In this document: positions 1 to 64,000 of the stretch, piece after piece
Layout of the letters: the number at the start of each line of letters is the position of its first letter
How positions within the stretch are numbered: position 1 is the stretch's first letter
NCBI GenBank assembly: GCA_050250895.1
Contig: JBFWNU010000001.1
Location: forward strand, 968,008-1,032,007
Direction of reading: 5' to 3'
DNA length: 64,000 nucleotides
Origin: Vulcanimicrobiota bacterium
Lineage (GTDB): Bacteria; Vulcanimicrobiota; Xenobia; Xenobiales; JADMJV01
Translations under genes and position numbers: made by a program
The notes under the pieces: model-generated
Told to the model about the DNA's origin: nothing
The model's input: the letters and a program-made list of their open reading frames with translations, nothing else
The model's database searches: none

Positions 1-188
1 TGTCGGTGGGACCCGCCCATCTGGTCCTCAAGCGGCACAACCTGGCTATAGGCGTGTGCCTGGCGGGCGACCTCGAATTGGCCTTACCGGCCCCCGTGAA
101 GGCCACGCTCTGGGGCGCTCCGGCCACGGGCTCGAGCCTGGCACTCGGCGGGAGCGGTTTCGGTGTGTGGGAGTTGGAGAGGAGCTAG
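1..188 (+). CDS. hypothetical protein, C-terminal fragment (runs off the window edge)
   Basis: Open frame from the window start to TAG at 188, just upstream of the STAS gene. Confidence 0.45.
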   Translation, partial: SVGPAHLVLKRHNLAIGVCLAGDLELALPAPVKATLWGAPATGSSLALGGSGFGVWELERS

Positions 189-215
189 CCCACCGGTGAG
201 GGAAACGACCTATTC

Positions 216-527
216 ATGGCCCTGTTAATCGAACAAGAGGTAGAAGATGGCGTCGTCGTCCTGCGGCTGCGCGGCGACCTTGATGTCCACACCAAGGAAG
301 AATTACAGGCCCGGTTGGAAGAGCTACTCGACCAGGGGGCCGAGACCATTCGCCTGGACCTGACCGATGTCGACTATATCGGCTCGGTGGCCATCGCCGT
401 TATGGTGGGCGTTTCCAAGCGTCTGGTTCGCAAGGGCGGGCGGCTACTGGTGCGCCCGGGTTCGAAGGAGACCCGGCGTCACTTCGGCCTGCTCAATCTC
501 GACACCCTGCTGGACATCGAAGGATGA
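216..527 (+). CDS. STAS-domain anti-sigma factor antagonist (RsbV/SpoIIAA-like)
   Basis: 103 aa; VLRLRGDLD and LDLTDVDYIGS (phosphorylatable Ser position) STAS motifs. Confidence 0.9.
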   Translation: MALLIEQEVEDGVVVLRLRGDLDVHTKEELQARLEELLDQGAETIRLDLTDVDYIGSVAIAVMVGVSKRLVRKGGRLLVRPGSKETRRHFGLLNLDTLLDIEG

Positions 528-1276
528 AGCGGTCGCGCGGGTCTTCCCTCATCTGGGTGGCCGCCTTTGTCGGCGGCCTGGCCGTGATCGCGCTGATCCT
601 TTATGCCGTGAGAGTAGGCCAGGGCGGCCAGCCGACCGGGCCTGACCCATTGCCCATTCCAGGCCCCGACCAACCCGCCATACCCGATGGCCCGGTCGAG
701 GCGCCTGCGAGCGCCAAGCCGCGACGCCGAGTCGCCTGGGTGACCGACGACAACGTTCCCGCCCGAGCCAAGCCCGGACTCAATATGCAAGAGGTGAAGA
801 GGTTCACCAAATGGGAAGAGGTCTACTGGATCGAAGACTCGAGCAACTGGGACCACGTGGCGCTTGAAGACGGCCAGGAGGTCTGGCTGGAGAGTCGGTT
901 TCTGTCCTTCGCCCGGCCGGCCAATCTCAACGCCCCCTCCAAAGCCGAGGAATTGGTGATGAGCTTCTACGCCGGGGTCGCTCGCAAAGACTACACGGGC
1001 GCCTACGAATTTCTCTCGCCCGACTGGCGGCGCGAACTGACCTTCGCCCAATTTGTGGACGGCTACTCGCACACCCTGAGCCTGCGTAGCGAGATCGTCA
1101 ACGTGGTTGAACTGGGCGAGGACCGATTTCAGGTCGACGTCTCGATGATGGCCGATGAAGATGGCAAGGACGTCCCGTATCTAGGCATCTACACGGTGGA
1201 ACGGGTGGGCGAGCGCTGGATGTTGACCTCGGGGCGACTCAAACGCCAGCCCGCCCCGATGGAAAAGACGTTCTGA
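524..1276 (+). CDS. membrane-anchored protein with Pro-rich linker, SH3b-like domain and C-terminal NTF2-like domain
   Basis: N-terminal TM helix; NVPARAKPG...WDHVALEDGQEVWLESRFL resembles SH3b; FYAGVARKDYTGAYEFLS resembles an NTF2-like fold; ATGA overlap with the STAS gene. Confidence 0.65.
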   Translation: MKRSRGSSLIWVAAFVGGLAVIALILYAVRVGQGGQPTGPDPLPIPGPDQPAIPDGPVEAPASAKPRRRVAWVTDDNVPARAKPGLNMQEVKRFTKWEEVYWIEDSSNWDHVALEDGQEVWLESRFLSFARPANLNAPSKAEELVMSFYAGVARKDYTGAYEFLSPDWRRELTFAQFVDGYSHTLSLRSEIVNVVELGEDRFQVDVSMMADEDGKDVPYLGIYTVERVGERWMLTSGRLKRQPAPMEKTF

Positions 1277-1277
1277 G

Positions 1278-2123
1278 CTAGCTTCTGCGCTCGGCCACTT
1301 CGCGCAAGAAGCGGCGACGATACGAATAGAAAGCCGTCAGACCGACATCGTTGACCAGGGCCCGATTCACCCCCGCGCCGACCAGGGCTCCCACTACAGC
1401 CATCGACTGAGCGACCTTTCTGCGAGCCAGGTTGGCGGTCAACTTACGGGCTAACGCCTGCAGGCCCTTGGCCAGCGCGGCTCGCTCGAGATCCTGGATG
1501 GGCAAGCCTCGGCGAATCAACACCTGCAGGGACTCGATTTCGAGCATCCCCCTTCGCTTCTTGTCGCTCTCGAGGTGGTGACCAACATCGACTACCTTCA
1601 GGATATGGGCGACCTCTTCCGGCGTGTCGATAGGAAAGCCATAGCAGATGGCCATCGATTGCACCGTGCGAAAAATCAGCCAGTACAGGGCCGGCACGTC
1701 GACCACCAGACCGGCCAGGCCGGCCAGACCGGTAGCCCCACCCTCGAACGCGGCCGCCCGCCGGCCAGCGTGCAAGAACTCCAGAGCTATCCGATCCAGG
1801 CAGCGAACATCGTGCTGGAAAAGCTGGTCTAAGCAGGTTACGTCGCGGCCGACCTCAGCGCTGATGCGGTCGAAGGTCTCCTGGGGTCGCACCGAGTTTC
1901 CTGAACTCTGGCGCACGGCCTCGAGCACACCATAGATCTTGCGATTGATGGCCTCCCGAATCGGTTCGGGCACCCGACGATAGGCAAAGTCGATGGGCTT
2001 GCCGATGATAGCCAGACTGCGGGCCAACAGACCCGGTGGCTCCAGCAGCCAGGCCTCGGTCTCTTTGAGAACCTCTCGCTCGTCGTCGGTGAGGCGGCCG
2101 ACCCACAGGCGGCCGGTGTGCAA
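1278..2123 (-). CDS. EcsC family protein
   Basis: AAAFEGGATGLAGLAGLVVDVPAL...MAICYGF and KVAQSMAVVGALVGAGVN...YRRRFL signatures. Confidence 0.85.
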   Translation of the reverse strand: MHTGRLWVGRLTDDEREVLKETEAWLLEPPGLLARSLAIIGKPIDFAYRRVPEPIREAINRKIYGVLEAVRQSSGNSVRPQETFDRISAEVGRDVTCLDQLFQHDVRCLDRIALEFLHAGRRAAAFEGGATGLAGLAGLVVDVPALYWLIFRTVQSMAICYGFPIDTPEEVAHILKVVDVGHHLESDKKRRGMLEIESLQVLIRRGLPIQDLERAALAKGLQALARKLTANLARRKVAQSMAVVGALVGAGVNRALVNDVGLTAFYSYRRRFLREVAERRS

Positions 2124-2127
2124 GGCG

Positions 2128-2553
2128 CTACCTCAAGCTTCCTTCCAGGACCGGGGCCATTCCTTCGGTGCTCTCTTCGCCGTTGGGCTGGTGATAGAGG
2201 ACGATCTTGTCCCACTTGCCGTCTACCGGTTCGGTCAGCCGAGCGCCAAACTTGACTTCCCCCACTCCGCTGGAGCGGGTGACGGGCTTTTCGCCGACAG
2301 GCTCTTTCTCGTCGCCGGTGACGAAATAGACCGAATAGAATTGGTCCTTGTCGAGCCGATTGGCCCCCAGGTTGAACTGGTCCTCGGTAATCCGCACCCA
2401 GCCGTAGGTCTTCGAGGCCTCATCAAGAGGCTTCATCGACACCTTGAGGGTGTTATCGCCGGCGTCTTCCTCACCGCCCCCTCCCCCCAGTGCCAGCACG
2501 CCGAGACTGCTGAGGGCCATCAAAATCACGGTGAATAAAAGTAATCGCTTCAT
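2128..2553 (-). CDS. small secreted hypothetical protein
   Basis: Start moved to MKRLLLF (GGAGG RBS at 2561-2565 on the minus strand); Sec-type signal peptide; beta-rich mature part. Confidence 0.75.
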   Translation of the reverse strand: MKRLLLFTVILMALSSLGVLALGGGGGEEDAGDNTLKVSMKPLDEASKTYGWVRITEDQFNLGANRLDKDQFYSVYFVTGDEKEPVGEKPVTRSSGVGEVKFGARLTEPVDGKWDKIVLYHQPNGEESTEGMAPVLEGSLR

Positions 2554-2630
2554 TGCAATTCCTCCATAAACGATGGTAGCCCCTTTTTCCACGCCGACCC
2601 TGAGGACCTTCGAGAAAAAACCGCGAAGTT

Positions 2631-2656
2631 TGAACCGAAAATGAGCGATCCCCGTA
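2631..2656 (+). promoter_or_regulatory. possible ECF (SigW-type) autoregulatory promoter
   Basis: TGAACC-N16-CGTA at 2631-2656, close to the TGAAAC-N16-CGTA consensus; overlaps the first ATG, so a later start at 2677 or 2680 is possible. Confidence 0.3.
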
Positions 2657-3207
2657 GCAACGAGAGTGACGAAAATTTGATGGCTGAAGTCGTGGCCGGC
2701 AAACTGGCCGCTCTGGAACCGCTCATCGAGCGCTATCAGAACCAGCTCTTCGCCTATGCCGCTCGCGTATTAAACGATCGCGAAAAGGCCGCCGATGTCT
2801 TCCAGGAAACCTTCTTGCGAGTCTTTCAAAAACGTCACACCTACCGCCTGGGAGCGCCCTTTCGGCCCTGGCTCTATCGCATCTGCCTCAATCTCTGCCG
2901 AGACGAGTTTCGCCGCCAGAAGCGGGGCGCGTCGGTGGATCTCGAAGCGCGACAAGAGGTGCGCGACCCGGGCCCCGGACCAGCCGAACGGACCTTTCGA
3001 CAGGACCTATCCCAGCAGGTGCGCTCGGCCGTGATGGGGTTGCCCGAGAAACAACAAAAGGTATTCCTGCTGGTTCATTACCAGGGCCTGAGCTATCCCG
3101 AGGTGGCCGAGGTCCTCGAGATCCCGGTCGGGACGGTGAAGTCGAGAATGTTCCACGCCTCCAAGCGGTTGGCCGAAGAACTCCAGGAATTGAGAGCAGA
3201 GATTTGA
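2641..3207 (+). CDS. ECF-family RNA polymerase sigma factor
   Basis: Region 2 (AADVFQETFLRV, FRPWLYRICLNLCRD) and region 4 (LPEKQQKVFLLVHYQGLSYPEVAEVLEIPVGTVKSRM). Confidence 0.95.
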   Translation: MSDPRSNESDENLMAEVVAGKLAALEPLIERYQNQLFAYAARVLNDREKAADVFQETFLRVFQKRHTYRLGAPFRPWLYRICLNLCRDEFRRQKRGASVDLEARQEVRDPGPGPAERTFRQDLSQQVRSAVMGLPEKQQKVFLLVHYQGLSYPEVAEVLEIPVGTVKSRMFHASKRLAEELQELRAEI

Positions 3208-3776
3208 TGAACGACGAACTCCAACCCTTTGAAGAAACGCTCAGGCTGGCCGACGCCTGGCAGCCAGAAGCGCCCCCCGCCGACCTGGCCGCCAGGACCA
3301 TGGCCGGCATCCGCCAGGCGGCTGACGAGAAGCCCCCGGCGGTCTCGTTCATCGACCGCTGGGCCGGCTGGGTCAAGACCTGGTTTGAGGGCCCCAATCG
3401 TCGCTGGGCTTTTGCCTTTGCTACCGTGCTGCTGGTCTGCGTCTTCGCGGGCCGGGTCGTATCTCCCAATCTCCAACGCTATCATGCTCAGGGAGAGCTG
3501 GCCGGATGCCGCGCCAACCTCGAACATCTGGCTCAAGCCCTGGAGGCCTTTCATCGGGACCGAGGCTACTATCCGGCCAGCCTGGATGAACTGATGGACG
3601 GCTATCTCAAAGCCGTGCCGGATTGTCCGGCGGCGGGGCTAGAAACCTACCGCGCAGGCTATCACCGCGAAAGCGAGGGCTTTGTGCTAGCCTGCCACGG
3701 ACATCACCACGGCAACAGCCAGCTCGCTCCGAACTTTCCTCAGTATTCCTCTAAGCTAGGCTCGAGCCCCAGATAG
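3207..3776 (+). CDS. putative anti-sigma factor with a type IV pilin/GspG-like extracytoplasmic domain
   Basis: Start overlaps the sigma stop; cytoplasmic EAPPADLAARTMAGIR motif, one TM helix, then PNLQRYHAQGELAGCRANLEHLAQALEAF..GYYPASLDEL..YLKAVPDCP pilin-type head. Confidence 0.75.
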   Translation: MNDELQPFEETLRLADAWQPEAPPADLAARTMAGIRQAADEKPPAVSFIDRWAGWVKTWFEGPNRRWAFAFATVLLVCVFAGRVVSPNLQRYHAQGELAGCRANLEHLAQALEAFHRDRGYYPASLDELMDGYLKAVPDCPAAGLETYRAGYHRESEGFVLACHGHHHGNSQLAPNFPQYSSKLGSSPR

Positions 3777-4165
3777 TCTTCCGAGCCCTCGAGTAGAGTC
3801 AGCAGGTCTCCCCGGACTTCGACCAACTCGGCCCAACGGTCATGGGCCTTGCGAGCCAACTCGAGGGCCTCGGTCGCCAGCTCCTCGGCGCCTTCCTCGG
3901 CGTAGTCACGCAGGCGCTCGGACACATCCGAAAACATGTGGATGCCTTCCACCGCCTCTCCCAGTGTCTCCATGTCCTCTTCCACCTCGAGCCCTTCGGG
4001 CTCGGCGGCCACTCCTTCATAAAGAACCTGGAGCCGCTCGTCATACTCGTCGAGCGCCCGAATAAATCCTTCCTCATCGAGGTCGCCCGCGCGATAGCGT
4101 TCCAGCAGGATGCGCACGTCGTGGTATGGGCTCTGCAACTGATCTTCGACTGTTCTTACAAACAT
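3740..4165 (-). CDS. acidic alpha-helical hypothetical protein
   Basis: Start MFVRT with GGAGG RBS; 141 aa, very Glu/Asp-rich; 37-bp convergent overlap with the previous gene. Confidence 0.7.
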   Translation of the reverse strand: MFVRTVEDQLQSPYHDVRILLERYRAGDLDEEGFIRALDEYDERLQVLYEGVAAEPEGLEVEEDMETLGEAVEGIHMFSDVSERLRDYAEEGAEELATEALELARKAHDRWAELVEVRGDLLTLLEGSEDYLGLEPSLEEY

Positions 4166-4247
4166 TTTGCCTCCCGAACGGGCCCGCCGTTCGCTGGTCA
4201 AAATCGGATTCCTGTGTGGCCTCACAAAGAAGGGAAGGAGCGCTTGC

Positions 4248-4451
4248 ATGGCTAACCGCCTTTGGGCAACAGCCCTGCTGTGCATTGGAGGAATGATGTA
4301 TCTAGCCTATGGACCCGTCGGTGGCATCGACCCCACGGTAGCCGTTTTTTGGGTCGTGACCTGGACCATCGTGCTCGGTGGCTCGATCTACGCCTCGCTT
4401 GTATTCTTCAAGCCCTGGCCTGATCTCGATGAGCCGGCCGACAAACACTAA
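4248..4451 (+). CDS. small two-TM membrane protein
   Basis: AAGGAG RBS before ATG 4248; two hydrophobic helices; 67 aa. Confidence 0.7.
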   Translation: MANRLWATALLCIGGMMYLAYGPVGGIDPTVAVFWVVTWTIVLGGSIYASLVFFKPWPDLDEPADKH

Positions 4452-4490
4452 ACCCCGCTGAGAGGGCCCTGAGGGGCCTTTTTCAACCCT

Positions 4491-4904
4491 ATGGTTTCCG
4501 GTATCGATCATATCGCCATCGCGGTCGAAAGCCTGGCCGAGGCGGTCCCTTTCTATCGCGATCAGCTGGGCCTGCCGCTCAAGACCGTCGAAGAGGTCCC
4601 CGAGCAGAAGGTCAAGGTCGCCATCTTCACCCTCGGTGCCAGCCGCATCGAACTCTTAGAGCCGACCGCCGAGGATTCGCCCATCTCGAAGTTTCTCGCC
4701 AAACGGGGGCCCGGGCTGCACCACCTGGCCTTGCGCAGCACCGCCGTAGCCGACGATCTGCACCGCCTGGACGAGGCCGGTGCCCGCCTGATCGACAAGA
4801 GCCCCCGCGACGGAGCCGACGGCATGCGCATCGCCTTTGTCCATCCCGAAGCCACCGCCGGGGTGCTGCTGGAGTTGACTCAGCCTGCCGACCATGTGGA
4901 CTGA
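4491..4904 (+). CDS. mce: methylmalonyl-CoA epimerase
   Basis: IDHIAIAV, IELLEP, GPGLHHLAL, FVHP..GVLLEL VOC motifs; operon context. Confidence 0.95.
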   Translation: MVSGIDHIAIAVESLAEAVPFYRDQLGLPLKTVEEVPEQKVKVAIFTLGASRIELLEPTAEDSPISKFLAKRGPGLHHLALRSTAVADDLHRLDEAGARLIDKSPRDGADGMRIAFVHPEATAGVLLELTQPADHVD

Positions 4905-6442
4905 TTTCGAAAAGCCCGAACTTTCCCAATGGCGGAGCCTGGTCGAACGTGACCTTAAAGGCCAGGACTTTGATGACATCCTGGCCTGGTCGACCCCCGA
5001 CGGCCTCGAAGGCCACCCCTTGTACACCCAGGGGCCTCAGCCCCAGCCGGTCGTGACCCGGGGCGACTGGAAGATTCGCCAGGATTATCACCCCTCGCTG
5101 GAGGGAGTCGATCAGGTGCGGCTACGCCAGGATCACGACCTGAGCCGCCTGCTTCAGGGTCAAGAATGCGTGCTTTACGGACCCGGTGTGGAGCGTAAGC
5201 TGGCCGGGATCCTGGCGGGGGAGATGCCGTTCGAGGGTCGAGTTTCCTGGGATCCGGTTGCCGAAGAGGCCGACTTCGACCAGGTCGCCAAATTGCTCGA
5301 GCGAGCCCAATCCCTTCCCGAGCTCAAGCTCTTCTGCAGCTCGGGGTGGTCCTTTCACCAGGGCGGAGCCACCGCGGCCCAGGAGTTGGGCTGGACGCTG
5401 GCCTCGGTGATCTATCTGCTGCGCCAGTTGACCAGTCGCCAGGTAGACGCTGCCGAGGTCGTGAGTCGCCTCGAGGTCGAGCTGGCGGTCAGCTCCGACC
5501 TCTTTCTCGAAATGGCCAAACTTAGAGCCGCTCGCCTTTGCCTTGGCCAAATCTTCGCCGCCTTCTCGCACTCGGGCGACTGCGACCTGCACGCTCGCCA
5601 GAGCCTGCAGCAACACTGCCTGCTGGATGCGGGTAACAACCTGCTGCGGGCCTCGGTGGCCGGCTTTGCGGCTGTCTGCGCCGGGGCCGACTCGCTGCAG
5701 CTAGCGGCCTTTGCCGAAGACGACCCGGACGGGCTCAGACTGGCTTGCACCCAGCAGTTGCTGATGCGCCACGAGGCCGGGCTGGGCCGGGTGGCCGACC
5801 CCGGAGCAGGCTCGTACTATCTCGAGACTCTGACCCACCAGCTGGGCCAGCGAGCCTGGGAGATCATGGCCGGAGTCGAAGCCCGAGGCGGACTGCCTGC
5901 CTATGCGGACACGATTGCCGAGACGCTGCGCCACCAGCGCGAGTCGCGGTTGAAGTCGGTGGCCCGCGGACGTACCATCCTGGTAGGCACGAACTGGTTC
6001 GCCGACCCTAACGAATGGCTGGCCAGCGCTACTCGACCCTCGCCCGGAGGCCCCTATTCGCCTCTCTTCGAAGGCGAGCCGTTCGAGAAGTTTCGCTGCG
6101 AGCCCGGCCCCAAATGTCTGATTCTCACCGTGGGTCGAGGCCTGGCCCAAGCCAGGGCGGCTTTTGCCAGCAGCTTTCTGGCGGCCGGCAGCTTCCCCCT
6201 CGAGTCTCCTCTTCCGGCCGACACCACCAGCCAGGCCCGTCGGCTGCTCGAAGCCAGCTTCGCCACCCTGGTGGTCCTTTGTGCCGACGACGAGCGACTG
6301 CCCGAACTCATCGAGCAACTGGCCTTCCAAGACAAGGTCCTGGCCGTGGCCGCCCCCCCTCAACCGTTGGCCGGAGTGGACTTCTTCCTTCACCGCAAGG
6401 CCGACCACCTCGACCTGCTCACCAAATTGCGGGAGGCCTGCC

Positions 6443-6456
<14 letters not shown>
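4894..6456 (+). CDS. mutA: methylmalonyl-CoA mutase small (non-catalytic) subunit
   Basis: [38 protein letters not shown]; no DxHxxG motif. Confidence 0.85.
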
Positions 6457-8558
<2,102 letters not shown>

Positions 8559-8569
<11 letters not shown>

Positions 8570-9527
8570 CCGACTGGCCAGCGGGATCCAGGCCGGTCAG
8601 AGGGGGGCCCTGGCCCGGGCCATCACCCTGGCCGAGAGCCGTCTGCCGGAGCACCGTCATCAGGCCCGCCAACTGCTCGAACACCTTCCCCCAGGACGTT
8701 CTCACCGCATCGGCATCACCGGTCCGCCGGGTGCCGGCAAGAGCACTCTCATCGAGAGTCTGGGTCTGGCCTGGATCGAGGCCGGCGCCAAGGTGGCCGT
8801 CCTGGCGGTGGATCCCACCTCGCAGCTCAGCGGCGGCAGCATTCTTGGTGACAAGACCCGCATGGAGAAGCTGTCCACCAACCCGAAAGCCTACATCCGG
8901 CCGAGCCCCAACGGCAAGACCCTCGGAGGTGTGACCCGCTCCACCCGTCAGGCCATCGAACTGGTCGAGGCGGCTGGCTACGACCGGGTCCTGGTCGAGA
9001 CGGTGGGTATCGGCCAGGCCGACACCCTGGTGTCGCGCCTGGTCGACAGCGTGGCCCTGGTGGTGATTCCCGGGGCCGGCGACGAACTGCAGGGTATCAA
9101 GCGCGGCGTCATGGAGATCGCCGATCTGCTGGTCATCAACAAGTGCGAGGGCGATAATCAGGCTCGAGCGGCCCAGGCTAGCGCCCAATATCATGCCGCC
9201 CTGCGACTCTTGCCCGGACGAACCCCGGGCTGGAACGTGCCCATCCTAAGGGTATCGGGCCTGACCGGCGAAGGCCTCGTCGAGCTGCGGGCCAAACTCG
9301 AGGCCCACCATCAATTCTTGTCCCAGGCAAGGCTGCTCGAACCGCAGCGTCGAGAGCAGGCCACCTTCTGGCTAGATTATCTGCTCGACCAGAGTCTGCG
9401 CGAGGCGCTGCTGGCCCGCGGCCAGAGTCGAGCGCGTTATGAGGCCTGTCGCCGGGCCGTGGCCGAAGGGCAGCAGAGCCCCGAAGCAGCCATCGAGGAG
9501 TTGGTCTCGAATTTGTCATTCGACTGA
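8559..9527 (+). CDS. meaB: methylmalonyl-CoA mutase-associated GTPase MeaB/ArgK
   Basis: [37 protein letters not shown]. Confidence 0.95.
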
Positions 9528-9554
9528 TTTTATGCTAATGATCATAGAATCAAG

Positions 9555-10007
9555 ATGGTGGCACGACGGTCGAAAAATCGGGGTTTATCCGTCGCCGAGA
9601 TTCTCATCGCCACAGCCATTTTGGCGGTGTTATTGGTGGCTGTGCTCGGTCTATTCGCCCAGCTTTTAGCCTCGACCACCAAGAACAACCACCTGCAGAC
9701 CGGCACCTATTTTGCCGATCGCGTCCTCAACGAGGCCATCCGCCAGGCTCGACCGACTGCGCCCGCCTTCGACCCGTTCGTCGAAGGCCAGGAGGGTATC
9801 TACACCCACGATCAGGCGGCCGCCACGATCTTCTATCACCACCTCAAAGCCACTCGCTTGACCCCGGTGGAGGTGCCGGGCGAGTCCTGGTATCTCGAGG
9901 TCGAGGTCAGCTGGTGGCAGGCCGACGCCAGCGACCCTACCAGAGCCCGCCCGGGCTCGGGCAAGCTTTTCACTCGCCAGGGACGGATGGTGTATCTCGG
10001 TCGATGA
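9555..10007 (+). CDS. type IV minor pilin (PilV/GspI-like)
   Basis: Basic leader, G|LSVAE class III signal peptide, hydrophobic helix, late LEVEVSW strand. Confidence 0.85.
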   Translation: MVARRSKNRGLSVAEILIATAILAVLLVAVLGLFAQLLASTTKNNHLQTGTYFADRVLNEAIRQARPTAPAFDPFVEGQEGIYTHDQAAATIFYHHLKATRLTPVEVPGESWYLEVEVSWWQADASDPTRARPGSGKLFTRQGRMVYLGR

Positions 10008-10633
10008 GAGGCCACACCCTGATAGAGTTGCTGGTGGGAATGGCTGTCCTGGCGTTGCTCATCGGGGTCATCTTTCTGGCCTTCGACTATGGCACGAGCA
10101 CTTTCCGCCTGGCTAACGACCGTCAGGGGGCCCAGGGCGAAATGGCCCGGGCCCTGGCGGCCATGCAGACCGACCTGCGACGCTCGCACTATCGCACCGT
10201 CACCGCCCTCACGCTCAGCGCCACTCCCCGCCGCGACGCCCTGGCCCTGGCCAGCCTCAAGGACTGGCATGACGAGGCCAGTTTCGACGGCATCAACGGC
10301 CTGCCGAGGTGGGACCGCTACGTCCTCTACTATGCCACCGGCCAGGGCTGGCTGGTGCGCGCGATGCTTGACCCCCCCACCCCTGACTACTCTCCGGTGG
10401 CCTTCCCCAACCTCGATCCGGCCAGCTACTGCCACGATGACCCCAACCTCAACGCCGCCCCCCAGACCAGCTTCACCGTCCTCACCAGAGCGGTCGACGA
10501 ATTCGAGGTGGAAGCCCCACCTTTCGCCGAGCACGTCGAAGTGCGTCTGCGCCTCAACCTCGAGAACCGTCAGCGCCTGGAGTGCCAACTCGATATCTCC
10601 CCGGAAAATACCTGGCCGAGAGCCCGAAAGTGA
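10004..10633 (+). CDS. type IV minor pilin (PilW/GspJ-like)
   Basis: MRG|HTLIELLVGM prepilin motif; ATGA overlap with the upstream gene. Confidence 0.85.
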   Translation: MRGHTLIELLVGMAVLALLIGVIFLAFDYGTSTFRLANDRQGAQGEMARALAAMQTDLRRSHYRTVTALTLSATPRRDALALASLKDWHDEASFDGINGLPRWDRYVLYYATGQGWLVRAMLDPPTPDYSPVAFPNLDPASYCHDDPNLNAAPQTSFTVLTRAVDEFEVEAPPFAEHVEVRLRLNLENRQRLECQLDISPENTWPRARK

Positions 10634-12927
10634 GAGCTTCCATGCCCAGCCGACGCGGAATTGCCTTGATCCTGACCATGGTGGTGATGGCCGTGCTGGT
10701 CACCCTGACGGCTGCCTTTGTAGGAGTCAACCGGAGCAACTCGGCCCTGACCGGTAACACCGTCTCGCGAGAGAACGCCTTCAAGGCTTGTCAGACTGGC
10801 CTCGATTACGCCTGGTCTCAACTCGAGCTCGATGGGGGCTTTGGGGCCAACGGCTTTCCCGATGCGGTGGTCAGTTGGAGCTATCCCAGCGTGGACCCGG
10901 TTTTGCGCATCACCCGCCACGGAAACACGCTCGCTCCCGAGAACCCCGACGAAAACTATCTCTCGGGCCAAAATCTCGCCAATGGCGATTCTTTTCGTAT
11001 CAGCCTCTACAACAACTTGAACAATCGAAATCCCGCCGAAGACACCCCTCTGGGCGACGTTCCCGGTCGGGAGGTGCGATTGCGCATCGACGGTCTCTCG
11101 GGGCGGGCCCAGCGCCGGCTGGACGTGGTTTTGCGCAAGAGCCCTTACGTCGACAGTTCGGCCGTCTCGAGCCTCGACATGACGGTGGCCCTCTCGGACG
11201 CCGGCCACCAGTGGCGACTGCGTAGCAAGGATCCTTACGTCAATCAGGTCCGCAGCAATACCAACATCTTCGGACCCAGCGCCATCGACGACCGTCTCAA
11301 CTTTCGCGATCCTCCCCGGGGAGGCATGGCTCTAGCCAAAGACGACATCGTGCTGGGAGGCACCAGCGTCAAGAGCAGCCCCAGTTTCTTACAGAACTCC
11401 CAGGATGCGGCTCGGGGCAGCTTTCTGGTAGACGCTCCCGAGATCCCCGTCCCGGACCTCGGACGCTCCAACCTGAGGTTCCCTGAAACCACAGTGAACA
11501 TCCCGGACGGCACCCTGGAAACCACCACCTTCGAGCGCCACGAGTGGAGTTCGGCCAACTTCGGCGTGGACACCACCGTCCCCCCGGACGGCATTCCCGA
11601 CACCACCGTCACTCGCTGGCGCAAGCAGGTCCACCGCCATCCCGCCATGACCCACGACGGCCAGACCTGGATCGCCGAGACCTCGTATGTCGCTTCTGAC
11701 TCGGGTCCTCTCACCGGTCCCGGTTCTGGCTACGCCAGCCCGGACACCAGCGACGGCTTTCAGGATGTGGCCACCCAGCCCACCACTCTGGATGACTTTC
11801 CGGTGCTCTATGAATCGGGCCCGGCCCACCAGATGCGAGCCAACCTGCTGACCGGCGAGGTGGCCCTGAGCCCGGCCACCAGCTTTGAGGTAAGCGGCGA
11901 CCTGACGGTGCAAAAGGGAACGACCTCGCCCACCCCTCACCTGAAGTTCGGACACACCATGAACGACGACGGCGAGACCAGCTTCGAGGCCATCACCGAT
12001 GGTAGCCTGTCGGCTCTCGACGATCCTTCGGCCCACAGTTCGGCGCTGGTGGCCAGCGGCAACCTGAATATTGGCGGAATCGCTTCGGGATTTGGTTCGA
12101 TCTTTGCCGATCACAGCGTCCAGCTCCAAGCCAAGCGGGGCTTGCGGGCCGACCCCGACCTGGCCGTGGCGGTGCGCGGAGAAAGCATTCGTCTCACGGC
12201 CGAGGACCCTCCCGATTCGGCCGTGGCCAACACCTTGCTCGAAACCGACTGGAAGGTCTATCAGGAAGCCCTCGGCCCCACCTACGACAGCTTCGATGGC
12301 TGGTTCGAGCAAAGCTCGACCGCCCGACGGCACATCCTGGGGGACGACCCGGCCGTGGCCTCGGGTCTGCGCACCAAGAATCTACCTGGCGATGCCGCCA
12401 ACTACTGGAACCAGCTTGACGCCGAACTCGATCTCGGCCCGGCGCCCAACTTCTCGGCCCCGCCCTTTGGCTCGGATTGGACCGGTACCTTTACCCTCGA
12501 ACACTATGCCCGGCTACGCAACTATGCCACTTCGAAAAAAAGCGGCAACCCGGTCAATCAGTGGCTCGACTTCGACGGGACCTACTTTCAAAACGTGCTG
12601 GGCAACATCGACAGCACCATTTTGACCTATTCCAACTGGGCCAGCCGCCTGGATATGACCATGGGCGCCTACATGGCCGAAGAGCTGCCGCTGATCCCCG
12701 ACGTCTATTTTGTGGGGCTGGTGCATGCCGGTAGCGGTGGATTCTTTGCCGATCTCGCGGAAGCTTCGATCTTGTTCGAGGGAGCCGTGGTCTCTCAGGG
12801 GCAACTCACCATCGAAAATACGCGAGAGTTGGACTTTGTCTACAATCGCCTCTATCTAGACGATGTCGTTCGGCAGTTCGTGGGCGATCGGGTCAAGCTC
12901 GATCAGGTCTACTTCAACATCCTCTAA
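10630..12927 (+). CDS. large PilX/GspK-like pilus tip protein
   Basis: RRG|IALILTMVVM (no Glu5, PilX type); about 765 aa, beta-rich; GTGA overlap start (alternative ATG at 10642). Confidence 0.8.
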   Translation: MRASMPSRRGIALILTMVVMAVLVTLTAAFVGVNRSNSALTGNTVSRENAFKACQTGLDYAWSQLELDGGFGANGFPDAVVSWSYPSVDPVLRITRHGNTLAPENPDENYLSGQNLANGDSFRISLYNNLNNRNPAEDTPLGDVPGREVRLRIDGLSGRAQRRLDVVLRKSPYVDSSAVSSLDMTVALSDAGHQWRLRSKDPYVNQVRSNTNIFGPSAIDDRLNFRDPPRGGMALAKDDIVLGGTSVKSSPSFLQNSQDAARGSFLVDAPEIPVPDLGRSNLRFPETTVNIPDGTLETTTFERHEWSSANFGVDTTVPPDGIPDTTVTRWRKQVHRHPAMTHDGQTWIAETSYVASDSGPLTGPGSGYASPDTSDGFQDVATQPTTLDDFPVLYESGPAHQMRANLLTGEVALSPATSFEVSGDLTVQKGTTSPTPHLKFGHTMNDDGETSFEAITDGSLSALDDPSAHSSALVASGNLNIGGIASGFGSIFADHSVQLQAKRGLRADPDLAVAVRGESIRLTAEDPPDSAVANTLLETDWKVYQEALGPTYDSFDGWFEQSSTARRHILGDDPAVASGLRTKNLPGDAANYWNQLDAELDLGPAPNFSAPPFGSDWTGTFTLEHYARLRNYATSKKSGNPVNQWLDFDGTYFQNVLGNIDSTILTYSNWASRLDMTMGAYMAEELPLIPDVYFVGLVHAGSGGFFADLAEASILFEGAVVSQGQLTIENTRELDFVYNRLYLDDVVRQFVGDRVKLDQVYFNIL

Positions 12928-13628
12928 AGGGTGACCCAGGTCGATTCGGGTGTCCTCGAGCCTCGATTGTAGTAATAGTAATCAAGGTTACGTTCCGCCT
13001 TGGACCTGTCTCCGTGAAAGGGCGAGCGGCAGCGCAAGAAGCCGGTCACCAAAACGCGACCCTGGCCGGCAATCGGCAGATAGCGCTCGAACTCACGCTC
13101 ATAGAGCGGGTGCATCAAGTCATAATTGGCGGCGGCCACTACCTTCAGCCGCTCGAGGTCAGCCGGCTTGCCCGAGCAAGCGGCCAGGGTCGCGAGAGCC
13201 AACTCGGCCTGGCCCTGGCGAAACTCGGTGGTAGCCGAGTCGCGGGCCTCTTCGAGCAAAGCTTTGGCGCCAGCGAAATCGGGGTCGTTCTGATACTCGG
13301 CGGTGCCGTCCCAGGCCACCAGATGCAGGCCCTGACTGTAGGCAAGTCGCGAGCGCATCAGGTCATCGGGCTCTTCTTCCTGAGCCGTCTGTTGGGCCTC
13401 TTGCTGATGCTCTTGCATTGCCTTGCGTCGCAGTTCGCGAGCCAGGGCGACCCGCTTTTGCTCTTGCTCGGCCGGGCTGTGGACCACGATCTGGGCGGGA
13501 TCGGGCTCGACCGTGGCCCGCTGATCCCAGCGGTCGGCCACACCGATAGCCCACAGGAACAGCCAGCAGATCACGGGCACCAGAAGGGGAGCAGCTAGAT
13601 GCTTGTCAAACTCACGAGTCTTCACCAC
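12924..13628 (-). CDS. membrane-anchored hypothetical protein
   Basis: N-terminal TM helix, Gln/Glu coiled coil, short TPR-like helices. Confidence 0.65.
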   Translation of the reverse strand: MVKTREFDKHLAAPLLVPVICWLFLWAIGVADRWDQRATVEPDPAQIVVHSPAEQEQKRVALARELRRKAMQEHQQEAQQTAQEEEPDDLMRSRLAYSQGLHLVAWDGTAEYQNDPDFAGAKALLEEARDSATTEFRQGQAELALATLAACSGKPADLERLKVVAAANYDLMHPLYEREFERYLPIAGQGRVLVTGFLRCRSPFHGDRSKAERNLDYYYYNRGSRTPESTWVTL

Positions 13629-13662
13629 TGGAGAGATTCACCGTCGCCGCAAAAACCCCTCG

Positions 13663-14856
13663 CTAGCCGGCCTGGGCCGCTCCGAAGAGCTGATGCTGTC
13701 GCACCTGGTCAGACCAGGCCGGAAAAGGATCGGGAAAATGAGCCCAGGCGTTAGGACCAAGCTCCATCTCCTGGTCGGTTAGCAAGCACAGGTCCAGCAA
13801 CCGGCAGTAGGCCTCCTGGTCGACATCGATGCCGATGAAGACCAGTTCCTGGCGCCGATCTCCCCACGGCTCTACCCAGCGAGCGGCCACCTCGGCCGGT
13901 CGCTCGGCTTCGGCCACTTCAGCCCACCACAAGCCGGCCGGCTCGAGCAGCAGGGAATCACCCGCCTGCGACCACAAGCCCTGGCGAGCGTGACGGGAGG
14001 CCAGCCAGAAGAAACCCTTGGCCCGCAAGACACCTACCCAGGGGCGGCTCAAGGCCTGGGCCAACCGAGCCGGATGAAACGGTCGCCGGGCCCGATAGAC
14101 AAAGCTAGAGATGCCGTATTCGTCGGTTTCGGGAGTGTGCTCGCCGGCCAGTTCCGCCAGCCATCCGGCCGATTTTTGGGCAGCCTCCAGGTCGAAAAGG
14201 CCGGTGTCGAGCACCAGGTCCAGCGCGACCTTGCTCTGCTGCGTCCGGACCAGCTTGGCGCCGGGATTGAGTTTGCCCAAAATCCCCTCGAGTTGCTCGA
14301 GTTCTTCTTCGTCGACCAGGTCGGTCTTGTTGAGCAGTAGCACGTCGGCGAACTCGACCTGGTCGACCAACAGGTCCACCAGAGTGCGCTGGTCCTGGGC
14401 GTCGGCGGCCATCCCCAATTCGGCCAGATCGCGGCCGGAGAGGTAGTAGTCGAGAAAAGTCGAGGCGTCGACCACGGTCACGGTCGTATCGAGCCGGGCC
14501 ACCTCCGACAAGCTGTTGCCGGTCTCGTCTTCGAAAGTGAAGGTCTGGGCCACCGGCAAAGGCTCCGAGATGCCGGTGGACTCGATGAGCAGATAATCGA
14601 ACTTGCCCTGACGGGCGAGGCGACTCACCTCGACCAGCAAGTCCTCACGCAGGGTGCAGCAGATGCAGCCGTTGGTCATCTCGACCAGCCGGGCATCGGT
14701 GCGCGAGACCAGCATCGAGTCGATGTTGACCTCACTCATGTCGTTGACGATAACGGCCACCCGCTTGCCTTGCTGATTGGTCAGCACGTGGTTGAGCAAG
14801 GTGGTCTTGCCCGAGCCCAAAAAGCCTGACAAGACAGTGACGGGGAGTTTTTCCAT
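13663..14856 (-). CDS. COG0523 (CobW/YciC/ZigA-type) metallochaperone GTPase
   Basis: [30 protein letters not shown], Cob[13 protein letters not shown] and [12 protein letters not shown]. Confidence 0.95.
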
Positions 14857-14898
14857 AGAAAGAGGTGTTCTCTCCCGGGGCTTCGACGCCTTCGTAGG

Positions 14899-14959
14899 TC
14901 AGACGGCGTGTCTTCAGACGGTAGTTTTCAGACGGTAGTCGTTAGACGGTAGACGGTAG
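14899..14959. repeat. heptamer-phased AGACGGT(AG) tandem repeat
   Basis: AGACGG cores start at 14901, 14916, 14930, 14944 and 14951 (spacings 15, 14, 14, 7). Confidence 0.8.
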
Positions 14960-15028
14960 TTCCGCGGCTTCGCGGCTAGTCTTGGATTACAGTCGTGGCG
15001 GTGCGGCGTGGTCGAAGCACGGGTCGGT

Positions 15029-15615
15029 GTGGGGCGCCTGAGAAATCAACCGCGGAGATCAGGAGGGCACGGAGAGGGTTGTGGGGGACGTGGGGTGAGT
15101 GTCCTGGCGAATTTCATGGGTTTGTAGCGGTGGAGGCTCGGTGGCTGCCCGATCCCGATCAGGGTGGAGCCCACTCTCAAGCACGGAAGAGCAAACTTGC
15201 GCGAGTACGGCACCACCACGTGCCGAATCCGGCACCACCTGGTGCCGTACCGCCGCCGGCCAGCCTGGGTAGCACGGCCACGGTCGGGAGAGAGCGCCAC
15301 CTCGAGTTCGGCCCTCGACAAACACCGCGCAGGCGCCTCACTTGCTGAATAGCCGCCGACCCAACGTCGCTGTCGCGTCCACCCCGATCTCCAGCGTGCA
15401 TCAGTAAGGCCACCGCGCAGAAACGAGCACGCCCTCGGCGTCTCAGTGTATCTCCGCGGTAATCGAGCGAGCGCCCACATGAAGGTTCGCGCTCCCTCGA
15501 TGGGGGGCAAACCTCCCAGGTCCCGCCGCCCGATTCCAAATAAATCCGGTCGAGCGCACCCTTTCCAGTTGCACCACCCCCTCGGCGCCTTTGCGGTTTT
15601 CACATCGAGCGCCAA
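15029..15615. repeat. long-range imperfect inverted-repeat element (copy A)
   Basis: ACCGCGGAGAT (15049-15059) pairs with ATCTCCGCGGT (15450-15460); central 11-bp hairpin 15205-15250; extra right-arm copy 15577-15613; motifs shared with 24761-25094. Confidence 0.65.
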
Positions 15616-15746
15616 CCCCTCCGCGGTTCTTCCGATTCCCGTCGGCGTCCATCTCCATGTAAAACGGCCGGGTGTGGTGACCCGACCGTTTGTTCTCCGA
15701 GCGAAGCGAGGCTCCCATCTCGAGGCCGTAGCGCAGCGAAGGCCTC

Positions 15747-15782
15747 GCTCCTTGCTCCCGAAGGGCTCCTTGCTCCCGAAGG
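15747..15782. repeat. perfect 18-bp tandem duplication GCTCCTTGCTCCCGAAGG x2
   Basis: Copies at 15747-15764 and 15765-15782, flanked by small hairpins. Confidence 0.85.
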
Positions 15783-15808
15783 GCGCCCTTCCGGCGAAGC
15801 CGGAGTTC

Positions 15809-16285
15809 CTACTCTTTGCCGGCCTTGTGGGCGGCCCAGCCGCCGACGGCGGCGCCGACGCCGAGCATGAAAACGGCACCCAGGGGACTGCCGAACGTGC
15901 CGGCGGTGAGACCGAGGAAGGCGGCCTGGCCGAGGAAGCGGCCGCGGTTGGCGGCATTCTTATCCAACGAGGCGCCCAGGTCGCCATAGAAACTGGTGGC
16001 TTCCTTGCCGACATAGTTGCCGACCACGGCGCCCCCGACGAGACCGACGACGGTGCCGGCTACGGCGCCGACCTGGCCCAGGGACGAGCCGATGGCTTCG
16101 CCGATGCGAGCTCCGGCCGAGGCGGCGGTGATGCCCAAGAAGAGCGGGGTCACGTCGCCGTAGAAGTCGGCGGCAGCCGTGTAAAAAGCGTCTTTCGGCT
16201 CAGGGCTAGCCGGGGGAGTGGGGTTCTGCGGAGGGTTCTGCCCATTGGCGCGGTTGACTGAGGGGGTGTAGTTAGCGACTTTCAT
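15809..16285 (-). CDS. glycine-zipper membrane protein
   Basis: Pro/Asn-rich N-terminus, then four Gly/Ala-rich hydrophobic helices with GxxxG repeats. Confidence 0.75.
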   Translation of the reverse strand: MKVANYTPSVNRANGQNPPQNPTPPASPEPKDAFYTAAADFYGDVTPLFLGITAASAGARIGEAIGSSLGQVGAVAGTVVGLVGGAVVGNYVGKEATSFYGDLGASLDKNAANRGRFLGQAAFLGLTAGTFGSPLGAVFMLGVGAAVGGWAAHKAGKE

Positions 16286-16387
16286 TTCTGTTCATCCTAT
16301 ATCTCTGTTTGGTAGCCTCAGTCTAGCAGGCGCGTGGGACTGCCACGTTACCGGACCATTTCCGGTTAGTGAATATCCCGCCGACAT

Positions 16388-16417
16388 AAAAAAAGGGGCT
16401 CCCGAAGGAGCCCCTTT
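16388..16417 (-). terminator. rho-independent terminator of the lipase-like gene
   Basis: AAAGGGGCTCC-CGAA-GGAGCCCCTTT hairpin with an A7 run (U-tract on the minus strand). Confidence 0.9.
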
Positions 16418-16431
16418 CCGTCTCTGCGAGC

Positions 16432-18480
16432 TTAAGGCCCGTAGATGGCGTTGTCGTAGTCGGACGGGTTGAAGGCCGGCACGAACGAGTTGTCAACCCG
16501 CGGGAAGCCCGGGTTGATGGTGGTGTTGGTGGCCAGGAAGGTAATGATTTGGGTGATGATCTGGGTGGTCGGACCGGCCGACGGGTCGAGGATCGCGCCG
16601 TGCGACGCGTTGGCGATCTGGAACAGAGCCGGACCCATGAAGCCGATGGGCACCTGGGGCACGCCAGCCACGGGGTTGATGGCGGCCACCTGGCTGAAGG
16701 CCGGGGTGACGGGAGCGGTGGCGAAGCTACGGGCCAGGTCTTCGGTGGACGAGTTCGGCACCACCTGATCCCCGATCACCTCTTGCAACAGGATACTGGC
16801 AGGCGTATTGCCGGCCAAGTCACCGGTGAGCACGTGAGGCGCGTAGTTGATCGGGTCGGCGTCGTCGAGGACGGTCTGAGCGATCAGCACGAACCGGAAG
16901 AAGTTCGGGGTGTTCTCGACAACCCCGGCTTGAGCCAGACCCGCAATGATTTGCGGCTTGAAGGTCGGCGAAGCCAGCACGGTTGCGGTCAAACGTCCGC
17001 CGGCGACGTTGAGCACGCCGCGAACCAGGTTGTTCTCGACCGCCATGGCCACGGTGCCAACGATGCCGCCCATCGAAGTGCCCACGAAGAACGGGCGAGC
17101 GTTGGGCACAGGAACGAACTCCGGACCGGCGGTGGCGTCGAGGTTGGTCTGGCCCGAAGCGATGGCCTGGGTCAAGTAGAACAGGTTCACCGCCGACTGG
17201 CGAATGTTGTCACGGGTCATACGCAGCACAGCCAGATTTAGGAAGGGGTTGGTGCCGGTGCCGTCGGGACCCATCGGGTCGGCCTTCAGGCTGCCGTGCA
17301 ACTCGAGGTCGATGGCGATGACCGCGAAGCCCTGACCGCAGTAGGCATTGGCCGTGGCGAAAATGTCGTTCTTGTTGCGGGTGATGCCGTGCTGGAAGAT
17401 GACCACCGGGAAGGGGCCAGCGCCAGCGGGCAGACAAGCAAAGAACGGGATCGGGCGGTCAGTGCCGGCCCCGATGGGGCTGGGCCAGGGACCGGTGATG
17501 GGGTTCGTGATATAGTTGCGGCCCGTCACGCTACCGGCGAAGATACGAGCGATAAAGTTGTGGGGGATCGCGGCCGACAGGCCAGGGGTGCCCATATAGA
17601 ACTGGTCAACCGTGATCGCGGCTCCGGTGCCGGCCACCGGCAAGGTGCCGTTGGCGTTGACGAGAGGGCGGTTGTCGGTGACGGCCTGGGCGCGGGCGGC
17701 CGGCAGGTCGACGAACAGCGGCTGGGTGGTGAAGGCAAATGCCAGCGGGATGTTGTCACGAGTAGTGCCCACCAGCTGCTCGGCCCCAGCCCAGACGGGT
17801 TGCAGGCCAGCGCGCAGGCCCTCGAGGGACTGAACCTGGGCTAGCGTCAAGGCGCCCGAGGCGACCTGGGCGGCCAGTTGCGCGTTGACGATGGTGTTGC
17901 CGTTCACCAGCGGAGTGGTGAGTTTGGTAAAGTTGGTGGTGTTGTTCGAGATAACCGGGCCGCCCGAGCTAGCACTGCGGACGCCGCTGGTGATGACCAC
18001 CAGGTGGCGGGTGGCCGGGTTCATCGGCACCACAGGGGTGGCGAACACGGTCGAGCCGGTGGCGGTGGTGATGACCTGATAGGTCATCGTCACTCTCTGG
18101 CCGGTGGTGGTGTTGAAGACCGGCAGCGTATCGTTGGTCACGCTAGCGGGAACCACCGGGCCGACGAAGGGGATGATCAGGCTACCGGCGGTGGAGAAGC
18201 CCTGCAGCGAGTTGATCGATGCGAAAGGCTCCGTCATGCCGGTCGGGTCGGCTGGCGTCGTGAAATTGTTGAAGCCGGTCTGCGGATTACGAGCGATGTC
18301 GTTCGGCAGAGGAATGACGCTGTTGGTCGGGTCAAACGCCGGGAAGGTCTGACTGACTGGGACCGGGTTGGGAAGAGTGGGGGCTGGGGCGGCGGTACCG
18401 GTCGATACCGTATCGCAACCCCATAGCGCTACTGCGAAGAGTAGAGCGCACAGGGATGTAACTGCTCGTCTAAAAGTCAT
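16432..18480 (-). CDS. lipoprotein, Pla-1/cef (VolA-like) extracellular lipase family
   Basis: Lipobox LWG-C; IPLPND and LQGFST N-domain; FQHGIT oxyanion motif, GTSMGG nucleophile, GDQVVPN, late HG; AGGAG RBS before ATG 18480. Confidence 0.8.
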   Translation of the reverse strand: MTFRRAVTSLCALLFAVALWGCDTVSTGTAAPAPTLPNPVPVSQTFPAFDPTNSVIPLPNDIARNPQTGFNNFTTPADPTGMTEPFASINSLQGFSTAGSLIIPFVGPVVPASVTNDTLPVFNTTTGQRVTMTYQVITTATGSTVFATPVVPMNPATRHLVVITSGVRSASSGGPVISNNTTNFTKLTTPLVNGNTIVNAQLAAQVASGALTLAQVQSLEGLRAGLQPVWAGAEQLVGTTRDNIPLAFAFTTQPLFVDLPAARAQAVTDNRPLVNANGTLPVAGTGAAITVDQFYMGTPGLSAAIPHNFIARIFAGSVTGRNYITNPITGPWPSPIGAGTDRPIPFFACLPAGAGPFPVVIFQHGITRNKNDIFATANAYCGQGFAVIAIDLELHGSLKADPMGPDGTGTNPFLNLAVLRMTRDNIRQSAVNLFYLTQAIASGQTNLDATAGPEFVPVPNARPFFVGTSMGGIVGTVAMAVENNLVRGVLNVAGGRLTATVLASPTFKPQIIAGLAQAGVVENTPNFFRFVLIAQTVLDDADPINYAPHVLTGDLAGNTPASILLQEVIGDQVVPNSSTEDLARSFATAPVTPAFSQVAAINPVAGVPQVPIGFMGPALFQIANASHGAILDPSAGPTTQIITQIITFLATNTTINPGFPRVDNSFVPAFNPSDYDNAIYGP

Positions 18481-18630
18481 AGGATACTCCTGATTTGGTT
18501 CGCCGGGACGTTGGCTGATAGCCCCCCCCGGTTGGCTGAGGACGCCTCTTTTCACCCCTTTCGTTCAAATCCTGCCTGCCAAATAGATTCATGAAGGAAC
18601 CCTTTGCAGGTCTGGCCAAGCCCGGTTGCG

Positions 18631-20646
18631 ATGCCAATCCAGAACGCCCGACTACTGCCAGATTCCCAGACCCCTCCGGCCCATTCTCCGGCCGAGCAGA
18701 CCGAGACTGCTCACCTCATCCGAGGTCGGGCACTCATCTTCTGGGATCCGAAAGATCCGAATAAAAAACGCGACGCCATCGACACCGACCAGATCACGCC
18801 CGCGGCCGACTGCGTGTCAGAGAGCCTCGAAACCCTCGACCAGCGCTGGAAAGAAGGCGCCTTCCGCCATTTGATGCCTGACTTTCGGCAGCGCGTGCAT
18901 TCGGGACAAACCTTTCTTATCGCCGGCGACCGCTTCGGCATCGGCTCCTCTCGCGAGATGAGTCCGGCGGGACTCCAGGCCATCGCGGCCGAGGCTGGCC
19001 TCGAGATGGTCATCGTGGTGGGCGAGAACATGGGTGACATCTTTCGTCGCAACTCGCTCAATCTGGGCCTCAACGTCTGCCAGAGCCCCGAGGCCGTGGC
19101 CGACGCCCAGGATGGCGACGAGTTCACGTTCGAGACCGGCTCGCGCCGCCTGACCAACGTCACTCAGAAAAAGTCGTATGAAGTGGTGTCTCTGACCCGT
19201 CAGGAAGACTCCATTCGCAAGAACGGAGGGATCTTCGCCCTGGGCCGGCGCGAGTTCCCTTCCTCGGTAACCGACAAGCCTCAGGTTCGTTTTCCGGACC
19301 CCGACCAGGCGGCCCACATGACCACTACCGAACAGATCTTGTGGGCTCATCGGGTGGACAAAAGCGAAAAAATCGAGGTGGGCCGGACGGTGCGGTTGTA
19401 CGGCGACCTCTTTCCGGCTTCTGACGGCACCGCCCCCTTCTCGATCTACACCTTCAATCAGATTACCGGCGGCGACACCATCTATCCTCGCGGTTGCGCC
19501 ATTGCCAGCGACCACTTCGTTTTCACCGGCAAGCCCGCCGACGAAAGCCAGACCCAAATCTCGCGCCAGTTCGCCGAACGCTATCAGCTGGGCAAGCCCT
19601 ACTACGCCGATCCGGGCGACGGCATCTTCCACTTCTACTTTCCCGAGCAAGGCCTGATCGTGCCGGGAGGGTTCTATCCCGGAGCCGACTCGCACAGCCG
19701 CGCCTATGGCGCCTACGGCGCGGTCGGAGTCGGGGTGGGTAGCACGGCTCTGGGTTTTGGCTGGTCCACGGGCTATCTCTATTTCACCCCGGCCCGCTCG
19801 CGTCGAGTGGTCTTTCGCGGTCAGCTCCAGCCCTGGGTGGGGGGCAAGGATATCGTGCTCGAGCTGCTGCGCCGCTGGGGCAAACAGCAGAGCCAGGGAA
19901 TGAGTGTCGAATTCGTCGACGCCGACTTGCAACTGCCCATCACCTATCGCAACACCATCGCTAACATGATGGCCGAAGGCGAAGCTACCAACGGCATTTT
20001 CGCCCAGGACAGCGTCACCACCGCCTGGTTTGAAGAACGCGGCTTCAGGCTCCCCTATCCCGCTCTCTCGCCCGGGCCCGAGGCCGTCTATGAAATCGAC
20101 GAAGAAATGCGACTCGATGGCCTGCGCCCGATGATTGCCAAGCCGTTTGCTCCCGGCAACGCTTTTGACGCCGAAGAGGTGGCCCAGGAAAAGATCACCT
20201 TCGACAAAGCCTATATCGGCTCGTGCACCAACGGCAGCTACAACGACCTTCTCCAGGCCGCCCTGGTGATGCGAGCTGCCGCCAAAGCCGGCATCGACAA
20301 GGTCTCGAGCGATTTCGTCATTTTTCCCGGCAGCGGCCGGGTGAAGCAGCAAATCGAAGAATCCGACCCTCGCCTGGACGGAGAATCGATCGCCAACATC
20401 TTTCGCCAGGTGGGCGGTCAGATTCGTAGTTCCTGGTGTGGACCTTGTTTCGGCCAGGGCCCCGACGCCCTCGAGCCTGGGCAAAAGGCCATCACCACCT
20501 TCAACCGCAACTGGCAAAATCGCATGGGAGTGGGCGGCGAAGGCTATCTGGCCAGCCCCGTCGTGGTGGCCGCCTCGGCTCTGGCCGGCTATATGGCCCC
20601 ACCAACCGAACTGGGACTCGACTGGAATCCCGAACACGCCTTCTAA
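18631..20646 (+). CDS. aconitase-family dehydratase, fused LeuD-like swivel domain plus LeuC-like domain
   Basis: IDTDQITPA, FGIGSSRE, IFRRN (small subunit) precede DSHS, IGSCTNG, CGPC, NRN, LASP (large subunit); start uncertain. Confidence 0.88.
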   Translation: MPIQNARLLPDSQTPPAHSPAEQTETAHLIRGRALIFWDPKDPNKKRDAIDTDQITPAADCVSESLETLDQRWKEGAFRHLMPDFRQRVHSGQTFLIAGDRFGIGSSREMSPAGLQAIAAEAGLEMVIVVGENMGDIFRRNSLNLGLNVCQSPEAVADAQDGDEFTFETGSRRLTNVTQKKSYEVVSLTRQEDSIRKNGGIFALGRREFPSSVTDKPQVRFPDPDQAAHMTTTEQILWAHRVDKSEKIEVGRTVRLYGDLFPASDGTAPFSIYTFNQITGGDTIYPRGCAIASDHFVFTGKPADESQTQISRQFAERYQLGKPYYADPGDGIFHFYFPEQGLIVPGGFYPGADSHSRAYGAYGAVGVGVGSTALGFGWSTGYLYFTPARSRRVVFRGQLQPWVGGKDIVLELLRRWGKQQSQGMSVEFVDADLQLPITYRNTIANMMAEGEATNGIFAQDSVTTAWFEERGFRLPYPALSPGPEAVYEIDEEMRLDGLRPMIAKPFAPGNAFDAEEVAQEKITFDKAYIGSCTNGSYNDLLQAALVMRAAAKAGIDKVSSDFVIFPGSGRVKQQIEESDPRLDGESIANIFRQVGGQIRSSWCGPCFGQGPDALEPGQKAITTFNRNWQNRMGVGGEGYLASPVVVAASALAGYMAPPTELGLDWNPEHAF

Positions 20647-20655
20647 GGAGACGAC

Positions 20656-22716
20656 ATGAAGCACATCTTGATCATCCTGGCCCTGTTGACCGGGCTAGCC
20701 ATCGCCGACGAGGGCATGTGGCTGTATACCGACCCTCCTCGCGAAATCCTCAAGCAGCGCTACGGCTTCGAGCCCAGTCAGGACTGGCTCGACCACCTCC
20801 AGCGGTCCTCCGTCCGCTTCAACAATGGCGGTTCGGGCTCGTTCGTGTCGGCCGATGGCCTGGTCATGACCAACCATCATGTGGCCGCCGACTCGATTCA
20901 CAAGCTCAGCCGCGAGGGCAAGAACTACATCCAGGACGGCTTCATGGCTAATTCTCGGGCCGAAGAACTCGAGACCCCCGATCTGGAACTCAACGTGCTG
21001 ATGAGCATCGAGGACGTGACCCAACAGGTCAAGGCTGCCCGCCAACCCGGTATGAGCGAGGCTGATGCTGCCAAGGCCCAGCGAGCGGTGATGAACACCC
21101 TCGAGAAGGAGTCCTTGGAGAAAACCGGCTTGCGCAGCGATGTCGTCACTCTGTTTCGGGGCGGCCAATACCATCTCTATCGCTATCAGCGATTCACCGA
21201 TGTCCGCCTGGTTTTCGCGCCTGAAATCGGAGCAGCGTTCTTCGGCGGAGACGCCGACAACTTCGAATATCCCCGCTACTGCCTGGATGTCTCGTTCTTT
21301 CGGGTCTACGACGAGAAGGGCCAGCCCTATCATCCCAAAGACCATCTGGCCTGGAACGAGGTCGGGGCCAAAGAGGGTGACCTGATCTTCGTGTCGGGCC
21401 ATCCCGGCTCGACCGAGCGGCTCAACACCGTGGAACACCTCGAGTTTCTGCGTGACCAGAGATTCCCGGTGGGACTCAACGTCATTCGGCGCCTCGAGGT
21501 ATTGCTGAAGACCTTCGGCGAACGCAGTCAAGAGAACAAGCGCCGGGCCCAGGACGAACTCTTCGGCTATCAAAATGCGCGCAAGGCTTATCTCGGCATG
21601 CTGGCCGGCCTGCAAGACCCCGCCCTGATGAAGACCAAGCAGGACCAGCAGCAGACCCTGCGCGGCAAGGTCGCGGCCGACCCCGACCTCAAGGCAAAGT
21701 TTGGCGACCCCTGGAAAGCCGTGGCCGACACGGTCATGATCGAGAGCAAGATCTATCACGACCATTATCTGCTCGAACGCGGCCGGGCCTTTGACAGCCA
21801 GCTGTTCACTCTGGCCCGCGAGTTCGTGCGCTGGGCTGACGAGCAGGATCGACCCAATGCCGACCGTCTGCGCGAGTACCGCGAGTCCAACCTGCCTTCG
21901 CTCAAGCAAGCCATGTTGAGCGAGGCCCCCATCTACGCCGACCTCGAGACCCGCAAACTGGCCGACTCGCTCAGCCTGATGGTGGAGTGGAACGGCTTCA
22001 ACTGGCCGCTGGGTCAGCAAATCCTGGCCGGCCAGTCGCCCCGCCAACGGGCTGCTCAACTGGTCAACCAGACCCGACTGGCCGACCCCGCCTTTCGCAA
22101 ATCGCTCTTCGAGGGCGGTCCCGCCGCCGTGAAGGCCTCGCGCGACCCGATGCTCGAGTTGGCCCGACTGGTCGACCCCAGGGCCCGCGAACTGCGCGAA
22201 ACCTATGACGCCAAAGTGGACACTCCTCGCAAAGAAGCCTACTCACACATCGCCCAGGCTCTCTATGCGGCCGGCAACACCAATCTCTATCCCGACGCAA
22301 CCTTCACTCTGCGCCTGGCCTTCGGCACCATCAAAGGCTACACCGAAGAGGGCCGCCAGGTGCCCGCCATGACTACCCTGGGGGGTCTCTACCAACGCGC
22401 CGCCGAGCAGGAGAACAAAGAGCCCTATCAGCTGCCCGAAAGCTGGGCAAAAGCCAAGTCAAAGCTCGACCTCAGCGTCCCCTATGACTTCGTCTGCACG
22501 GCCGACATCACCGGTGGTAACTCGGGCAGCCCCGTGGTCGACCGAGACGGCAAGGTCGTCGGTCTCATCTTCGATGGCAACATCCAGTCGCTGGTCATCG
22601 ACTTTCTCTACAATCAGGATCAGGCCCGGGCCGTAGCCGTGGACGCCCGAGCGATCATCGAGGCCCTGGATAAGGTCTATGACGCCAAGGCCCTGGTCGA
22701 GGAGATCAGACGGTAG
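20656..22716 (+). CDS. S46 family dipeptidyl peptidase (DPP7/DAP BII-like)
   Basis: Signal peptide, ADEGMW, GSGSFVS, TNHH, YPDATFTLR, DITGGNSGSP. Confidence 0.95.
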   Translation: MKHILIILALLTGLAIADEGMWLYTDPPREILKQRYGFEPSQDWLDHLQRSSVRFNNGGSGSFVSADGLVMTNHHVAADSIHKLSREGKNYIQDGFMANSRAEELETPDLELNVLMSIEDVTQQVKAARQPGMSEADAAKAQRAVMNTLEKESLEKTGLRSDVVTLFRGGQYHLYRYQRFTDVRLVFAPEIGAAFFGGDADNFEYPRYCLDVSFFRVYDEKGQPYHPKDHLAWNEVGAKEGDLIFVSGHPGSTERLNTVEHLEFLRDQRFPVGLNVIRRLEVLLKTFGERSQENKRRAQDELFGYQNARKAYLGMLAGLQDPALMKTKQDQQQTLRGKVAADPDLKAKFGDPWKAVADTVMIESKIYHDHYLLERGRAFDSQLFTLAREFVRWADEQDRPNADRLREYRESNLPSLKQAMLSEAPIYADLETRKLADSLSLMVEWNGFNWPLGQQILAGQSPRQRAAQLVNQTRLADPAFRKSLFEGGPAAVKASRDPMLELARLVDPRARELRETYDAKVDTPRKEAYSHIAQALYAAGNTNLYPDATFTLRLAFGTIKGYTEEGRQVPAMTTLGGLYQRAAEQENKEPYQLPESWAKAKSKLDLSVPYDFVCTADITGGNSGSPVVDRDGKVVGLIFDGNIQSLVIDFLYNQDQARAVAVDARAIIEALDKVYDAKALVEEIRR

Positions 22717-22736
22717 CTGCGCCGCTGCGTGCCTCT

Positions 22737-23660
22737 CTATTCGGTGGGGTTGTTGCGGCCGTCGAGGGTCTTGTCGAAGAAGCGCAGCATGGTAGTCCAG
22801 GCTTTCTCGGTTTGGTTCTTCTCGGCGGCGTCGGCATCGTCGATATAGGGCGCGTACACGAGAAAGCCATGTAAGCAGTCGGGGTAGACCTCGACCTGGA
22901 CCGGCTTGCCGAGTTCGGTGAGCTTTCGACTCATGAAATAGGCCTGCTCGGCCGGAACGATGTCGTCCTTACGGCCCTGCAAAATCAGCACCGGGCAAGT
23001 GATGCGGTCGGCCACCGAGAGACCGTTGCGGATGGCAAAAGAGTCGGGGCGAGCGTCGGGGCCCCGCCCGTAGGTGCGATCGGTGATGGGATCGTTACCA
23101 AGCTTACCGGCGTCGCGCAAATAGTACCACCAGCGATAGATGTCCATCACCCCATAGGCCAAAACCAGGGCCTTGACCTGATTGGTGCGGGCGGCTGCCA
23201 GGGTGCAGATGAGAGCGCCGTGCGAGGTGCCCACCAGGGCTACCCGCTGGTCATCGACCTGGTCGAGGGCCGTGAGCAGCGGCAAGACCGCCAGCACGTC
23301 GTTGACCTCGCCTTTGGCGATCTCGATCATCCCTTCCGAACCGTCTTCACCGCGATACGAAGGCGAGAAGACGACATAGCCGGCGCGAGCCAGGCGAATG
23401 CTCGAGAGGCGATGCTCCTTCGAGATGCCGCTGATACCATCGTGACAGAACACCACCAGCGGGCGCTTGCCCGGATCGGGAGGAAGGTAAAGCTCGCCAC
23501 GCACGCGGAGCCCATCGCTGAGATAGGTCCATTGGCGAATCTCGACCCCCTGTTTTATGCCCATGGCCTGCTCGGCCACCAGATTGCCGGCCAGGGTTTT
23601 TCCGCTCAAGAGAAGGAGGGCCAAGCAGGTTGTAACTATATATTTTCGCAAGAGTCTCAT
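22737..23660 (-). CDS. secreted S9-type alpha/beta hydrolase (peptidase/esterase)
   Basis: YLSDGLRVRG, YRGEDGSEG, GTSHG nucleophile, QGRKDDIVP, HGF; start uncertain (23660 or 23690). Confidence 0.85.
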   Translation of the reverse strand: MRLLRKYIVTTCLALLLLSGKTLAGNLVAEQAMGIKQGVEIRQWTYLSDGLRVRGELYLPPDPGKRPLVVFCHDGISGISKEHRLSSIRLARAGYVVFSPSYRGEDGSEGMIEIAKGEVNDVLAVLPLLTALDQVDDQRVALVGTSHGALICTLAAARTNQVKALVLAYGVMDIYRWWYYLRDAGKLGNDPITDRTYGRGPDARPDSFAIRNGLSVADRITCPVLILQGRKDDIVPAEQAYFMSRKLTELGKPVQVEVYPDCLHGFLVYAPYIDDADAAEKNQTEKAWTTMLRFFDKTLDGRNNPTE

Positions 23661-23743
23661 ACCGCGTCGTTTTCCGAAGCTAATTTGCACTCGCGAACGC
23701 GAGCCACCTGCTGTCAGACGCGATCTTCGAGAAGGAGTTTCCT

Positions 23744-24703
23744 ATGCGAACACGAGTTCTGACCATCCTCACCCTTCTGCTGGTGGCCTCGGCCTCGGCC
23801 GAGCAGGTGCGCGACCTGCGGGGCGACGAGGGAGTGCTGATGGACTTGCGTCCCACCGGGGTCGAATGGCTGACCAAGGATCGCCTGTTTGTGGTCGATC
23901 AGCGCTGGAACGCCATGCACATCTTCGACACCGAAGGGCGCCGCTTTCGCTTCATCGAGTTTCCGCGCATGATCGGACCGGCCTTCTACTCGGGCACGGC
24001 CCACTACAAGGCCAACGAATACTATGTGACCGGCTCTCACTATCATGAGAAGAACAATCAACGCTATCTGCAGCAACGAGCCGTCATTCACAAGGTCATC
24101 ATCAACGGCGAGGATTTGGGCGCGGGTTCGGTGGAAGAGAACTACTCTCCCGACATGGCCCTGCGCAAGACCCGTCTGTTCGGTTCGACCCCGGTCGAGC
24201 AGATGGAGATCTCGGGTATCGCCATGGACGAAAAGCACAATCGGCTTTTTCTCGGCCTGGCTCGACCCCTGACCGACAAAGGCACGATCCTGATGCTGAC
24301 CGGACCGCTCGACGAGTTTCTCGAGCGCAAGGAGAGCCTGGAGTTCGACCTGCTCGACACCGGCATCAAGCCTCCCACCGAGCCGGCCTGCGGGACCCAG
24401 TTCTACCTGTCCGATATAGAATATGTGCCTGACCGCGGAGTGGTCTGCCTATTGACCGCCGAAGCGAGCGGCGGCCATCGGTTCTGCTCGAACCAGATCT
24501 GGTTTCTCAAGGGGGGCTTTGGCCCTGGCAAGATGATCCGTCAGGAACTGGCCCCTCAGAACCGGGCCACCGGCATCGCCTTGATGAAGGTGGGTGACTT
24601 CGACTATAAGGTGGCCCTGGTCTGTGACAACAACCCCGAGGAAACCAAGATCCCCTCGCGCCTGATCATCCTCGACGAGCCGATCCGCCTGCAGTTGCGC
24701 TAG
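23744..24703 (+). CDS. secreted hypothetical protein, probable beta-propeller
   Basis: AAGGAG RBS, signal peptide ASA-EQ, repeated PTGV/ISGIA/LSDIE/ATGIA blade-like motifs. Confidence 0.7.
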   Translation: MRTRVLTILTLLLVASASAEQVRDLRGDEGVLMDLRPTGVEWLTKDRLFVVDQRWNAMHIFDTEGRRFRFIEFPRMIGPAFYSGTAHYKANEYYVTGSHYHEKNNQRYLQQRAVIHKVIINGEDLGAGSVEENYSPDMALRKTRLFGSTPVEQMEISGIAMDEKHNRLFLGLARPLTDKGTILMLTGPLDEFLERKESLEFDLLDTGIKPPTEPACGTQFYLSDIEYVPDRGVVCLLTAEASGGHRFCSNQIWFLKGGFGPGKMIRQELAPQNRATGIALMKVGDFDYKVALVCDNNPEETKIPSRLIILDEPIRLQLR

Positions 24704-24707
24704 GGGA

Positions 24708-25094
24708 TTTCAGACGGTAGACGGTAGCTGAGGCCGAGGGAGCTTGAATTGGACCCGGCAGCGCTCGCTCGTCGTAGAAACCGCCGAGATCGCGAAGACG
24801 CGGAGGTCGGGAAACTGGACAGCGCCCGCTCAAGATCAACGAACGGAGAGGTTCAGATTTGGGGGGAGTAGGGCTCTCTAGCGATTCTTAATGGTTGACG
24901 CCGGTGCGGCTGGAACTGGAACGTCGTTCCACCGTGGTTTCCTGGGTAACCTCCTAGCACCGACCATCAAAGGGACCACCCCGCAGCGCCCACCGCGTAT
25001 CTCCGCGGTTTTTCCCCTTCGAGCGCCCACCCAAGAAACGAACTTCCCCCTCGGCGCCTCCGCGGCTCGGCGGTTTTCACCCACGAGCGCCCAC
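24708..25094. repeat. heptamer run plus long-range inverted-repeat element (copy B)
   Basis: TTTCAGACGGTAGACGGTAG at 24708-24727; about 30-bp imperfect IR 24777-24806 versus 25049-25078; second right arm 24993-25030. Confidence 0.7.
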
Positions 25095-25106
25095 GTCTCG
25101 AACGGC

Positions 25107-26210
25107 TTAAGCCCCGCCAGGGTGAGGGCGGAAGTACTCTCGACAGCTCTTCATGTAAGCCAGGAACTCGTCGCTCTGGGGGCGGATCGAGGCGGCTTTG
25201 AGAGTGGCCAGCGAACTCTCGAGCAAGGCGAACATCTCGGTGGTGAAGGTGTTGTAGTGCTGAATCTCGTGATAGAGAACGGGATTTTCCTCCGAGACCT
25301 CGGCGGTGGTCTTGACCAGCTTGGCAAAGGTGGTGCTGGCCACCTTGCCAAGAAACGCAAAGGGCAAGCCGAAGTGGCCGGCCGCGTGGGCAAACTGCAG
25401 GTTGACGGCGTGACTCATGCCCAGCACCACGGCCATGATCTTGTCGTGTTGCTCGAGTTCCACCTCGAAAAGACCCAGGGCGGTCTCGGCGAACAGGTCG
25501 AGAGCGGCGTCGGTGGCTTCGCGGCAGCCGGCGTCGCAAACGAGCACGGCCCGCCCGTGCAAAAGCACCGCACCGGGCGCGAACATGGGGTGCAGGCTGG
25601 TCACGCGATGCCCGTCCAGAGCGGCCCGGCGCAGGATTGGCGCCACCTGGCTCTTCAAGCTGCAAATATCGAAAATTAATGGCTTTCCGCCCGAACGCAG
25701 AACCTGCTCGAGCACCTGAGGAGTGACTTTGAGAGGAGTGGCCAGGACCACGACTTCTGAGTCAGGCACTCCCTCGGCCAGGCTGACCCTGGGCCAGGGT
25801 GACTCCTGGTCGGAAGAATCGCAGATGGTGACACTATGGCCCTGGGCTTCGAAAAAGCGACACAGCCAGACACCCATCCGGCCACTTCCACCCACCACCA
25901 GCACCTTTCTCGAGCCCACCGCCGGCAAGCCACGAGGGATCTCGGCCTGAGTCTGGACCGCGGCAGCCATCAGGTGTTCGAGAACCTGCTCGGCCACCTC
26001 TTCGTCAAAGCCAAGCTCGCGCGCGCTGGCGCGAGCTCTCGATAGCACTTCTACCTCGACCCGAAAGTCGCGAATGGGCAGCCCGGCGCGATGCTTGGCC
26101 TCTCCGATCTTGCGAGTGGTGGCCAGCCGCCGGCCCACCAGAGCCAGAATCTCGCGATCTAGCTGGGCAACCTCGCGGCGCAGGGGGGCTAACTCTTGCT
26201 CGACATCCAT
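25107..26210 (-). CDS. tyrA: bifunctional chorismate mutase / prephenate dehydrogenase
   Basis: AroQ domain (LRREVAQLD..RR..IGEAK), GGSGRMG, DICSLK, HPMFAP, HDKIMA. Confidence 0.9.
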   Translation of the reverse strand: MDVEQELAPLRREVAQLDREILALVGRRLATTRKIGEAKHRAGLPIRDFRVEVEVLSRARASARELGFDEEVAEQVLEHLMAAAVQTQAEIPRGLPAVGSRKVLVVGGSGRMGVWLCRFFEAQGHSVTICDSSDQESPWPRVSLAEGVPDSEVVVLATPLKVTPQVLEQVLRSGGKPLIFDICSLKSQVAPILRRAALDGHRVTSLHPMFAPGAVLLHGRAVLVCDAGCREATDAALDLFAETALGLFEVELEQHDKIMAVVLGMSHAVNLQFAHAAGHFGLPFAFLGKVASTTFAKLVKTTAEVSEENPVLYHEIQHYNTFTTEMFALLESSLATLKAASIRPQSDEFLAYMKSCREYFRPHPGGA

Positions 26211-26263
26211 GGGCGGCGATTCCCCGACCAGGGGAAAGTCTCCTGGAACCGAAATCGGGAGCC

Positions 26264-26635
26264 ATGGCCGATCACCTCTATATCGAGGCGCTCGAAGTCG
26301 ATTGTATCATCGGGCTGGCCGAGTGGGAACGCCTGGTGCGTCAGACGGTCTGTCTCGACCTCGAACTCGAGGGTGACCTGCGCAGCTCGGCGCGTGTCGA
26401 TGCGGTGGTCGAAGGGGGCATCAACACCAAGGCGGTGGCCAAGCGACTGCTGGCTTTCGTGAGCCAAACCGAATTCCAACTGCTCGAGTCTCTGGCCGAG
26501 CGCGTCTGTGAGCTGATCCTGACGGAGTTTCCGGTGGACCGGGTAGGTTTGCGACTGTCGAAACCCGGGGCCATTCGCGGCGCCCGCAACGTGGGAGTGG
26601 CCATCAGCCGCTCGCGGAGCGACTATCCGCTATGA
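26264..26635 (+). CDS. folB: dihydroneopterin aldolase
   Basis: IIGLAEWER..RQ, FQLLESLAE, LSKPGAI..A.NVGV. Confidence 0.9.
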   Translation: MADHLYIEALEVDCIIGLAEWERLVRQTVCLDLELEGDLRSSARVDAVVEGGINTKAVAKRLLAFVSQTEFQLLESLAERVCELILTEFPVDRVGLRLSKPGAIRGARNVGVAISRSRSDYPL

Positions 26636-27093
26636 GCGTGGCCTATCTCGACCTCGGCTCGAACATCGAGCCCCAGGCCAGCCTGCGCCAGGCTGTCGGG
26701 CTACTCCAGGCGGAATTTGAGGTGCGGCGATGTTCTTCGGTCTTCGAGACCGCTCCGGTCGGCATCACCGAACAACCCGCCTTCTGGAACATGGCTGTCG
26801 AGATCGAGACGGCTCTCCTGTCCGACGCGCTCCAACTTAGACTACGCTCGATCGAAGACCGAATGGGACGAGACCGGAGCGGCCCCAAATACGGACCCCG
26901 CAACATCGACATCGACCTCATCCTCTACGGCCAGTACGCCCACCCCCAGCTCGAGGCCCAGGCCTTTGTGCTGGTACCGATCTGCCAACTCTGCCCCGAC
27001 CACCTTCACCCGCGTCTGGGCCGCCCCTTGAGCGAGTTGCTGGCCGGGCTTGATTATCGAGCCGGTGACATTCGTGAGTTGGGGCCGCTGTAA
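26632..27093 (+). CDS. folK: 6-hydroxymethyl-7,8-dihydropterin pyrophosphokinase
   Basis: YLDLGSNI, SSVFETAP, QPAFWN, GPRNIDIDL, FVLVP. Confidence 0.93.
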   Translation: MSVAYLDLGSNIEPQASLRQAVGLLQAEFEVRRCSSVFETAPVGITEQPAFWNMAVEIETALLSDALQLRLRSIEDRMGRDRSGPKYGPRNIDIDLILYGQYAHPQLEAQAFVLVPICQLCPDHLHPRLGRPLSELLAGLDYRAGDIRELGPL

Positions 27094-27184
27094 CATCCCG
27101 TCAATTCGGGCTTAACGACGCTTCCCTAAGGTGACCACGGGGGGTCCGCCCTCCGTATCTAAGCACACTCGGAGAGATATACAG

Positions 27185-27997
27185 ATGATTTCCTCTATTT
27201 CTTATCGGCCTGCAGTGGCCTCCGCCCCCGTCCGCGCCCATGCTCCCGCCGCCCCCGCGGCCGCTCCCGCTGAAGACGCGTTCGACCCCATCGGCCTGGG
27301 CGACGTCGACACCGTCCAGAAGGCAATGCAATTGCCCATCATGGACCCCGTCTATCAGGGCAGCGTCGGTCTCGGATTGGTAGCCGTCGCCCTGGGCGGC
27401 GCTTTCGGCACCGCCCTCAACGCCAGTGTCCGCGGCGAGACCTCGAGCGACGGAACCCCCGCCAACATCACCCAGTTCAACGCCTCGGCCCGGGGCGACA
27501 AGTTGGGCGGTCTGGTCGGTGGCTACGTGGCCATGAACTACTTCATGGCCGGCGAACTCTCGGTCGACCAGGGCAAGCACGTGGCCACCTGGCGCGAAAC
27601 CTTCGGTAGCACCGACGTCGAACTCAACTTCTCGGTGGACGAAGGCTCACAGCAACTGACCATGGATGGCCATCTCGGCAGCGTCCCGGCCCACCTGGTC
27701 TATACCGGCGTGCAGACCGCTGCCGGTGGGGCCGTCATCAACGTCGAGGGAATCCTGGGCGGGCAAGACTACAAAATGCAAACCAGCCTGGACACCATCC
27801 CCACCGACCAGGGCCAGTCGACCTTCAACATCAGCACCCGGGGCAATGTTGGCGACCTGACCGTGGACAAGACCTATCAGGGTCAGGTCGATATCGACCA
27901 GGAAGGTCGCACCGTCGGTCTGACCATCGACGGCTCGGGCCAGAACGCCGGCCACCAGCAGACCGTCAACGTTCGGGCTGCCGTCGGTCCGGCCTAG
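27185..27997 (+). CDS. hypothetical protein with Ala/Pro-rich N-terminus and beta-rich body
   Basis: GGAGA RBS, ATG 27185; codon usage consistent with a real gene. Confidence 0.75.
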   Translation: MISSISYRPAVASAPVRAHAPAAPAAAPAEDAFDPIGLGDVDTVQKAMQLPIMDPVYQGSVGLGLVAVALGGAFGTALNASVRGETSSDGTPANITQFNASARGDKLGGLVGGYVAMNYFMAGELSVDQGKHVATWRETFGSTDVELNFSVDEGSQQLTMDGHLGSVPAHLVYTGVQTAAGGAVINVEGILGGQDYKMQTSLDTIPTDQGQSTFNISTRGNVGDLTVDKTYQGQVDIDQEGRTVGLTIDGSGQNAGHQQTVNVRAAVGPA

Positions 27998-28707
27998 AGA
28001 GAAGCGCCCCCGTCAACAGCCAGAATCTGGCCGTTGATGAAATCGGCACCAGCCAGATAGTGGACCGCCTCGGCGATGTCCCTGGCGGTGCCGATGCGGC
28101 CGAGGGGAATGGCGGCAGCAAGCTGCTGTTCCATCTCGGCCCCCGCTCCCGCGGGCAGCATGGCCGCCCCGGGCGACACCCCATTGACCCGCACCAGCGG
28201 GGCGAACTCCAAGGCGTGGGCTTTGGTCAGAGCCTCGAGCCCGGCTTTGGCGATGCAGTAGGGAACATAGCCTCGCAGCGGTCGCCGGGCGTGGATGTCG
28301 ATGATGTTGACGATCGAGCCTAGCCTTTCGGCCAGCGCCTCGCGACACAGGGTCGACACCAGGAAATGGGCCCGCAGATTCAAGTTGATGAAGGCCTCCC
28401 AGTGGGCGGCCGCTTCGGCGTCGGTGGGAGTCGGATAGAAGATGGCCGCGTTGTTCACCACCAGGTCAAGCGGCCTGGATACGAGCCGGCCGCACAAGGC
28501 TTTGACCTGCTCGACCTCGGACAGGTCCGCCTGCACCACTTCGACTGCGGCCCCCGAGCCCCGCGCCGCCTGGGCTGTGGCCTCTACGCCCTCCCGAGAG
28601 CGATGGTAGTGGAGCCAGAGGTCGTAGCCGCCCGCGGCCAAACGCAAAGCGATGGCCCGACCTAGCCGGACGCCGGCCCCACTCACGAAGGCGGTCTTTC
28701 TCACCAT
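27994..28707 (-). CDS. pteridine reductase (FolM/PTR1-like SDR)
   Basis: SGAGVRLG (Arg typical of pteridine reductases), NNAAIF, IVNIID, YCIAK, VNGVSPG; adjacent to folB-folK. Confidence 0.85.
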   Translation of the reverse strand: MVRKTAFVSGAGVRLGRAIALRLAAGGYDLWLHYHRSREGVEATAQAARGSGAAVEVVQADLSEVEQVKALCGRLVSRPLDLVVNNAAIFYPTPTDAEAAAHWEAFINLNLRAHFLVSTLCREALAERLGSIVNIIDIHARRPLRGYVPYCIAKAGLEALTKAHALEFAPLVRVNGVSPGAAMLPAGAGAEMEQQLAAAIPLGRIGTARDIAEAVHYLAGADFINGQILAVDGGASL

Positions 28708-28780
28708 AGCTGGCGTTTAGTCCCGGCTCACCAGCAGTCCTGCGCCACAGGAGCTGCCTGGTTTCTGGTGAATAGCGAAC

Positions 28781-29965
28781 TTGATGCGCAATGCGAGGCT
28801 CTCTCAAGGCGCGGTCCTGGACGGCCGTTTTGAGGTGATCCGCCTGATTAAGGCCGGGGGCATGGGTGCCGTCTACGAGGTAGCCGATCGGGTGCTCAAC
28901 GGTCGCACCTACGCCCTCAAAGAGATCCACCCCTCAAGCGATCCCGCCGAACTGCAAGACGCCAAAGACCGCTTCATTTCCGAGATCCAGGTGATGCAAT
29001 CGCTGCTCCATCCCGGCATTCCCAAGGTGAGCACTGCTTTTCTTCATGACGACTCGTTCTTTTTCGTGATGGAACTGGTGCAGGGGACTGACCTTTCGCG
29101 CATCCGCAAGCAGAGGGGCAATCCCGGGCTGCCCACCCATGACGTGGTGAACTGGGCCTGCCAGGTGCTCGACGCCCTGAGCTATCTCCACCGCCAGTCC
29201 CCGCCCATCGTTCACCGCGACATCAAGCCGTCTAATCTGCTACTGCGAGAAAGCGACAACCGGATACTCTTGATCGACTTTGGCATCGCACGGGCCACCA
29301 ACCCGGTCGAGGGCTATTGGATCGGCACCCCCGGTTACGCCCCGCCCGAGCAACAAATGGGCAAGCCCGAGCCCTGTTCGGATCTTTACGCTCTGGGCGC
29401 CACCATGCACGAACTACTCACCGGCGTCAAGCCCAAGGACTTTGACTTCGCCAGCTTCAGCTACCTGGGCATCGAGGTGCCGCCGGATCTGGTCTCGGTC
29501 ATCGAAAACGCCCTGCAGCATTGGCCTGAAGACCGCATCCAGACGGCTGACGAGATGGCTCGACGCCTTCGCTCCTTGCCGGGCTTCTCGATCGAGGCTC
29601 CTCTGGTATGTCGCGAGCACGACTTCGAAGAGGCGGTGGCCCGGCTCAAAGACGATGTCCTCGACCCGCTCTTGCAAGACCTCATCGAGCGCTACGCCAA
29701 CGAGTGCCAGACCCCGTATCTTCCGCCCACTCTGAGCTTTATGAAGTTCACCCTGGGAACACTGACCAATTTCGAGTTGCTAATCACCAAAGACGGCGAC
29801 TCGGAGTGTATCACCTTCCAGGAAAAGCAAGGATTGCTCGACCCGGTCGCGCTCGGCTCGGTCAATCCTCTAGAAGAGAGCGAACACGCTCACGTCAAGG
29901 CGATCGTCGACCGCTTCGTGCAAGACTATGAGGAGTTCAAGAACTCGAGCTGGCAACTCCTTTGA
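28781..29965 (+). CDS. soluble Hanks-type Ser/Thr protein kinase
   Basis: GGMGAVY, ALKE, HRDIKPSN, IDFGIA, GTPGYAPPE; no TM helix. Confidence 0.95.
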   Translation: MMRNARLSQGAVLDGRFEVIRLIKAGGMGAVYEVADRVLNGRTYALKEIHPSSDPAELQDAKDRFISEIQVMQSLLHPGIPKVSTAFLHDDSFFFVMELVQGTDLSRIRKQRGNPGLPTHDVVNWACQVLDALSYLHRQSPPIVHRDIKPSNLLLRESDNRILLIDFGIARATNPVEGYWIGTPGYAPPEQQMGKPEPCSDLYALGATMHELLTGVKPKDFDFASFSYLGIEVPPDLVSVIENALQHWPEDRIQTADEMARRLRSLPGFSIEAPLVCREHDFEEAVARLKDDVLDPLLQDLIERYANECQTPYLPPTLSFMKFTLGTLTNFELLITKDGDSECITFQEKQGLLDPVALGSVNPLEESEHAHVKAIVDRFVQDYEEFKNSSWQLL

Positions 29966-30023
29966 ACTTTTTTCACTGCCGAACAGGTTGGCCCCCAGAA
30001 AGGACAGAACATAGGTTCTAATC

Positions 30024-30551
30024 ATGGAACTCTACGACAAGCTGACCGGGCTCTATCAGGTCAAGTTCTTCAAGGAGCTTCTCAAAAAAGAAGTCGTGCG
30101 CAGCGCCCGCTACGGTCGCCCCGCCTGCGTCATCGTCATGGAGATCCAGTATGACTATTTCGAGAAGTCCCTGGACCTGCGCAAAGAACTGGCCTATCGC
30201 ATCCATCGCGAGATGGGCGCGGCCGTGCGCGAGATCGCGCGCGAAGTCGACTTCGGCGGTCGGATCAGTGGCGAAGTGCTGGCCCTGGTGCTGCCCGAGA
30301 CCGATCGCGAAGGAGGCGCCTTTGCGGCTGAACGGCTTCGCAAAGAGGCCGAGCAAAAAGAGATCGGCAGCGGGGGCTTAACCGAGCACCCCGTCAAGGT
30401 TGCCCTCAATCTAGGCGTGGCCTCCTTTCCCGAGAACGGTCGTACGGCTAGAGAGTTACTGGAAAACGCCGAAAAGGCCATGGCCGAAGCCAGAATCGGC
30501 GGCGGCAACCGCTCCCTGGTGGCGCCACCGCTGGATGAGGGTGGAGATTGA
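30024..30551 (+). CDS. stand-alone degenerate GGDEF-domain protein
   Basis: DKLTGLY, R.ARY, GRISGEVLALVLPET (SGEVL in place of GGDEF), GVASFP, GGNR. Confidence 0.85.
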   Translation: MELYDKLTGLYQVKFFKELLKKEVVRSARYGRPACVIVMEIQYDYFEKSLDLRKELAYRIHREMGAAVREIAREVDFGGRISGEVLALVLPETDREGGAFAAERLRKEAEQKEIGSGGLTEHPVKVALNLGVASFPENGRTARELLENAEKAMAEARIGGGNRSLVAPPLDEGGD

Positions 30552-30576
30552 CTATTCTTGGGAAGATTGCTACACT
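30548..30576 (+). promoter_or_regulatory. sigma70-type promoter upstream of the tagO-wecB-atp operon
   Basis: TTGACT-17 bp-TACACT with an extended TG immediately upstream of the -10. Confidence 0.7.
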
Positions 30577-30615
30577 CTGGCCTAACTACGGACCGGAAAT
30601 GAACGGATTGGGAAA

Positions 30616-31596
30616 ATGTTAGCGCTCCCTGCTCTAAGCGCCTTTGGCCTGGGATTTTTATTGACTCTGGCCCTCACCCCGTGGGTGAAGGGGCTAGCCA
30701 CGCGTCTGGGCGCGCTCGACCGACCCGACGCCCGCAAGGTGCACAAGGTTCCTACCCCGCTGTGGGGAGGCTTGGGCGTATCCATCGCGTTTGCCGCCTC
30801 ACTGATTACGGTGCTGGCGCTCTTTACCCCGCCTCAAGCCGTGACCACCCAGCAGTGGTGGTCCATGGGCGGCCTGCTGGTGGGCGGAGCGGCCCTGGTG
30901 GCTCTGGGAATGTTCGACGACCGTTTCGGCATGGCCGCTAAGACCAAACTGCTCGGCCAGATCGGAGTGGCCCTGATCCTGGTGGGCTGCGGCGTCCGGG
31001 TCGACTACTTCTCGCTGCCTGGCATCGACGGCATGATCTTCCTGCGCGAATGGCAGGCCATTCTGCTGTCGATGCTCTGGCTGGTAGGGGTCACCAACGC
31101 CATCAACCTGCTCGACGGCCTCGACGGCCTGGTGGCCGGCGTAAGCCTGAGTTCGGCCGTCATCTTCCTGGTGGTGGCCGCCATGAATGGCGAATGGGTT
31201 ACCATGGTGGCCATGGCCGCCGTAGCTGGCGCCGCTCTCGGGTTTTTGCGCTACAACTTCAACCCGGCCACCATCTTCCTGGGCGACACGGGCAGCCTCT
31301 TTCTGGGGCTGATGTTCGCCGGTTGGTCCATCGTCGGCTGCCTGAAGACCACGGCCACGGTGGCCCTGGCCATTCCCGTCATGCTGATTCTGGCCGTGCC
31401 GATTCTCGACACCACCTTTGCCATCGTTCGCCGCGGCGTCACCCGCCAACCCATCTTCAAACCTGATAAAGGTCACCTGCACCATCGCCTGCTCGCGGTC
31501 GGGTTATCGCAGCGCCAGGCCGTGTGCACCATCTACGCCATCAACGTAGCCTTTGGCCTGGCCGGCTTGGCCATGGCCGTCTTCCTATGCCCATGA
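30616..31596 (+). CDS. MraY/WecA/TagO-family undecaprenyl-phosphate GlcNAc-1-phosphate transferase
   Basis: RKVHKVPTP.WGG, DD, NAINLLDGLDGL, YNFNPATIFLGDTGS, DKGHLHH. Confidence 0.93.
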   Translation: MLALPALSAFGLGFLLTLALTPWVKGLATRLGALDRPDARKVHKVPTPLWGGLGVSIAFAASLITVLALFTPPQAVTTQQWWSMGGLLVGGAALVALGMFDDRFGMAAKTKLLGQIGVALILVGCGVRVDYFSLPGIDGMIFLREWQAILLSMLWLVGVTNAINLLDGLDGLVAGVSLSSAVIFLVVAAMNGEWVTMVAMAAVAGAALGFLRYNFNPATIFLGDTGSLFLGLMFAGWSIVGCLKTTATVALAIPVMLILAVPILDTTFAIVRRGVTRQPIFKPDKGHLHHRLLAVGLSQRQAVCTIYAINVAFGLAGLAMAVFLCP

Positions 31597-32756
31597 AGGT
31601 GATGACCGTCTTCGGGACTCGCCCCGAAGCCATCAAAATGGCCCCGGTGGTCAAAGCGCTCGAACGCTGTCCCGAGATCGAAGCCCAAACCGTCGTCACC
31701 GGTCAACATCGCGAAATGCTCGACCAGGTCTTGAACCTCTTCGAGATCCGGCCCGACCACGACCTCAACATCATGAAAGAGGGCCAGACCCTGTCGGACA
31801 TCACTCGTTCGGCCTTGCAGGGGCTCGAGAGCGCTCTGGAGCGATTTGCGCCTGACCTGGTGCTGGCCCAGGGCGACACCACCACTGCCTTCGTGGCGGG
31901 CCTGGCCGCCTTCTACGCCAAGATTCCGGTCGGTCACGTCGAGGCCGGCCTGCGCACCAACAATATCTACGAGCCGTTTCCTGAAGAGATGAACCGGCGC
32001 ATGTTGAGCACGCTGACCAACCTGCACTTTCCGCCCACGGCAGAATCGCGCCAGAACCTGCTCAACGAAGGCCATCGGTCCGAAGACCTCTTCGTCACGG
32101 GCAACACCGTCTGCGATGCCTTGCAAACCATGGTGGCCAACCTGCCCCCCGGCCGCCCACCCGAACTTTCCCACCTGCCGGCCAATTGCCGTATTTTATT
32201 GGTAGAGACGCATCGGCGAGAAAATCTCGGGGAGCCGATGCAGGAGATTTGTAGGGCTCTGCGAAGGCTCGTGAAAGATTTCACAAGCGTGGAAATTGTG
32301 TTTAGCGTGCACAAAAATCCCCGCGTTCGTGAAGTCGTCTTTCCGGCTCTAGAGGGCCACGAGCGCGTGACTTTGCTCGAGCCGGTGGACTATCCGGTGT
32401 TGATCCGGTTGATGCGAGAATCGCACCTGATTCTGACCGATTCGGGAGGAATTCAGGAAGAGGCTCCATCGCTGGGCAAACCGGTCCTGGTCTTACGAAG
32501 GACCACCGAACGCCCCGAGGGGGTCGAGGCGGGCGTAGCACGCCTGGTGGGTACCGACTTCGATCAGATCGTAGGAGTGGCGACGAAACTCCTCTCTGAC
32601 GACGCCGAGTACGGCAGAATGAGTCGCGTCGCCAACCCCTATGGGGATGGGATGGCCGCTGAGCGGATCGTGGAGGCGATCCTTCACCGTTTTGGTCGCG
32701 GACCTCGACCGAGGGATTTCAATCCTTTGACCGGGGGTGCCGCGGTTGGCGGATGA
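31593..32756 (+). CDS. wecB: UDP-N-acetylglucosamine 2-epimerase (non-hydrolysing)
   Basis: FGTRPEAIKMAP, GDTTT, HVEAGLR, HRREN, TDSGGIQEEAPSLG. Confidence 0.95.
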   Translation: MKVMTVFGTRPEAIKMAPVVKALERCPEIEAQTVVTGQHREMLDQVLNLFEIRPDHDLNIMKEGQTLSDITRSALQGLESALERFAPDLVLAQGDTTTAFVAGLAAFYAKIPVGHVEAGLRTNNIYEPFPEEMNRRMLSTLTNLHFPPTAESRQNLLNEGHRSEDLFVTGNTVCDALQTMVANLPPGRPPELSHLPANCRILLVETHRRENLGEPMQEICRALRRLVKDFTSVEIVFSVHKNPRVREVVFPALEGHERVTLLEPVDYPVLIRLMRESHLILTDSGGIQEEAPSLGKPVLVLRRTTERPEGVEAGVARLVGTDFDQIVGVATKLLSDDAEYGRMSRVANPYGDGMAAERIVEAILHRFGRGPRPRDFNPLTGGAAVGG

Positions 32757-33054
32757 CGAAGAGCCTGCCAAAGACGATCAACTCGAGCGGGTTGAGCAAA
32801 GAATTCAAGAACTGAAGGACCCTCGCAAGAAGGGTGACCGGCAGTTTACTCGCGGAGTGGCGTTAGTCACCTCCCTGGGATTTGTGGTCGTGGGATGCAT
32901 TTTCGGCGGCTATCTCCTGGGAGACTACCTGGCCAAACGTTTTGGATCCGAGTTCTATCTCATCCTCTCGCTGCTAGGAGGGTTAGGCATGGCCGGCTAC
33001 GCTGGATACCGCCTGCTGCTGCCCTTCCTTGAGGATGAGAATGACGGTAGTTAG
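32737..33054 (+). CDS. AtpZ/AtpI-family (gene 1) membrane protein
   Basis: Charged N-terminus, two TM helices with GGYLLGDYL; first gene of the atp block; start uncertain. Confidence 0.75.
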   Translation: MPRLADDEEPAKDDQLERVEQRIQELKDPRKKGDRQFTRGVALVTSLGFVVVGCIFGGYLLGDYLAKRFGSEFYLILSLLGGLGMAGYAGYRLLLPFLEDENDGS

Positions 33055-33331
33055 TTTCATAGTAGGTCTGGGTCTGGGTCTGATGCACCTGAGACTCTAC
33101 AAAGCAGGCGTCGAATCGTTGTTGGCTCGTTCCGACCCGAACTCGATTCCGATGGCCGCCCTGCAGGGAACACTTTTTCGATTTCTTATCGTCTGCCTAG
33201 CAGGAATTTGCCTGGGTCAAATCGCACAGTTCGATGCCGCAGCGGTCTTGCTGGGATTCGTGTCCGTCTTCTTTACGCACCGGGCGCAAATGCTCAAGCA
33301 GGCCGTCAGGCCGGAAGGATCGAGAGCCTAA
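33041..33331 (+). CDS. atpI: ATP synthase subunit I-like membrane protein
   Basis: Three or four hydrophobic helices, conserved RF and LLGF; position before subunit a. Confidence 0.65.
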   Translation: MTVVSFIVGLGLGLMHLRLYKAGVESLLARSDPNSIPMAALQGTLFRFLIVCLAGICLGQIAQFDAAAVLLGFVSVFFTHRAQMLKQAVRPEGSRA

Positions 33332-33337
33332 ACAGCC

Positions 33338-34351
33338 ATGCTAACCAACTTTCTTCTGCTGGCCGCTGATACCCACGAGCAGGGTTTCACTCTCCATTAC
33401 CAGTTGATCGTCGGCTCCACCGCCCTGGTGGTGGGCGTGATCGTTCTGCTGGCTCTGATGGCCTTTCCGCAGTTCGGGGTGGTGCCCCGCGGCTGGGGCG
33501 CGGCCTTCGAACACGTCTTTGACTGGATCGACGGGATGGCTCAGGACATGATCGGCCGCGAAGGCCGCCAGTATGTGCCCTTTTTGATGTCGCTCTTCGT
33601 CTTCGTCCTGTTTTCGAACTGGTCGGGCCTGTTGCCCTGGCCGGTGGTCAACTACACCCCCGTGGGCGCCGTCGTTCAGAGTCACGACCACGAAGACGAA
33701 GCCATCCCCCACGAGGGCATCGAAGAAGAGATTCACGACCAGGCTCACGCCCAGAACGTCACCTTCGAGGCCCCCTCGGCTTCTTACAACACCACCCTGG
33801 CCCTGGCCCTCATCTCGTTTTTCGCCTTTAACTTCTACGGACTGAGAAAGCGAATCTTCCCGCCCAAGCACGTCCATCATCACCACGAAGAGGCCCACGA
33901 TCACCCTCACCACCACGCTCCCGGTGGCATTTTAGGCCTGGGCGAGTGGATCGCTCACTTCTGGCAGCCGACCCCGATGCTCTATCGCAGCCTCGACGGC
34001 GGAATGAAACTGCTGTGCATTCCCCTGGGGCTGCTCTTCATCTGTCTGAACATCATCGAAGAGTTCGCCCGCATCCTGTCGTTGTCGATCCGACTTTTCG
34101 GCAATATTTCGGGCGAGCACCAGGTGAAGACCAGCCTCATCGCCACCATGCAGATGTTCTTGACCAGCGCGTTCACGGCTCTCACCTCGGGCAGCCCGCT
34201 GTTTTTGTTCTGGGGAATGGTGGCCGGATTGATCTGGATGGCCTCGGCCTTCGCCACCTGCCTGGGCGCTCTGGCCGGTTTCATCCAGGCCATGATCTTC
34301 GCGGTTCTTTCGCTGGTCTATATCGCCCACGCGGTGGCCGACGAGCACTAA
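33338..34351 (+). CDS. atpB: F0F1 ATP synthase subunit a with His-rich insertions
   Basis: FSNWSGLLP, LSLSIRLFGNI (essential Arg), FIQAMIF..LSLVYI. Confidence 0.93.
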   Translation: MLTNFLLLAADTHEQGFTLHYQLIVGSTALVVGVIVLLALMAFPQFGVVPRGWGAAFEHVFDWIDGMAQDMIGREGRQYVPFLMSLFVFVLFSNWSGLLPWPVVNYTPVGAVVQSHDHEDEAIPHEGIEEEIHDQAHAQNVTFEAPSASYNTTLALALISFFAFNFYGLRKRIFPPKHVHHHHEEAHDHPHHHAPGGILGLGEWIAHFWQPTPMLYRSLDGGMKLLCIPLGLLFICLNIIEEFARILSLSIRLFGNISGEHQVKTSLIATMQMFLTSAFTALTSGSPLFLFWGMVAGLIWMASAFATCLGALAGFIQAMIFAVLSLVYIAHAVADEH

Positions 34352-34361
34352 AAAAAGTTAA

Positions 34362-34382
34362 GGCCTCCCTTGCGGGGAGGCC
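34362..34382 (+). other. stem-loop between atpB and atpE
   Basis: GGCCTCCC-TTGCG-GGGAGGCC with no downstream U-tract. Confidence 0.5.
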
Positions 34383-34418
34383 CCTCAAATCAAGACCTGA
34401 CACACTCTAGGAGGATAG

Positions 34419-34739
<321 letters not shown>

Positions 34740-34759
34740 GAGTCTGAGGAGTCGCCCCC

Positions 34760-35257
34760 ATGGAGATGATTTGGTCAATTCTCGAAGGTCTACACTTCGA
34801 GTCGACGACCTTCTTCTGCCAGGTTGGTCTGTTCTTTCTCATGCATTTCTTGCTGACCGGGTTGGTCTACAACCCGATCATGGAGATTCGCAATGAGCGC
34901 GACGCCAAGATCGGCGGCCGTCTGGCCGAAGCCGAACAGAAAGCGGCCGCGGCCAGACGCCTGAAGGAAGAGTTCGAAGCCAAGATTCGCGAGGCCCGTC
35001 TCGAGGGTCAAGCGCTGGTCGCAGAAGAGACTGCCAGGGCCGAGCAAGCTCGCAAGGCCAAGGTGGACGAAGCTCGCGAACAGGCCGGCTCGATTCTGGC
35101 CGAAGCCCGCACCAAAGCCGCCGAGCAGCGCGAAGCTGCCCTGGCTACGGTCGAGCAGCAAGTTGAGCACGTCTCGGTCGTCATCGCCAAACAGATCCTT
35201 CGTGGGTCGCTCGCGCCGGAACACAGCCAGGTCGCCGAGGCCAAGCTGGGAGGCTAG
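34760..35257 (+). CDS. atpF: F0F1 ATP synthase subunit b'
   Basis: N-terminal TM helix, YNPI...ER, long Ala/Glu coiled coil. Confidence 0.85.
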   Translation: MEMIWSILEGLHFESTTFFCQVGLFFLMHFLLTGLVYNPIMEIRNERDAKIGGRLAEAEQKAAAARRLKEEFEAKIREARLEGQALVAEETARAEQARKAKVDEAREQAGSILAEARTKAAEQREAALATVEQQVEHVSVVIAKQILRGSLAPEHSQVAEAKLGG

Positions 35258-35260
35258 ATT

Positions 35261-35764
35261 ATGTGGGGATTTGCACCGGACCAAATATTCGCGTGGGGCG
35301 TTAGTGTCGTCAACTTCGCCATCATGTTCGTCCTCTTTCGGCTGGTGGTTATCGAGCCGATGTTCGAGGCCGTGGACCTGCGCGAGAAGAAGGTTCGCAA
35401 CCGGTTGGCCGAGATCGACGACATCTTGAACGAGGCCAGCGCCATGCAGGTCAAGTACGAAGAACAGATGGAGAATCTCGACGACGAACTGGCCAAGGTC
35501 CGCGACTCGGCGGCGGCCACCGTCAAGCGGACGGTGGCGCGCATCGAGGAGAAGGCCGAATCCGAGGCAACTTATATCCTCGATAAGGCCAACCGAGAGG
35601 CGAGCTCGCTCCAACGCGAGGTCGAAGCGGAGCTGCGCGAGCGCATCACCGCCGGAGCCATCGCGCGGGCCCGCACTCTGTTGGAGAAGGCCATCGACAA
35701 AAAGACCCAGAGCCTGACTATGGAACACGTCGTGGACAAGGTAGGTGAGCTCAGTGCTACTTAA
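35261..35764 (+). CDS. atpF: F0F1 ATP synthase subunit b
   Basis: VVNFAIMFVLF TM helix, coiled coil, precedes delta. Confidence 0.85.
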   Translation: MWGFAPDQIFAWGVSVVNFAIMFVLFRLVVIEPMFEAVDLREKKVRNRLAEIDDILNEASAMQVKYEEQMENLDDELAKVRDSAAATVKRTVARIEEKAESEATYILDKANREASSLQREVEAELRERITAGAIARARTLLEKAIDKKTQSLTMEHVVDKVGELSAT

Positions 35765-36299
35765 AGCCGTTGCTCGACGCTATGCCGAGGCCATCTACGC
35801 GATGGCCAAAAAGGCTGGCAATATCGACGTCCAGCTGCAAGAGCTGATCAAGGTTCGCGAGATCCTCAAAGGCCATGAGGATCTCAAGAGAGCGATCGAA
35901 GTGCCCACTTTGCCTGACCAGGTGAAGAAGAGCATCCTCGACAAGCTCTTGAAGAAGCGGGTCAGCAAGACCACTCTGCACTTTCTGTTCGTGCTCGTGG
36001 ACAAGAGTCGCGAGGTCTATCTCGAGCCGATCATTTCGGCCTACGAGCAGATCCAGCGGGACGAGAATCGCGTGGTCGAGTGCCACGTGCGCGTTCCGCG
36101 AGCCCCGACGAAGAAGCTCGAAGCCAGCCTGGTCAAACGACTCGAGGACTTCACCGGCAAAGCGGTGGAACTGGTGATTCACGAAGACGAGACCATGCTC
36201 GGTGGTATGGTCATCACCATCGGCGATCGCATCATCGATGGTAGCATCGAAACACAATTGGCACAGATTCAGGAACGACTCGCCAAAATCGGGTCGTGA
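35745..36299 (+). CDS. atpH: ATP synthase subunit delta
   Basis: VARRYAEA, LGGMVITIGDRIIDGS. Confidence 0.93.
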   Translation: MSSVLLKAVARRYAEAIYAMAKKAGNIDVQLQELIKVREILKGHEDLKRAIEVPTLPDQVKKSILDKLLKKRVSKTTLHFLFVLVDKSREVYLEPIISAYEQIQRDENRVVECHVRVPRAPTKKLEASLVKRLEDFTGKAVELVIHEDETMLGGMVITIGDRIIDGSIETQLAQIQERLAKIGS

Positions 36300-36317
36300 C
36301 GGTAGGAGGAGTTTAGG

Positions 36318-37844
36318 ATGTCCATTCGCTCTGAAGAAATCAGCGACATTCTCGTTCAGGAAATCGAGGGATACAGCCCCGACGTCAAAGACCTTCCGTA
36401 CGGAACGGTCATTCAGGTGGGCGATAGTATCGCCACCATTTACGGCCTTCGCGACGCCCGCGCCGGCGAGCTTTTGAGCTTTGCCCAGGGCCAGCTCGGA
36501 ATCGCCATGAACCTCGAAGAGGACACCATCGGTTGTGTGATCATGGGCGATGACTCCGAGATCAAGGAAGGCGACCGCGTCGAGAGCACCGGACGTATCG
36601 TCGAGGTTCCCGTGGGTGAAGCCATGTTGGGCCGGATCGTGAATGCTCTGGGCGAGCCCATCGACGGCAAAGGTCCCATCAACACCACCGAAAAGCGAAC
36701 CATCGAGTTTACCGCTCCCACTGTGCCCGAGCGCCAACCGGTCCACGAACCCCTGCAGACGGGCGTCAAGGCCATCGACGCGCTGATTCCCATCGGCCGC
36801 GGTCAGCGCGAGCTGATCATCGGTGACCGCCAGACCGGTAAGACCGCCATCGCCGTCGACGCGATGATCAACCAGAAAGACACCGATGTGCTGTGTGTCT
36901 ATGTGGCTATCGGTCAGAAGACCAACAACGTGGCCGCGGTAGCCGAATCGCTGCGCGAGTCGGGAGCCCTCGACGGCAAGACCGTCATCGTGGCCGCCAA
37001 CGCCAACGAGTCTCCCTCGATGCTGTATCTGGCCCCCTATACCGGCTGCGCCATCGCCGAACAGTTGATGTACTCGGGCAAACACGTGCTCATCATCTAT
37101 GATGACCTTACCAAGCACGCCAAGGCCTACCGCGAGATCTCGCTGCTGCTACGCCGCCCTCCCGGCCGCGAAGCCTATCCCGGCGACGTGTTCTTCTTGC
37201 ACTCTCGTCTGCTCGAGCGGGCTGCCAAGCTGTCGGATGCGATGGGCAAAGGCTCGATGACCGCCCTACCCGTGATCGAAACCCAGCTGGGCGACGTTTC
37301 TGCCTACATTCCCACCAACGTCATCTCGATTACCGACGGCCAGATCTTCCTGGATACCGACCTCTTCTATCAGGGCATTCGCCCCGCCGTAGACGTGGGC
37401 ATCTCGGTCTCGCGCGTGGGCGGTTCGGCGCAGGTGAAGGCCATGAAGAAAGTGGCCGGTCCGCTGCGTCTTGACCTGGCCCAGTATCGCGCTCTGGCCG
37501 CCTACGCCAAGCTGTCGGCCGACGAGCTCGACAAAGCCAGCCGCGACCAGCTGGCCCGTGGCGCCCGCATCACCGAGGTGCTCAAGCAAAAGCAGTTCGA
37601 ACCGATGCCGGTCGAGCGTCAGGTGGCCATCCTTTACGTGGCTACCCAGGGCCACCTCGACGACATCGAGGTGGAAGATGTCAAGCCGTTCGAACTCGGC
37701 TTCCATGACTTCATCGCCGAGAAGTACCCTGAAATTCATAAGACTCTGCGCGAGAAGAAGGCCATCGACGACGACCTCGAGGCCAAGCTCGTAGAAGCCA
37801 TCGCAGCCTACAAGAAGGAGTTCTTGGACACTCGCTCCGAGTAA
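36318..37844 (+). CDS. atpA: ATP synthase subunit alpha
   Basis: [33 protein letters not shown]. Confidence 0.99.
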
Positions 37845-37854
37845 AAGGTAGAAG

Positions 37855-38715
37855 ATGTCGAGCATTCGCGATCTCAAGCGACGCATCAAGTCGGTGCGCA
37901 ACATCCAGCAGATCACCAAGGCCATGAAGATGGTCGCGGCTGCGCGTATTCGCAAGGCCGAAGAGCAGCTCAAAGCGGCCCGGCCTTATGCTGAAAAGCT
38001 CAAAGAGGTTGTCACCGACCTGACCTCTCAGATGGAGGACATCCTCCACCCTCTGATGGAGTCGCGCCCGGTCAAGCGAGTCGCTTATCTGGTCGTCAGT
38101 TCTGATAAAGGCCTGTGCGGTGCCTACAACAACAACTTGCTGCGCATGGCCTGGAGGGACCTGTCGGACGAGAACGGACTTCCTCACGACCTGATCGCGG
38201 TGGGAGCCAAGGTCAACAAGTATCTGGCCCGCCGTAAGGTGCAGCCCACCGTGGCCCGCACCGGCTGGAGCCCTGACTTCGTCCTGGCCCAAGAATTGGC
38301 CGACACGCTGTCCGACTGGTTCATCAACGAACAGGTCGATCAAGTGGTAGTCTTCTACACTCGCGCCGTGTCGGCCATGACCCAGGAGCCGCTGCGCGAG
38401 GTGATCCTGCCTCTGACCAACGTGGCCGACGCAGACCGGGCCGAGGCTCTGCCCTATGAATTCGAGCCCTCGGCCGAAGTCGCCCTCAACATCTTGCTAC
38501 CGCGCTATCTGCGCATGATCATCTACAAGATTCTAATGGAGGCCAAGGTGTCCGAGTTGGGGTCGCGACTCAAAGCCATGAGCAACGCTACCGACAACGC
38601 CGACAAATTGGCCGGAGAATTGACCCTGGAGTTCTTCCGACTCCGACAAGAGAGCATCACCCGCGAGATCCTCGAGATCTCGGGCGGTGCCGAAGCTTTG
38701 AAGGCGTCTAGTTAA
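37855..38715 (+). CDS. atpG: ATP synthase subunit gamma
   Basis: QITKAMKMVAA, SDKGLCG, AMSNATDNA, RQESITREILEI. Confidence 0.98.
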   Translation: MSSIRDLKRRIKSVRNIQQITKAMKMVAAARIRKAEEQLKAARPYAEKLKEVVTDLTSQMEDILHPLMESRPVKRVAYLVVSSDKGLCGAYNNNLLRMAWRDLSDENGLPHDLIAVGAKVNKYLARRKVQPTVARTGWSPDFVLAQELADTLSDWFINEQVDQVVVFYTRAVSAMTQEPLREVILPLTNVADADRAEALPYEFEPSAEVALNILLPRYLRMIIYKILMEAKVSELGSRLKAMSNATDNADKLAGELTLEFFRLRQESITREILEISGGAEALKASS

Positions 38716-40586
<1,871 letters not shown>

Positions 40587-40629
40587 AATCGCCGCGCCTC
40601 TCGAACCGCACCTGAGGGGTGATTTGGAA

Positions 40630-41904
40630 ATGGCAAGACTGGTAATTTCAGGCCCGACTCCCTTACGAGGAAGCCTGCCGGCAAGCGGCGCCAAGAACGC
40701 GGCTCTGCCCATCATCGCGGCTTCGATCCTGGCCCAGGGCCGGGTCGTGCTCGAGCGCGTACCCAACATCAGCGACGTCTGGTGCATGGCCGACATTTTG
40801 CGCGGCATGGGGGCCCAGGTCGACTATAACGGCGACGGTCGCATGGTGCTCGACACCTCGAAGGTCAACACGGTCGCGCCTCATGAGCTGGTACGCAAGA
40901 TGAACGCCTCGTTCGACGTGGCCGGACCGCTGCTGGCCTGCTATGGCGAAGCCGAAGTCTCGCTGCCGGGCGGCTGCCGGCTGGGCCCGCGCCCGGTCGA
41001 CCTGCACATCATGGGCTTTCGCAAACTGGGTGCCGAAGTCACCTCGGAGCGGGGCTTCGTCAAAGCTCGGGCCAAAAGGCTGGTGGGCGACCGCATCGTC
41101 TTTCCCAAGGTCAGCGTCGGGGCCACCAAGAACTGCCTGATGGCAGCCACCCTGGCCGAAGGCGAGACTCTGCTCGAGAACTGCGCTCGCGAGCCCGAGA
41201 TCGTGGATCTGGCCAACTTTCTCATCAAGATGGGAGCCAACATCCAGGGTCACGGCTCCTCGTCCATCACCATCAAAGGCGTCAAGCGCCTGCACGGGGT
41301 CGAATATCATATTCTGGCCGACCGGATCGAGGTCGGCACCTACCTGATCGGGGCGGTGGTGACCGGGGGAGACCTGACCATCGAGGATTGTGTCCCCGAG
41401 CACGTGGCCTCGCTGCTGGACCGGCTGCGCGAAGCCGGCCAGGAAGTCACCGTTTGGGACAAATCGGTGCGAGTCAAGCACGTTCATCCCATCAAGCCGC
41501 TGGAAGTGGCCACCGCGCCCTACCCCGGCTTTCCCACCGATCTGCATCCCCAGATGGTGACGATGATGACTCTGGCCGACGGCGCCAGCATTTTGCAAGA
41601 GACCATCTTTTCGGGTCGTTTCATGTATGCCATGGAACTGGTCCGATTGGGGGCCAAGCTCAAGGTGTCGGACCGCCAGGTGTTGGTGCGGGGAACCGAT
41701 CGCCTCTTCGGCGTCCCTGTGGATGCCCCCGACATCCGCGCCGGCGGGGCCCTGGTGCTGGCCGCCCTGGCCGCTGAGGGCGAGACCGTGATCTCGGGGG
41801 TTCGCTATATCGACCGCGGCTATCAAGAGATCGAGAGCCGGCTTTCGTCGGTGGGTGCTCACATCCGTCGTCTCGAGCAGCCGCTCACGCCTGTCCCCAA
41901 CTAG
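40630..41904 (+). CDS. murA: UDP-N-acetylglucosamine 1-carboxyvinyltransferase
   Basis: SGAKNAALP, LPGGC.LG.RPVDLH, SVGAT, PYPGFPTD, DRGY. Confidence 0.97.
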   Translation: MARLVISGPTPLRGSLPASGAKNAALPIIAASILAQGRVVLERVPNISDVWCMADILRGMGAQVDYNGDGRMVLDTSKVNTVAPHELVRKMNASFDVAGPLLACYGEAEVSLPGGCRLGPRPVDLHIMGFRKLGAEVTSERGFVKARAKRLVGDRIVFPKVSVGATKNCLMAATLAEGETLLENCAREPEIVDLANFLIKMGANIQGHGSSSITIKGVKRLHGVEYHILADRIEVGTYLIGAVVTGGDLTIEDCVPEHVASLLDRLREAGQEVTVWDKSVRVKHVHPIKPLEVATAPYPGFPTDLHPQMVTMMTLADGASILQETIFSGRFMYAMELVRLGAKLKVSDRQVLVRGTDRLFGVPVDAPDIRAGGALVLAALAAEGETVISGVRYIDRGYQEIESRLSSVGAHIRRLEQPLTPVPN

Positions 41905-41910
41905 GGCGCG

Positions 41911-42864
41911 GTGCGGCTCGCTGTCGATCTCGGCACCTCGCGTCTGAGGGTGATGGACGCGCGCCGCCAGTTGTTGCTCGACTGGCCTTCGTTGGTGGCC
42001 TTCGAAGCCGACAGCCTCAAGGTGGTAGCCGTCGGAGACGAGGCCCAGCCACTCGAAGGCAAGACCCCCGACTCGATCCGCTGCGAGTGGCCGCTCGAAG
42101 ACGGCGTCATCACGCGCCTCGAGGTCGCCGTGGCCCTGCTGACCAAAGCGCTGCGAGAAGTGGCCGGCCGTCTCAATCGCCCTGATCTGGTCCTGGGCGT
42201 TCCGGTGGGAGCGACCCGCATCGAGCAGCGAGCCTTCGAGCAAGCGGCCAGCGAGGCCGGAGCCCGACGGGTTCATCTGATCAGGCACCCGCTGGCTGCG
42301 GCCCTGGGCGCCGAACTGGACCAATCGGCCGGCCAGGGTCACCTGCTGCTCGACCTGGGCGGCGGTTGTTGCGACCTGGCCGTGGTGGCTCACGGCCACG
42401 TCGTGGTGGGAAAGACCCTCAGACTGGGCGGGCGCCGCCTCGACCGGGCCCTGGTTCACAACATCCGCAAGCAACAGAACCTGCTCTTGAGCCGGCTCAC
42501 CGCCGAAAAGGTCAAGCGCGAGCTTGCCTCGGCCTTTCCCGTCCGGGAAGAGGCTCAGCTCGAGGTCCACGGGCGTGACCTGGTCAGCGGGCTGCCCGCC
42601 AGTCGTAAGCTCGACGGCCGCCAGGCTCGGGAAGCTCTCGAGCCGGAATTGACCGGGTTGCTCGACGAACTCAGACAGCTGCTAGAGTCGACCCCGCCCG
42701 AGTTGTGCGGCGACATCCACGCGCATGGGTTCAGCCTGATGGGGGGTCTGAGCCAATTGGCGGGATTGGACCTCTTTCTGTCTGAAACCATGGGACTGGA
42801 ACCACACTCGGTGGACGAGCCCCAGCTGGTCCTAGTGCGCGGACTAGCCAGCTATCTCCAGTAG
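41911..42864 (+). CDS. divergent MreB/Mbl-family actin-like protein
   Basis: VDLGT, PLEDGVI, PLAAALGA, DLGGG, TAEKVK, TPPELCGDI. Confidence 0.85.
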   Translation: MRLAVDLGTSRLRVMDARRQLLLDWPSLVAFEADSLKVVAVGDEAQPLEGKTPDSIRCEWPLEDGVITRLEVAVALLTKALREVAGRLNRPDLVLGVPVGATRIEQRAFEQAASEAGARRVHLIRHPLAAALGAELDQSAGQGHLLLDLGGGCCDLAVVAHGHVVVGKTLRLGGRRLDRALVHNIRKQQNLLLSRLTAEKVKRELASAFPVREEAQLEVHGRDLVSGLPASRKLDGRQAREALEPELTGLLDELRQLLESTPPELCGDIHAHGFSLMGGLSQLAGLDLFLSETMGLEPHSVDEPQLVLVRGLASYLQ

Positions 42865-44241
42865 CGGCAGGGCGAACACAAAACGAGCCCCCTGGTGAGG
42901 CTTGCTTTCAATCCAGATGTCTCCCAAGTGAGCCTGGACGGTCTGCCGGCAGATGGCCAGACCCAGCCCGGTCCCACCCTGATGACGCGAACGATCCTGG
43001 TCGACCCGATAGAATCGATCGAAGACCAGCTTTTGCTCCGCTGGCGAGAGCCCGACCCCGTTGTCTTGAACCCACACCAGCACCCGCTCGGCCTGACGCT
43101 CGGCCCCGACCTCGACCCGCGGCGAGGTCTGGTCGACCACGGCTCGCAGGGCATTGTCGACCAGATTGGTCAAGACCTGGCCCAGGCGGTGGCGGTCGAC
43201 CGTGACTTGAAGCTCGTGAGCAATGGCGATGCGTAGCACTCCGGGACTGCGCTGGCTCAGGGCGGCCAGGGCTTCTTCAGCCAACTCGCGCAAGACGACG
43301 GGCTCACAGCGCAGGGCTACCTCTCCTTCGCCGCGGGTCAGGGTCAGCATATCGGTCACCAGCCGCTCCATCCTGGCCACCTCGCCAGCGATCAGGCCCA
43401 CGAAGCGAGCCGCCAACTCGGGCTGCTCGAGAGCCCCGTCCGAGAGCGCCTCGGACAGGGCCCGGAGCGACGCGATCGGGGTCTTGAGCTCATGCGAGGC
43501 GTCGGAGACGAACTGGGTCAACAATCGTCGGTGGTCCTCGAGCCGCTCGGCCATCTGGTCGATGTCGCGCCCGAGCCGCCCCAACTCGTCGTAGCGCCTC
43601 AGGTCGAGGCGATGGCGGTAGTCGCCCTGCGAGACCCGTTCGACCCCTTCGGCCAGGCGGGTGAGCGGGCGGGTCAGAAACGAGCCCAGCAAAAGGCTGA
43701 CCACCAGCGCCAGCAGGCTGGCCCACAGTCCCACCACCACCAACTGGTAGCGCAGGTCCTCAAGCAGTTCGTCGAGCCAGTCGAGGGGGCGCGAGGCATA
43801 GACCGCTCCAACCAGCTTTCCGTTGGCTCGCATGGGCACGGCCACGAACAGGCGGCCCTGGCGCACTTCGTGCCGATAGCGACCATTGAGGGCCTCATAG
43901 ACCTCGGGCAGGTCACGCACATTGGCCCGCCCGTCCGGGTTCGAATCCTCCAGCACGTCACCGCGCCAGTTGACGAAACAGAAACGGGCTCCCAGGTCCT
44001 GAGACAGCCGCATCATCTCGCCAGCGATCAGCTTGCGCTCGGACTGGGTCAGGGCCACCTCGTCCATATGCGTACCCATCAGGCTGGCGATCGACTCGGC
44101 GTGGGAGCGAAGGTTGGCTTCGGCCGTATCCAGAAAGCGAGCGCGCAAGGTACCGAAGAGAAAAAAACCCGCCAGCACCAGGGCCGCCAGGGTCGAAGCC
44201 AGCAGGGCCAGAGTCAGGGGAACGCGGACACTACTCTTCAA
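42844..44241 (-). CDS. HAMP-domain sensor histidine kinase (CreC/WalK-like)
   Basis: Two TM helices, HAMP, SDASHELKTP, NLVDNA, DNGVG, FYRVD..R, GGTGLGL. Confidence 0.95.
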   Translation of the reverse strand: MKSSVRVPLTLALLASTLAALVLAGFFLFGTLRARFLDTAEANLRSHAESIASLMGTHMDEVALTQSERKLIAGEMMRLSQDLGARFCFVNWRGDVLEDSNPDGRANVRDLPEVYEALNGRYRHEVRQGRLFVAVPMRANGKLVGAVYASRPLDWLDELLEDLRYQLVVVGLWASLLALVVSLLLGSFLTRPLTRLAEGVERVSQGDYRHRLDLRRYDELGRLGRDIDQMAERLEDHRRLLTQFVSDASHELKTPIASLRALSEALSDGALEQPELAARFVGLIAGEVARMERLVTDMLTLTRGEGEVALRCEPVVLRELAEEALAALSQRSPGVLRIAIAHELQVTVDRHRLGQVLTNLVDNALRAVVDQTSPRVEVGAERQAERVLVWVQDNGVGLSPAEQKLVFDRFYRVDQDRSRHQGGTGLGLAICRQTVQAHLGDIWIESKPHQGARFVFALPLLEIAG

Positions 44242-44899
44242 ATCGGTAGCCGACCCCTCGCACGGTGGTGATGCGGTCGATGGTCAGCTTGTCTCGCAGC
44301 CGGCCCACGGTCACATTGACCACTCTGGCCTCGCCCTCGTAGTCATAACCCCAGACCTTCTCGAGCAACTGCTCGCGGCTGAGCACCTGACCGCGATGCC
44401 GCATCAAGACCACCAGCAGGTCGAATTCGCGCGGTGAGAGTTCCAGTGGTTGACCGGCCAGCACCGTCTCGCGCCGGCCCAGGTCGACCTTGAGACCCTG
44501 GCTGACCAGCAAGCTGGTTTCGCCCCGACGGCGCTCGCGCCGCAAGTGAGCCTTGACGCGAGCCACCAGTTCGCGCGAGCTGAACGGTTTGGTCAGATAG
44601 TCATCGGCCCCCACTTCGAGGCCGACCACCCGGTCGATCTCTTCGTCCCGGGCGCTCAAGAGCAGAATCGGCTGGCTGTAGCCGTCGGCCCGCAAGGCCT
44701 GGCAAACCTCGAGGCCATCGAGTCCGGGCAGGTTGATGTCAAGCAAGATCAGCTCGGGGGGCGAGTTGCGCACCAGTTCGAGAGCTTTGGGACCGGTGTC
44801 GGCCGACCAAACGAGATAGCCGGCCTTCTCGAGCTGAAATCGCACAGCCTCGACCAACGCTTGTTCATCGTCGACGACCAGCACAGTGGCTCGCTGCAT
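44231..44899 (-). CDS. OmpR/PhoB-family response regulator
   Basis: VLVVDDE, LLDINLP, GADDYLTKPF, winged helix ITTVRGVGYRF. Confidence 0.95.
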   Translation of the reverse strand: MQRATVLVVDDEQALVEAVRFQLEKAGYLVWSADTGPKALELVRNSPPELILLDINLPGLDGLEVCQALRADGYSQPILLLSARDEEIDRVVGLEVGADDYLTKPFSSRELVARVKAHLRRERRRGETSLLVSQGLKVDLGRRETVLAGQPLELSPREFDLLVVLMRHRGQVLSREQLLEKVWGYDYEGEARVVNVTVGRLRDKLTIDRITTVRGVGYRFEE

Positions 44900-44976
44900 C
44901 GAGTCTATTTCGGTTCGTTGCCGTTTTGTGTCCTGCCCGTGTCCGGGTTGAGACCCGGTCGAGCTAGGCTGAGACC

Positions 44977-46380
44977 ATGACAAAACAACTCGAACACACT
45001 CTGACCAGCTTCCTGATGGCTTGCTGGTCATGGACCCTGGCCCACCCGGGTTTACTCCTGCTCCTGGTGGCCATCATCCTTTTGTGGCGACGCCTTGAAC
45101 CGCAGGCGGCCGCCCGGCTCCTTCGGTGGAGCGCCCTGACCGTGGTCCTGGTCGTGCTGGTCAAGCTGCTGGTGAGCGTGGGCTGGGCCACCCTCGACCG
45201 CTTCGACCAGAGTCGTAACGCGCTCTATTCGACGGGCCAGACCGATTCGGGCCAGGACACCATTCAATACGCACCTTCAGCCGCTGTCGAAGAGATCGCT
45301 ACTCGCCAGCAGAGTCTCTATTTCTCGCCCCGCGCCTTCGAGATGTCCGGGCTGGCCGCCTTACCCGGGTGGAACGGCCAGGATGTGGTCGAGTCGCCCT
45401 CGATCATCGACATCGAAGATCGCCTCGAGCAATCGGGTCAAACCACCTGGGTGCGTCGCAAACTGGTCTTCCGCAGCTATCTCGGGGTGCCCCTCGAGTT
45501 GAGCGACCTGAAACTGGACCTTCGCTTCGTGCCCGACTCGGTGGCGTATCAATCCCACTTCCAGGCGAGCTATCTATTCCACAATCCTCTCGACCGCAAA
45601 GCCCGGCTCCGTTTCAACTTTCCTTTGCCCCTCAATAGCGGAACCCTCAATGACTTCCAGATGACCGTCAATGGAGAGAAGTCGCCGGCCATCTGGGAAG
45701 GCGAGGTCGAGGCCGGTGGACAGGTCAAGGTCGAGGTTTCTTACCGCAACCGGGGCCGGCGTTCCTGGACCTATTCGCCCACCCAACAGCGGGCCAGCAT
45801 CGGGCAATTGACCCTGAAACTCACCTCTGACAACCAGGAGATCAAGTTTCGCCGAGACAGCCTCTTTCCCACCGACGGCAGCGCCGGCGATTGGCACTGG
45901 AAACTCTCCGACGTCATCACTTCGCAAGACATCAGCCTCTTCTTTCCCACCACCTCCAAACGCGAACGAATGGCCAGGGTGCTCGAGTTTGCCCCCCTGG
46001 GAATGGTGCTGCTGCTGGTGCTGGCGATGATGGTGAAAGAACACGACCCGGGTAGGTTGGCTTTGCTGGCCCTGACCTACGCCGGCTCGCTCGTGCTCAC
46101 CAGTTACCTCTGGACCTATCTGGGCTTCACCGCCGCCGTCACCCTCGGCGCCCTGGTGGGAGCCGGCGTCACCGCGGCCACCCAACAAAACCGTCTACTG
46201 GTGGCGGCCTTCGCACTGTGGCTCTGCTTCTGCTGGTCGGGGCAGACGGGGCTGCTGCTGACGGTGGCGGGATTGGGGGCTCTGACCTGGTGGGGACAAA
46301 CCGGCAATCTGGCGGTCAACTCTGGCAACAAACACGCCACCCAGGTCAGCTCCCCATCAGCCACGCTCGATAGTCTATAG
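44977..46380 (+). CDS. CreD-like inner membrane protein
   Basis: Two N-terminal TM helices, large periplasmic beta domain (FQASYLFHNP, FNFPLP), about five C-terminal TM helices; divergent from the two-component pair. Confidence 0.55.
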   Translation: MTKQLEHTLTSFLMACWSWTLAHPGLLLLLVAIILLWRRLEPQAAARLLRWSALTVVLVVLVKLLVSVGWATLDRFDQSRNALYSTGQTDSGQDTIQYAPSAAVEEIATRQQSLYFSPRAFEMSGLAALPGWNGQDVVESPSIIDIEDRLEQSGQTTWVRRKLVFRSYLGVPLELSDLKLDLRFVPDSVAYQSHFQASYLFHNPLDRKARLRFNFPLPLNSGTLNDFQMTVNGEKSPAIWEGEVEAGGQVKVEVSYRNRGRRSWTYSPTQQRASIGQLTLKLTSDNQEIKFRRDSLFPTDGSAGDWHWKLSDVITSQDISLFFPTTSKRERMARVLEFAPLGMVLLLVLAMMVKEHDPGRLALLALTYAGSLVLTSYLWTYLGFTAAVTLGALVGAGVTAATQQNRLLVAAFALWLCFCWSGQTGLLLTVAGLGALTWWGQTGNLAVNSGNKHATQVSSPSATLDSL

Positions 46381-46440
46381 CCGCGGGTCTCTACTCGATT
46401 CGAGGGGTCCCGCGAGGATGCGTGGAAGACCACCTGAGCA

Positions 46441-47706
46441 GTGCCTAGATATCGTTATGTAGCCGTCGACCCTGAAGGGACGACGCACCGGGGCGAGGTC
46501 GATATCTCCGAGCTGGAAGCGGTGCTGGGACGAGCAGCGCGCGGCTGGAAGATCCTTGATGTCCAAGAAGTCGGGGGGGCGGCCTCACCAGCCGAGCGCC
46601 CGCGCCAGGCCAGCCCCTCCACTGCCTCCAGTTCTGTCTCTGCTGAACCAGAGACCCCGCCGTTCTGGGCTCGAAGCCGGGTGCCGTCGAGAGTGGTGGC
46701 GACCTTTCTGCAGCAACTCGGCATGGCCTTGAAGAATGGCGTTTCGCCGGGTCAGGCCATCCATCTGCTGGCCCAGGAGTCTGAGTTTCCTCAGTTCCAG
46801 CGAGTGGTCGAGCAGATCCTTGACGACATCACCATGCGGGGGCGCTCGCTTTATCTGGCCATGGCGCGCCACCCCAAGGTCTTTCCCGCCACCTGCTTGA
46901 TGCTGGTGCGCTCGGGCGAAGAAGGGGGCGATGTGGCCGGTCGCCTGGAGCGGGCGAGCGATCTCATCATGCGCTCCAGCGACCGCGAAAAAGAGGTGCG
47001 CCGCGCTCTCAGCGGCCCCATGGTCACCGCCTCGATGGGAATCGTCATGCTGTTCGCGGTGGTGCGCTTCGTGGTCCCCCAGATACTTCAGCTCTACAAC
47101 GACATGGATGCCGACTTGCCCTGGATCTCGAGGCTGTGCATCATGGTGGTTCACATCCTCAACCACCCCCTGACCCTGGTCGGTCTGGGCGTGACCGCCA
47201 TCGGAGTCTACGTCTTCCGGAGCACCCTGCGCGAGATGCTGTTCGAGACCGGTCTGTTGATCCCCGGAGTGGGCGAACTGCTCGGTAGCTTTCTCGGCTC
47301 GCAATTCTGCGAGGTGCTGGCCTACCTTTATCGCGACGGCATTCCCATCGGACGGGCCATCGGCATGCTCGAGAAAACCGCCGAGTTCAAGCTGCACGCC
47401 CGCTATTTGCGCCTGTGTCGCAAACGTCTCGAGAATTCGGGCAGCCTCAGCGAGGCCGTTTGCGAGATCCCCTATTTTCCGCGCATGCTCCACTCGCTGG
47501 CGGCGGTGGCCGAAGAGACTGGTAGCACCGACACTCTCTTCGCTACGGGCGCTCGCATGATGGAAGAAGAGGTCGAGCTGGTCTTGACGCAATTGGTGAC
47601 CATCATCGAGCCCGTCACCGTATGCGTCCTCGGAGTGGCCACCGGCTTCTTCTTTATCGGACTCTTCTTGCCCGTCTACGGGATTCTCTCCAAGCTCGGC
47701 GGCTGA
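46441..47706 (+). CDS. type II secretion F / type IV pilus platform protein (PilC-like)
   Basis: YRYVAVD..G, AMARHPKVF, GEEGG, AEETG, IIEP, FLPVY duplicated T2SSF domains. Confidence 0.9.
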   Translation: MPRYRYVAVDPEGTTHRGEVDISELEAVLGRAARGWKILDVQEVGGAASPAERPRQASPSTASSSVSAEPETPPFWARSRVPSRVVATFLQQLGMALKNGVSPGQAIHLLAQESEFPQFQRVVEQILDDITMRGRSLYLAMARHPKVFPATCLMLVRSGEEGGDVAGRLERASDLIMRSSDREKEVRRALSGPMVTASMGIVMLFAVVRFVVPQILQLYNDMDADLPWISRLCIMVVHILNHPLTLVGLGVTAIGVYVFRSTLREMLFETGLLIPGVGELLGSFLGSQFCEVLAYLYRDGIPIGRAIGMLEKTAEFKLHARYLRLCRKRLENSGSLSEAVCEIPYFPRMLHSLAAVAEETGSTDTLFATGARMMEEEVELVLTQLVTIIEPVTVCVLGVATGFFFIGLFLPVYGILSKLGG

Positions 47707-47743
47707 CGAAGGAACCGGCTTTCGGTCTGCCAAAGCCATTCGG

Positions 47744-50104
47744 GTGGAAGCCGACATTCGCATTCTGGTGCTCGAAGACGATGCGGTCATGCGCGAGACT
47801 TTGCGAGAGGCCCTCGAAGAAGAGGGTTATCAAGTCGAGGCCGTAGCCTCGGGTGTGAAGGCCATCGAACAAGCCCGCGGGTCGGCCTTCGACCTGATCG
47901 TAGCCGACGTTCGTATGGAAGGTATCGACGGCCTCGACACCATCGAGCAGGTGCGCGACATCGCACCCGGCATTCGCAGCCTCGTGGTGACCGGCTACTG
48001 CAACGAGGCCGACACCATTCGCGCTCTCAAGTTGGGGGTGGGAGACTACATTCAAAAGCCGTTCCAGCTTCAGGACTTTCTCGACTCGGTCCGCCGACAA
48101 GTGCTGCAAAAGAAAGTCGATAGCGAGCGCCAGGCCGACCGCCAGGCTTTTGCCCGGGCCCTGCGCCTGGCTCTCGAGGCGCGCGCCCGCCTGTACGACC
48201 TCGAAGTCGGCGGGTGCTATCCCAAGGTCGAGGGGCTGCAGAAGCTGGGCCCCTGGGCGCGAGCCCTGGCCCAAGAATCGGGCTTGAGCGACGAAGAGTG
48301 CCTCAGGGTCGAGATCCTGGCCTATCTGCGGGGGCTCGAGAGCCAGCAGCCCGACTTCTCGCTCGAGGGCCTGGAGGACTCTCTCGACGAGAACACCCGG
48401 GCCGCTCTGGGCCAACTTCGCCACGCTTCGCCCGAACTGGTACAGGCCCAACTGGCAGCCGCCATCCTGGCTTTCGGAGCCCTCGAGGAAGCCGACGCCG
48501 AAAGCTTGCTAGAAAGCGCCATTCCTCCCCTTTGGGTCGAGAGCTTGCAGCGTCTGGAAAGCGAGGGACCAAACCAGACCCAGCCTCGCCGGGGCGGACA
48601 GTCCGGCTCGCGCCGCCGGGGTCTGCTGGCCCTGGGTCAGGCCCTGGAGGGCCGCGGCGACGGCGACGGGGCGGCCACCGCCTATCAGGCCGTGATCAAA
48701 GAATCGGAAGAAGGCGCCGAGACCATCGAGGCCCGTCTGGGCCTGGCTCGCCTGGCCCGCCAATCCGGCCAGCGCCTTGAGGCCCTGGAGGAGGCCCGCC
48801 GGGCGGTCGAGAGCGCCGCCCGCCAGGGACCCAACAGTCTGGCCCTGACGCAGGTCGAGGCTGCCTTTCTGGCTTTCGAGCAAGACCGGCAATGGGCTGT
48901 CGACCAGTTGACCCGGGCCCGGGCCGGCTTCGAAAAATTCGGCCAGGCGGCCGGACTGGCCAAGGTGGATCTGGCCCTGTGGGTGGCCCGTGGCGACGGC
49001 CAGGCCGCTCCCGGCGAGGCCCTGCGCCGCCTGACCCTGCCGCTCAACAGTGATGAACTTGCACTGTGTGCCCGCTGGCTGGCGCCCCAACTGCTGGAAC
49101 GGTGTCCCGACCAGAGCGAGGCCGAGCAGGCTCTTTTTCAGATTGCCCGGCTCTTTCCCGGAGAGCTACAACGCATGTTGCACCGGCGCCAACTCTCGGC
49201 CGGGGCCCGGGCTAACCTGGTGCCGGTGCTGGCCCGGGCCGGCGGGGCGGCGGCCGCTGGCCTGCTCGAACTGCTCAGCCAGGATGGCGACCCCGACGTG
49301 CTAGCCGCCCTCCAGCGCCACAAGCCGGGGGCTGAATCGGGGCTGCCGCTAATCCGCCTGTATACGCTGGGGGCTTTCGCCATCTATCGCGGTGAAGAGC
49401 GAATTCCCGACAAGACCTGGCGCCGCAAGAAGAACCGCCTGTTTCTGGCTCGGTTGGCGGCTGCCCCAGGAGCGGTCCCGGAAGACGTCTTGATCGAAGA
49501 GTTCTGGCCGGGCGATCCCGATAAGGGCCGGCAGAACATCTACTCGGCCACCTCGGTGGCCCGCAAGTGCCTGGCTCCTTCGGACGGCGAGCGGCTGGAA
49601 GTGGTCGATCGCTCGGGCCTGGGCCTGAGTTTGTCGACGCAAATCCCGCTCTGGCACGATCTCAGCGAAGTTCAGGGCGAATTCGAACAAGCCCGCCGCT
49701 GCCAGGATGCCGACCGGGTCCAGGAGAGCTATCCCCATCTCAAGCGCGTCCACAAGCTCTACCGAGGTCCCTATCTAGAGGGCTGCTTCATGGACTGGGC
49801 CGTCGACATCCGGCGCAACCTCGAGCACCTGCTGTTGCAGACCTTCGGCCGATTGTGCGGCTGGCTCGAAGAACAGCGCCGGGGCGACGAGCTCGGCGAG
49901 TTCTCGCGCTGGATGCTCGAGGTCGACCCCTGCTCGCAGCAGGCCCACGTATCGCTGATGCGCTCGCTACTGCTGGAGGAACGTCCTGAGGAGGCGGTCA
50001 GACATTTCGAGCGGGCTCGCTTGACGCTGGCCCGCGAACTGGCCATGGAACCCTCCATCGAGCTACTGCGCGAACACCAGCGCGCCCTGCTGAGCCTCGA
50101 CTAA
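47744..50104 (+). CDS. response regulator with REC, TPR, wHTH and BTAD domains
   Basis: REC (LEDD, ADVRMEG, QKPF); IRLYTLGAF, LIEEFWP, LYRGPYLEG..DW, DPCSQQAH, ELAMEPS SARP/BTAD signatures. Confidence 0.88.
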   Translation: MEADIRILVLEDDAVMRETLREALEEEGYQVEAVASGVKAIEQARGSAFDLIVADVRMEGIDGLDTIEQVRDIAPGIRSLVVTGYCNEADTIRALKLGVGDYIQKPFQLQDFLDSVRRQVLQKKVDSERQADRQAFARALRLALEARARLYDLEVGGCYPKVEGLQKLGPWARALAQESGLSDEECLRVEILAYLRGLESQQPDFSLEGLEDSLDENTRAALGQLRHASPELVQAQLAAAILAFGALEEADAESLLESAIPPLWVESLQRLESEGPNQTQPRRGGQSGSRRRGLLALGQALEGRGDGDGAATAYQAVIKESEEGAETIEARLGLARLARQSGQRLEALEEARRAVESAARQGPNSLALTQVEAAFLAFEQDRQWAVDQLTRARAGFEKFGQAAGLAKVDLALWVARGDGQAAPGEALRRLTLPLNSDELALCARWLAPQLLERCPDQSEAEQALFQIARLFPGELQRMLHRRQLSAGARANLVPVLARAGGAAAAGLLELLSQDGDPDVLAALQRHKPGAESGLPLIRLYTLGAFAIYRGEERIPDKTWRRKKNRLFLARLAAAPGAVPEDVLIEEFWPGDPDKGRQNIYSATSVARKCLAPSDGERLEVVDRSGLGLSLSTQIPLWHDLSEVQGEFEQARRCQDADRVQESYPHLKRVHKLYRGPYLEGCFMDWAVDIRRNLEHLLLQTFGRLCGWLEEQRRGDELGEFSRWMLEVDPCSQQAHVSLMRSLLLEERPEEAVRHFERARLTLARELAMEPSIELLREHQRALLSLD

Positions 50105-50108
50105 GGGC

Positions 50109-50801
50109 TTAGGGCAGGCTGGTCAGCCAGTTGCCCAGAGCAGTGATTTCGGCGTCGGAAATGGAGTTGGCGGGATTGTTGACCGGGTCATAGAGAGGAT
50201 CGGTCTCTTCGAAATAGATTTGCATGGCCCCGTAAGTCCCGCCGTAGTTGTCGACCAGCGCCGGGTCGCGAACGGACTGCTCGACGTAGGCGTCGGGGGC
50301 CAATCCTCCGGTCCAACCGGCGGGTCGCGAGCCGATGCCGGTCAGAGGCACCAAACCGGGAGCGTCGGCATAGCCCATCGAGGGCAAGGAGTGGCAACTC
50401 CAACAAGCCAGGCGTTCGAATGCCGCCTGGCCGGGGTCCTTGGGTGGCAGCTTGCTGCGCAAAAAGCGAGTATTCCGCGTCCCGTGAGTGGTGTGTCTAA
50501 CCTCGACCTCGACCACCGTCAAGTTAGGGTCGCTGCCGAAATTTGGCTGGGTGGTCACGTTATAGGAATACTCGTTGGCGGGGGGGTCGAAAAAGCCGGA
50601 GGAGGGCCCGACGCTGGGAAAGGGAGCCGTCAGCAGTTCACTCACCTTTGAGTTACTGTAGGAGACCAGTTCTGAGGTCTGGCTCACGTTGGCCGTCTGG
50701 CGGGCTCCCAGGATAAAGAGGTTCATCACGAAGGCAGCCGTGATGAACATCAAAAACATCGCCAGCATCAACTCGGGAATGGTCAGACCGCGACGGCTCA
50801 T
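50109..50801 (-). CDS. minor type IV pilin fused to a C-terminal c-type cytochrome
   Basis: RRG|LTIPE class III signal peptide; VVEVEV pilin strand; GQAAFERLA-CWSCH (nt 50405-50391), YVEQSVRDP, GAM, ISDAEITALGNWL class I cytochrome c. Confidence 0.85.
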   Translation of the reverse strand: MSRRGLTIPELMLAMFLMFITAAFVMNLFILGARQTANVSQTSELVSYSNSKVSELLTAPFPSVGPSSGFFDPPANEYSYNVTTQPNFGSDPNLTVVEVEVRHTTHGTRNTRFLRSKLPPKDPGQAAFERLACWSCHSLPSMGYADAPGLVPLTGIGSRPAGWTGGLAPDAYVEQSVRDPALVDNYGGTYGAMQIYFEETDPLYDPVNNPANSISDAEITALGNWLTSLP

Positions 50802-51406
50802 ATCGGTTTGTTGACTCCGATCTCCAGCACCACTGGCTTGCCGATCTGATTGACGTAAAGCTCACAGCGCACCACATCGGCACCGCCGACGACCTGGCGC
50901 GAAACCAGAAACTCGCGCACGTCGCGCACCAGGATCTTGCCGGTGGGCAACTGCGAGGGTAGCGGACTCAAACTATAACTGTCATAGACCATCTTGCGCA
51001 GGCTTCCCGGAGAGGTGGCTGTGGCCGGGACGAACCAGTAGCCCGTGATGATCGAATCGGGGAAACCCGGATAGCCCTCGCGACGATGCCATCCGCTGAT
51101 GCGAAACTCCTGAGTCACATCCGCCCGAGTCGGAGTCGAGGTCAGCGCCGTCGGGGGCAAGCCGAGGGAAAGGCTCAAAGCCGCCTGGGGGTCAGCCGTA
51201 CTCACGTCGCGGGCGATCTCGTCGAGAGCCATGGTGGCTTCGCGAACCGCTTGCACTTTCTCCGAAGAGCGGGCCTGGGTGCGAAATCCCAACACCAGGG
51301 CACGCCCCACCATGGTCATGAAGATGGCCATCAGAGCCCCGGCGACCAGGACCTCGATGAGACTGATACCGCGACTCTTAACGTTGATCATCGTAGAGCT
51401 TCGCAT
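50798..51406 (-). CDS. type IV minor pilin (PilW/GspJ-like)
   Basis: KSRG|ISLIEVLVAG; ALDEIARDV helix; start could be 51391. Confidence 0.85.
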   Translation of the reverse strand: MRSSTMINVKSRGISLIEVLVAGALMAIFMTMVGRALVLGFRTQARSSEKVQAVREATMALDEIARDVSTADPQAALSLSLGLPPTALTSTPTRADVTQEFRISGWHRREGYPGFPDSIITGYWFVPATATSPGSLRKMVYDSYSLSPLPSQLPTGKILVRDVREFLVSRQVVGGADVVRCELYVNQIGKPVVLEIGVNKPI

Positions 51407-51803
51407 ATCCTCCCAGCGGCATCACCAGACGCCGTTCGGTCACCACCGAACCGTCCTCGGCCAGGATTCGCCCCGTGACCGCATAAGTGTTGGGATCGCT
51501 CAGAGCCTCGATCTCGAACTCTTCGGTGGCCGACAAAGTCACCACCACGGGATTGCCCGGGGCCCCATAGATGGGGGCCGTGCGCGGGGTCTGGCGGTCG
51601 AGATAGTTGTAGTACTCGATGCCGGAGCGGGCCAGCGCCTGGGCTCTGGCCTCGGCTTGCTGGTGGCGTTGAAAACCCAGGTCTCGCTGAACATAGGTTA
51701 GAAAGCCTAGCCCTAGCAAGAGCAATAACGAGATCAGGCCGAGGGCCGTGATCAGGGCCGCGCCACGCGCCCCCCACTGGCTCTTCCCACGCATGCCTGT
51801 CAT
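51378..51803 (-). CDS. short PilX/GspK-like minor pilin
   Basis: RG|AALITALGLI (no Glu5), QALARSGIEY PilX N-terminal motif. Confidence 0.8.
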   Translation of the reverse strand: MTGMRGKSQWGARGAALITALGLISLLLLLGLGFLTYVQRDLGFQRHQQAEARAQALARSGIEYYNYLDRQTPRTAPIYGAPGNPVVVTLSATEEFEIEALSDPNTYAVTGRILAEDGSVVTERRLVMPLGGYAKLYDDQR

Positions 51804-51876
51804 TTTATCAGATTCCCGTCGAATTTGCAGCCACCCCTAGACGGGACGGGGCCAACTGGATGTCAAAGCATGGGTT

Positions 51877-52560
51877 ATGCGATGGACCGCCTGGCTCCTA
51901 CTTTTGGCCGTGCTGACGGGCTGCTCTGGCGGCCCGGTCGAACAGCCCCAGAGCCGCGCGACTCCAGAGGCGGCGGTTACGGCGGGGCTCACCTCCGGCG
52001 GACCTGACCTGGCCCCCCTCCCCCCCGCGCCGGCCCACGGTGGGAGCGGCGGGGTCTCGCGGCCAGACGATCCTCCCATCGACTACCATTCCCCTCCGGT
52101 CGACTCGGCCCAGTTTCCGGCCGGCCAGCGCCCTGAGTCTGACCAGACGCCCCCTCCCAGCGAAGAGAGCCCCGAGCAGTGGCGCCAAAACCACAAGGTC
52201 CAGGCCCGGGGGCTGAAGGCCTATCCTGACCTGCTTGGCTATGACCAGGTCGTGGCCAAGTTTCCGCCCGGTTCGTCCATGGCCTCGGTGGTGCGGGGCG
52301 AGAAATTGTACACCAGCTATTGCAAGCAGTGTCACGGAACCGAAGGGTTGCCCGACAAGAAAAGCGAGCTGTTAGCCCGCTATCGCATGGCCGATCTGCG
52401 CCAGCCCCTGACCTACAAATTCGGTTCCGACGAGCGGGCTGTATACCGCAGCATCGCCTTCGGTGTGCCCAGCGCCCCGATGGGCTACTTCAAAGAGTTG
52501 CTGACCGACCAGGATATCTGGGATCTGGTCTACTACCTGCAGAGCAAGACCGGGGGCTAA
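51877..52560 (+). CDS. monoheme cytochrome c lipoprotein
   Basis: Lipobox LTG-C, long Pro-rich tether, RGEKLY...CKQCHG (52321-52335), APM axial Met, LTDQDIWDLVYYL. Confidence 0.9.
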   Translation: MRWTAWLLLLAVLTGCSGGPVEQPQSRATPEAAVTAGLTSGGPDLAPLPPAPAHGGSGGVSRPDDPPIDYHSPPVDSAQFPAGQRPESDQTPPPSEESPEQWRQNHKVQARGLKAYPDLLGYDQVVAKFPPGSSMASVVRGEKLYTSYCKQCHGTEGLPDKKSELLARYRMADLRQPLTYKFGSDERAVYRSIAFGVPSAPMGYFKELLTDQDIWDLVYYLQSKTGG

Positions 52561-54992
52561 CCCTCGGCCAGCACCGGCAGGGCCACCGTGAAGGTAGCGC
52601 CCTGGCCGGGCACCGACTCGACGCTGAGTTCGCCCTGATGGCCACTCACCAACTGATGGGTCACGGACAAGCCCAGCCCGGTGCCCTTGCCCACTTCTTT
52701 GGTGGTGAAAAAAGGCTCGAAAATCCGGGCCTGGACCTCGGGTGCGATACCCGGACCGCTGTCGCGAACCTGCAACAGGACCCGGCCCTGTCGCTGCCCG
52801 GTGCGAATCTCGATGAGCCCTCCTCCGGCCATGACCGCGTCACGAGCGTTGAGCACCAGGTTGGTAATGACCTGCTGCAGTTCGTTCTTATTGGCCAGCA
52901 CCTGAGGCACCGCCTCGAGCTGGTCACGCACCTCGACACCCTCCTGACGAATCTGGCCCCCCAACAGCTCGAGGGTGTCGCGCACCACTTCGTTGACATC
53001 GACCGGCTTCTTGCCTGGGCCGGCCTCACGCGAGTAATAGAGTAGCTTGGCGATGATCTCCTTGGCATTCTGAGCGGCCTGCTCGGCCGTAGCGAGGCGC
53101 TTGGGGACCTTCTCGAACTTCTCCTTATCGAGGCTGCGCCGGGCCATCTGCAGCTGCAACATGACCGCCGCCAGAGGCGAATTGAGTTCGTGGGCGATGC
53201 CAGCGGCCAGCTGGCCTACGGCAGCCAGCTTGCTTGATTGAATCACCTGGGCCTGGGATTCTTGAATCTGGCGTCGGGCCTCGAGCACATCTTGATAGAG
53301 CTGGCAATTGCGCAAGATGACGGCCGCGTGCACAGCCGTCAGATAGAGCATATCCAGGCCCGCCTGGTCAAAGACCGAAGGCTGACTGTGCACCACCAGC
53401 AAGGCCCCTACCACCGAATCCTCCAGCACCATGGGCACGATCAGCAAGCTGGCGAAGTCCCGGTAAGGTGTTCCGAAACGGGATTCACCCACGTTTTCGA
53501 ACAGTAGCGGTCGCTGGCTCTGGCTGACAGCCTGGCACAACTCGGCGATAGCCTGAGGATTCCAGCCCTCCTGACCCGGCCAGATACGAGTCGGGCGACC
53601 ATCCGGCTCGAGGATAGCGCCGGCCTGATGCACCAGAGTCTCCTCGATCAACAGCTGGAGCCGCTCCAACACGTCCTCTCGTCGCAGTGTGCTGCCCAGG
53701 GCTCGCGAGCCGTTGAGCAGCAGGTCCAGTCGCTGATTCCAGGCGGCCAGCTCCTGATTGGCCGAGGCGTGCAACTCGAGGGCATCTTGCAACTCCTGAT
53801 AGTTGCGGGCCGCCTGCAGAGCCACCGAGGCCTGGTCGGCGATAATGGCCAGCAGATGCCGTTGCTGCTTGGACACCTGTAAGGGCCGCCTATCACCTAG
53901 ATAAAGAACGCCCTGTTGATAGATGGGCAGGGCCACCGCCCAGGCCTCGCCCTCGAGCAGACGCGGTCGCGACAGATGCTCGGCCCGGCCCTCGATGATC
54001 AGCCCCCGCTGCCAGCATTCATCGACCACCGGCTCGCTCAACTTGAGCAACGAATAGTCACGCAGTCGGTCCTCGCGAGGGCTGTGATAGCAGACCGGAA
54101 CCGGACCCAATCCCTGATTGAGGAAGATGGCGACCGTTTGACAGCCGAGCGTGCGCCGCACCATCTCGACGGTGGTGTTCAACACGCCCTGAACCTCGAG
54201 GCTACGGGCGAACAGATGCGAGAGCTCTTCCATGAGCACCCGTTCCTCGACCTTGTGGGCCAGGGCGTCCTGGTTCTCTTCTAGCCTGGCCTTGACTTGC
54301 TCGAGCTTGCGCTTGTCTTCCTTCTGCTCGCGCTCCATCACCGCCATGCGTCGAGTCTCGCGCACCTGGAGGGCCTGGGCAGCCACGAAGTGGAAGACGG
54401 AAAAAAGCGGCAGGGTCCAGAGAAAATTGACCAGGCCCCCACCCAGAAAGAGGGCCAGCGCGACTCCCGTCACCACCTCGCCCAGGGCCAACTGCAAGCG
54501 GACAGGCCCATAGGCGGCCAACTCCTTGAGGTCAAACCCTTCATCCTCGATCGCTAGTAGACTCGGCACCAGGCGGGTCGTGCCGAGGTAGACCAGTCCG
54601 GCTCCCAGACCCGCCCAGGCCCCCAGCGCAGCGGTGGTCATCAGGGTCACCACCACCAGGGCGGCCAGGGCCGGAAAGATATCGGCCACCGATTCACGCC
54701 AGATCGCCGCGGCCCGCGGCCCGCCTCGCCCTAGAGCTCGTCCCCCCACCCCTACCACCACCAGCGCGGTGGCGGCGGCCGCGCCCTGGGTCAAAGCCGT
54801 GGCAAGATAGGCTGCGAACGCAGTGCTCAGAAAGCCGAAACAGGGCGTGCGCACCGCCGTCAGCTCGAGCGTCAACGCCAGGGCCACCAGGACCACCAGA
54901 TCCACCCCGCCGCTGGGGTGCTCTGACAGACAAAAGCACAGCACCGCCAGGGCTATACTTAAGAAAGTGAAGAACCCCAGACGGGGAGTCAC
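52557..54992 (-). CDS. membrane sensor histidine kinase with two GAF domains (NtrB-type)
   Basis: Six or seven TM helices, two GAF domains, AAGIAHELNSPL, NLVLNARDA, FEPFFTTKEVGKGTGLGL. Confidence 0.93.
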   Translation of the reverse strand: MTPRLGFFTFLSIALAVLCFCLSEHPSGGVDLVVLVALALTLELTAVRTPCFGFLSTAFAAYLATALTQGAAAATALVVVGVGGRALGRGGPRAAAIWRESVADIFPALAALVVVTLMTTAALGAWAGLGAGLVYLGTTRLVPSLLAIEDEGFDLKELAAYGPVRLQLALGEVVTGVALALFLGGGLVNFLWTLPLFSVFHFVAAQALQVRETRRMAVMEREQKEDKRKLEQVKARLEENQDALAHKVEERVLMEELSHLFARSLEVQGVLNTTVEMVRRTLGCQTVAIFLNQGLGPVPVCYHSPREDRLRDYSLLKLSEPVVDECWQRGLIIEGRAEHLSRPRLLEGEAWAVALPIYQQGVLYLGDRRPLQVSKQQRHLLAIIADQASVALQAARNYQELQDALELHASANQELAAWNQRLDLLLNGSRALGSTLRREDVLERLQLLIEETLVHQAGAILEPDGRPTRIWPGQEGWNPQAIAELCQAVSQSQRPLLFENVGESRFGTPYRDFASLLIVPMVLEDSVVGALLVVHSQPSVFDQAGLDMLYLTAVHAAVILRNCQLYQDVLEARRQIQESQAQVIQSSKLAAVGQLAAGIAHELNSPLAAVMLQLQMARRSLDKEKFEKVPKRLATAEQAAQNAKEIIAKLLYYSREAGPGKKPVDVNEVVRDTLELLGGQIRQEGVEVRDQLEAVPQVLANKNELQQVITNLVLNARDAVMAGGGLIEIRTGQRQGRVLLQVRDSGPGIAPEVQARIFEPFFTTKEVGKGTGLGLSVTHQLVSGHQGELSVESVPGQGATFTVALPVLAEG

Positions 54993-55879
54993 GAGGCAGG
55001 CTCTCGCCAGATGCGGTTGTAAAGTTGCTCGAGGGCGGGCGAGTGCTCGCGCAAAGCCACACTGCGAGCATACAAGAAGGCGGCCAGCTTGAGCTGCTCG
55101 GGCGAGACGACCGAGTTGAGTACGTTGCGATAAAGACAGGCAAAGTCGTTGGGAGCCACCTGGCTGGATTTGACCACCGCGTACATGTCCGTGTTCGAAA
55201 GGGCCTGGATGAACTCGGTGACTTGCTGGTATCCGCCCGCCAGCTGGCTGAACTCGCTACCCGTGGTAGCACTGTTTTGCAACAGCCCTTCGCGCTTGAC
55301 CTCGAGGATGTGGACCTTTTCCCAACTGGCCCGAGCCTGGTCGGGTCCCAGGAGGCGCGAGCGCACCCCGACGTAAAAACAGCGGAACGCCTCTTCGCGT
55401 TGGGTCTCGAGCGAGTTTTGCCCGGTGCGCGCCGCCGCCTGGGTCACCGCCTCGACCATCTTGCGCGCACCGGCTTTGACCTTGTCGAACAGCTGAGAAT
55501 AACGGCTGCGTTCTTGCTCGGCCGAGAGCACCCGCTCGACAGCCGCGAGAAAGTCGTCAAGAGAGAACGGCTTATGAAGGTAGTCCTCGGCCTGCACCTT
55601 CATGGCCCGGGTGGGCGCGTCCTGACTAGCATAACCGGTAATCACGATGGAGCGGGCATTGGGCTGCAGAGCCTTGAGGCAACCCAGGCACTCGATGCCA
55701 TCCATCCCTTCCATGCGCACGTCAGCCACCATCAAGTCAAAGCGATGCATCCGAGCCAACTCGAGGGCAGCTTTGCTGCTGGGGGCGGCGAAGACGGTGT
55801 AGTCTTCCTCCTCAAGGGCTTCTTCGAGAGTTGCCCGCAGAATGTCGTCGTCTTCGAGGACCAGGATTCGATGTGCCAC
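54989..55879 (-). CDS. response regulator with an unknown C-terminal output domain
   Basis: REC (LEDD, ADVRMEG, HKPF); GTGA overlap with the kinase. Confidence 0.88.
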   Translation of the reverse strand: MAHRILVLEDDDILRATLEEALEEEDYTVFAAPSSKAALELARMHRFDLMVADVRMEGMDGIECLGCLKALQPNARSIVITGYASQDAPTRAMKVQAEDYLHKPFSLDDFLAAVERVLSAEQERSRYSQLFDKVKAGARKMVEAVTQAAARTGQNSLETQREEAFRCFYVGVRSRLLGPDQARASWEKVHILEVKREGLLQNSATTGSEFSQLAGGYQQVTEFIQALSNTDMYAVVKSSQVAPNDFACLYRNVLNSVVSPEQLKLAAFLYARSVALREHSPALEQLYNRIWREPAS

Positions 55880-56022
55880 GCTGGCAAGTTCTCATCGGCC
55901 GGCCCCCGTCCCTCCGCTGCAGGACGGTTACAATCTGTTTACATTCGCCAGTCAAAAGGCAGCCGCCGATCAGATGGGGTTGATATTCTCAGCTTAGAAA
56001 TCGATCTGGAGGGTATCGAAAG

Positions 56023-56763
56023 ATGTGCTACGCCAATCTTAGCTTAAATCTCAACTTCGGCTTCGGCCCCGGTGGCTGCGTCACGCCGCCCCACCACCAC
56101 GGTCCCCACCATCATCATCACGGTTCTCAAGGTCCCCATCACCACCATCCCGGACCCCACGGTCCCCATCACCACCATCCCGGACCCCACGGTCCCCATC
56201 ACCACCATCCCGGACCCCACGGTCCCCATCACCACCACAGCGGCAATCTCAGCGACGCGGTGGTGGGCCACAAGCCTGGTTTCTTCGGCTGCCGCGATAC
56301 GAAGGGCTACGGCCTCGACCTCAACAACAACGGCCGCTATGACGCCGGCCGTGACGGAGTGCTCGGTTTTGACTTCAATCGCAACGGCCAGATCGACCGT
56401 AAGGAGATCGAGCGCTCTCGCGAAGCCCTGAAGGCCTTCGGCGGCAACTATGACCTCAACGGCGACGGCCGCACTTCGCTGTGCGAAAAGATGCGCGGCA
56501 ACTCTCTGCAGAAACGCATGCAGGGCATCGACACCAATCATGACGGCCGCTTGAGCGCCGGTGAAATCGCCAGCGGTGGAGGACGCGTGCTAGTCGACCA
56601 GAACCGCGACGGCAACTTCTCGCCCAACGAGTCCTTCAGCCCGTTCAACATTCCGACCCCCGGCTTCGGTCGCGGTCGACTAGACTTCGTCGATCCGCAA
56701 TACAATCACAACCAGGTAAGCCACGGTTGGTCCTGGGGCCACCCGCCCTACTTCGGTTGCTAG
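56023..56763 (+). CDS. His/Pro/Gly-repeat protein with EF-hand-like DxNxxG motifs
   Basis: GGAGG RBS; (GPHHHHPGPH)n, then DLNNNG, DFNRNG, DLNGDG, DTNHDG, DQNRDG. Confidence 0.8.
   Translation: MCYANLSLNLNFGFGPGGCVTPPHHHGPHHHHHGSQGPHHHHPGPHGPHHHHPGPHGPHHHHPGPHGPHHHHSGNLSDAVVGHKPGFFGCRDTKGYGLDLNNNGRYDAGRDGVLGFDFNRNGQIDRKEIERSREALKAFGGNYDLNGDGRTSLCEKMRGNSLQKRMQGIDTNHDGRLSAGEIASGGGRVLVDQNRDGNFSPNESFSPFNIPTPGFGRGRLDFVDPQYNHNQVSHGWSWGHPPYFGC
56101..56237 (+). repeat. 30-bp coding tandem repeat GGTCCCCATCACCACCATCCCGGACCCCAC
   Basis: Perfect copies at 56131, 56161 and 56191; degenerate copy at 56101; partial copy at 56221. Confidence 0.95.
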
Positions 56764-56772
56764 TCCAGACAC

Positions 56773-56792
56773 GCCCCGGCAGCCGCCGGGGC
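56773..56792 (+). terminator. GC hairpin after the His-rich gene, possible terminator
   Basis: GCCCCGGC-AGCC-GCCGGGGC; weak U-tract. Confidence 0.4.
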
Positions 56793-56840
56793 ACTGTCTG
56801 CTTCTAGGGGCGAGCGCGGCCCGCAGCGAAGGGGCTCGTA

Positions 56841-58172
56841 ATGGAAGTCATACACCTTCCCCCCGGCATGGTGGGTTATCTCAATTGCCTGTGGTGGGGC
56901 GAGAGCGACCAGACGGAGCAGCAAGAGGAGTTTCGCGCCCTCTGGCAGGCAACCAGGGCCTGGTTCGAGTTCAATTCAGCCTACTGCCTCGACGAGGGCG
57001 AGAGTCGTGATTTCGAGAACTTCGAAGTGGTCTGGCAAGAAGTGATCGCCGAACTCGACCAACGCGAGCCCAGCCTGGAGCGACTGGTCCCGCCCCTGTA
57101 TCAGGCGATTAGACTCATGAACCAGATTAATCGCCACCGCCAGACCCCTCACTTCTCTTCCCTGGCCGCCGTCAACGAAGTTCTCATGGCCGGCGCGGCC
57201 CTGGCCTCCGGGCGAGGGCAGCCCCGCGCGCTGGCTGAGCGTCTGCCCCTGGCCCAGGAGTATCTCGGCAATCTCAAGGCCATGCTCGCAGCTCGCCGGG
57301 AACGCATTCCGGCCGAGGCCCTGGCCGAACTCGAGAAGGGCTTTGGTTGGTGTGATCAAGCCCTCAAGAGCCTGACTGCCGCCCGCGTCAAAGAAGGACT
57401 CGAGCTGCTCAAGGCCGGCGCCAGCCTGGTCGAGTTTCTGGTCGATTGGGACATCCAGGCTCAGCAGCAGTTTCGCCAGCGCTACTCACGCTTCAACATC
57501 CCGCTCATCGGGCCAGACCTTGAACTGGGCCTCGAGAGCGCCAGAGACGGTGAGCGAAGGCGTTGGGCTCGGGGGGTGCGCCACACCCTCAACGACCTGG
57601 TTCCTCGCCTGGAAGAATTCTGGGAAATGACCGGTAACTGCCTGTTACTGCCGGCCGACTCTCGAGTCGAACTGGTCACCGAAGCCAGCGTCATGATCGA
57701 AGAACTCAAGGCCGCTTTGGCCAACCTGACCGACCAGGAAGTAGCCGCGGAAGAGGCCCTGGCGGGTTACGAGCAGGCCCTGGAAGCCTGTTCGGAAGTG
57801 TTTACGGCCGTGCAAGCGGCCGCTTTACGCGGCGAGCACCTGCGAGGCTCCCTGGCCGGAACCTACCACGAACTCTTGCGCGGGGTGTTGGCCGGCAGCG
57901 TGCCCGATGCGGCGGTAGCCGAACTGCTCGACACCGCTCCTCCCGAGCCGGGTTGGAAGGTAGCCCCACATCTTGAGGCCTACCTGGAGGGAGGCCCCGA
58001 AGAGTGTCTTCTCGAGGCAGCTACTGCCTTGCACCAGGCCAATCCCAAACCCGAGACGGCCAACCAACCGAGCTGGCGAGAATGCGTCTATTGCGGTCAT
58101 CAAAATCCGTTGCAGGAAGCCTTCTGCCAATCGTGCCAGGGCTTGCTGGTGAGCCTGGCTCAACTGGCCTAA
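56841..58172 (+). CDS. helical hypothetical protein with a C-terminal zinc ribbon
   Basis: CVYCGHQN..FCQSC at the C-terminus; all-alpha body. Confidence 0.75.
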   Translation: MEVIHLPPGMVGYLNCLWWGESDQTEQQEEFRALWQATRAWFEFNSAYCLDEGESRDFENFEVVWQEVIAELDQREPSLERLVPPLYQAIRLMNQINRHRQTPHFSSLAAVNEVLMAGAALASGRGQPRALAERLPLAQEYLGNLKAMLAARRERIPAEALAELEKGFGWCDQALKSLTAARVKEGLELLKAGASLVEFLVDWDIQAQQQFRQRYSRFNIPLIGPDLELGLESARDGERRRWARGVRHTLNDLVPRLEEFWEMTGNCLLLPADSRVELVTEASVMIEELKAALANLTDQEVAAEEALAGYEQALEACSEVFTAVQAAALRGEHLRGSLAGTYHELLRGVLAGSVPDAAVAELLDTAPPEPGWKVAPHLEAYLEGGPEECLLEAATALHQANPKPETANQPSWRECVYCGHQNPLQEAFCQSCQGLLVSLAQLA

Positions 58173-58987
58173 GCGCGCCCGCGCCGGCCGTAATGGCGGG
58201 CCCACTCGCGGCGGGCAACCCGGGTCAACAAAGGACGCTCGAGCATGGAATAGGCCTCTTCGTAAAGCTCGAGGGCCAACTGAAACCAGTGATTGCGCTC
58301 GCCCAGCCACCAGTTCAGGTCGCGAGCCAGAGCCAGGGCGGCCCCGGGGGCGCCGACTTTGACGGCCCCGCGGCCCGCATTACGAATCTTGTCGTAGTCA
58401 CGATTCTCGATCAAGAGGCGACGGAATTCGTGGTGCATCAGGCTCAGAGGAGCGGGCTCTTCAGGAACCACCAGGCCTAGCTGGTCGGCTGTCCAGTAAG
58501 CCGACTGAGAACGCCGCCGGGTCTGCAACTCTTCGAGATCCTGGGCCGGCTGACCCCAGCCCAACTGGTCAAGCCACTCACAGCGAGAGCCACTCTCTTC
58601 CGTCAGGCGGGCGAAGAAGCCCTGGAGAGTCTCCGACACCACCCCGCAACTCTCGCAATCTTCGATCGCCAGGCGGCCGACGAATAGCTCTTCACCTTGA
58701 TAACGGTCGGGATCGTCGACTACGAACCCATAGTAGTGGGGCTCGCGACCCGAGCGCAGAGCAAAGGGAAAAAACTCTGGTGGCATCTGCGGCTCTCGCA
58801 ACGATACCGGAGAGCCGCCGAGAAACGGAAACAGCGGCCCGCCTAGTTCGAGGCCCAGAAGTGCGAAGGCCAGGTGGGGAGCCCTCGGATTCTGCTCTAA
58901 GGCCGCCTTGACCAACGTCACAAATGCATCTGGCACCCGAAATCCGAACGCGTCGGTCAGATTTTCAACATTAGGCTCGAGTTCCAT
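58169..58987 (-). CDS. HPF1/DUF2228-like protein
   Basis: FGFRVPDAF, LGLELGGP, PPEFF, HYYGFVVDDP, TADQLGLVVP, PGAALALARDL, AYSMLERPLL line up in order with HPF1 blocks recalled from memory. Confidence 0.7.
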   Translation of the reverse strand: MELEPNVENLTDAFGFRVPDAFVTLVKAALEQNPRAPHLAFALLGLELGGPLFPFLGGSPVSLREPQMPPEFFPFALRSGREPHYYGFVVDDPDRYQGEELFVGRLAIEDCESCGVVSETLQGFFARLTEESGSRCEWLDQLGWGQPAQDLEELQTRRRSQSAYWTADQLGLVVPEEPAPLSLMHHEFRRLLIENRDYDKIRNAGRGAVKVGAPGAALALARDLNWWLGERNHWFQLALELYEEAYSMLERPLLTRVARREWARHYGRRGRA

Positions 58988-59026
58988 CGCCGGTGACTTC
59001 GACGCCGCCAGCGATTGCGCCTGTTG

Positions 59027-59485
59027 CTATCGACCCGTCGAGCCTAAACCGCCCCGCTCGGTGGGAGTCACCCGGCCGACCTCCAGGTCCACCGTGTAAA
59101 CCTTGTCGATCTTCATCTGGGCGATGCGATCGCCGGGCTCGATGGTGAAGACCGAGCCCGACAGATTGTGGATCAGGACCTTGAGATTCTGCCGGTAGAG
59201 ATGGTCGATGGTGCCCTGGTGCACCACGATGCCGCGGCTGGCCAGACCGCTGCGTCCGCGAATCTGAGCCTCCCAGCCGGGCTCGAGTTCGATAGCCAGA
59301 CCCAAATCGATGGCCTGAGTGGCCCCCACCGCGATCCGCAGAGCGTTGGGGGAGGCCAGATCAAAGCAAGCGTCTGAAGAGTTGGCCTTATTCGGAGCGA
59401 TAGCCCGGGGATGGCGCAATTCAACCACCAGGCGAGTGTCGGTATTCACGAGTGTATCCATGCCCTCGAGTTGAAGAAAACTCAT
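59027..59485 (-). CDS. dut: dUTP diphosphatase (trimeric)
   Basis: ACFDL, GRSGLA, GTIDHLYR, GDRIAQ, RGGLGSTG motifs I-V. Confidence 0.93.
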   Translation of the reverse strand: MSFLQLEGMDTLVNTDTRLVVELRHPRAIAPNKANSSDACFDLASPNALRIAVGATQAIDLGLAIELEPGWEAQIRGRSGLASRGIVVHQGTIDHLYRQNLKVLIHNLSGSVFTIEPGDRIAQMKIDKVYTVDLEVGRVTPTERGGLGSTGR

Positions 59486-59521
59486 CGAAACTCCCGCCGA
59501 ACACGGAAACTTCTCTGGTCC

Positions 59522-61852
59522 CTACCGCCCAACCTTATCGAGACCGGCCCGCAGCAAGCCCACCAGGTTGCCCTGACCCCAGTCCCCCCGCACCAGGCGA
59601 TAGCAAAACACCTGAGCCATTCGCAAAATCTGGCGACGACGCGGCTCACCCACCTCGTCGGCCAAACGGCGCAACCGTTCTGGCAGCTCGGGTGGAAACG
59701 GCCAGGGGCAACGCGAGGCCAGCATCTCGATGGGCGACTCACTCTCATAGGCCGCGGGGTGGTTGCGAAGCAGGCCCCAGACCGCTCCCAGAGCCTGATC
59801 GACACTGCGCCCTCCTTTGAGGATGGCCAGATCCACCAGCAAACACAATTTCTCGGGATGGCGCGCAGGCAAACTCAATAGCAGCTGGCTGATGAGTTGC
59901 TCGGCCCGCTCATGCCGCCCCAACTCGATCAGTGCCTCGGCCTCCCAGCGATGCTCTTGTCCGCTCTTTTCGTTAGCCTCATGAAAGGCCTGACTGACCG
60001 CTGGCTCCAGGCTGGTGAGAGCCATCTTCAAGCGGACCGTCTCGAGTTCGCGACCTGAGTCCAGAGCCGCCAATCGAGCGGCCCGCCGCAAGTATTCGAG
60101 GGGCAGGGCGCGGGCCCGGGCAATCTTCCACCACAGCCCGGTGGGCTCAGGGTGATTGCCCAGCACCAGGGCCTGGCGGTAATGCCCGACCGCAGCACTC
60201 GCGTCCGGCAACTCTTCCGGCTTGGCCAGAGCTCCCACCTGGCCGGTCCGTGAGAAAATGGTCAAAGCTTTGAGGCGGCTCCAGAGCTTTTGCCGAGCCT
60301 CGAGATAGATACTATCCCCAAGCAGCTCCGAGGAACGTCCGCTCAACTCGCGGGCGGCCAATAACCGGCTCATTTTTCGTTGGGGACTGTGGCGCAGATG
60401 CGCCAGCCCCACCAGCGCGTAGAGCGCCGGCAAAGCGTCACGGTGCAACTCTTCTAACTGCTCGAACCACTCGGGCTCGCCGCGCTCGAAGTCCAGCACA
60501 CTATAATACGGATAACTCACGAAAGCCGGCCGGGGCACCCGCAAAGCCGACATCAAGGCGTGATAGTAGTAATACTCGGCCTCTACCAGACCACCACGAC
60601 GGGCGAAACTGTCGCCCAAGCGCATCAAGATGGGTAGATGCAGCAGGCTATCGCGGCCAACGGCCTGTTCGAGCGCCGTCTGCAGCCCGTTCATCGCCGC
60701 GTCATCCTCCACCTGGGCCAGGCGTGCGACCACGCGATAGAAGTCCGAAGTCGCCATGCTCGAGCCGTGCTTTCTGGCCAGGCTCGAAAGCCTGAGCGAG
60801 ACCTCTTCGTGACGGTCCAGGGTCACCAGGAGTTCGAGCGACTGCATCAGCAGCCCCATGTTGTCGGGCTCGAACTCGAGGGCTTTCTCGGCCAGACTCA
60901 GGGCTTGACGAGGTGCGGCGGCCTGCAGTTGGCCGGCCAGCTCGATCAGCGAAGGCACCAGACTCTCCACCAGGCGATTCGGCAAGGCCACCAGGCCGGC
61001 CACCAACTCGCCCAAAAAGCGTCGGGCCGCCTTCTCGAGTGCCTGGCTCAAAGGCACCACCCAGTCTCCCGCCCCCAGCTCGAAAGAGAGACTGCGAGGG
61101 AGCGAATCGGCCCAGACCAGCGCCCACATTCCGGCCGGCAACTCAAAGCCGACCGTATAGCCCATTCCCCCCACGACCACCGTCCCGACCGCCAGCCCCT
61201 CCGGACGGGGACCAGCCACCAGCAGTCCGGCATAGCCAAGACCCCACTCCTCGCGCAGCCGTCGAGGCACCTCGCTCAAGTCGAGAGGGACCACCCCGAA
61301 TTCGACCACAGCGTGGTCGGGGCCGAGCTTCCAGGCGGGGTTCAGGAGCTCCCCGTCGACCACCAGCTCTAAAGGAGCCAGGCTGCAGATCTCGCGCAAG
61401 AACTGAGCGTAGCGGCCTTTCTGACGCCAGCTGAAACGGTTGCGTCGCTTGGCCGGCGGACACTCCTCGACCACCGCCTGGCCGTTCTTCCAGACCAGGC
61501 GCAACCCCTCACCAGACTCATAGGTCGCTCCGCAGGAGCGCAAATAGTGGTGAGCCAGGGCCAGGTGGCCCAGCTCTGGGGCCGAGGCCCCGCCCACATA
61601 GAGTAGAAGATTCTCGAGCTGCAATCGATCCGGGCTCTGGCCATCGTGCTCGAACACCCCACCACCCGAGAATTCAGCTCGGTGAGCACCCGCCCCGATA
61701 GCCCAGGAGAGTAAGGTGAAGACGACCTGTTCGGGGTGAGCATACTGGTGCTTGGAGAGCACCTCCAGGGCCCTCTCGGGATTGACGGTGAAGGTGCCGC
61801 TCGAATCGAGGCGACCCTGCGAGCGCAGGTAATCGAGGGGGTCTTCGCTCAA
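59522..61852 (-). CDS. large hypothetical protein with a degenerate GHKL-like N-terminus and TPR-like repeats
   Basis: TTG start overlapping the upstream stop, GGAGG RBS; DSSGTFTVNPERALEVLSKHQ N-terminal motif; ALEFEPDN-type TPR helices. Confidence 0.65.
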   Translation of the reverse strand: MSEDPLDYLRSQGRLDSSGTFTVNPERALEVLSKHQYAHPEQVVFTLLSWAIGAGAHRAEFSGGGVFEHDGQSPDRLQLENLLLYVGGASAPELGHLALAHHYLRSCGATYESGEGLRLVWKNGQAVVEECPPAKRRNRFSWRQKGRYAQFLREICSLAPLELVVDGELLNPAWKLGPDHAVVEFGVVPLDLSEVPRRLREEWGLGYAGLLVAGPRPEGLAVGTVVVGGMGYTVGFELPAGMWALVWADSLPRSLSFELGAGDWVVPLSQALEKAARRFLGELVAGLVALPNRLVESLVPSLIELAGQLQAAAPRQALSLAEKALEFEPDNMGLLMQSLELLVTLDRHEEVSLRLSSLARKHGSSMATSDFYRVVARLAQVEDDAAMNGLQTALEQAVGRDSLLHLPILMRLGDSFARRGGLVEAEYYYYHALMSALRVPRPAFVSYPYYSVLDFERGEPEWFEQLEELHRDALPALYALVGLAHLRHSPQRKMSRLLAARELSGRSSELLGDSIYLEARQKLWSRLKALTIFSRTGQVGALAKPEELPDASAAVGHYRQALVLGNHPEPTGLWWKIARARALPLEYLRRAARLAALDSGRELETVRLKMALTSLEPAVSQAFHEANEKSGQEHRWEAEALIELGRHERAEQLISQLLLSLPARHPEKLCLLVDLAILKGGRSVDQALGAVWGLLRNHPAAYESESPIEMLASRCPWPFPPELPERLRRLADEVGEPRRRQILRMAQVFCYRLVRGDWGQGNLVGLLRAGLDKVGR

Positions 61853-62778
61853 AACGGTTGTCCCTCCACCACGAATCGTCGCCACCCAGCCAGCAGATGA
61901 CTCATTGCCAGGGTTCCCTCGGCGCTCAGCGCGGGATCTTGACTCTCCACCGCATAGGCCAGCACCCCGAGCCCGTGGGTCAAACCGCGAAAGAAGGCCT
62001 GAGCCCACCAGCGAGGCTCGATCTTTCCATAGGCCCGGGCGAAGCGCCTGCGGGCCCGGCTATCAAACAGGGTCAGGGCCGCGCATAAATCGGTCGAACA
62101 GCGTCCCTGGTGAAGGTCTCCCCAATCGATGACCCCGCTCAGGCGCCCGCCTTCGACCACTAAATGGCGAGAATAAAGATCGCCGTGCAAGAACACCGTC
62201 GGCGCGGCCGGCTCGAGCTCGACCTCGAGCATCTCGAGCCATTCCGCCCGCCGGTCCAGATAGCCGCGGGCAACGAGATACTCGAGCCGGCTCGATGCCT
62301 CCGGGTAACGCCCTTCCCGTCCGAAGCGTCGGCACGGATCGGTGGGCAAAGCGTCCGGCACGACGAGTTGATGCAAACGACCCAGAAAATCCCCGAAATC
62401 CTCGGCCAGCGCCTCGCGCTCGGCCGCCGGCCCGGCCCAACGGTCGACAGTCTGACCCGGTACCAGAGCGTATCCGGCGAAAGGCCAGGGGAACTCGGGA
62501 CTGGGCCGACCCACCCATACCGGAGTCGACAGGCGAGGCTCACCCAGGGCTTCCGCCACCGACGGCAGCCAGCGGATTTCGTTGTCGAGCAACTCGACGG
62601 CCAACTGACGGCGCGGAAAGCGAAAAACACCACGGCCGCCAACCAGATAGGCGGTGTTATCCCAACCCTGACCGAACTCCGCGAGTTCGTGCCCGGCAAG
62701 CTCAGGAAACTGTTGGCCAATCAGCCGCCCGGCCAGGGTTTTGTCGACCACCCGTTCAGGCTTCCAGGGTTGCTCCAT
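61849..62778 (-). CDS. APH/choline-kinase-like phosphotransferase
   Basis: GQGWDNTAY, FRFPRR, FLHGDL, GVIDWGD. Confidence 0.88.
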   Translation of the reverse strand: MEQPWKPERVVDKTLAGRLIGQQFPELAGHELAEFGQGWDNTAYLVGGRGVFRFPRRQLAVELLDNEIRWLPSVAEALGEPRLSTPVWVGRPSPEFPWPFAGYALVPGQTVDRWAGPAAEREALAEDFGDFLGRLHQLVVPDALPTDPCRRFGREGRYPEASSRLEYLVARGYLDRRAEWLEMLEVELEPAAPTVFLHGDLYSRHLVVEGGRLSGVIDWGDLHQGRCSTDLCAALTLFDSRARRRFARAYGKIEPRWWAQAFFRGLTHGLGVLAYAVESQDPALSAEGTLAMSHLLAGWRRFVVEGQPF

Positions 62779-62850
62779 GCGCGCCACTTCGCCTCGCCAG
62801 GCGACGAGTCTTTTTGCAGGTCTCACCCGCCGGGTCGAGAACCGGTGGGA

Positions 62851-63642
62851 GTGAATTCGAAACCAGTTGTACTCATTAGCGGAGCCTCTCGCGGCCTGGG
62901 CAAAGCCGTGGCTCTGTGGGTTGCGCGAGCGGGTGGCGACCTCGCCCTCATGGCTCGCTCTCGAGAATTGCTCGACGAAGTCGCGGCGGAGGCAGCCAAA
63001 GCCGGAGCCGAAGTGGAAGTGGCCGCCGCCGATGTGGCCGACCCGGCCGCCTGCGAGGCCTTTCTGGGCCGGGTGAAAGCCCGCTTCGGCCGCCTCGATG
63101 CGCTGGTCAACAACGCCGGAGTCATCGGTCCCATCGGTCCCCTCGAGACCACGGCACCCGCAGACTGGCGCTACGCGGTCGAAGTCAATCTGCTGGGCCC
63201 CTACTACTTGACCCGGGCGGCCCTACCCGCTTTGCGCCAGAGTTCAGGTCGGATCATCAACATTGGTACGGGCGCCGCCACCCAGCCCATCCCCAGCTGG
63301 AGCGCCTATTGCTCGTCGAAAGCCGCCCTGCTGCATTTCTCCCGGGTGGTAGCTAACGAAGAACCCCATTTGACCGTGGTCAACGTGGCGCCAGGCGTCG
63401 TCGAGACCGAAATGCAGGCGACCATCCGCCGCGACGGTCCGGGCCGCATGCCCAAGCAACTGGCCGACTATTTCGTTAGCTTGAAGACGGCGGGCCAACT
63501 CGAACCGCCCGAGGTTCCCGGCAAGGTGATCGCCTGGCTTGCGCTGGAGGCACCCAAGCGCTGGACCGGGGCCGAAGTGAGCTACGACGACCCGCAGCTG
63601 GCGGCCCAGCTGCAGACCAGTGAAGTCTTTGCCTCGCTATGA
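62851..63642 (+). CDS. SDR oxidoreductase (sepiapterin/benzil reductase-like)
   Basis: SGASRGLG, NNAGVIGPI, WSAYCSSKAA, APGVVETEMQ; GTG start. Confidence 0.88.
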   Translation: MNSKPVVLISGASRGLGKAVALWVARAGGDLALMARSRELLDEVAAEAAKAGAEVEVAAADVADPAACEAFLGRVKARFGRLDALVNNAGVIGPIGPLETTAPADWRYAVEVNLLGPYYLTRAALPALRQSSGRIINIGTGAATQPIPSWSAYCSSKAALLHFSRVVANEEPHLTVVNVAPGVVETEMQATIRRDGPGRMPKQLADYFVSLKTAGQLEPPEVPGKVIAWLALEAPKRWTGAEVSYDDPQLAAQLQTSEVFASL

Positions 63643-64000
63643 AGAGATTTCTGTTGGGGTTGCTCGTCTTCCTGGCAGGCCTGGCCCGGGCCGACGACTA
63701 TAGCCAGACCGCCAGGACCATCATCGAGGGCTCTCAGCAGCGCGGCCAACCGTACCAACGGTTAGCCTACCTTTGCGACACCTTCGGGCCCCGGCTCAGT
63801 GGCAGCCAGGCCCTCGAGCAGGCCATCGACTGGGCCTATGCCGAGATGCGCAAAGACGGTCTCGAAAACGTGCGCACCCAGTCGGTCCAGGTCGCCAACT
63901 GGAAGCGAGGCGACGAAAGACTGCAACTGCTGGCTCCGTATCAAGCCGAACTGCCCGTGCTCGGGCTGGGCATGTCGGTGGGCACTCCTGAGGAAGGCAT
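63639..64000 (+). CDS. M28 family carboxypeptidase Q-like peptidase, N-terminal part (runs off the window)
   Basis: My translation: MKRFLLGLLVFLAGLARA signal, YQRLAYLCDTFGPRLSGS, WKRGDE, LGLGMSVGTPEEG. Confidence 0.88.
   Translation, partial: MKRFLLGLLVFLAGLARADDYSQTARTIIEGSQQRGQPYQRLAYLCDTFGPRLSGSQALEQAIDWAYAEMRKDGLENVRTQSVQVANWKRGDERLQLLAPYQAELPVLGLGMSVGTPEEG

What the first reader, a model, noticed from the sequence alone, without database searches (positions are those of the whole stretch)
50109..50801. Type IV minor pilin fused to a c-type cytochrome
Seen: a class III signal peptide (RRG|LTIPE plus hydrophobic helix) and a PilV-like head, followed in the same frame by a complete monoheme domain (GQAAF..CWSCH, YVEQSVRDP, GAM, SDAEITALGNWL). 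Established: PilV/W/X-type minor pilins form the pilus tip complex, and CxxCH with a distal Met marks class I cytochrome c. Inference: a heme is built into the pilus tip, for contact redox sensing or electron exchange with surfaces or cells. I know of no characterised pilin-cytochrome fusion.
Basis: partly seen in the sequence, partly recalled or inferred. Interest (0 to 1): 0.88.

Follow-up and report, generated by a model that had tools for sequence, protein, structure and literature searches.

The report
Cytochrome c fused to minor pilin
This bacterium encodes a small pilus-tip-type subunit with a heme-binding cytochrome c domain grafted onto its end, kept together with two other tip-type subunits, its own assembly-platform gene and a second, lipid-tethered cytochrome, which points to an undescribed pilus-like device that carries a redox centre.

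Summary
One frame holds a prepilin-type leader and hydrophobic helix, a small pilin head and a complete monoheme class I cytochrome c domain. The AlphaFold model (mean pLDDT 93.3) matches the type II secretion tip pseudopilin GspI (Z 9.7) and cytochrome c domains (Z 8.9).

The fusion is a conserved family. It occurs in 31 of 46 database representatives and 16 of 401 related genomes. CxxCH, the distal Met and Glu+5 are invariant.

The gene closes a K-like/J-like/I operon. That operon sits beside a lipoprotein cytochrome c and a GspF platform paralogue, and most of this gene set recurs in 16 related loci. The platform genes form one clade. A sister cassette in the same genome has the same layout, with an NHL propeller instead of the cytochrome and no second cytochrome.

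So this is a modular minor (pseudo)pilin with a redox module. The modular-pilin concept is known; I found no paper on this module. Not shown: that heme is attached, that the subunit enters a filament or reaches the surface, and what it exchanges electrons with. The complex prediction never ran.

The parts
50109..50801 (-). GspI-type minor (pseudo)pilin fused to a class I monoheme cytochrome c (230 aa). Leader residues 1-5; alpha-1 helix 8-58; four-stranded head 67-116; cytochrome c domain about 118-230; CWSCH at nt 50391-50405; distal Met193 at nt 50223-50225.
   Evidence: ORF and motifs. AF2 model, mean pLDDT 93.3. GspI Z 9.7 and cytochrome c domain of caa3 oxidase Z 8.9. Family profile against PDB cytochromes, E 2.8e-17. 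Invariant residues.
50798..51406 (-). GspJ-type minor pseudopilin (202 aa, has Glu+5). Its stop overlaps the start of the fusion gene by 4 nt.
   Evidence: AF2 model, pLDDT 85.2. EpsJ Z 11.0, XcpW Z 10.9, GspJ Z 9.5. Found beside the fusion gene in 13 of 16 related loci.
51378..51803 (-). Small GspK-like pseudopilin (141 aa) without Glu+5; first gene of the K-J-I operon; overlaps the J-like gene by 29 nt.
   Evidence: N-terminal match to NCBIfam T2SS_GspK, 23.6 bits, far below the cut-off of 130. 5 of 9 family members match. No Glu at +5 in 9 of 9 rows. In 12 of 16 related loci. Fold not tested.
51877..52560 (+). Lipoprotein cytochrome c (227 aa). Lipobox LTGC, a low-complexity tether of about 115 residues, and a c552-like monoheme domain at 139-223 (CKQCH). 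Divergently transcribed from the K-J-I operon across a 73-nt gap.
   Evidence: Pfam Cytochrom_C 38.7 bits and Cytochrome_CBB3 35.9 bits. PDB 6h5l_B E 4.3e-10 and c-552 Ks_3358 E 1e-6. In 14 of 16 related loci. Not similar to the fused domain by BLASTP.
46441..47706 (+). GspF/PilC-type platform protein paralogue (421 aa) dedicated to this cassette.
   Evidence: Pfam T2SSF E 8.3e-47. Within 8 kb of the fusion gene in 14 of 16 related loci. These 14 plus the window's copy fall in one group of 16 rows out of 90, FastTree support 100.

Best explanation
The gene encodes a modular minor (pseudo)pilin. It has a GspI-type carrier module: a prepilin leader cut after Gly5, Glu+5, a hydrophobic alpha-1N helix and a four-stranded head. 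A six-residue linker joins this to a class I cytochrome c module.

Proposed course of events:
1. The precursor is inserted in the cytoplasmic membrane.
2. Heme is attached on the outer face by the genome's system II machinery (CcsBA).
3. The single prepilin peptidase removes the leader.
4. The subunit joins the co-translated GspJ-like subunit and the Glu5-less GspK-like subunit in a tip/priming complex on the cassette's own GspF platform.
5. The heme is thereby held on a short pilus-like stub or filament tip. There it exchanges single electrons with the co-encoded cytochrome c, which hangs on a long lipid-anchored tether.

Shown here: the architecture, the folds, the conservation, the cassette and the co-inheritance with GspF.
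Inferred: heme attachment, processing, assembly with J and K, electron transfer to the lipoprotein cytochrome, and the location (periplasm or surface).
For: - Folds. Model residues 36-117 match GspI (3ci0_I: Z 9.7, rmsd 2.6, 79 aligned) and EpsI (Z 9.6). Residues 119-230 match the cytochrome c domain of caa3 oxidase (1w2l: Z 8.9) and Kustd1711 (Z 8.5).
- Sequence. The family profile hits solved cytochromes c at E 2.8e-17.
- Purifying selection. CxxCH and Met193 are 32 of 32, and Glu+5 is 30 of 30. Glu5 serves subunit docking in filaments, not membrane anchoring (PMC10191384, passages read). A protein 227/230 identical goes with a contig that differs at 243 of 2800 nt. 16 of the 19 listed differences inside the ORF lie at third codon positions (206 further differences were not listed).
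- Distribution. 31 of 46 representatives carry CxxCH. Full-length matches occur in 16 of 401 genomes.
- Cassette in 16 loci from 14 genomes. GspF 14, lipoprotein cytochrome 14, J-like 13 and K-like 12 of 16.
- Neighbours. The J-like neighbour has the GspJ fold (Z 11.0). The K-like neighbour lacks Glu+5, as the capping subunit of tip complexes does (PMC10191384).
- Platform. The GspFs beside fusion genes form one group, support 100.
- Sister cassette. It has the layout F-K-J-I with an NHL propeller as cargo and no lipoprotein cytochrome. The second cytochrome therefore goes with the cytochrome cargo.
- Machinery. The genome has one prepilin peptidase match, two secretin matches and CcsA/ResB.
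Against: - No evidence on expression or protein.
- For this single sequence, Pfam Cytochrom_C (21.0 against 21.3) and N_methyl (13.6 against 21.2) fall below their cut-offs. Only 8 of 32 family members match N_methyl at E<=0.01.
- The cassette has no major pilin, no GspH-like subunit, no ATPase and no secretin of its own.
- The K-like protein is less than half the length of the GspK model (141 aa against 307 positions) and its fold was not tested.
- The closest paralogue of the cytochrome module (30% identity, E 1e-10) is the small cytochrome c of the caa3 oxidase operon. An ordinary respiratory role at the membrane is therefore plausible.
- The genome has few multiheme cytochromes: 2 frames with five CxxCH and 4 with two. 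No classical extracellular electron-transfer set is visible.
- In M. xanthus an sfGFP tag on a minor pilin blocks pilus extension (PMC8833165, Discussion). A bulky C-terminal module may likewise hinder passage through a secretin.
Confidence: 0.5

Rival explanations
1. The protein is a membrane-anchored respiratory cytochrome. The pilin-like helix serves only as a cleavable membrane anchor. The unassembled protein shuttles electrons in the periplasm, for instance towards the caa3 oxidase, as other anchored class I cytochromes do.
For: - The nearest paralogue of the cytochrome module sits in the caa3 operon: COX15-UbiA, COX2 with cytochrome c, COX1, COX3, COX4, cytochrome c, CtaG.
- A relative that lacks the fusion (G013) has a 138-aa homologue with an N-terminal hydrophobic stretch, next to a CtaG-like gene. 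The name CtaG-like is my reading of the sequence, not tested by a call.
- The best structural match of the module is the cytochrome c domain of a caa3 oxidase.
- Pilins reside in the cytoplasmic membrane before assembly (PMC10191384).
Against: - Glu+5 is kept in 30 of 30 rows and Gly-1 in 25 of 26, and a complete GspI head is retained. An anchor needs none of these.
- The gene is translationally coupled to GspJ-like and GspK-like genes.
- It is co-inherited with a dedicated GspF.
- It is not next to oxidase genes in the window.
Confidence: 0.2
2. The cytochrome has a structural, non-redox role like TfcP. The heme domain is an inert, stable module that helps the tip/priming complex fold or assemble, and carries no electrons.
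For: In Myxococcus xanthus, TfcP is a cytochrome c encoded in a minor-pilin/PilY1 cluster. It stabilises PilY1.1 and is argued not to act in electron transport (PMC8833165, sections 5 and 11 read).
Against: - TfcP has a type I signal peptide, His/Cys ligation, a charged C-terminal extension and is not part of the pilus.
- Here the distal ligand position is Met in 32 of 32 rows, the canonical electron-carrier ligation.
- A second, canonical cytochrome c is co-encoded in 14 of 16 loci, but not in the sister NHL cassette.
- There is no PilY1 gene in the cassette.
Confidence: 0.12
3. The heme is a redox or ligand sensor. It reports the redox state or a small ligand in the periplasm or at a surface, and gates the assembly of this filament type.
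For: In this genome two-component genes flank the cassette: a response regulator with a BTAD domain at 47744-50104, a GAF histidine kinase at 52557-54992 and a response regulator at 54989-55879.
Against: - tblastn with these three regulators gave only receiver-domain and kinase-core matches in 2 of the 16 related loci (L064, L069); the other 14 gave none.
- Hexacoordinate His/Met class I cytochromes are typically carriers, not sensors (established knowledge, recalled).
- A sensor does not explain the conserved second cytochrome.
Confidence: 0.08
4. The fusion is an artefact: a chimeric assembly, a read-through of two genes, or a decaying pseudogene.
For: Single-sequence Pfam scores lie just under the cut-offs. 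A word-indexed search found only the protein itself.
Against: - The same one-frame architecture occurs in 15 other genomes and in 31 database representatives.
- The junction is bridged by independent contigs.
- Differences lie mainly at third codon positions, and a near-identical protein (227/230) exists.
- The model has high confidence across the linker.
Confidence: 0.01

Closest known systems
Modular type IV pilins (PilB and PilC of Streptococcus sanguinis; InterPro survey of Raynaud et al. 2021, PMC8179133, passages read)
   Same: A small pilin carrier module is joined by a short linker to a functional domain that is not specific to pili. Such pilins are proposed to sit at the filament tip. 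In S. sanguinis the tip set also contains an I-type subunit (PMC10191384).
   Different: The described modules bind ligands (vWA, lectin) or are peptidases. The word 'cytochrome' occurs 0 times in the main text. Dataset S1 with its 264 architectures could not be read and may list this one. Here the carrier is itself the I-type subunit. The cassette also brings its own platform gene and a second cytochrome.
GspK-GspI-GspJ tip complex of type II secretion (PDB 3ci0, 2ret, 5bw0) and its PilX/PilV/PilW equivalent in type IVa pili
   Same: The target has the GspI fold (Z 9.7) and its neighbour the GspJ fold (Z 11.0). The third subunit has a GspK-like N-terminus and lacks Glu5. The three genes are adjacent and overlapping.
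   Different: - GspI normally has no extra domain, and GspK carries the insert.
- Here the K-like protein is only 141 aa and the I subunit carries 113 extra residues.
- The gene order is K-J-I.
- There are no G, H, E, L, M, C or D genes in the cassette.
- The physical complex was not tested.
TfcP of Myxococcus xanthus (PMC8833165)
   Same: A monoheme cytochrome c encoded with minor pilin genes and needed for a tip/priming complex.
   Different: TfcP is a free periplasmic protein with a type I signal peptide, His/Cys ligation and a charged C-terminal helix. It is not in the pilus and was found only in Myxococcales. Here the cytochrome is fused to the pilin, has Met at the distal position and is paired with a second cytochrome.
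Bindosome of Sulfolobales (PMC3047682, search listing and abstract only; PMC13705601, passages read)
   Same: Functional proteins carry a class III signal peptide. They depend on a dedicated platform/ATPase pair and three small pilins to be placed in the envelope.
   Different: The bindosome is archaeal, its cargo is sugar-binding proteins serving ABC transporters, and the cargo genes lie apart from the machinery. This is an analogy only.
Membrane-anchored class I cytochromes c of caa3 oxidase operons, and the cytochrome c domain of caa3 subunit II (PDB 1w2l)
   Same: The cytochrome module is homologous: 30% identity to the operon's 189-aa cytochrome and Z 8.9 to 1w2l.
   Different: Those proteins use an ordinary signal-anchor helix or are fused to subunit II. 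None has a prepilin leader, Glu+5 or a pilin head.

Membership tests
Type IV pilin-like proteins (class III signal peptide) | Short basic leader ending in Gly, hydrophobic +1 residue, Glu at +5, about 20 hydrophobic residues forming alpha-1N | tested here: met
   MSRRG|LTIPELMLAMFLMFITAAFVMNLFILG. Glu+5 in 30 of 30 rows and Gly-1 in 25 of 26. Model helix 8-58.
Type IV pilin-like proteins (class III signal peptide) | Pfam N_methyl (PF07963) at or above the gathering score | tested here: not met
   13.6 bits against a cut-off of 21.2. 8 of 32 family members match at E<=0.01. The 27-position model is weak on divergent leaders.
Type IV pilin-like proteins (class III signal peptide) | A prepilin peptidase is available, and the leader is cleaved and the N-terminus methylated | not testable with these tools
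   One Peptidase_A24 match in the genome. Processing itself needs protein work.
GspI / PilV-class minor (pseudo)pilin | Small head: alpha-1C packed on a short antiparallel sheet, GspI-like fold | tested here: met
   3ci0_I Z 9.7 (rmsd 2.6, 79 of 83 residues), 2ret_A Z 9.6, 5bw0_B Z 8.3.
GspI / PilV-class minor (pseudo)pilin | Forms a complex with J-type and K-type subunits | not tested
   The three genes are adjacent, with a J-like fold and a K-like N-terminus. The complex prediction was never accepted by the queue.
Class I c-type cytochrome | CxxCH heme attachment motif near the N-terminus of the domain | tested here: met
   C133-W-S-C136-H137. Present in 32 of 32 rows.
Class I c-type cytochrome | Distal Met ligand about 60 residues downstream | tested here: met
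   Met193 in 32 of 32 rows. The profile's Met column aligns with a Met of Kustd1711.
Class I c-type cytochrome | Cytochrome c fold and sequence family | tested here: met
   1w2l Z 8.9, 7zs0 Z 8.5. Profile E 2.8e-17. Pfam Cytochrom_C in 27 of 32 members. This sequence alone scores 21.0 against 21.3.
Class I c-type cytochrome | Covalently bound heme | not testable with these tools
   System II maturation genes are present. Attachment needs heme staining or mass spectrometry.
Modular type IV pilins (Raynaud et al. 2021) | N-terminal pilin module plus a domain not specific to pilus biology, joined by a short linker | tested here: met
   Head to residue 116, cytochrome c from about residue 118, high pLDDT across the junction. 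Definition taken from PMC8179133.
TfcP family | Type I signal peptide, His/Cys heme ligation, charged C-terminal extension | tested here: not met
   Class III leader, Met at the distal position, no such extension. TfcP features taken from PMC8833165.

The most novel reading that the evidence does not exclude
A dedicated type 4 filament machine (its own GspF platform plus a K-J-I tip set) builds a short, possibly extendable pseudopilus. Its I subunit carries a covalently bound heme, and a cytochrome c on a long lipid-anchored tether feeds or drains it. This would be a 'redox pilus': it moves single electrons across the periplasm, or through a secretin, between the respiratory chain and an outer-membrane or external partner. 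That mode of electron transfer differs both from conductive pilins and from cytochrome nanowires.
Probability: 0.25. Interest if true: 0.9.

Novelty: new variant of a known kind. Interest (0 to 1): 0.64.

Why it matters
Pili and cytochromes have long been linked in the debate on microbial nanowires, but always as separate proteins. Here evolution has fused a heme domain to a pilus-tip-type subunit and has kept that fusion under strong purifying selection. It has also kept it together with a dedicated platform gene and a second cytochrome.

If the heme is displayed on a filament, this is a new way to position a redox centre in or beyond the cell envelope, and a natural template for engineered redox-active pili.

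The finding also exposes a broader feature of this little-studied lineage: dozens of GspF-plus-minor-pilin cassettes whose I-type subunit carries exchangeable cargo.

Tried and rejected
- Foldseek of the whole model against PDB gave only noise: best E 0.015, tyrosine phosphatases, TM 0.18. The long helix and the two domains defeat it. The exhaustive VIA search gave the answers.
- The word-indexed protein search found only the protein's own cluster. With the family alignment it found 6 proteins, and no source gives any of them a name.
With the single protein it found nothing in genome contigs. With a relative's protein it found one locus.
- The protein atlas gave no usable hit and holds no model.
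- Complex prediction of I (residues 30-230), J (38-202), K (38-141) and heme was never accepted: the queue was full or the job was not sent on at every attempt, and the tool gave no usable answer. It gives no result either way.
- No RNA holder is listed among the sequencing runs.
- The K-like profile found nothing in PDB at E<=10 beyond chance rows.
- The promoter scan found 0 sigma-70-like sites, and the terminator-like sites lie inside genes.
- The tree of head domains (44 rows) puts NHL-bearing heads among cytochrome-bearing ones with weak support. A single origin of the fusion is neither shown nor excluded.
- I considered that the fused domain is a recent copy of the neighbouring cytochrome and rejected it: BLASTP shows no similarity.
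- I considered classical extracellular electron transfer and found no support: few multiheme frames.
- Only 6 of 76 GspF-like ORFs have any CxxCH ORF within 3.5 kb. Cytochromes are therefore not a general feature of these cassettes.

Full report
OBSERVATION. The interval 50109-50801 is one ORF on the minus strand (230 aa, ATG start). It reads MSRRG|LTIPELMLAMFLMFITAAFVMNLFILG, which is a five-residue basic leader ending in Gly, Glu at +5 and a hydrophobic helix. About 90 residues of head follow, and then GQAAFERLACWSCH ... YVEQSVRDP ... YGAM ... SDAEITALGNWLTSLP. CWSCH is nt 50391-50405 and Met193 is nt 50223-50225. The single-sequence Pfam scores are marginal: Cytochrom_C 21.0 bits against a cut-off of 21.3, and N_methyl 13.6 against 21.2. 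NCBIfam gives nothing. The identification therefore rests on the family and on structure.

FAMILY AND CONSERVATION. A search of 1.84 billion representatives gave 46 proteins at E<=0.001. Of these, 31 carry CxxCH: 30 are 202-296 aa long and one is a 130-aa fragment. The other 15 are N-terminal fragments, proteins of about 400 aa with NHL repeats behind the same kind of head, or one unrelated repeat protein. In a 32-row alignment C133, C136, H137, S176 and M193 are invariant. Glu+5 is present in all 30 rows that reach that column, and Gly-1 in 25 of 26. Seven of the 31 lack the leader only because their gene calls start late. The family profile matches solved cytochromes c at E 2.8e-17 (Kustd1711, 7zs0) and 2.1e-12 (1w2l) over profile positions 122-218. 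Pfam Cytochrom_C matches 27 of 32 members.

The profile was also run over 401 genomes of the same phylum, as the tool groups them. Full-length one-frame matches occur in 16 of 401, the window's genome included. Without the window's genome that is 11 of 15 in its own family, 2 of 5 and 2 of 3 in two further families, 0 of 19 in another family of the order, and none in the rest (I judged 'full-length' from the coverage column). Many genomes hold the head alone in ORFs of 400-690 aa, or the cytochrome alone in ORFs of 136-250 aa.

NOT AN ARTEFACT. The window lies inside a 3.9-Mb contig of a 99.6%-complete genome. Contigs of public runs bridge the domain junction near nt 50450. X1 record 1 is a 15,461-nt contig that covers 49901-52700 with 243 other letters and 3 gaps. 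X2 record 10 and X3 record 18 also bridge it, so 3 runs of 2 studies do. Of the 19 listed differences inside the ORF, 16 fall at third codon positions (206 further differences were not listed). A database protein whose longest contig is also 15,461 nt is 227/230 identical, and all three changes are conservative. I infer that it comes from that contig; this is not proven.

STRUCTURE. AlphaFold2 on the alignment gave mean pLDDT 93.3 and pTM 0.70. The model has a helix at 8-58, four strands between 67 and 116, and then a helical domain. Confidence stays high across the linker. Foldseek on the whole model failed. The exhaustive aligner put GspI of the ETEC GspK-GspI-GspJ complex first (Z 9.7, rmsd 2.6, 79 of 83 residues), then EpsI (Z 9.6), the cytochrome c domain of caa3 oxidase (Z 8.9, model residues 119-230), Kustd1711 (Z 8.5) and XcpV (Z 8.3). 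Thermus type IV-like pilins follow at Z 6-7. By the tool's own caution, Z values of 8-10 are only moderately above background. Both domain assignments are, however, backed by sequence motifs or profile hits.

NEIGHBOURS. The gene is the last of three overlapping genes.
- 51378-51803: 141 aa. The N-terminus matches NCBIfam T2SS_GspK far below the cut-off. There is no Glu at +5 in 9 of 9 aligned homologues, and 5 of 9 match the GspK model.
- 50798-51406: 202 aa, with Glu+5. Its model has pLDDT 85.2 and matches EpsJ at Z 11.0, XcpW at 10.9 and GspJ at 9.5.
- The fusion gene.

This is the make-up of the tip/priming complex, which is capped by a subunit lacking Glu5 (PMC10191384, passages read). 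Across a 73-nt gap lies, divergently, a 227-aa lipoprotein (lipobox LTGC). It has a long low-complexity tether and a c552-like domain, which is unrelated to the fused domain by BLASTP. Upstream is a GspF/PilC-type platform gene. It is separated from the fusion gene by a response regulator-BTAD gene that the related loci lack.

In 16 loci from 14 related genomes (up to 8 kb each side, some cut by contig ends) tblastn found GspF in 14, the lipoprotein cytochrome in 14, the J-like gene in 13 and the K-like gene in 12. tblastn with the window protein itself recovered the fusion gene in only 10 of these 16 loci at E<=1e-4. The other 6 rest on the profile matches.

THE CASSETTE IS ONE OF MANY. The genome holds 76 GspF-like ORFs (my own HMM; Pfam T2SSF gives 149 domain matches) and 32 T2SSE matches. 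It has only 2 secretin matches and 1 prepilin peptidase match. Other pilin-like ORFs near GspF paralogues carry PD40 or NHL propellers and Ig-like domains.

In a tree of 90 GspF sequences, the 14 that lie beside fusion genes plus the window's copy fall in one group of 16 (FastTree local support 100). The only other member is the GspF of a sister cassette at G000:C1:2690299-2693522. That cassette reads GspF, K-like (129 aa, no Glu+5), J-like (191 aa) and I-like plus NHL propeller (395 aa), and it has no cytochrome. So the platform is co-inherited with its I-type carrier, the cargo is exchangeable, and the lipoprotein cytochrome accompanies the cytochrome cargo only.

WHAT THE CYTOCHROME IS RELATED TO. 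The closest paralogue in the genome is a 189-aa cytochrome c (30% identity over residues 122-229, E 1e-10). It lies inside the caa3 oxidase operon: COX15-UbiA, COX2 with cytochrome c, COX1, COX3, COX4, this cytochrome, CtaG. The module is therefore of the ordinary aerobic, oxidase-associated kind. System II maturation genes are present. Multiheme cytochromes are few.

MECHANISM. Best supported: a modular I-type minor (pseudo)pilin that carries a His/Met heme c. It would be assembled with its J-like and K-like partners on a dedicated platform and exchange electrons with the tethered cytochrome. The strict retention of Glu+5, the GspI head, the translational coupling and the co-inherited GspF all argue that the protein enters a filament-type assembly rather than merely sitting in the membrane. 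Heme attachment, processing, assembly, location and partners are inferred. Rivals are a plain membrane-anchored respiratory carrier, a TfcP-like structural role (PMC8833165, sections 5 and 11 read) and a sensor. The complex prediction that would have tested I-J-K binding never entered the queue.

COMPARISON AND NOVELTY. The concept of modular pilins is established (PMC8179133, passages read). TfcP shows that a cytochrome c can serve a minor-pilin set, but as a free, His/Cys, non-pilus protein. The 'pilin-cytochrome cluster' of Carboxydothermus is a gene neighbourhood, not a fusion (PMC7829351, passages read). Searches found no paper on a pilin fused to a cytochrome. The Vulcanimicrobium paper mentions type IV pili only in general terms (PMC9758169, passages read). 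I rate the finding a new variant of a known kind.

It agrees with my reading but is not independent evidence.

TAXON. No tool named the genome. Earlier notes call it Eremiobacterota/Vulcanimicrobiota (unchecked). The record title of one relative's contig reads 'MAG: Selenomonadaceae bacterium'. I did not verify that label, and it sits oddly with a 63% G+C genome of 9.5 Mb.

Noticed in passing
whole genome G000 (window = C1:968008-1032007): Very large expansion of platform genes: 76 GspF-like ORFs (149 Pfam T2SSF domain matches) and 32 T2SSE matches, against only 2 secretin matches and 1 prepilin peptidase match. 48 of the 76 have at least one loosely defined pilin-like ORF within 3.5 kb.
   Followed up: partly
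G000:C1:2690299-2693522 (L073 covers the last gene): Sister cassette with the same layout: GspF, K-like without Glu+5, J-like, and an I-like head fused to an NHL propeller (395 aa). Its GspF is the nearest paralogue of the cytochrome cassette's GspF.
   Followed up: partly
L074-L079 (G000 C1, C2, C3, C4, C5): Pilin-like ORFs of 607-722 aa near other GspF paralogues. 5 of the 6 carry PD40 beta-propeller repeats, 3 have GspH-like N-terminal parts and 1 has a Big_9 domain. L076 matches no family. These are further modular pilins.
   Followed up: partly
window 47744-50104 (+): A 786-aa response regulator with TPR and BTAD domains, inserted between GspF and the fusion gene. Its stop lies 4 nt from the fusion gene's stop (convergent). 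tblastn with it gave only receiver-domain matches in 1 of the 16 related loci (L064).
   Followed up: partly
window 52557-55879 (-): A double-GAF histidine kinase (811 aa) and a response regulator (296 aa) with an unassigned C-terminal half, directly beyond the lipoprotein cytochrome gene.
   Followed up: no
window 44977-46380 (+): A 467-aa protein with several hydrophobic stretches and only a faint VIT-domain hit, directly upstream of GspF. Function unknown.
   Followed up: no
window 56023-56763 (+): A 246-aa protein with EF-hand calcium-binding motifs and a DUF7151 hit. Calcium matters for some pilus tip proteins, but no link was tested.
   Followed up: no
L089 (G000:C1:172000-186000): A caa3-type oxidase operon with a fused COX15-UbiA (CtaA-CtaB) gene of 632 aa and a separate 189-aa cytochrome c between COX4 and CtaG.
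   Followed up: partly
G000:C4:181746-185661: The system II cytochrome c maturation genes (ResB-like, CcsA-like) lie directly beside another GspF paralogue.
   Followed up: no
L088 (contig of relative G005): The public record title calls this 6.8-Mb relative 'Selenomonadaceae bacterium'. This disagrees with earlier notes of this scan, which place the window's genome in Eremiobacterota/Vulcanimicrobiota. The label is probably wrong.
   Followed up: no
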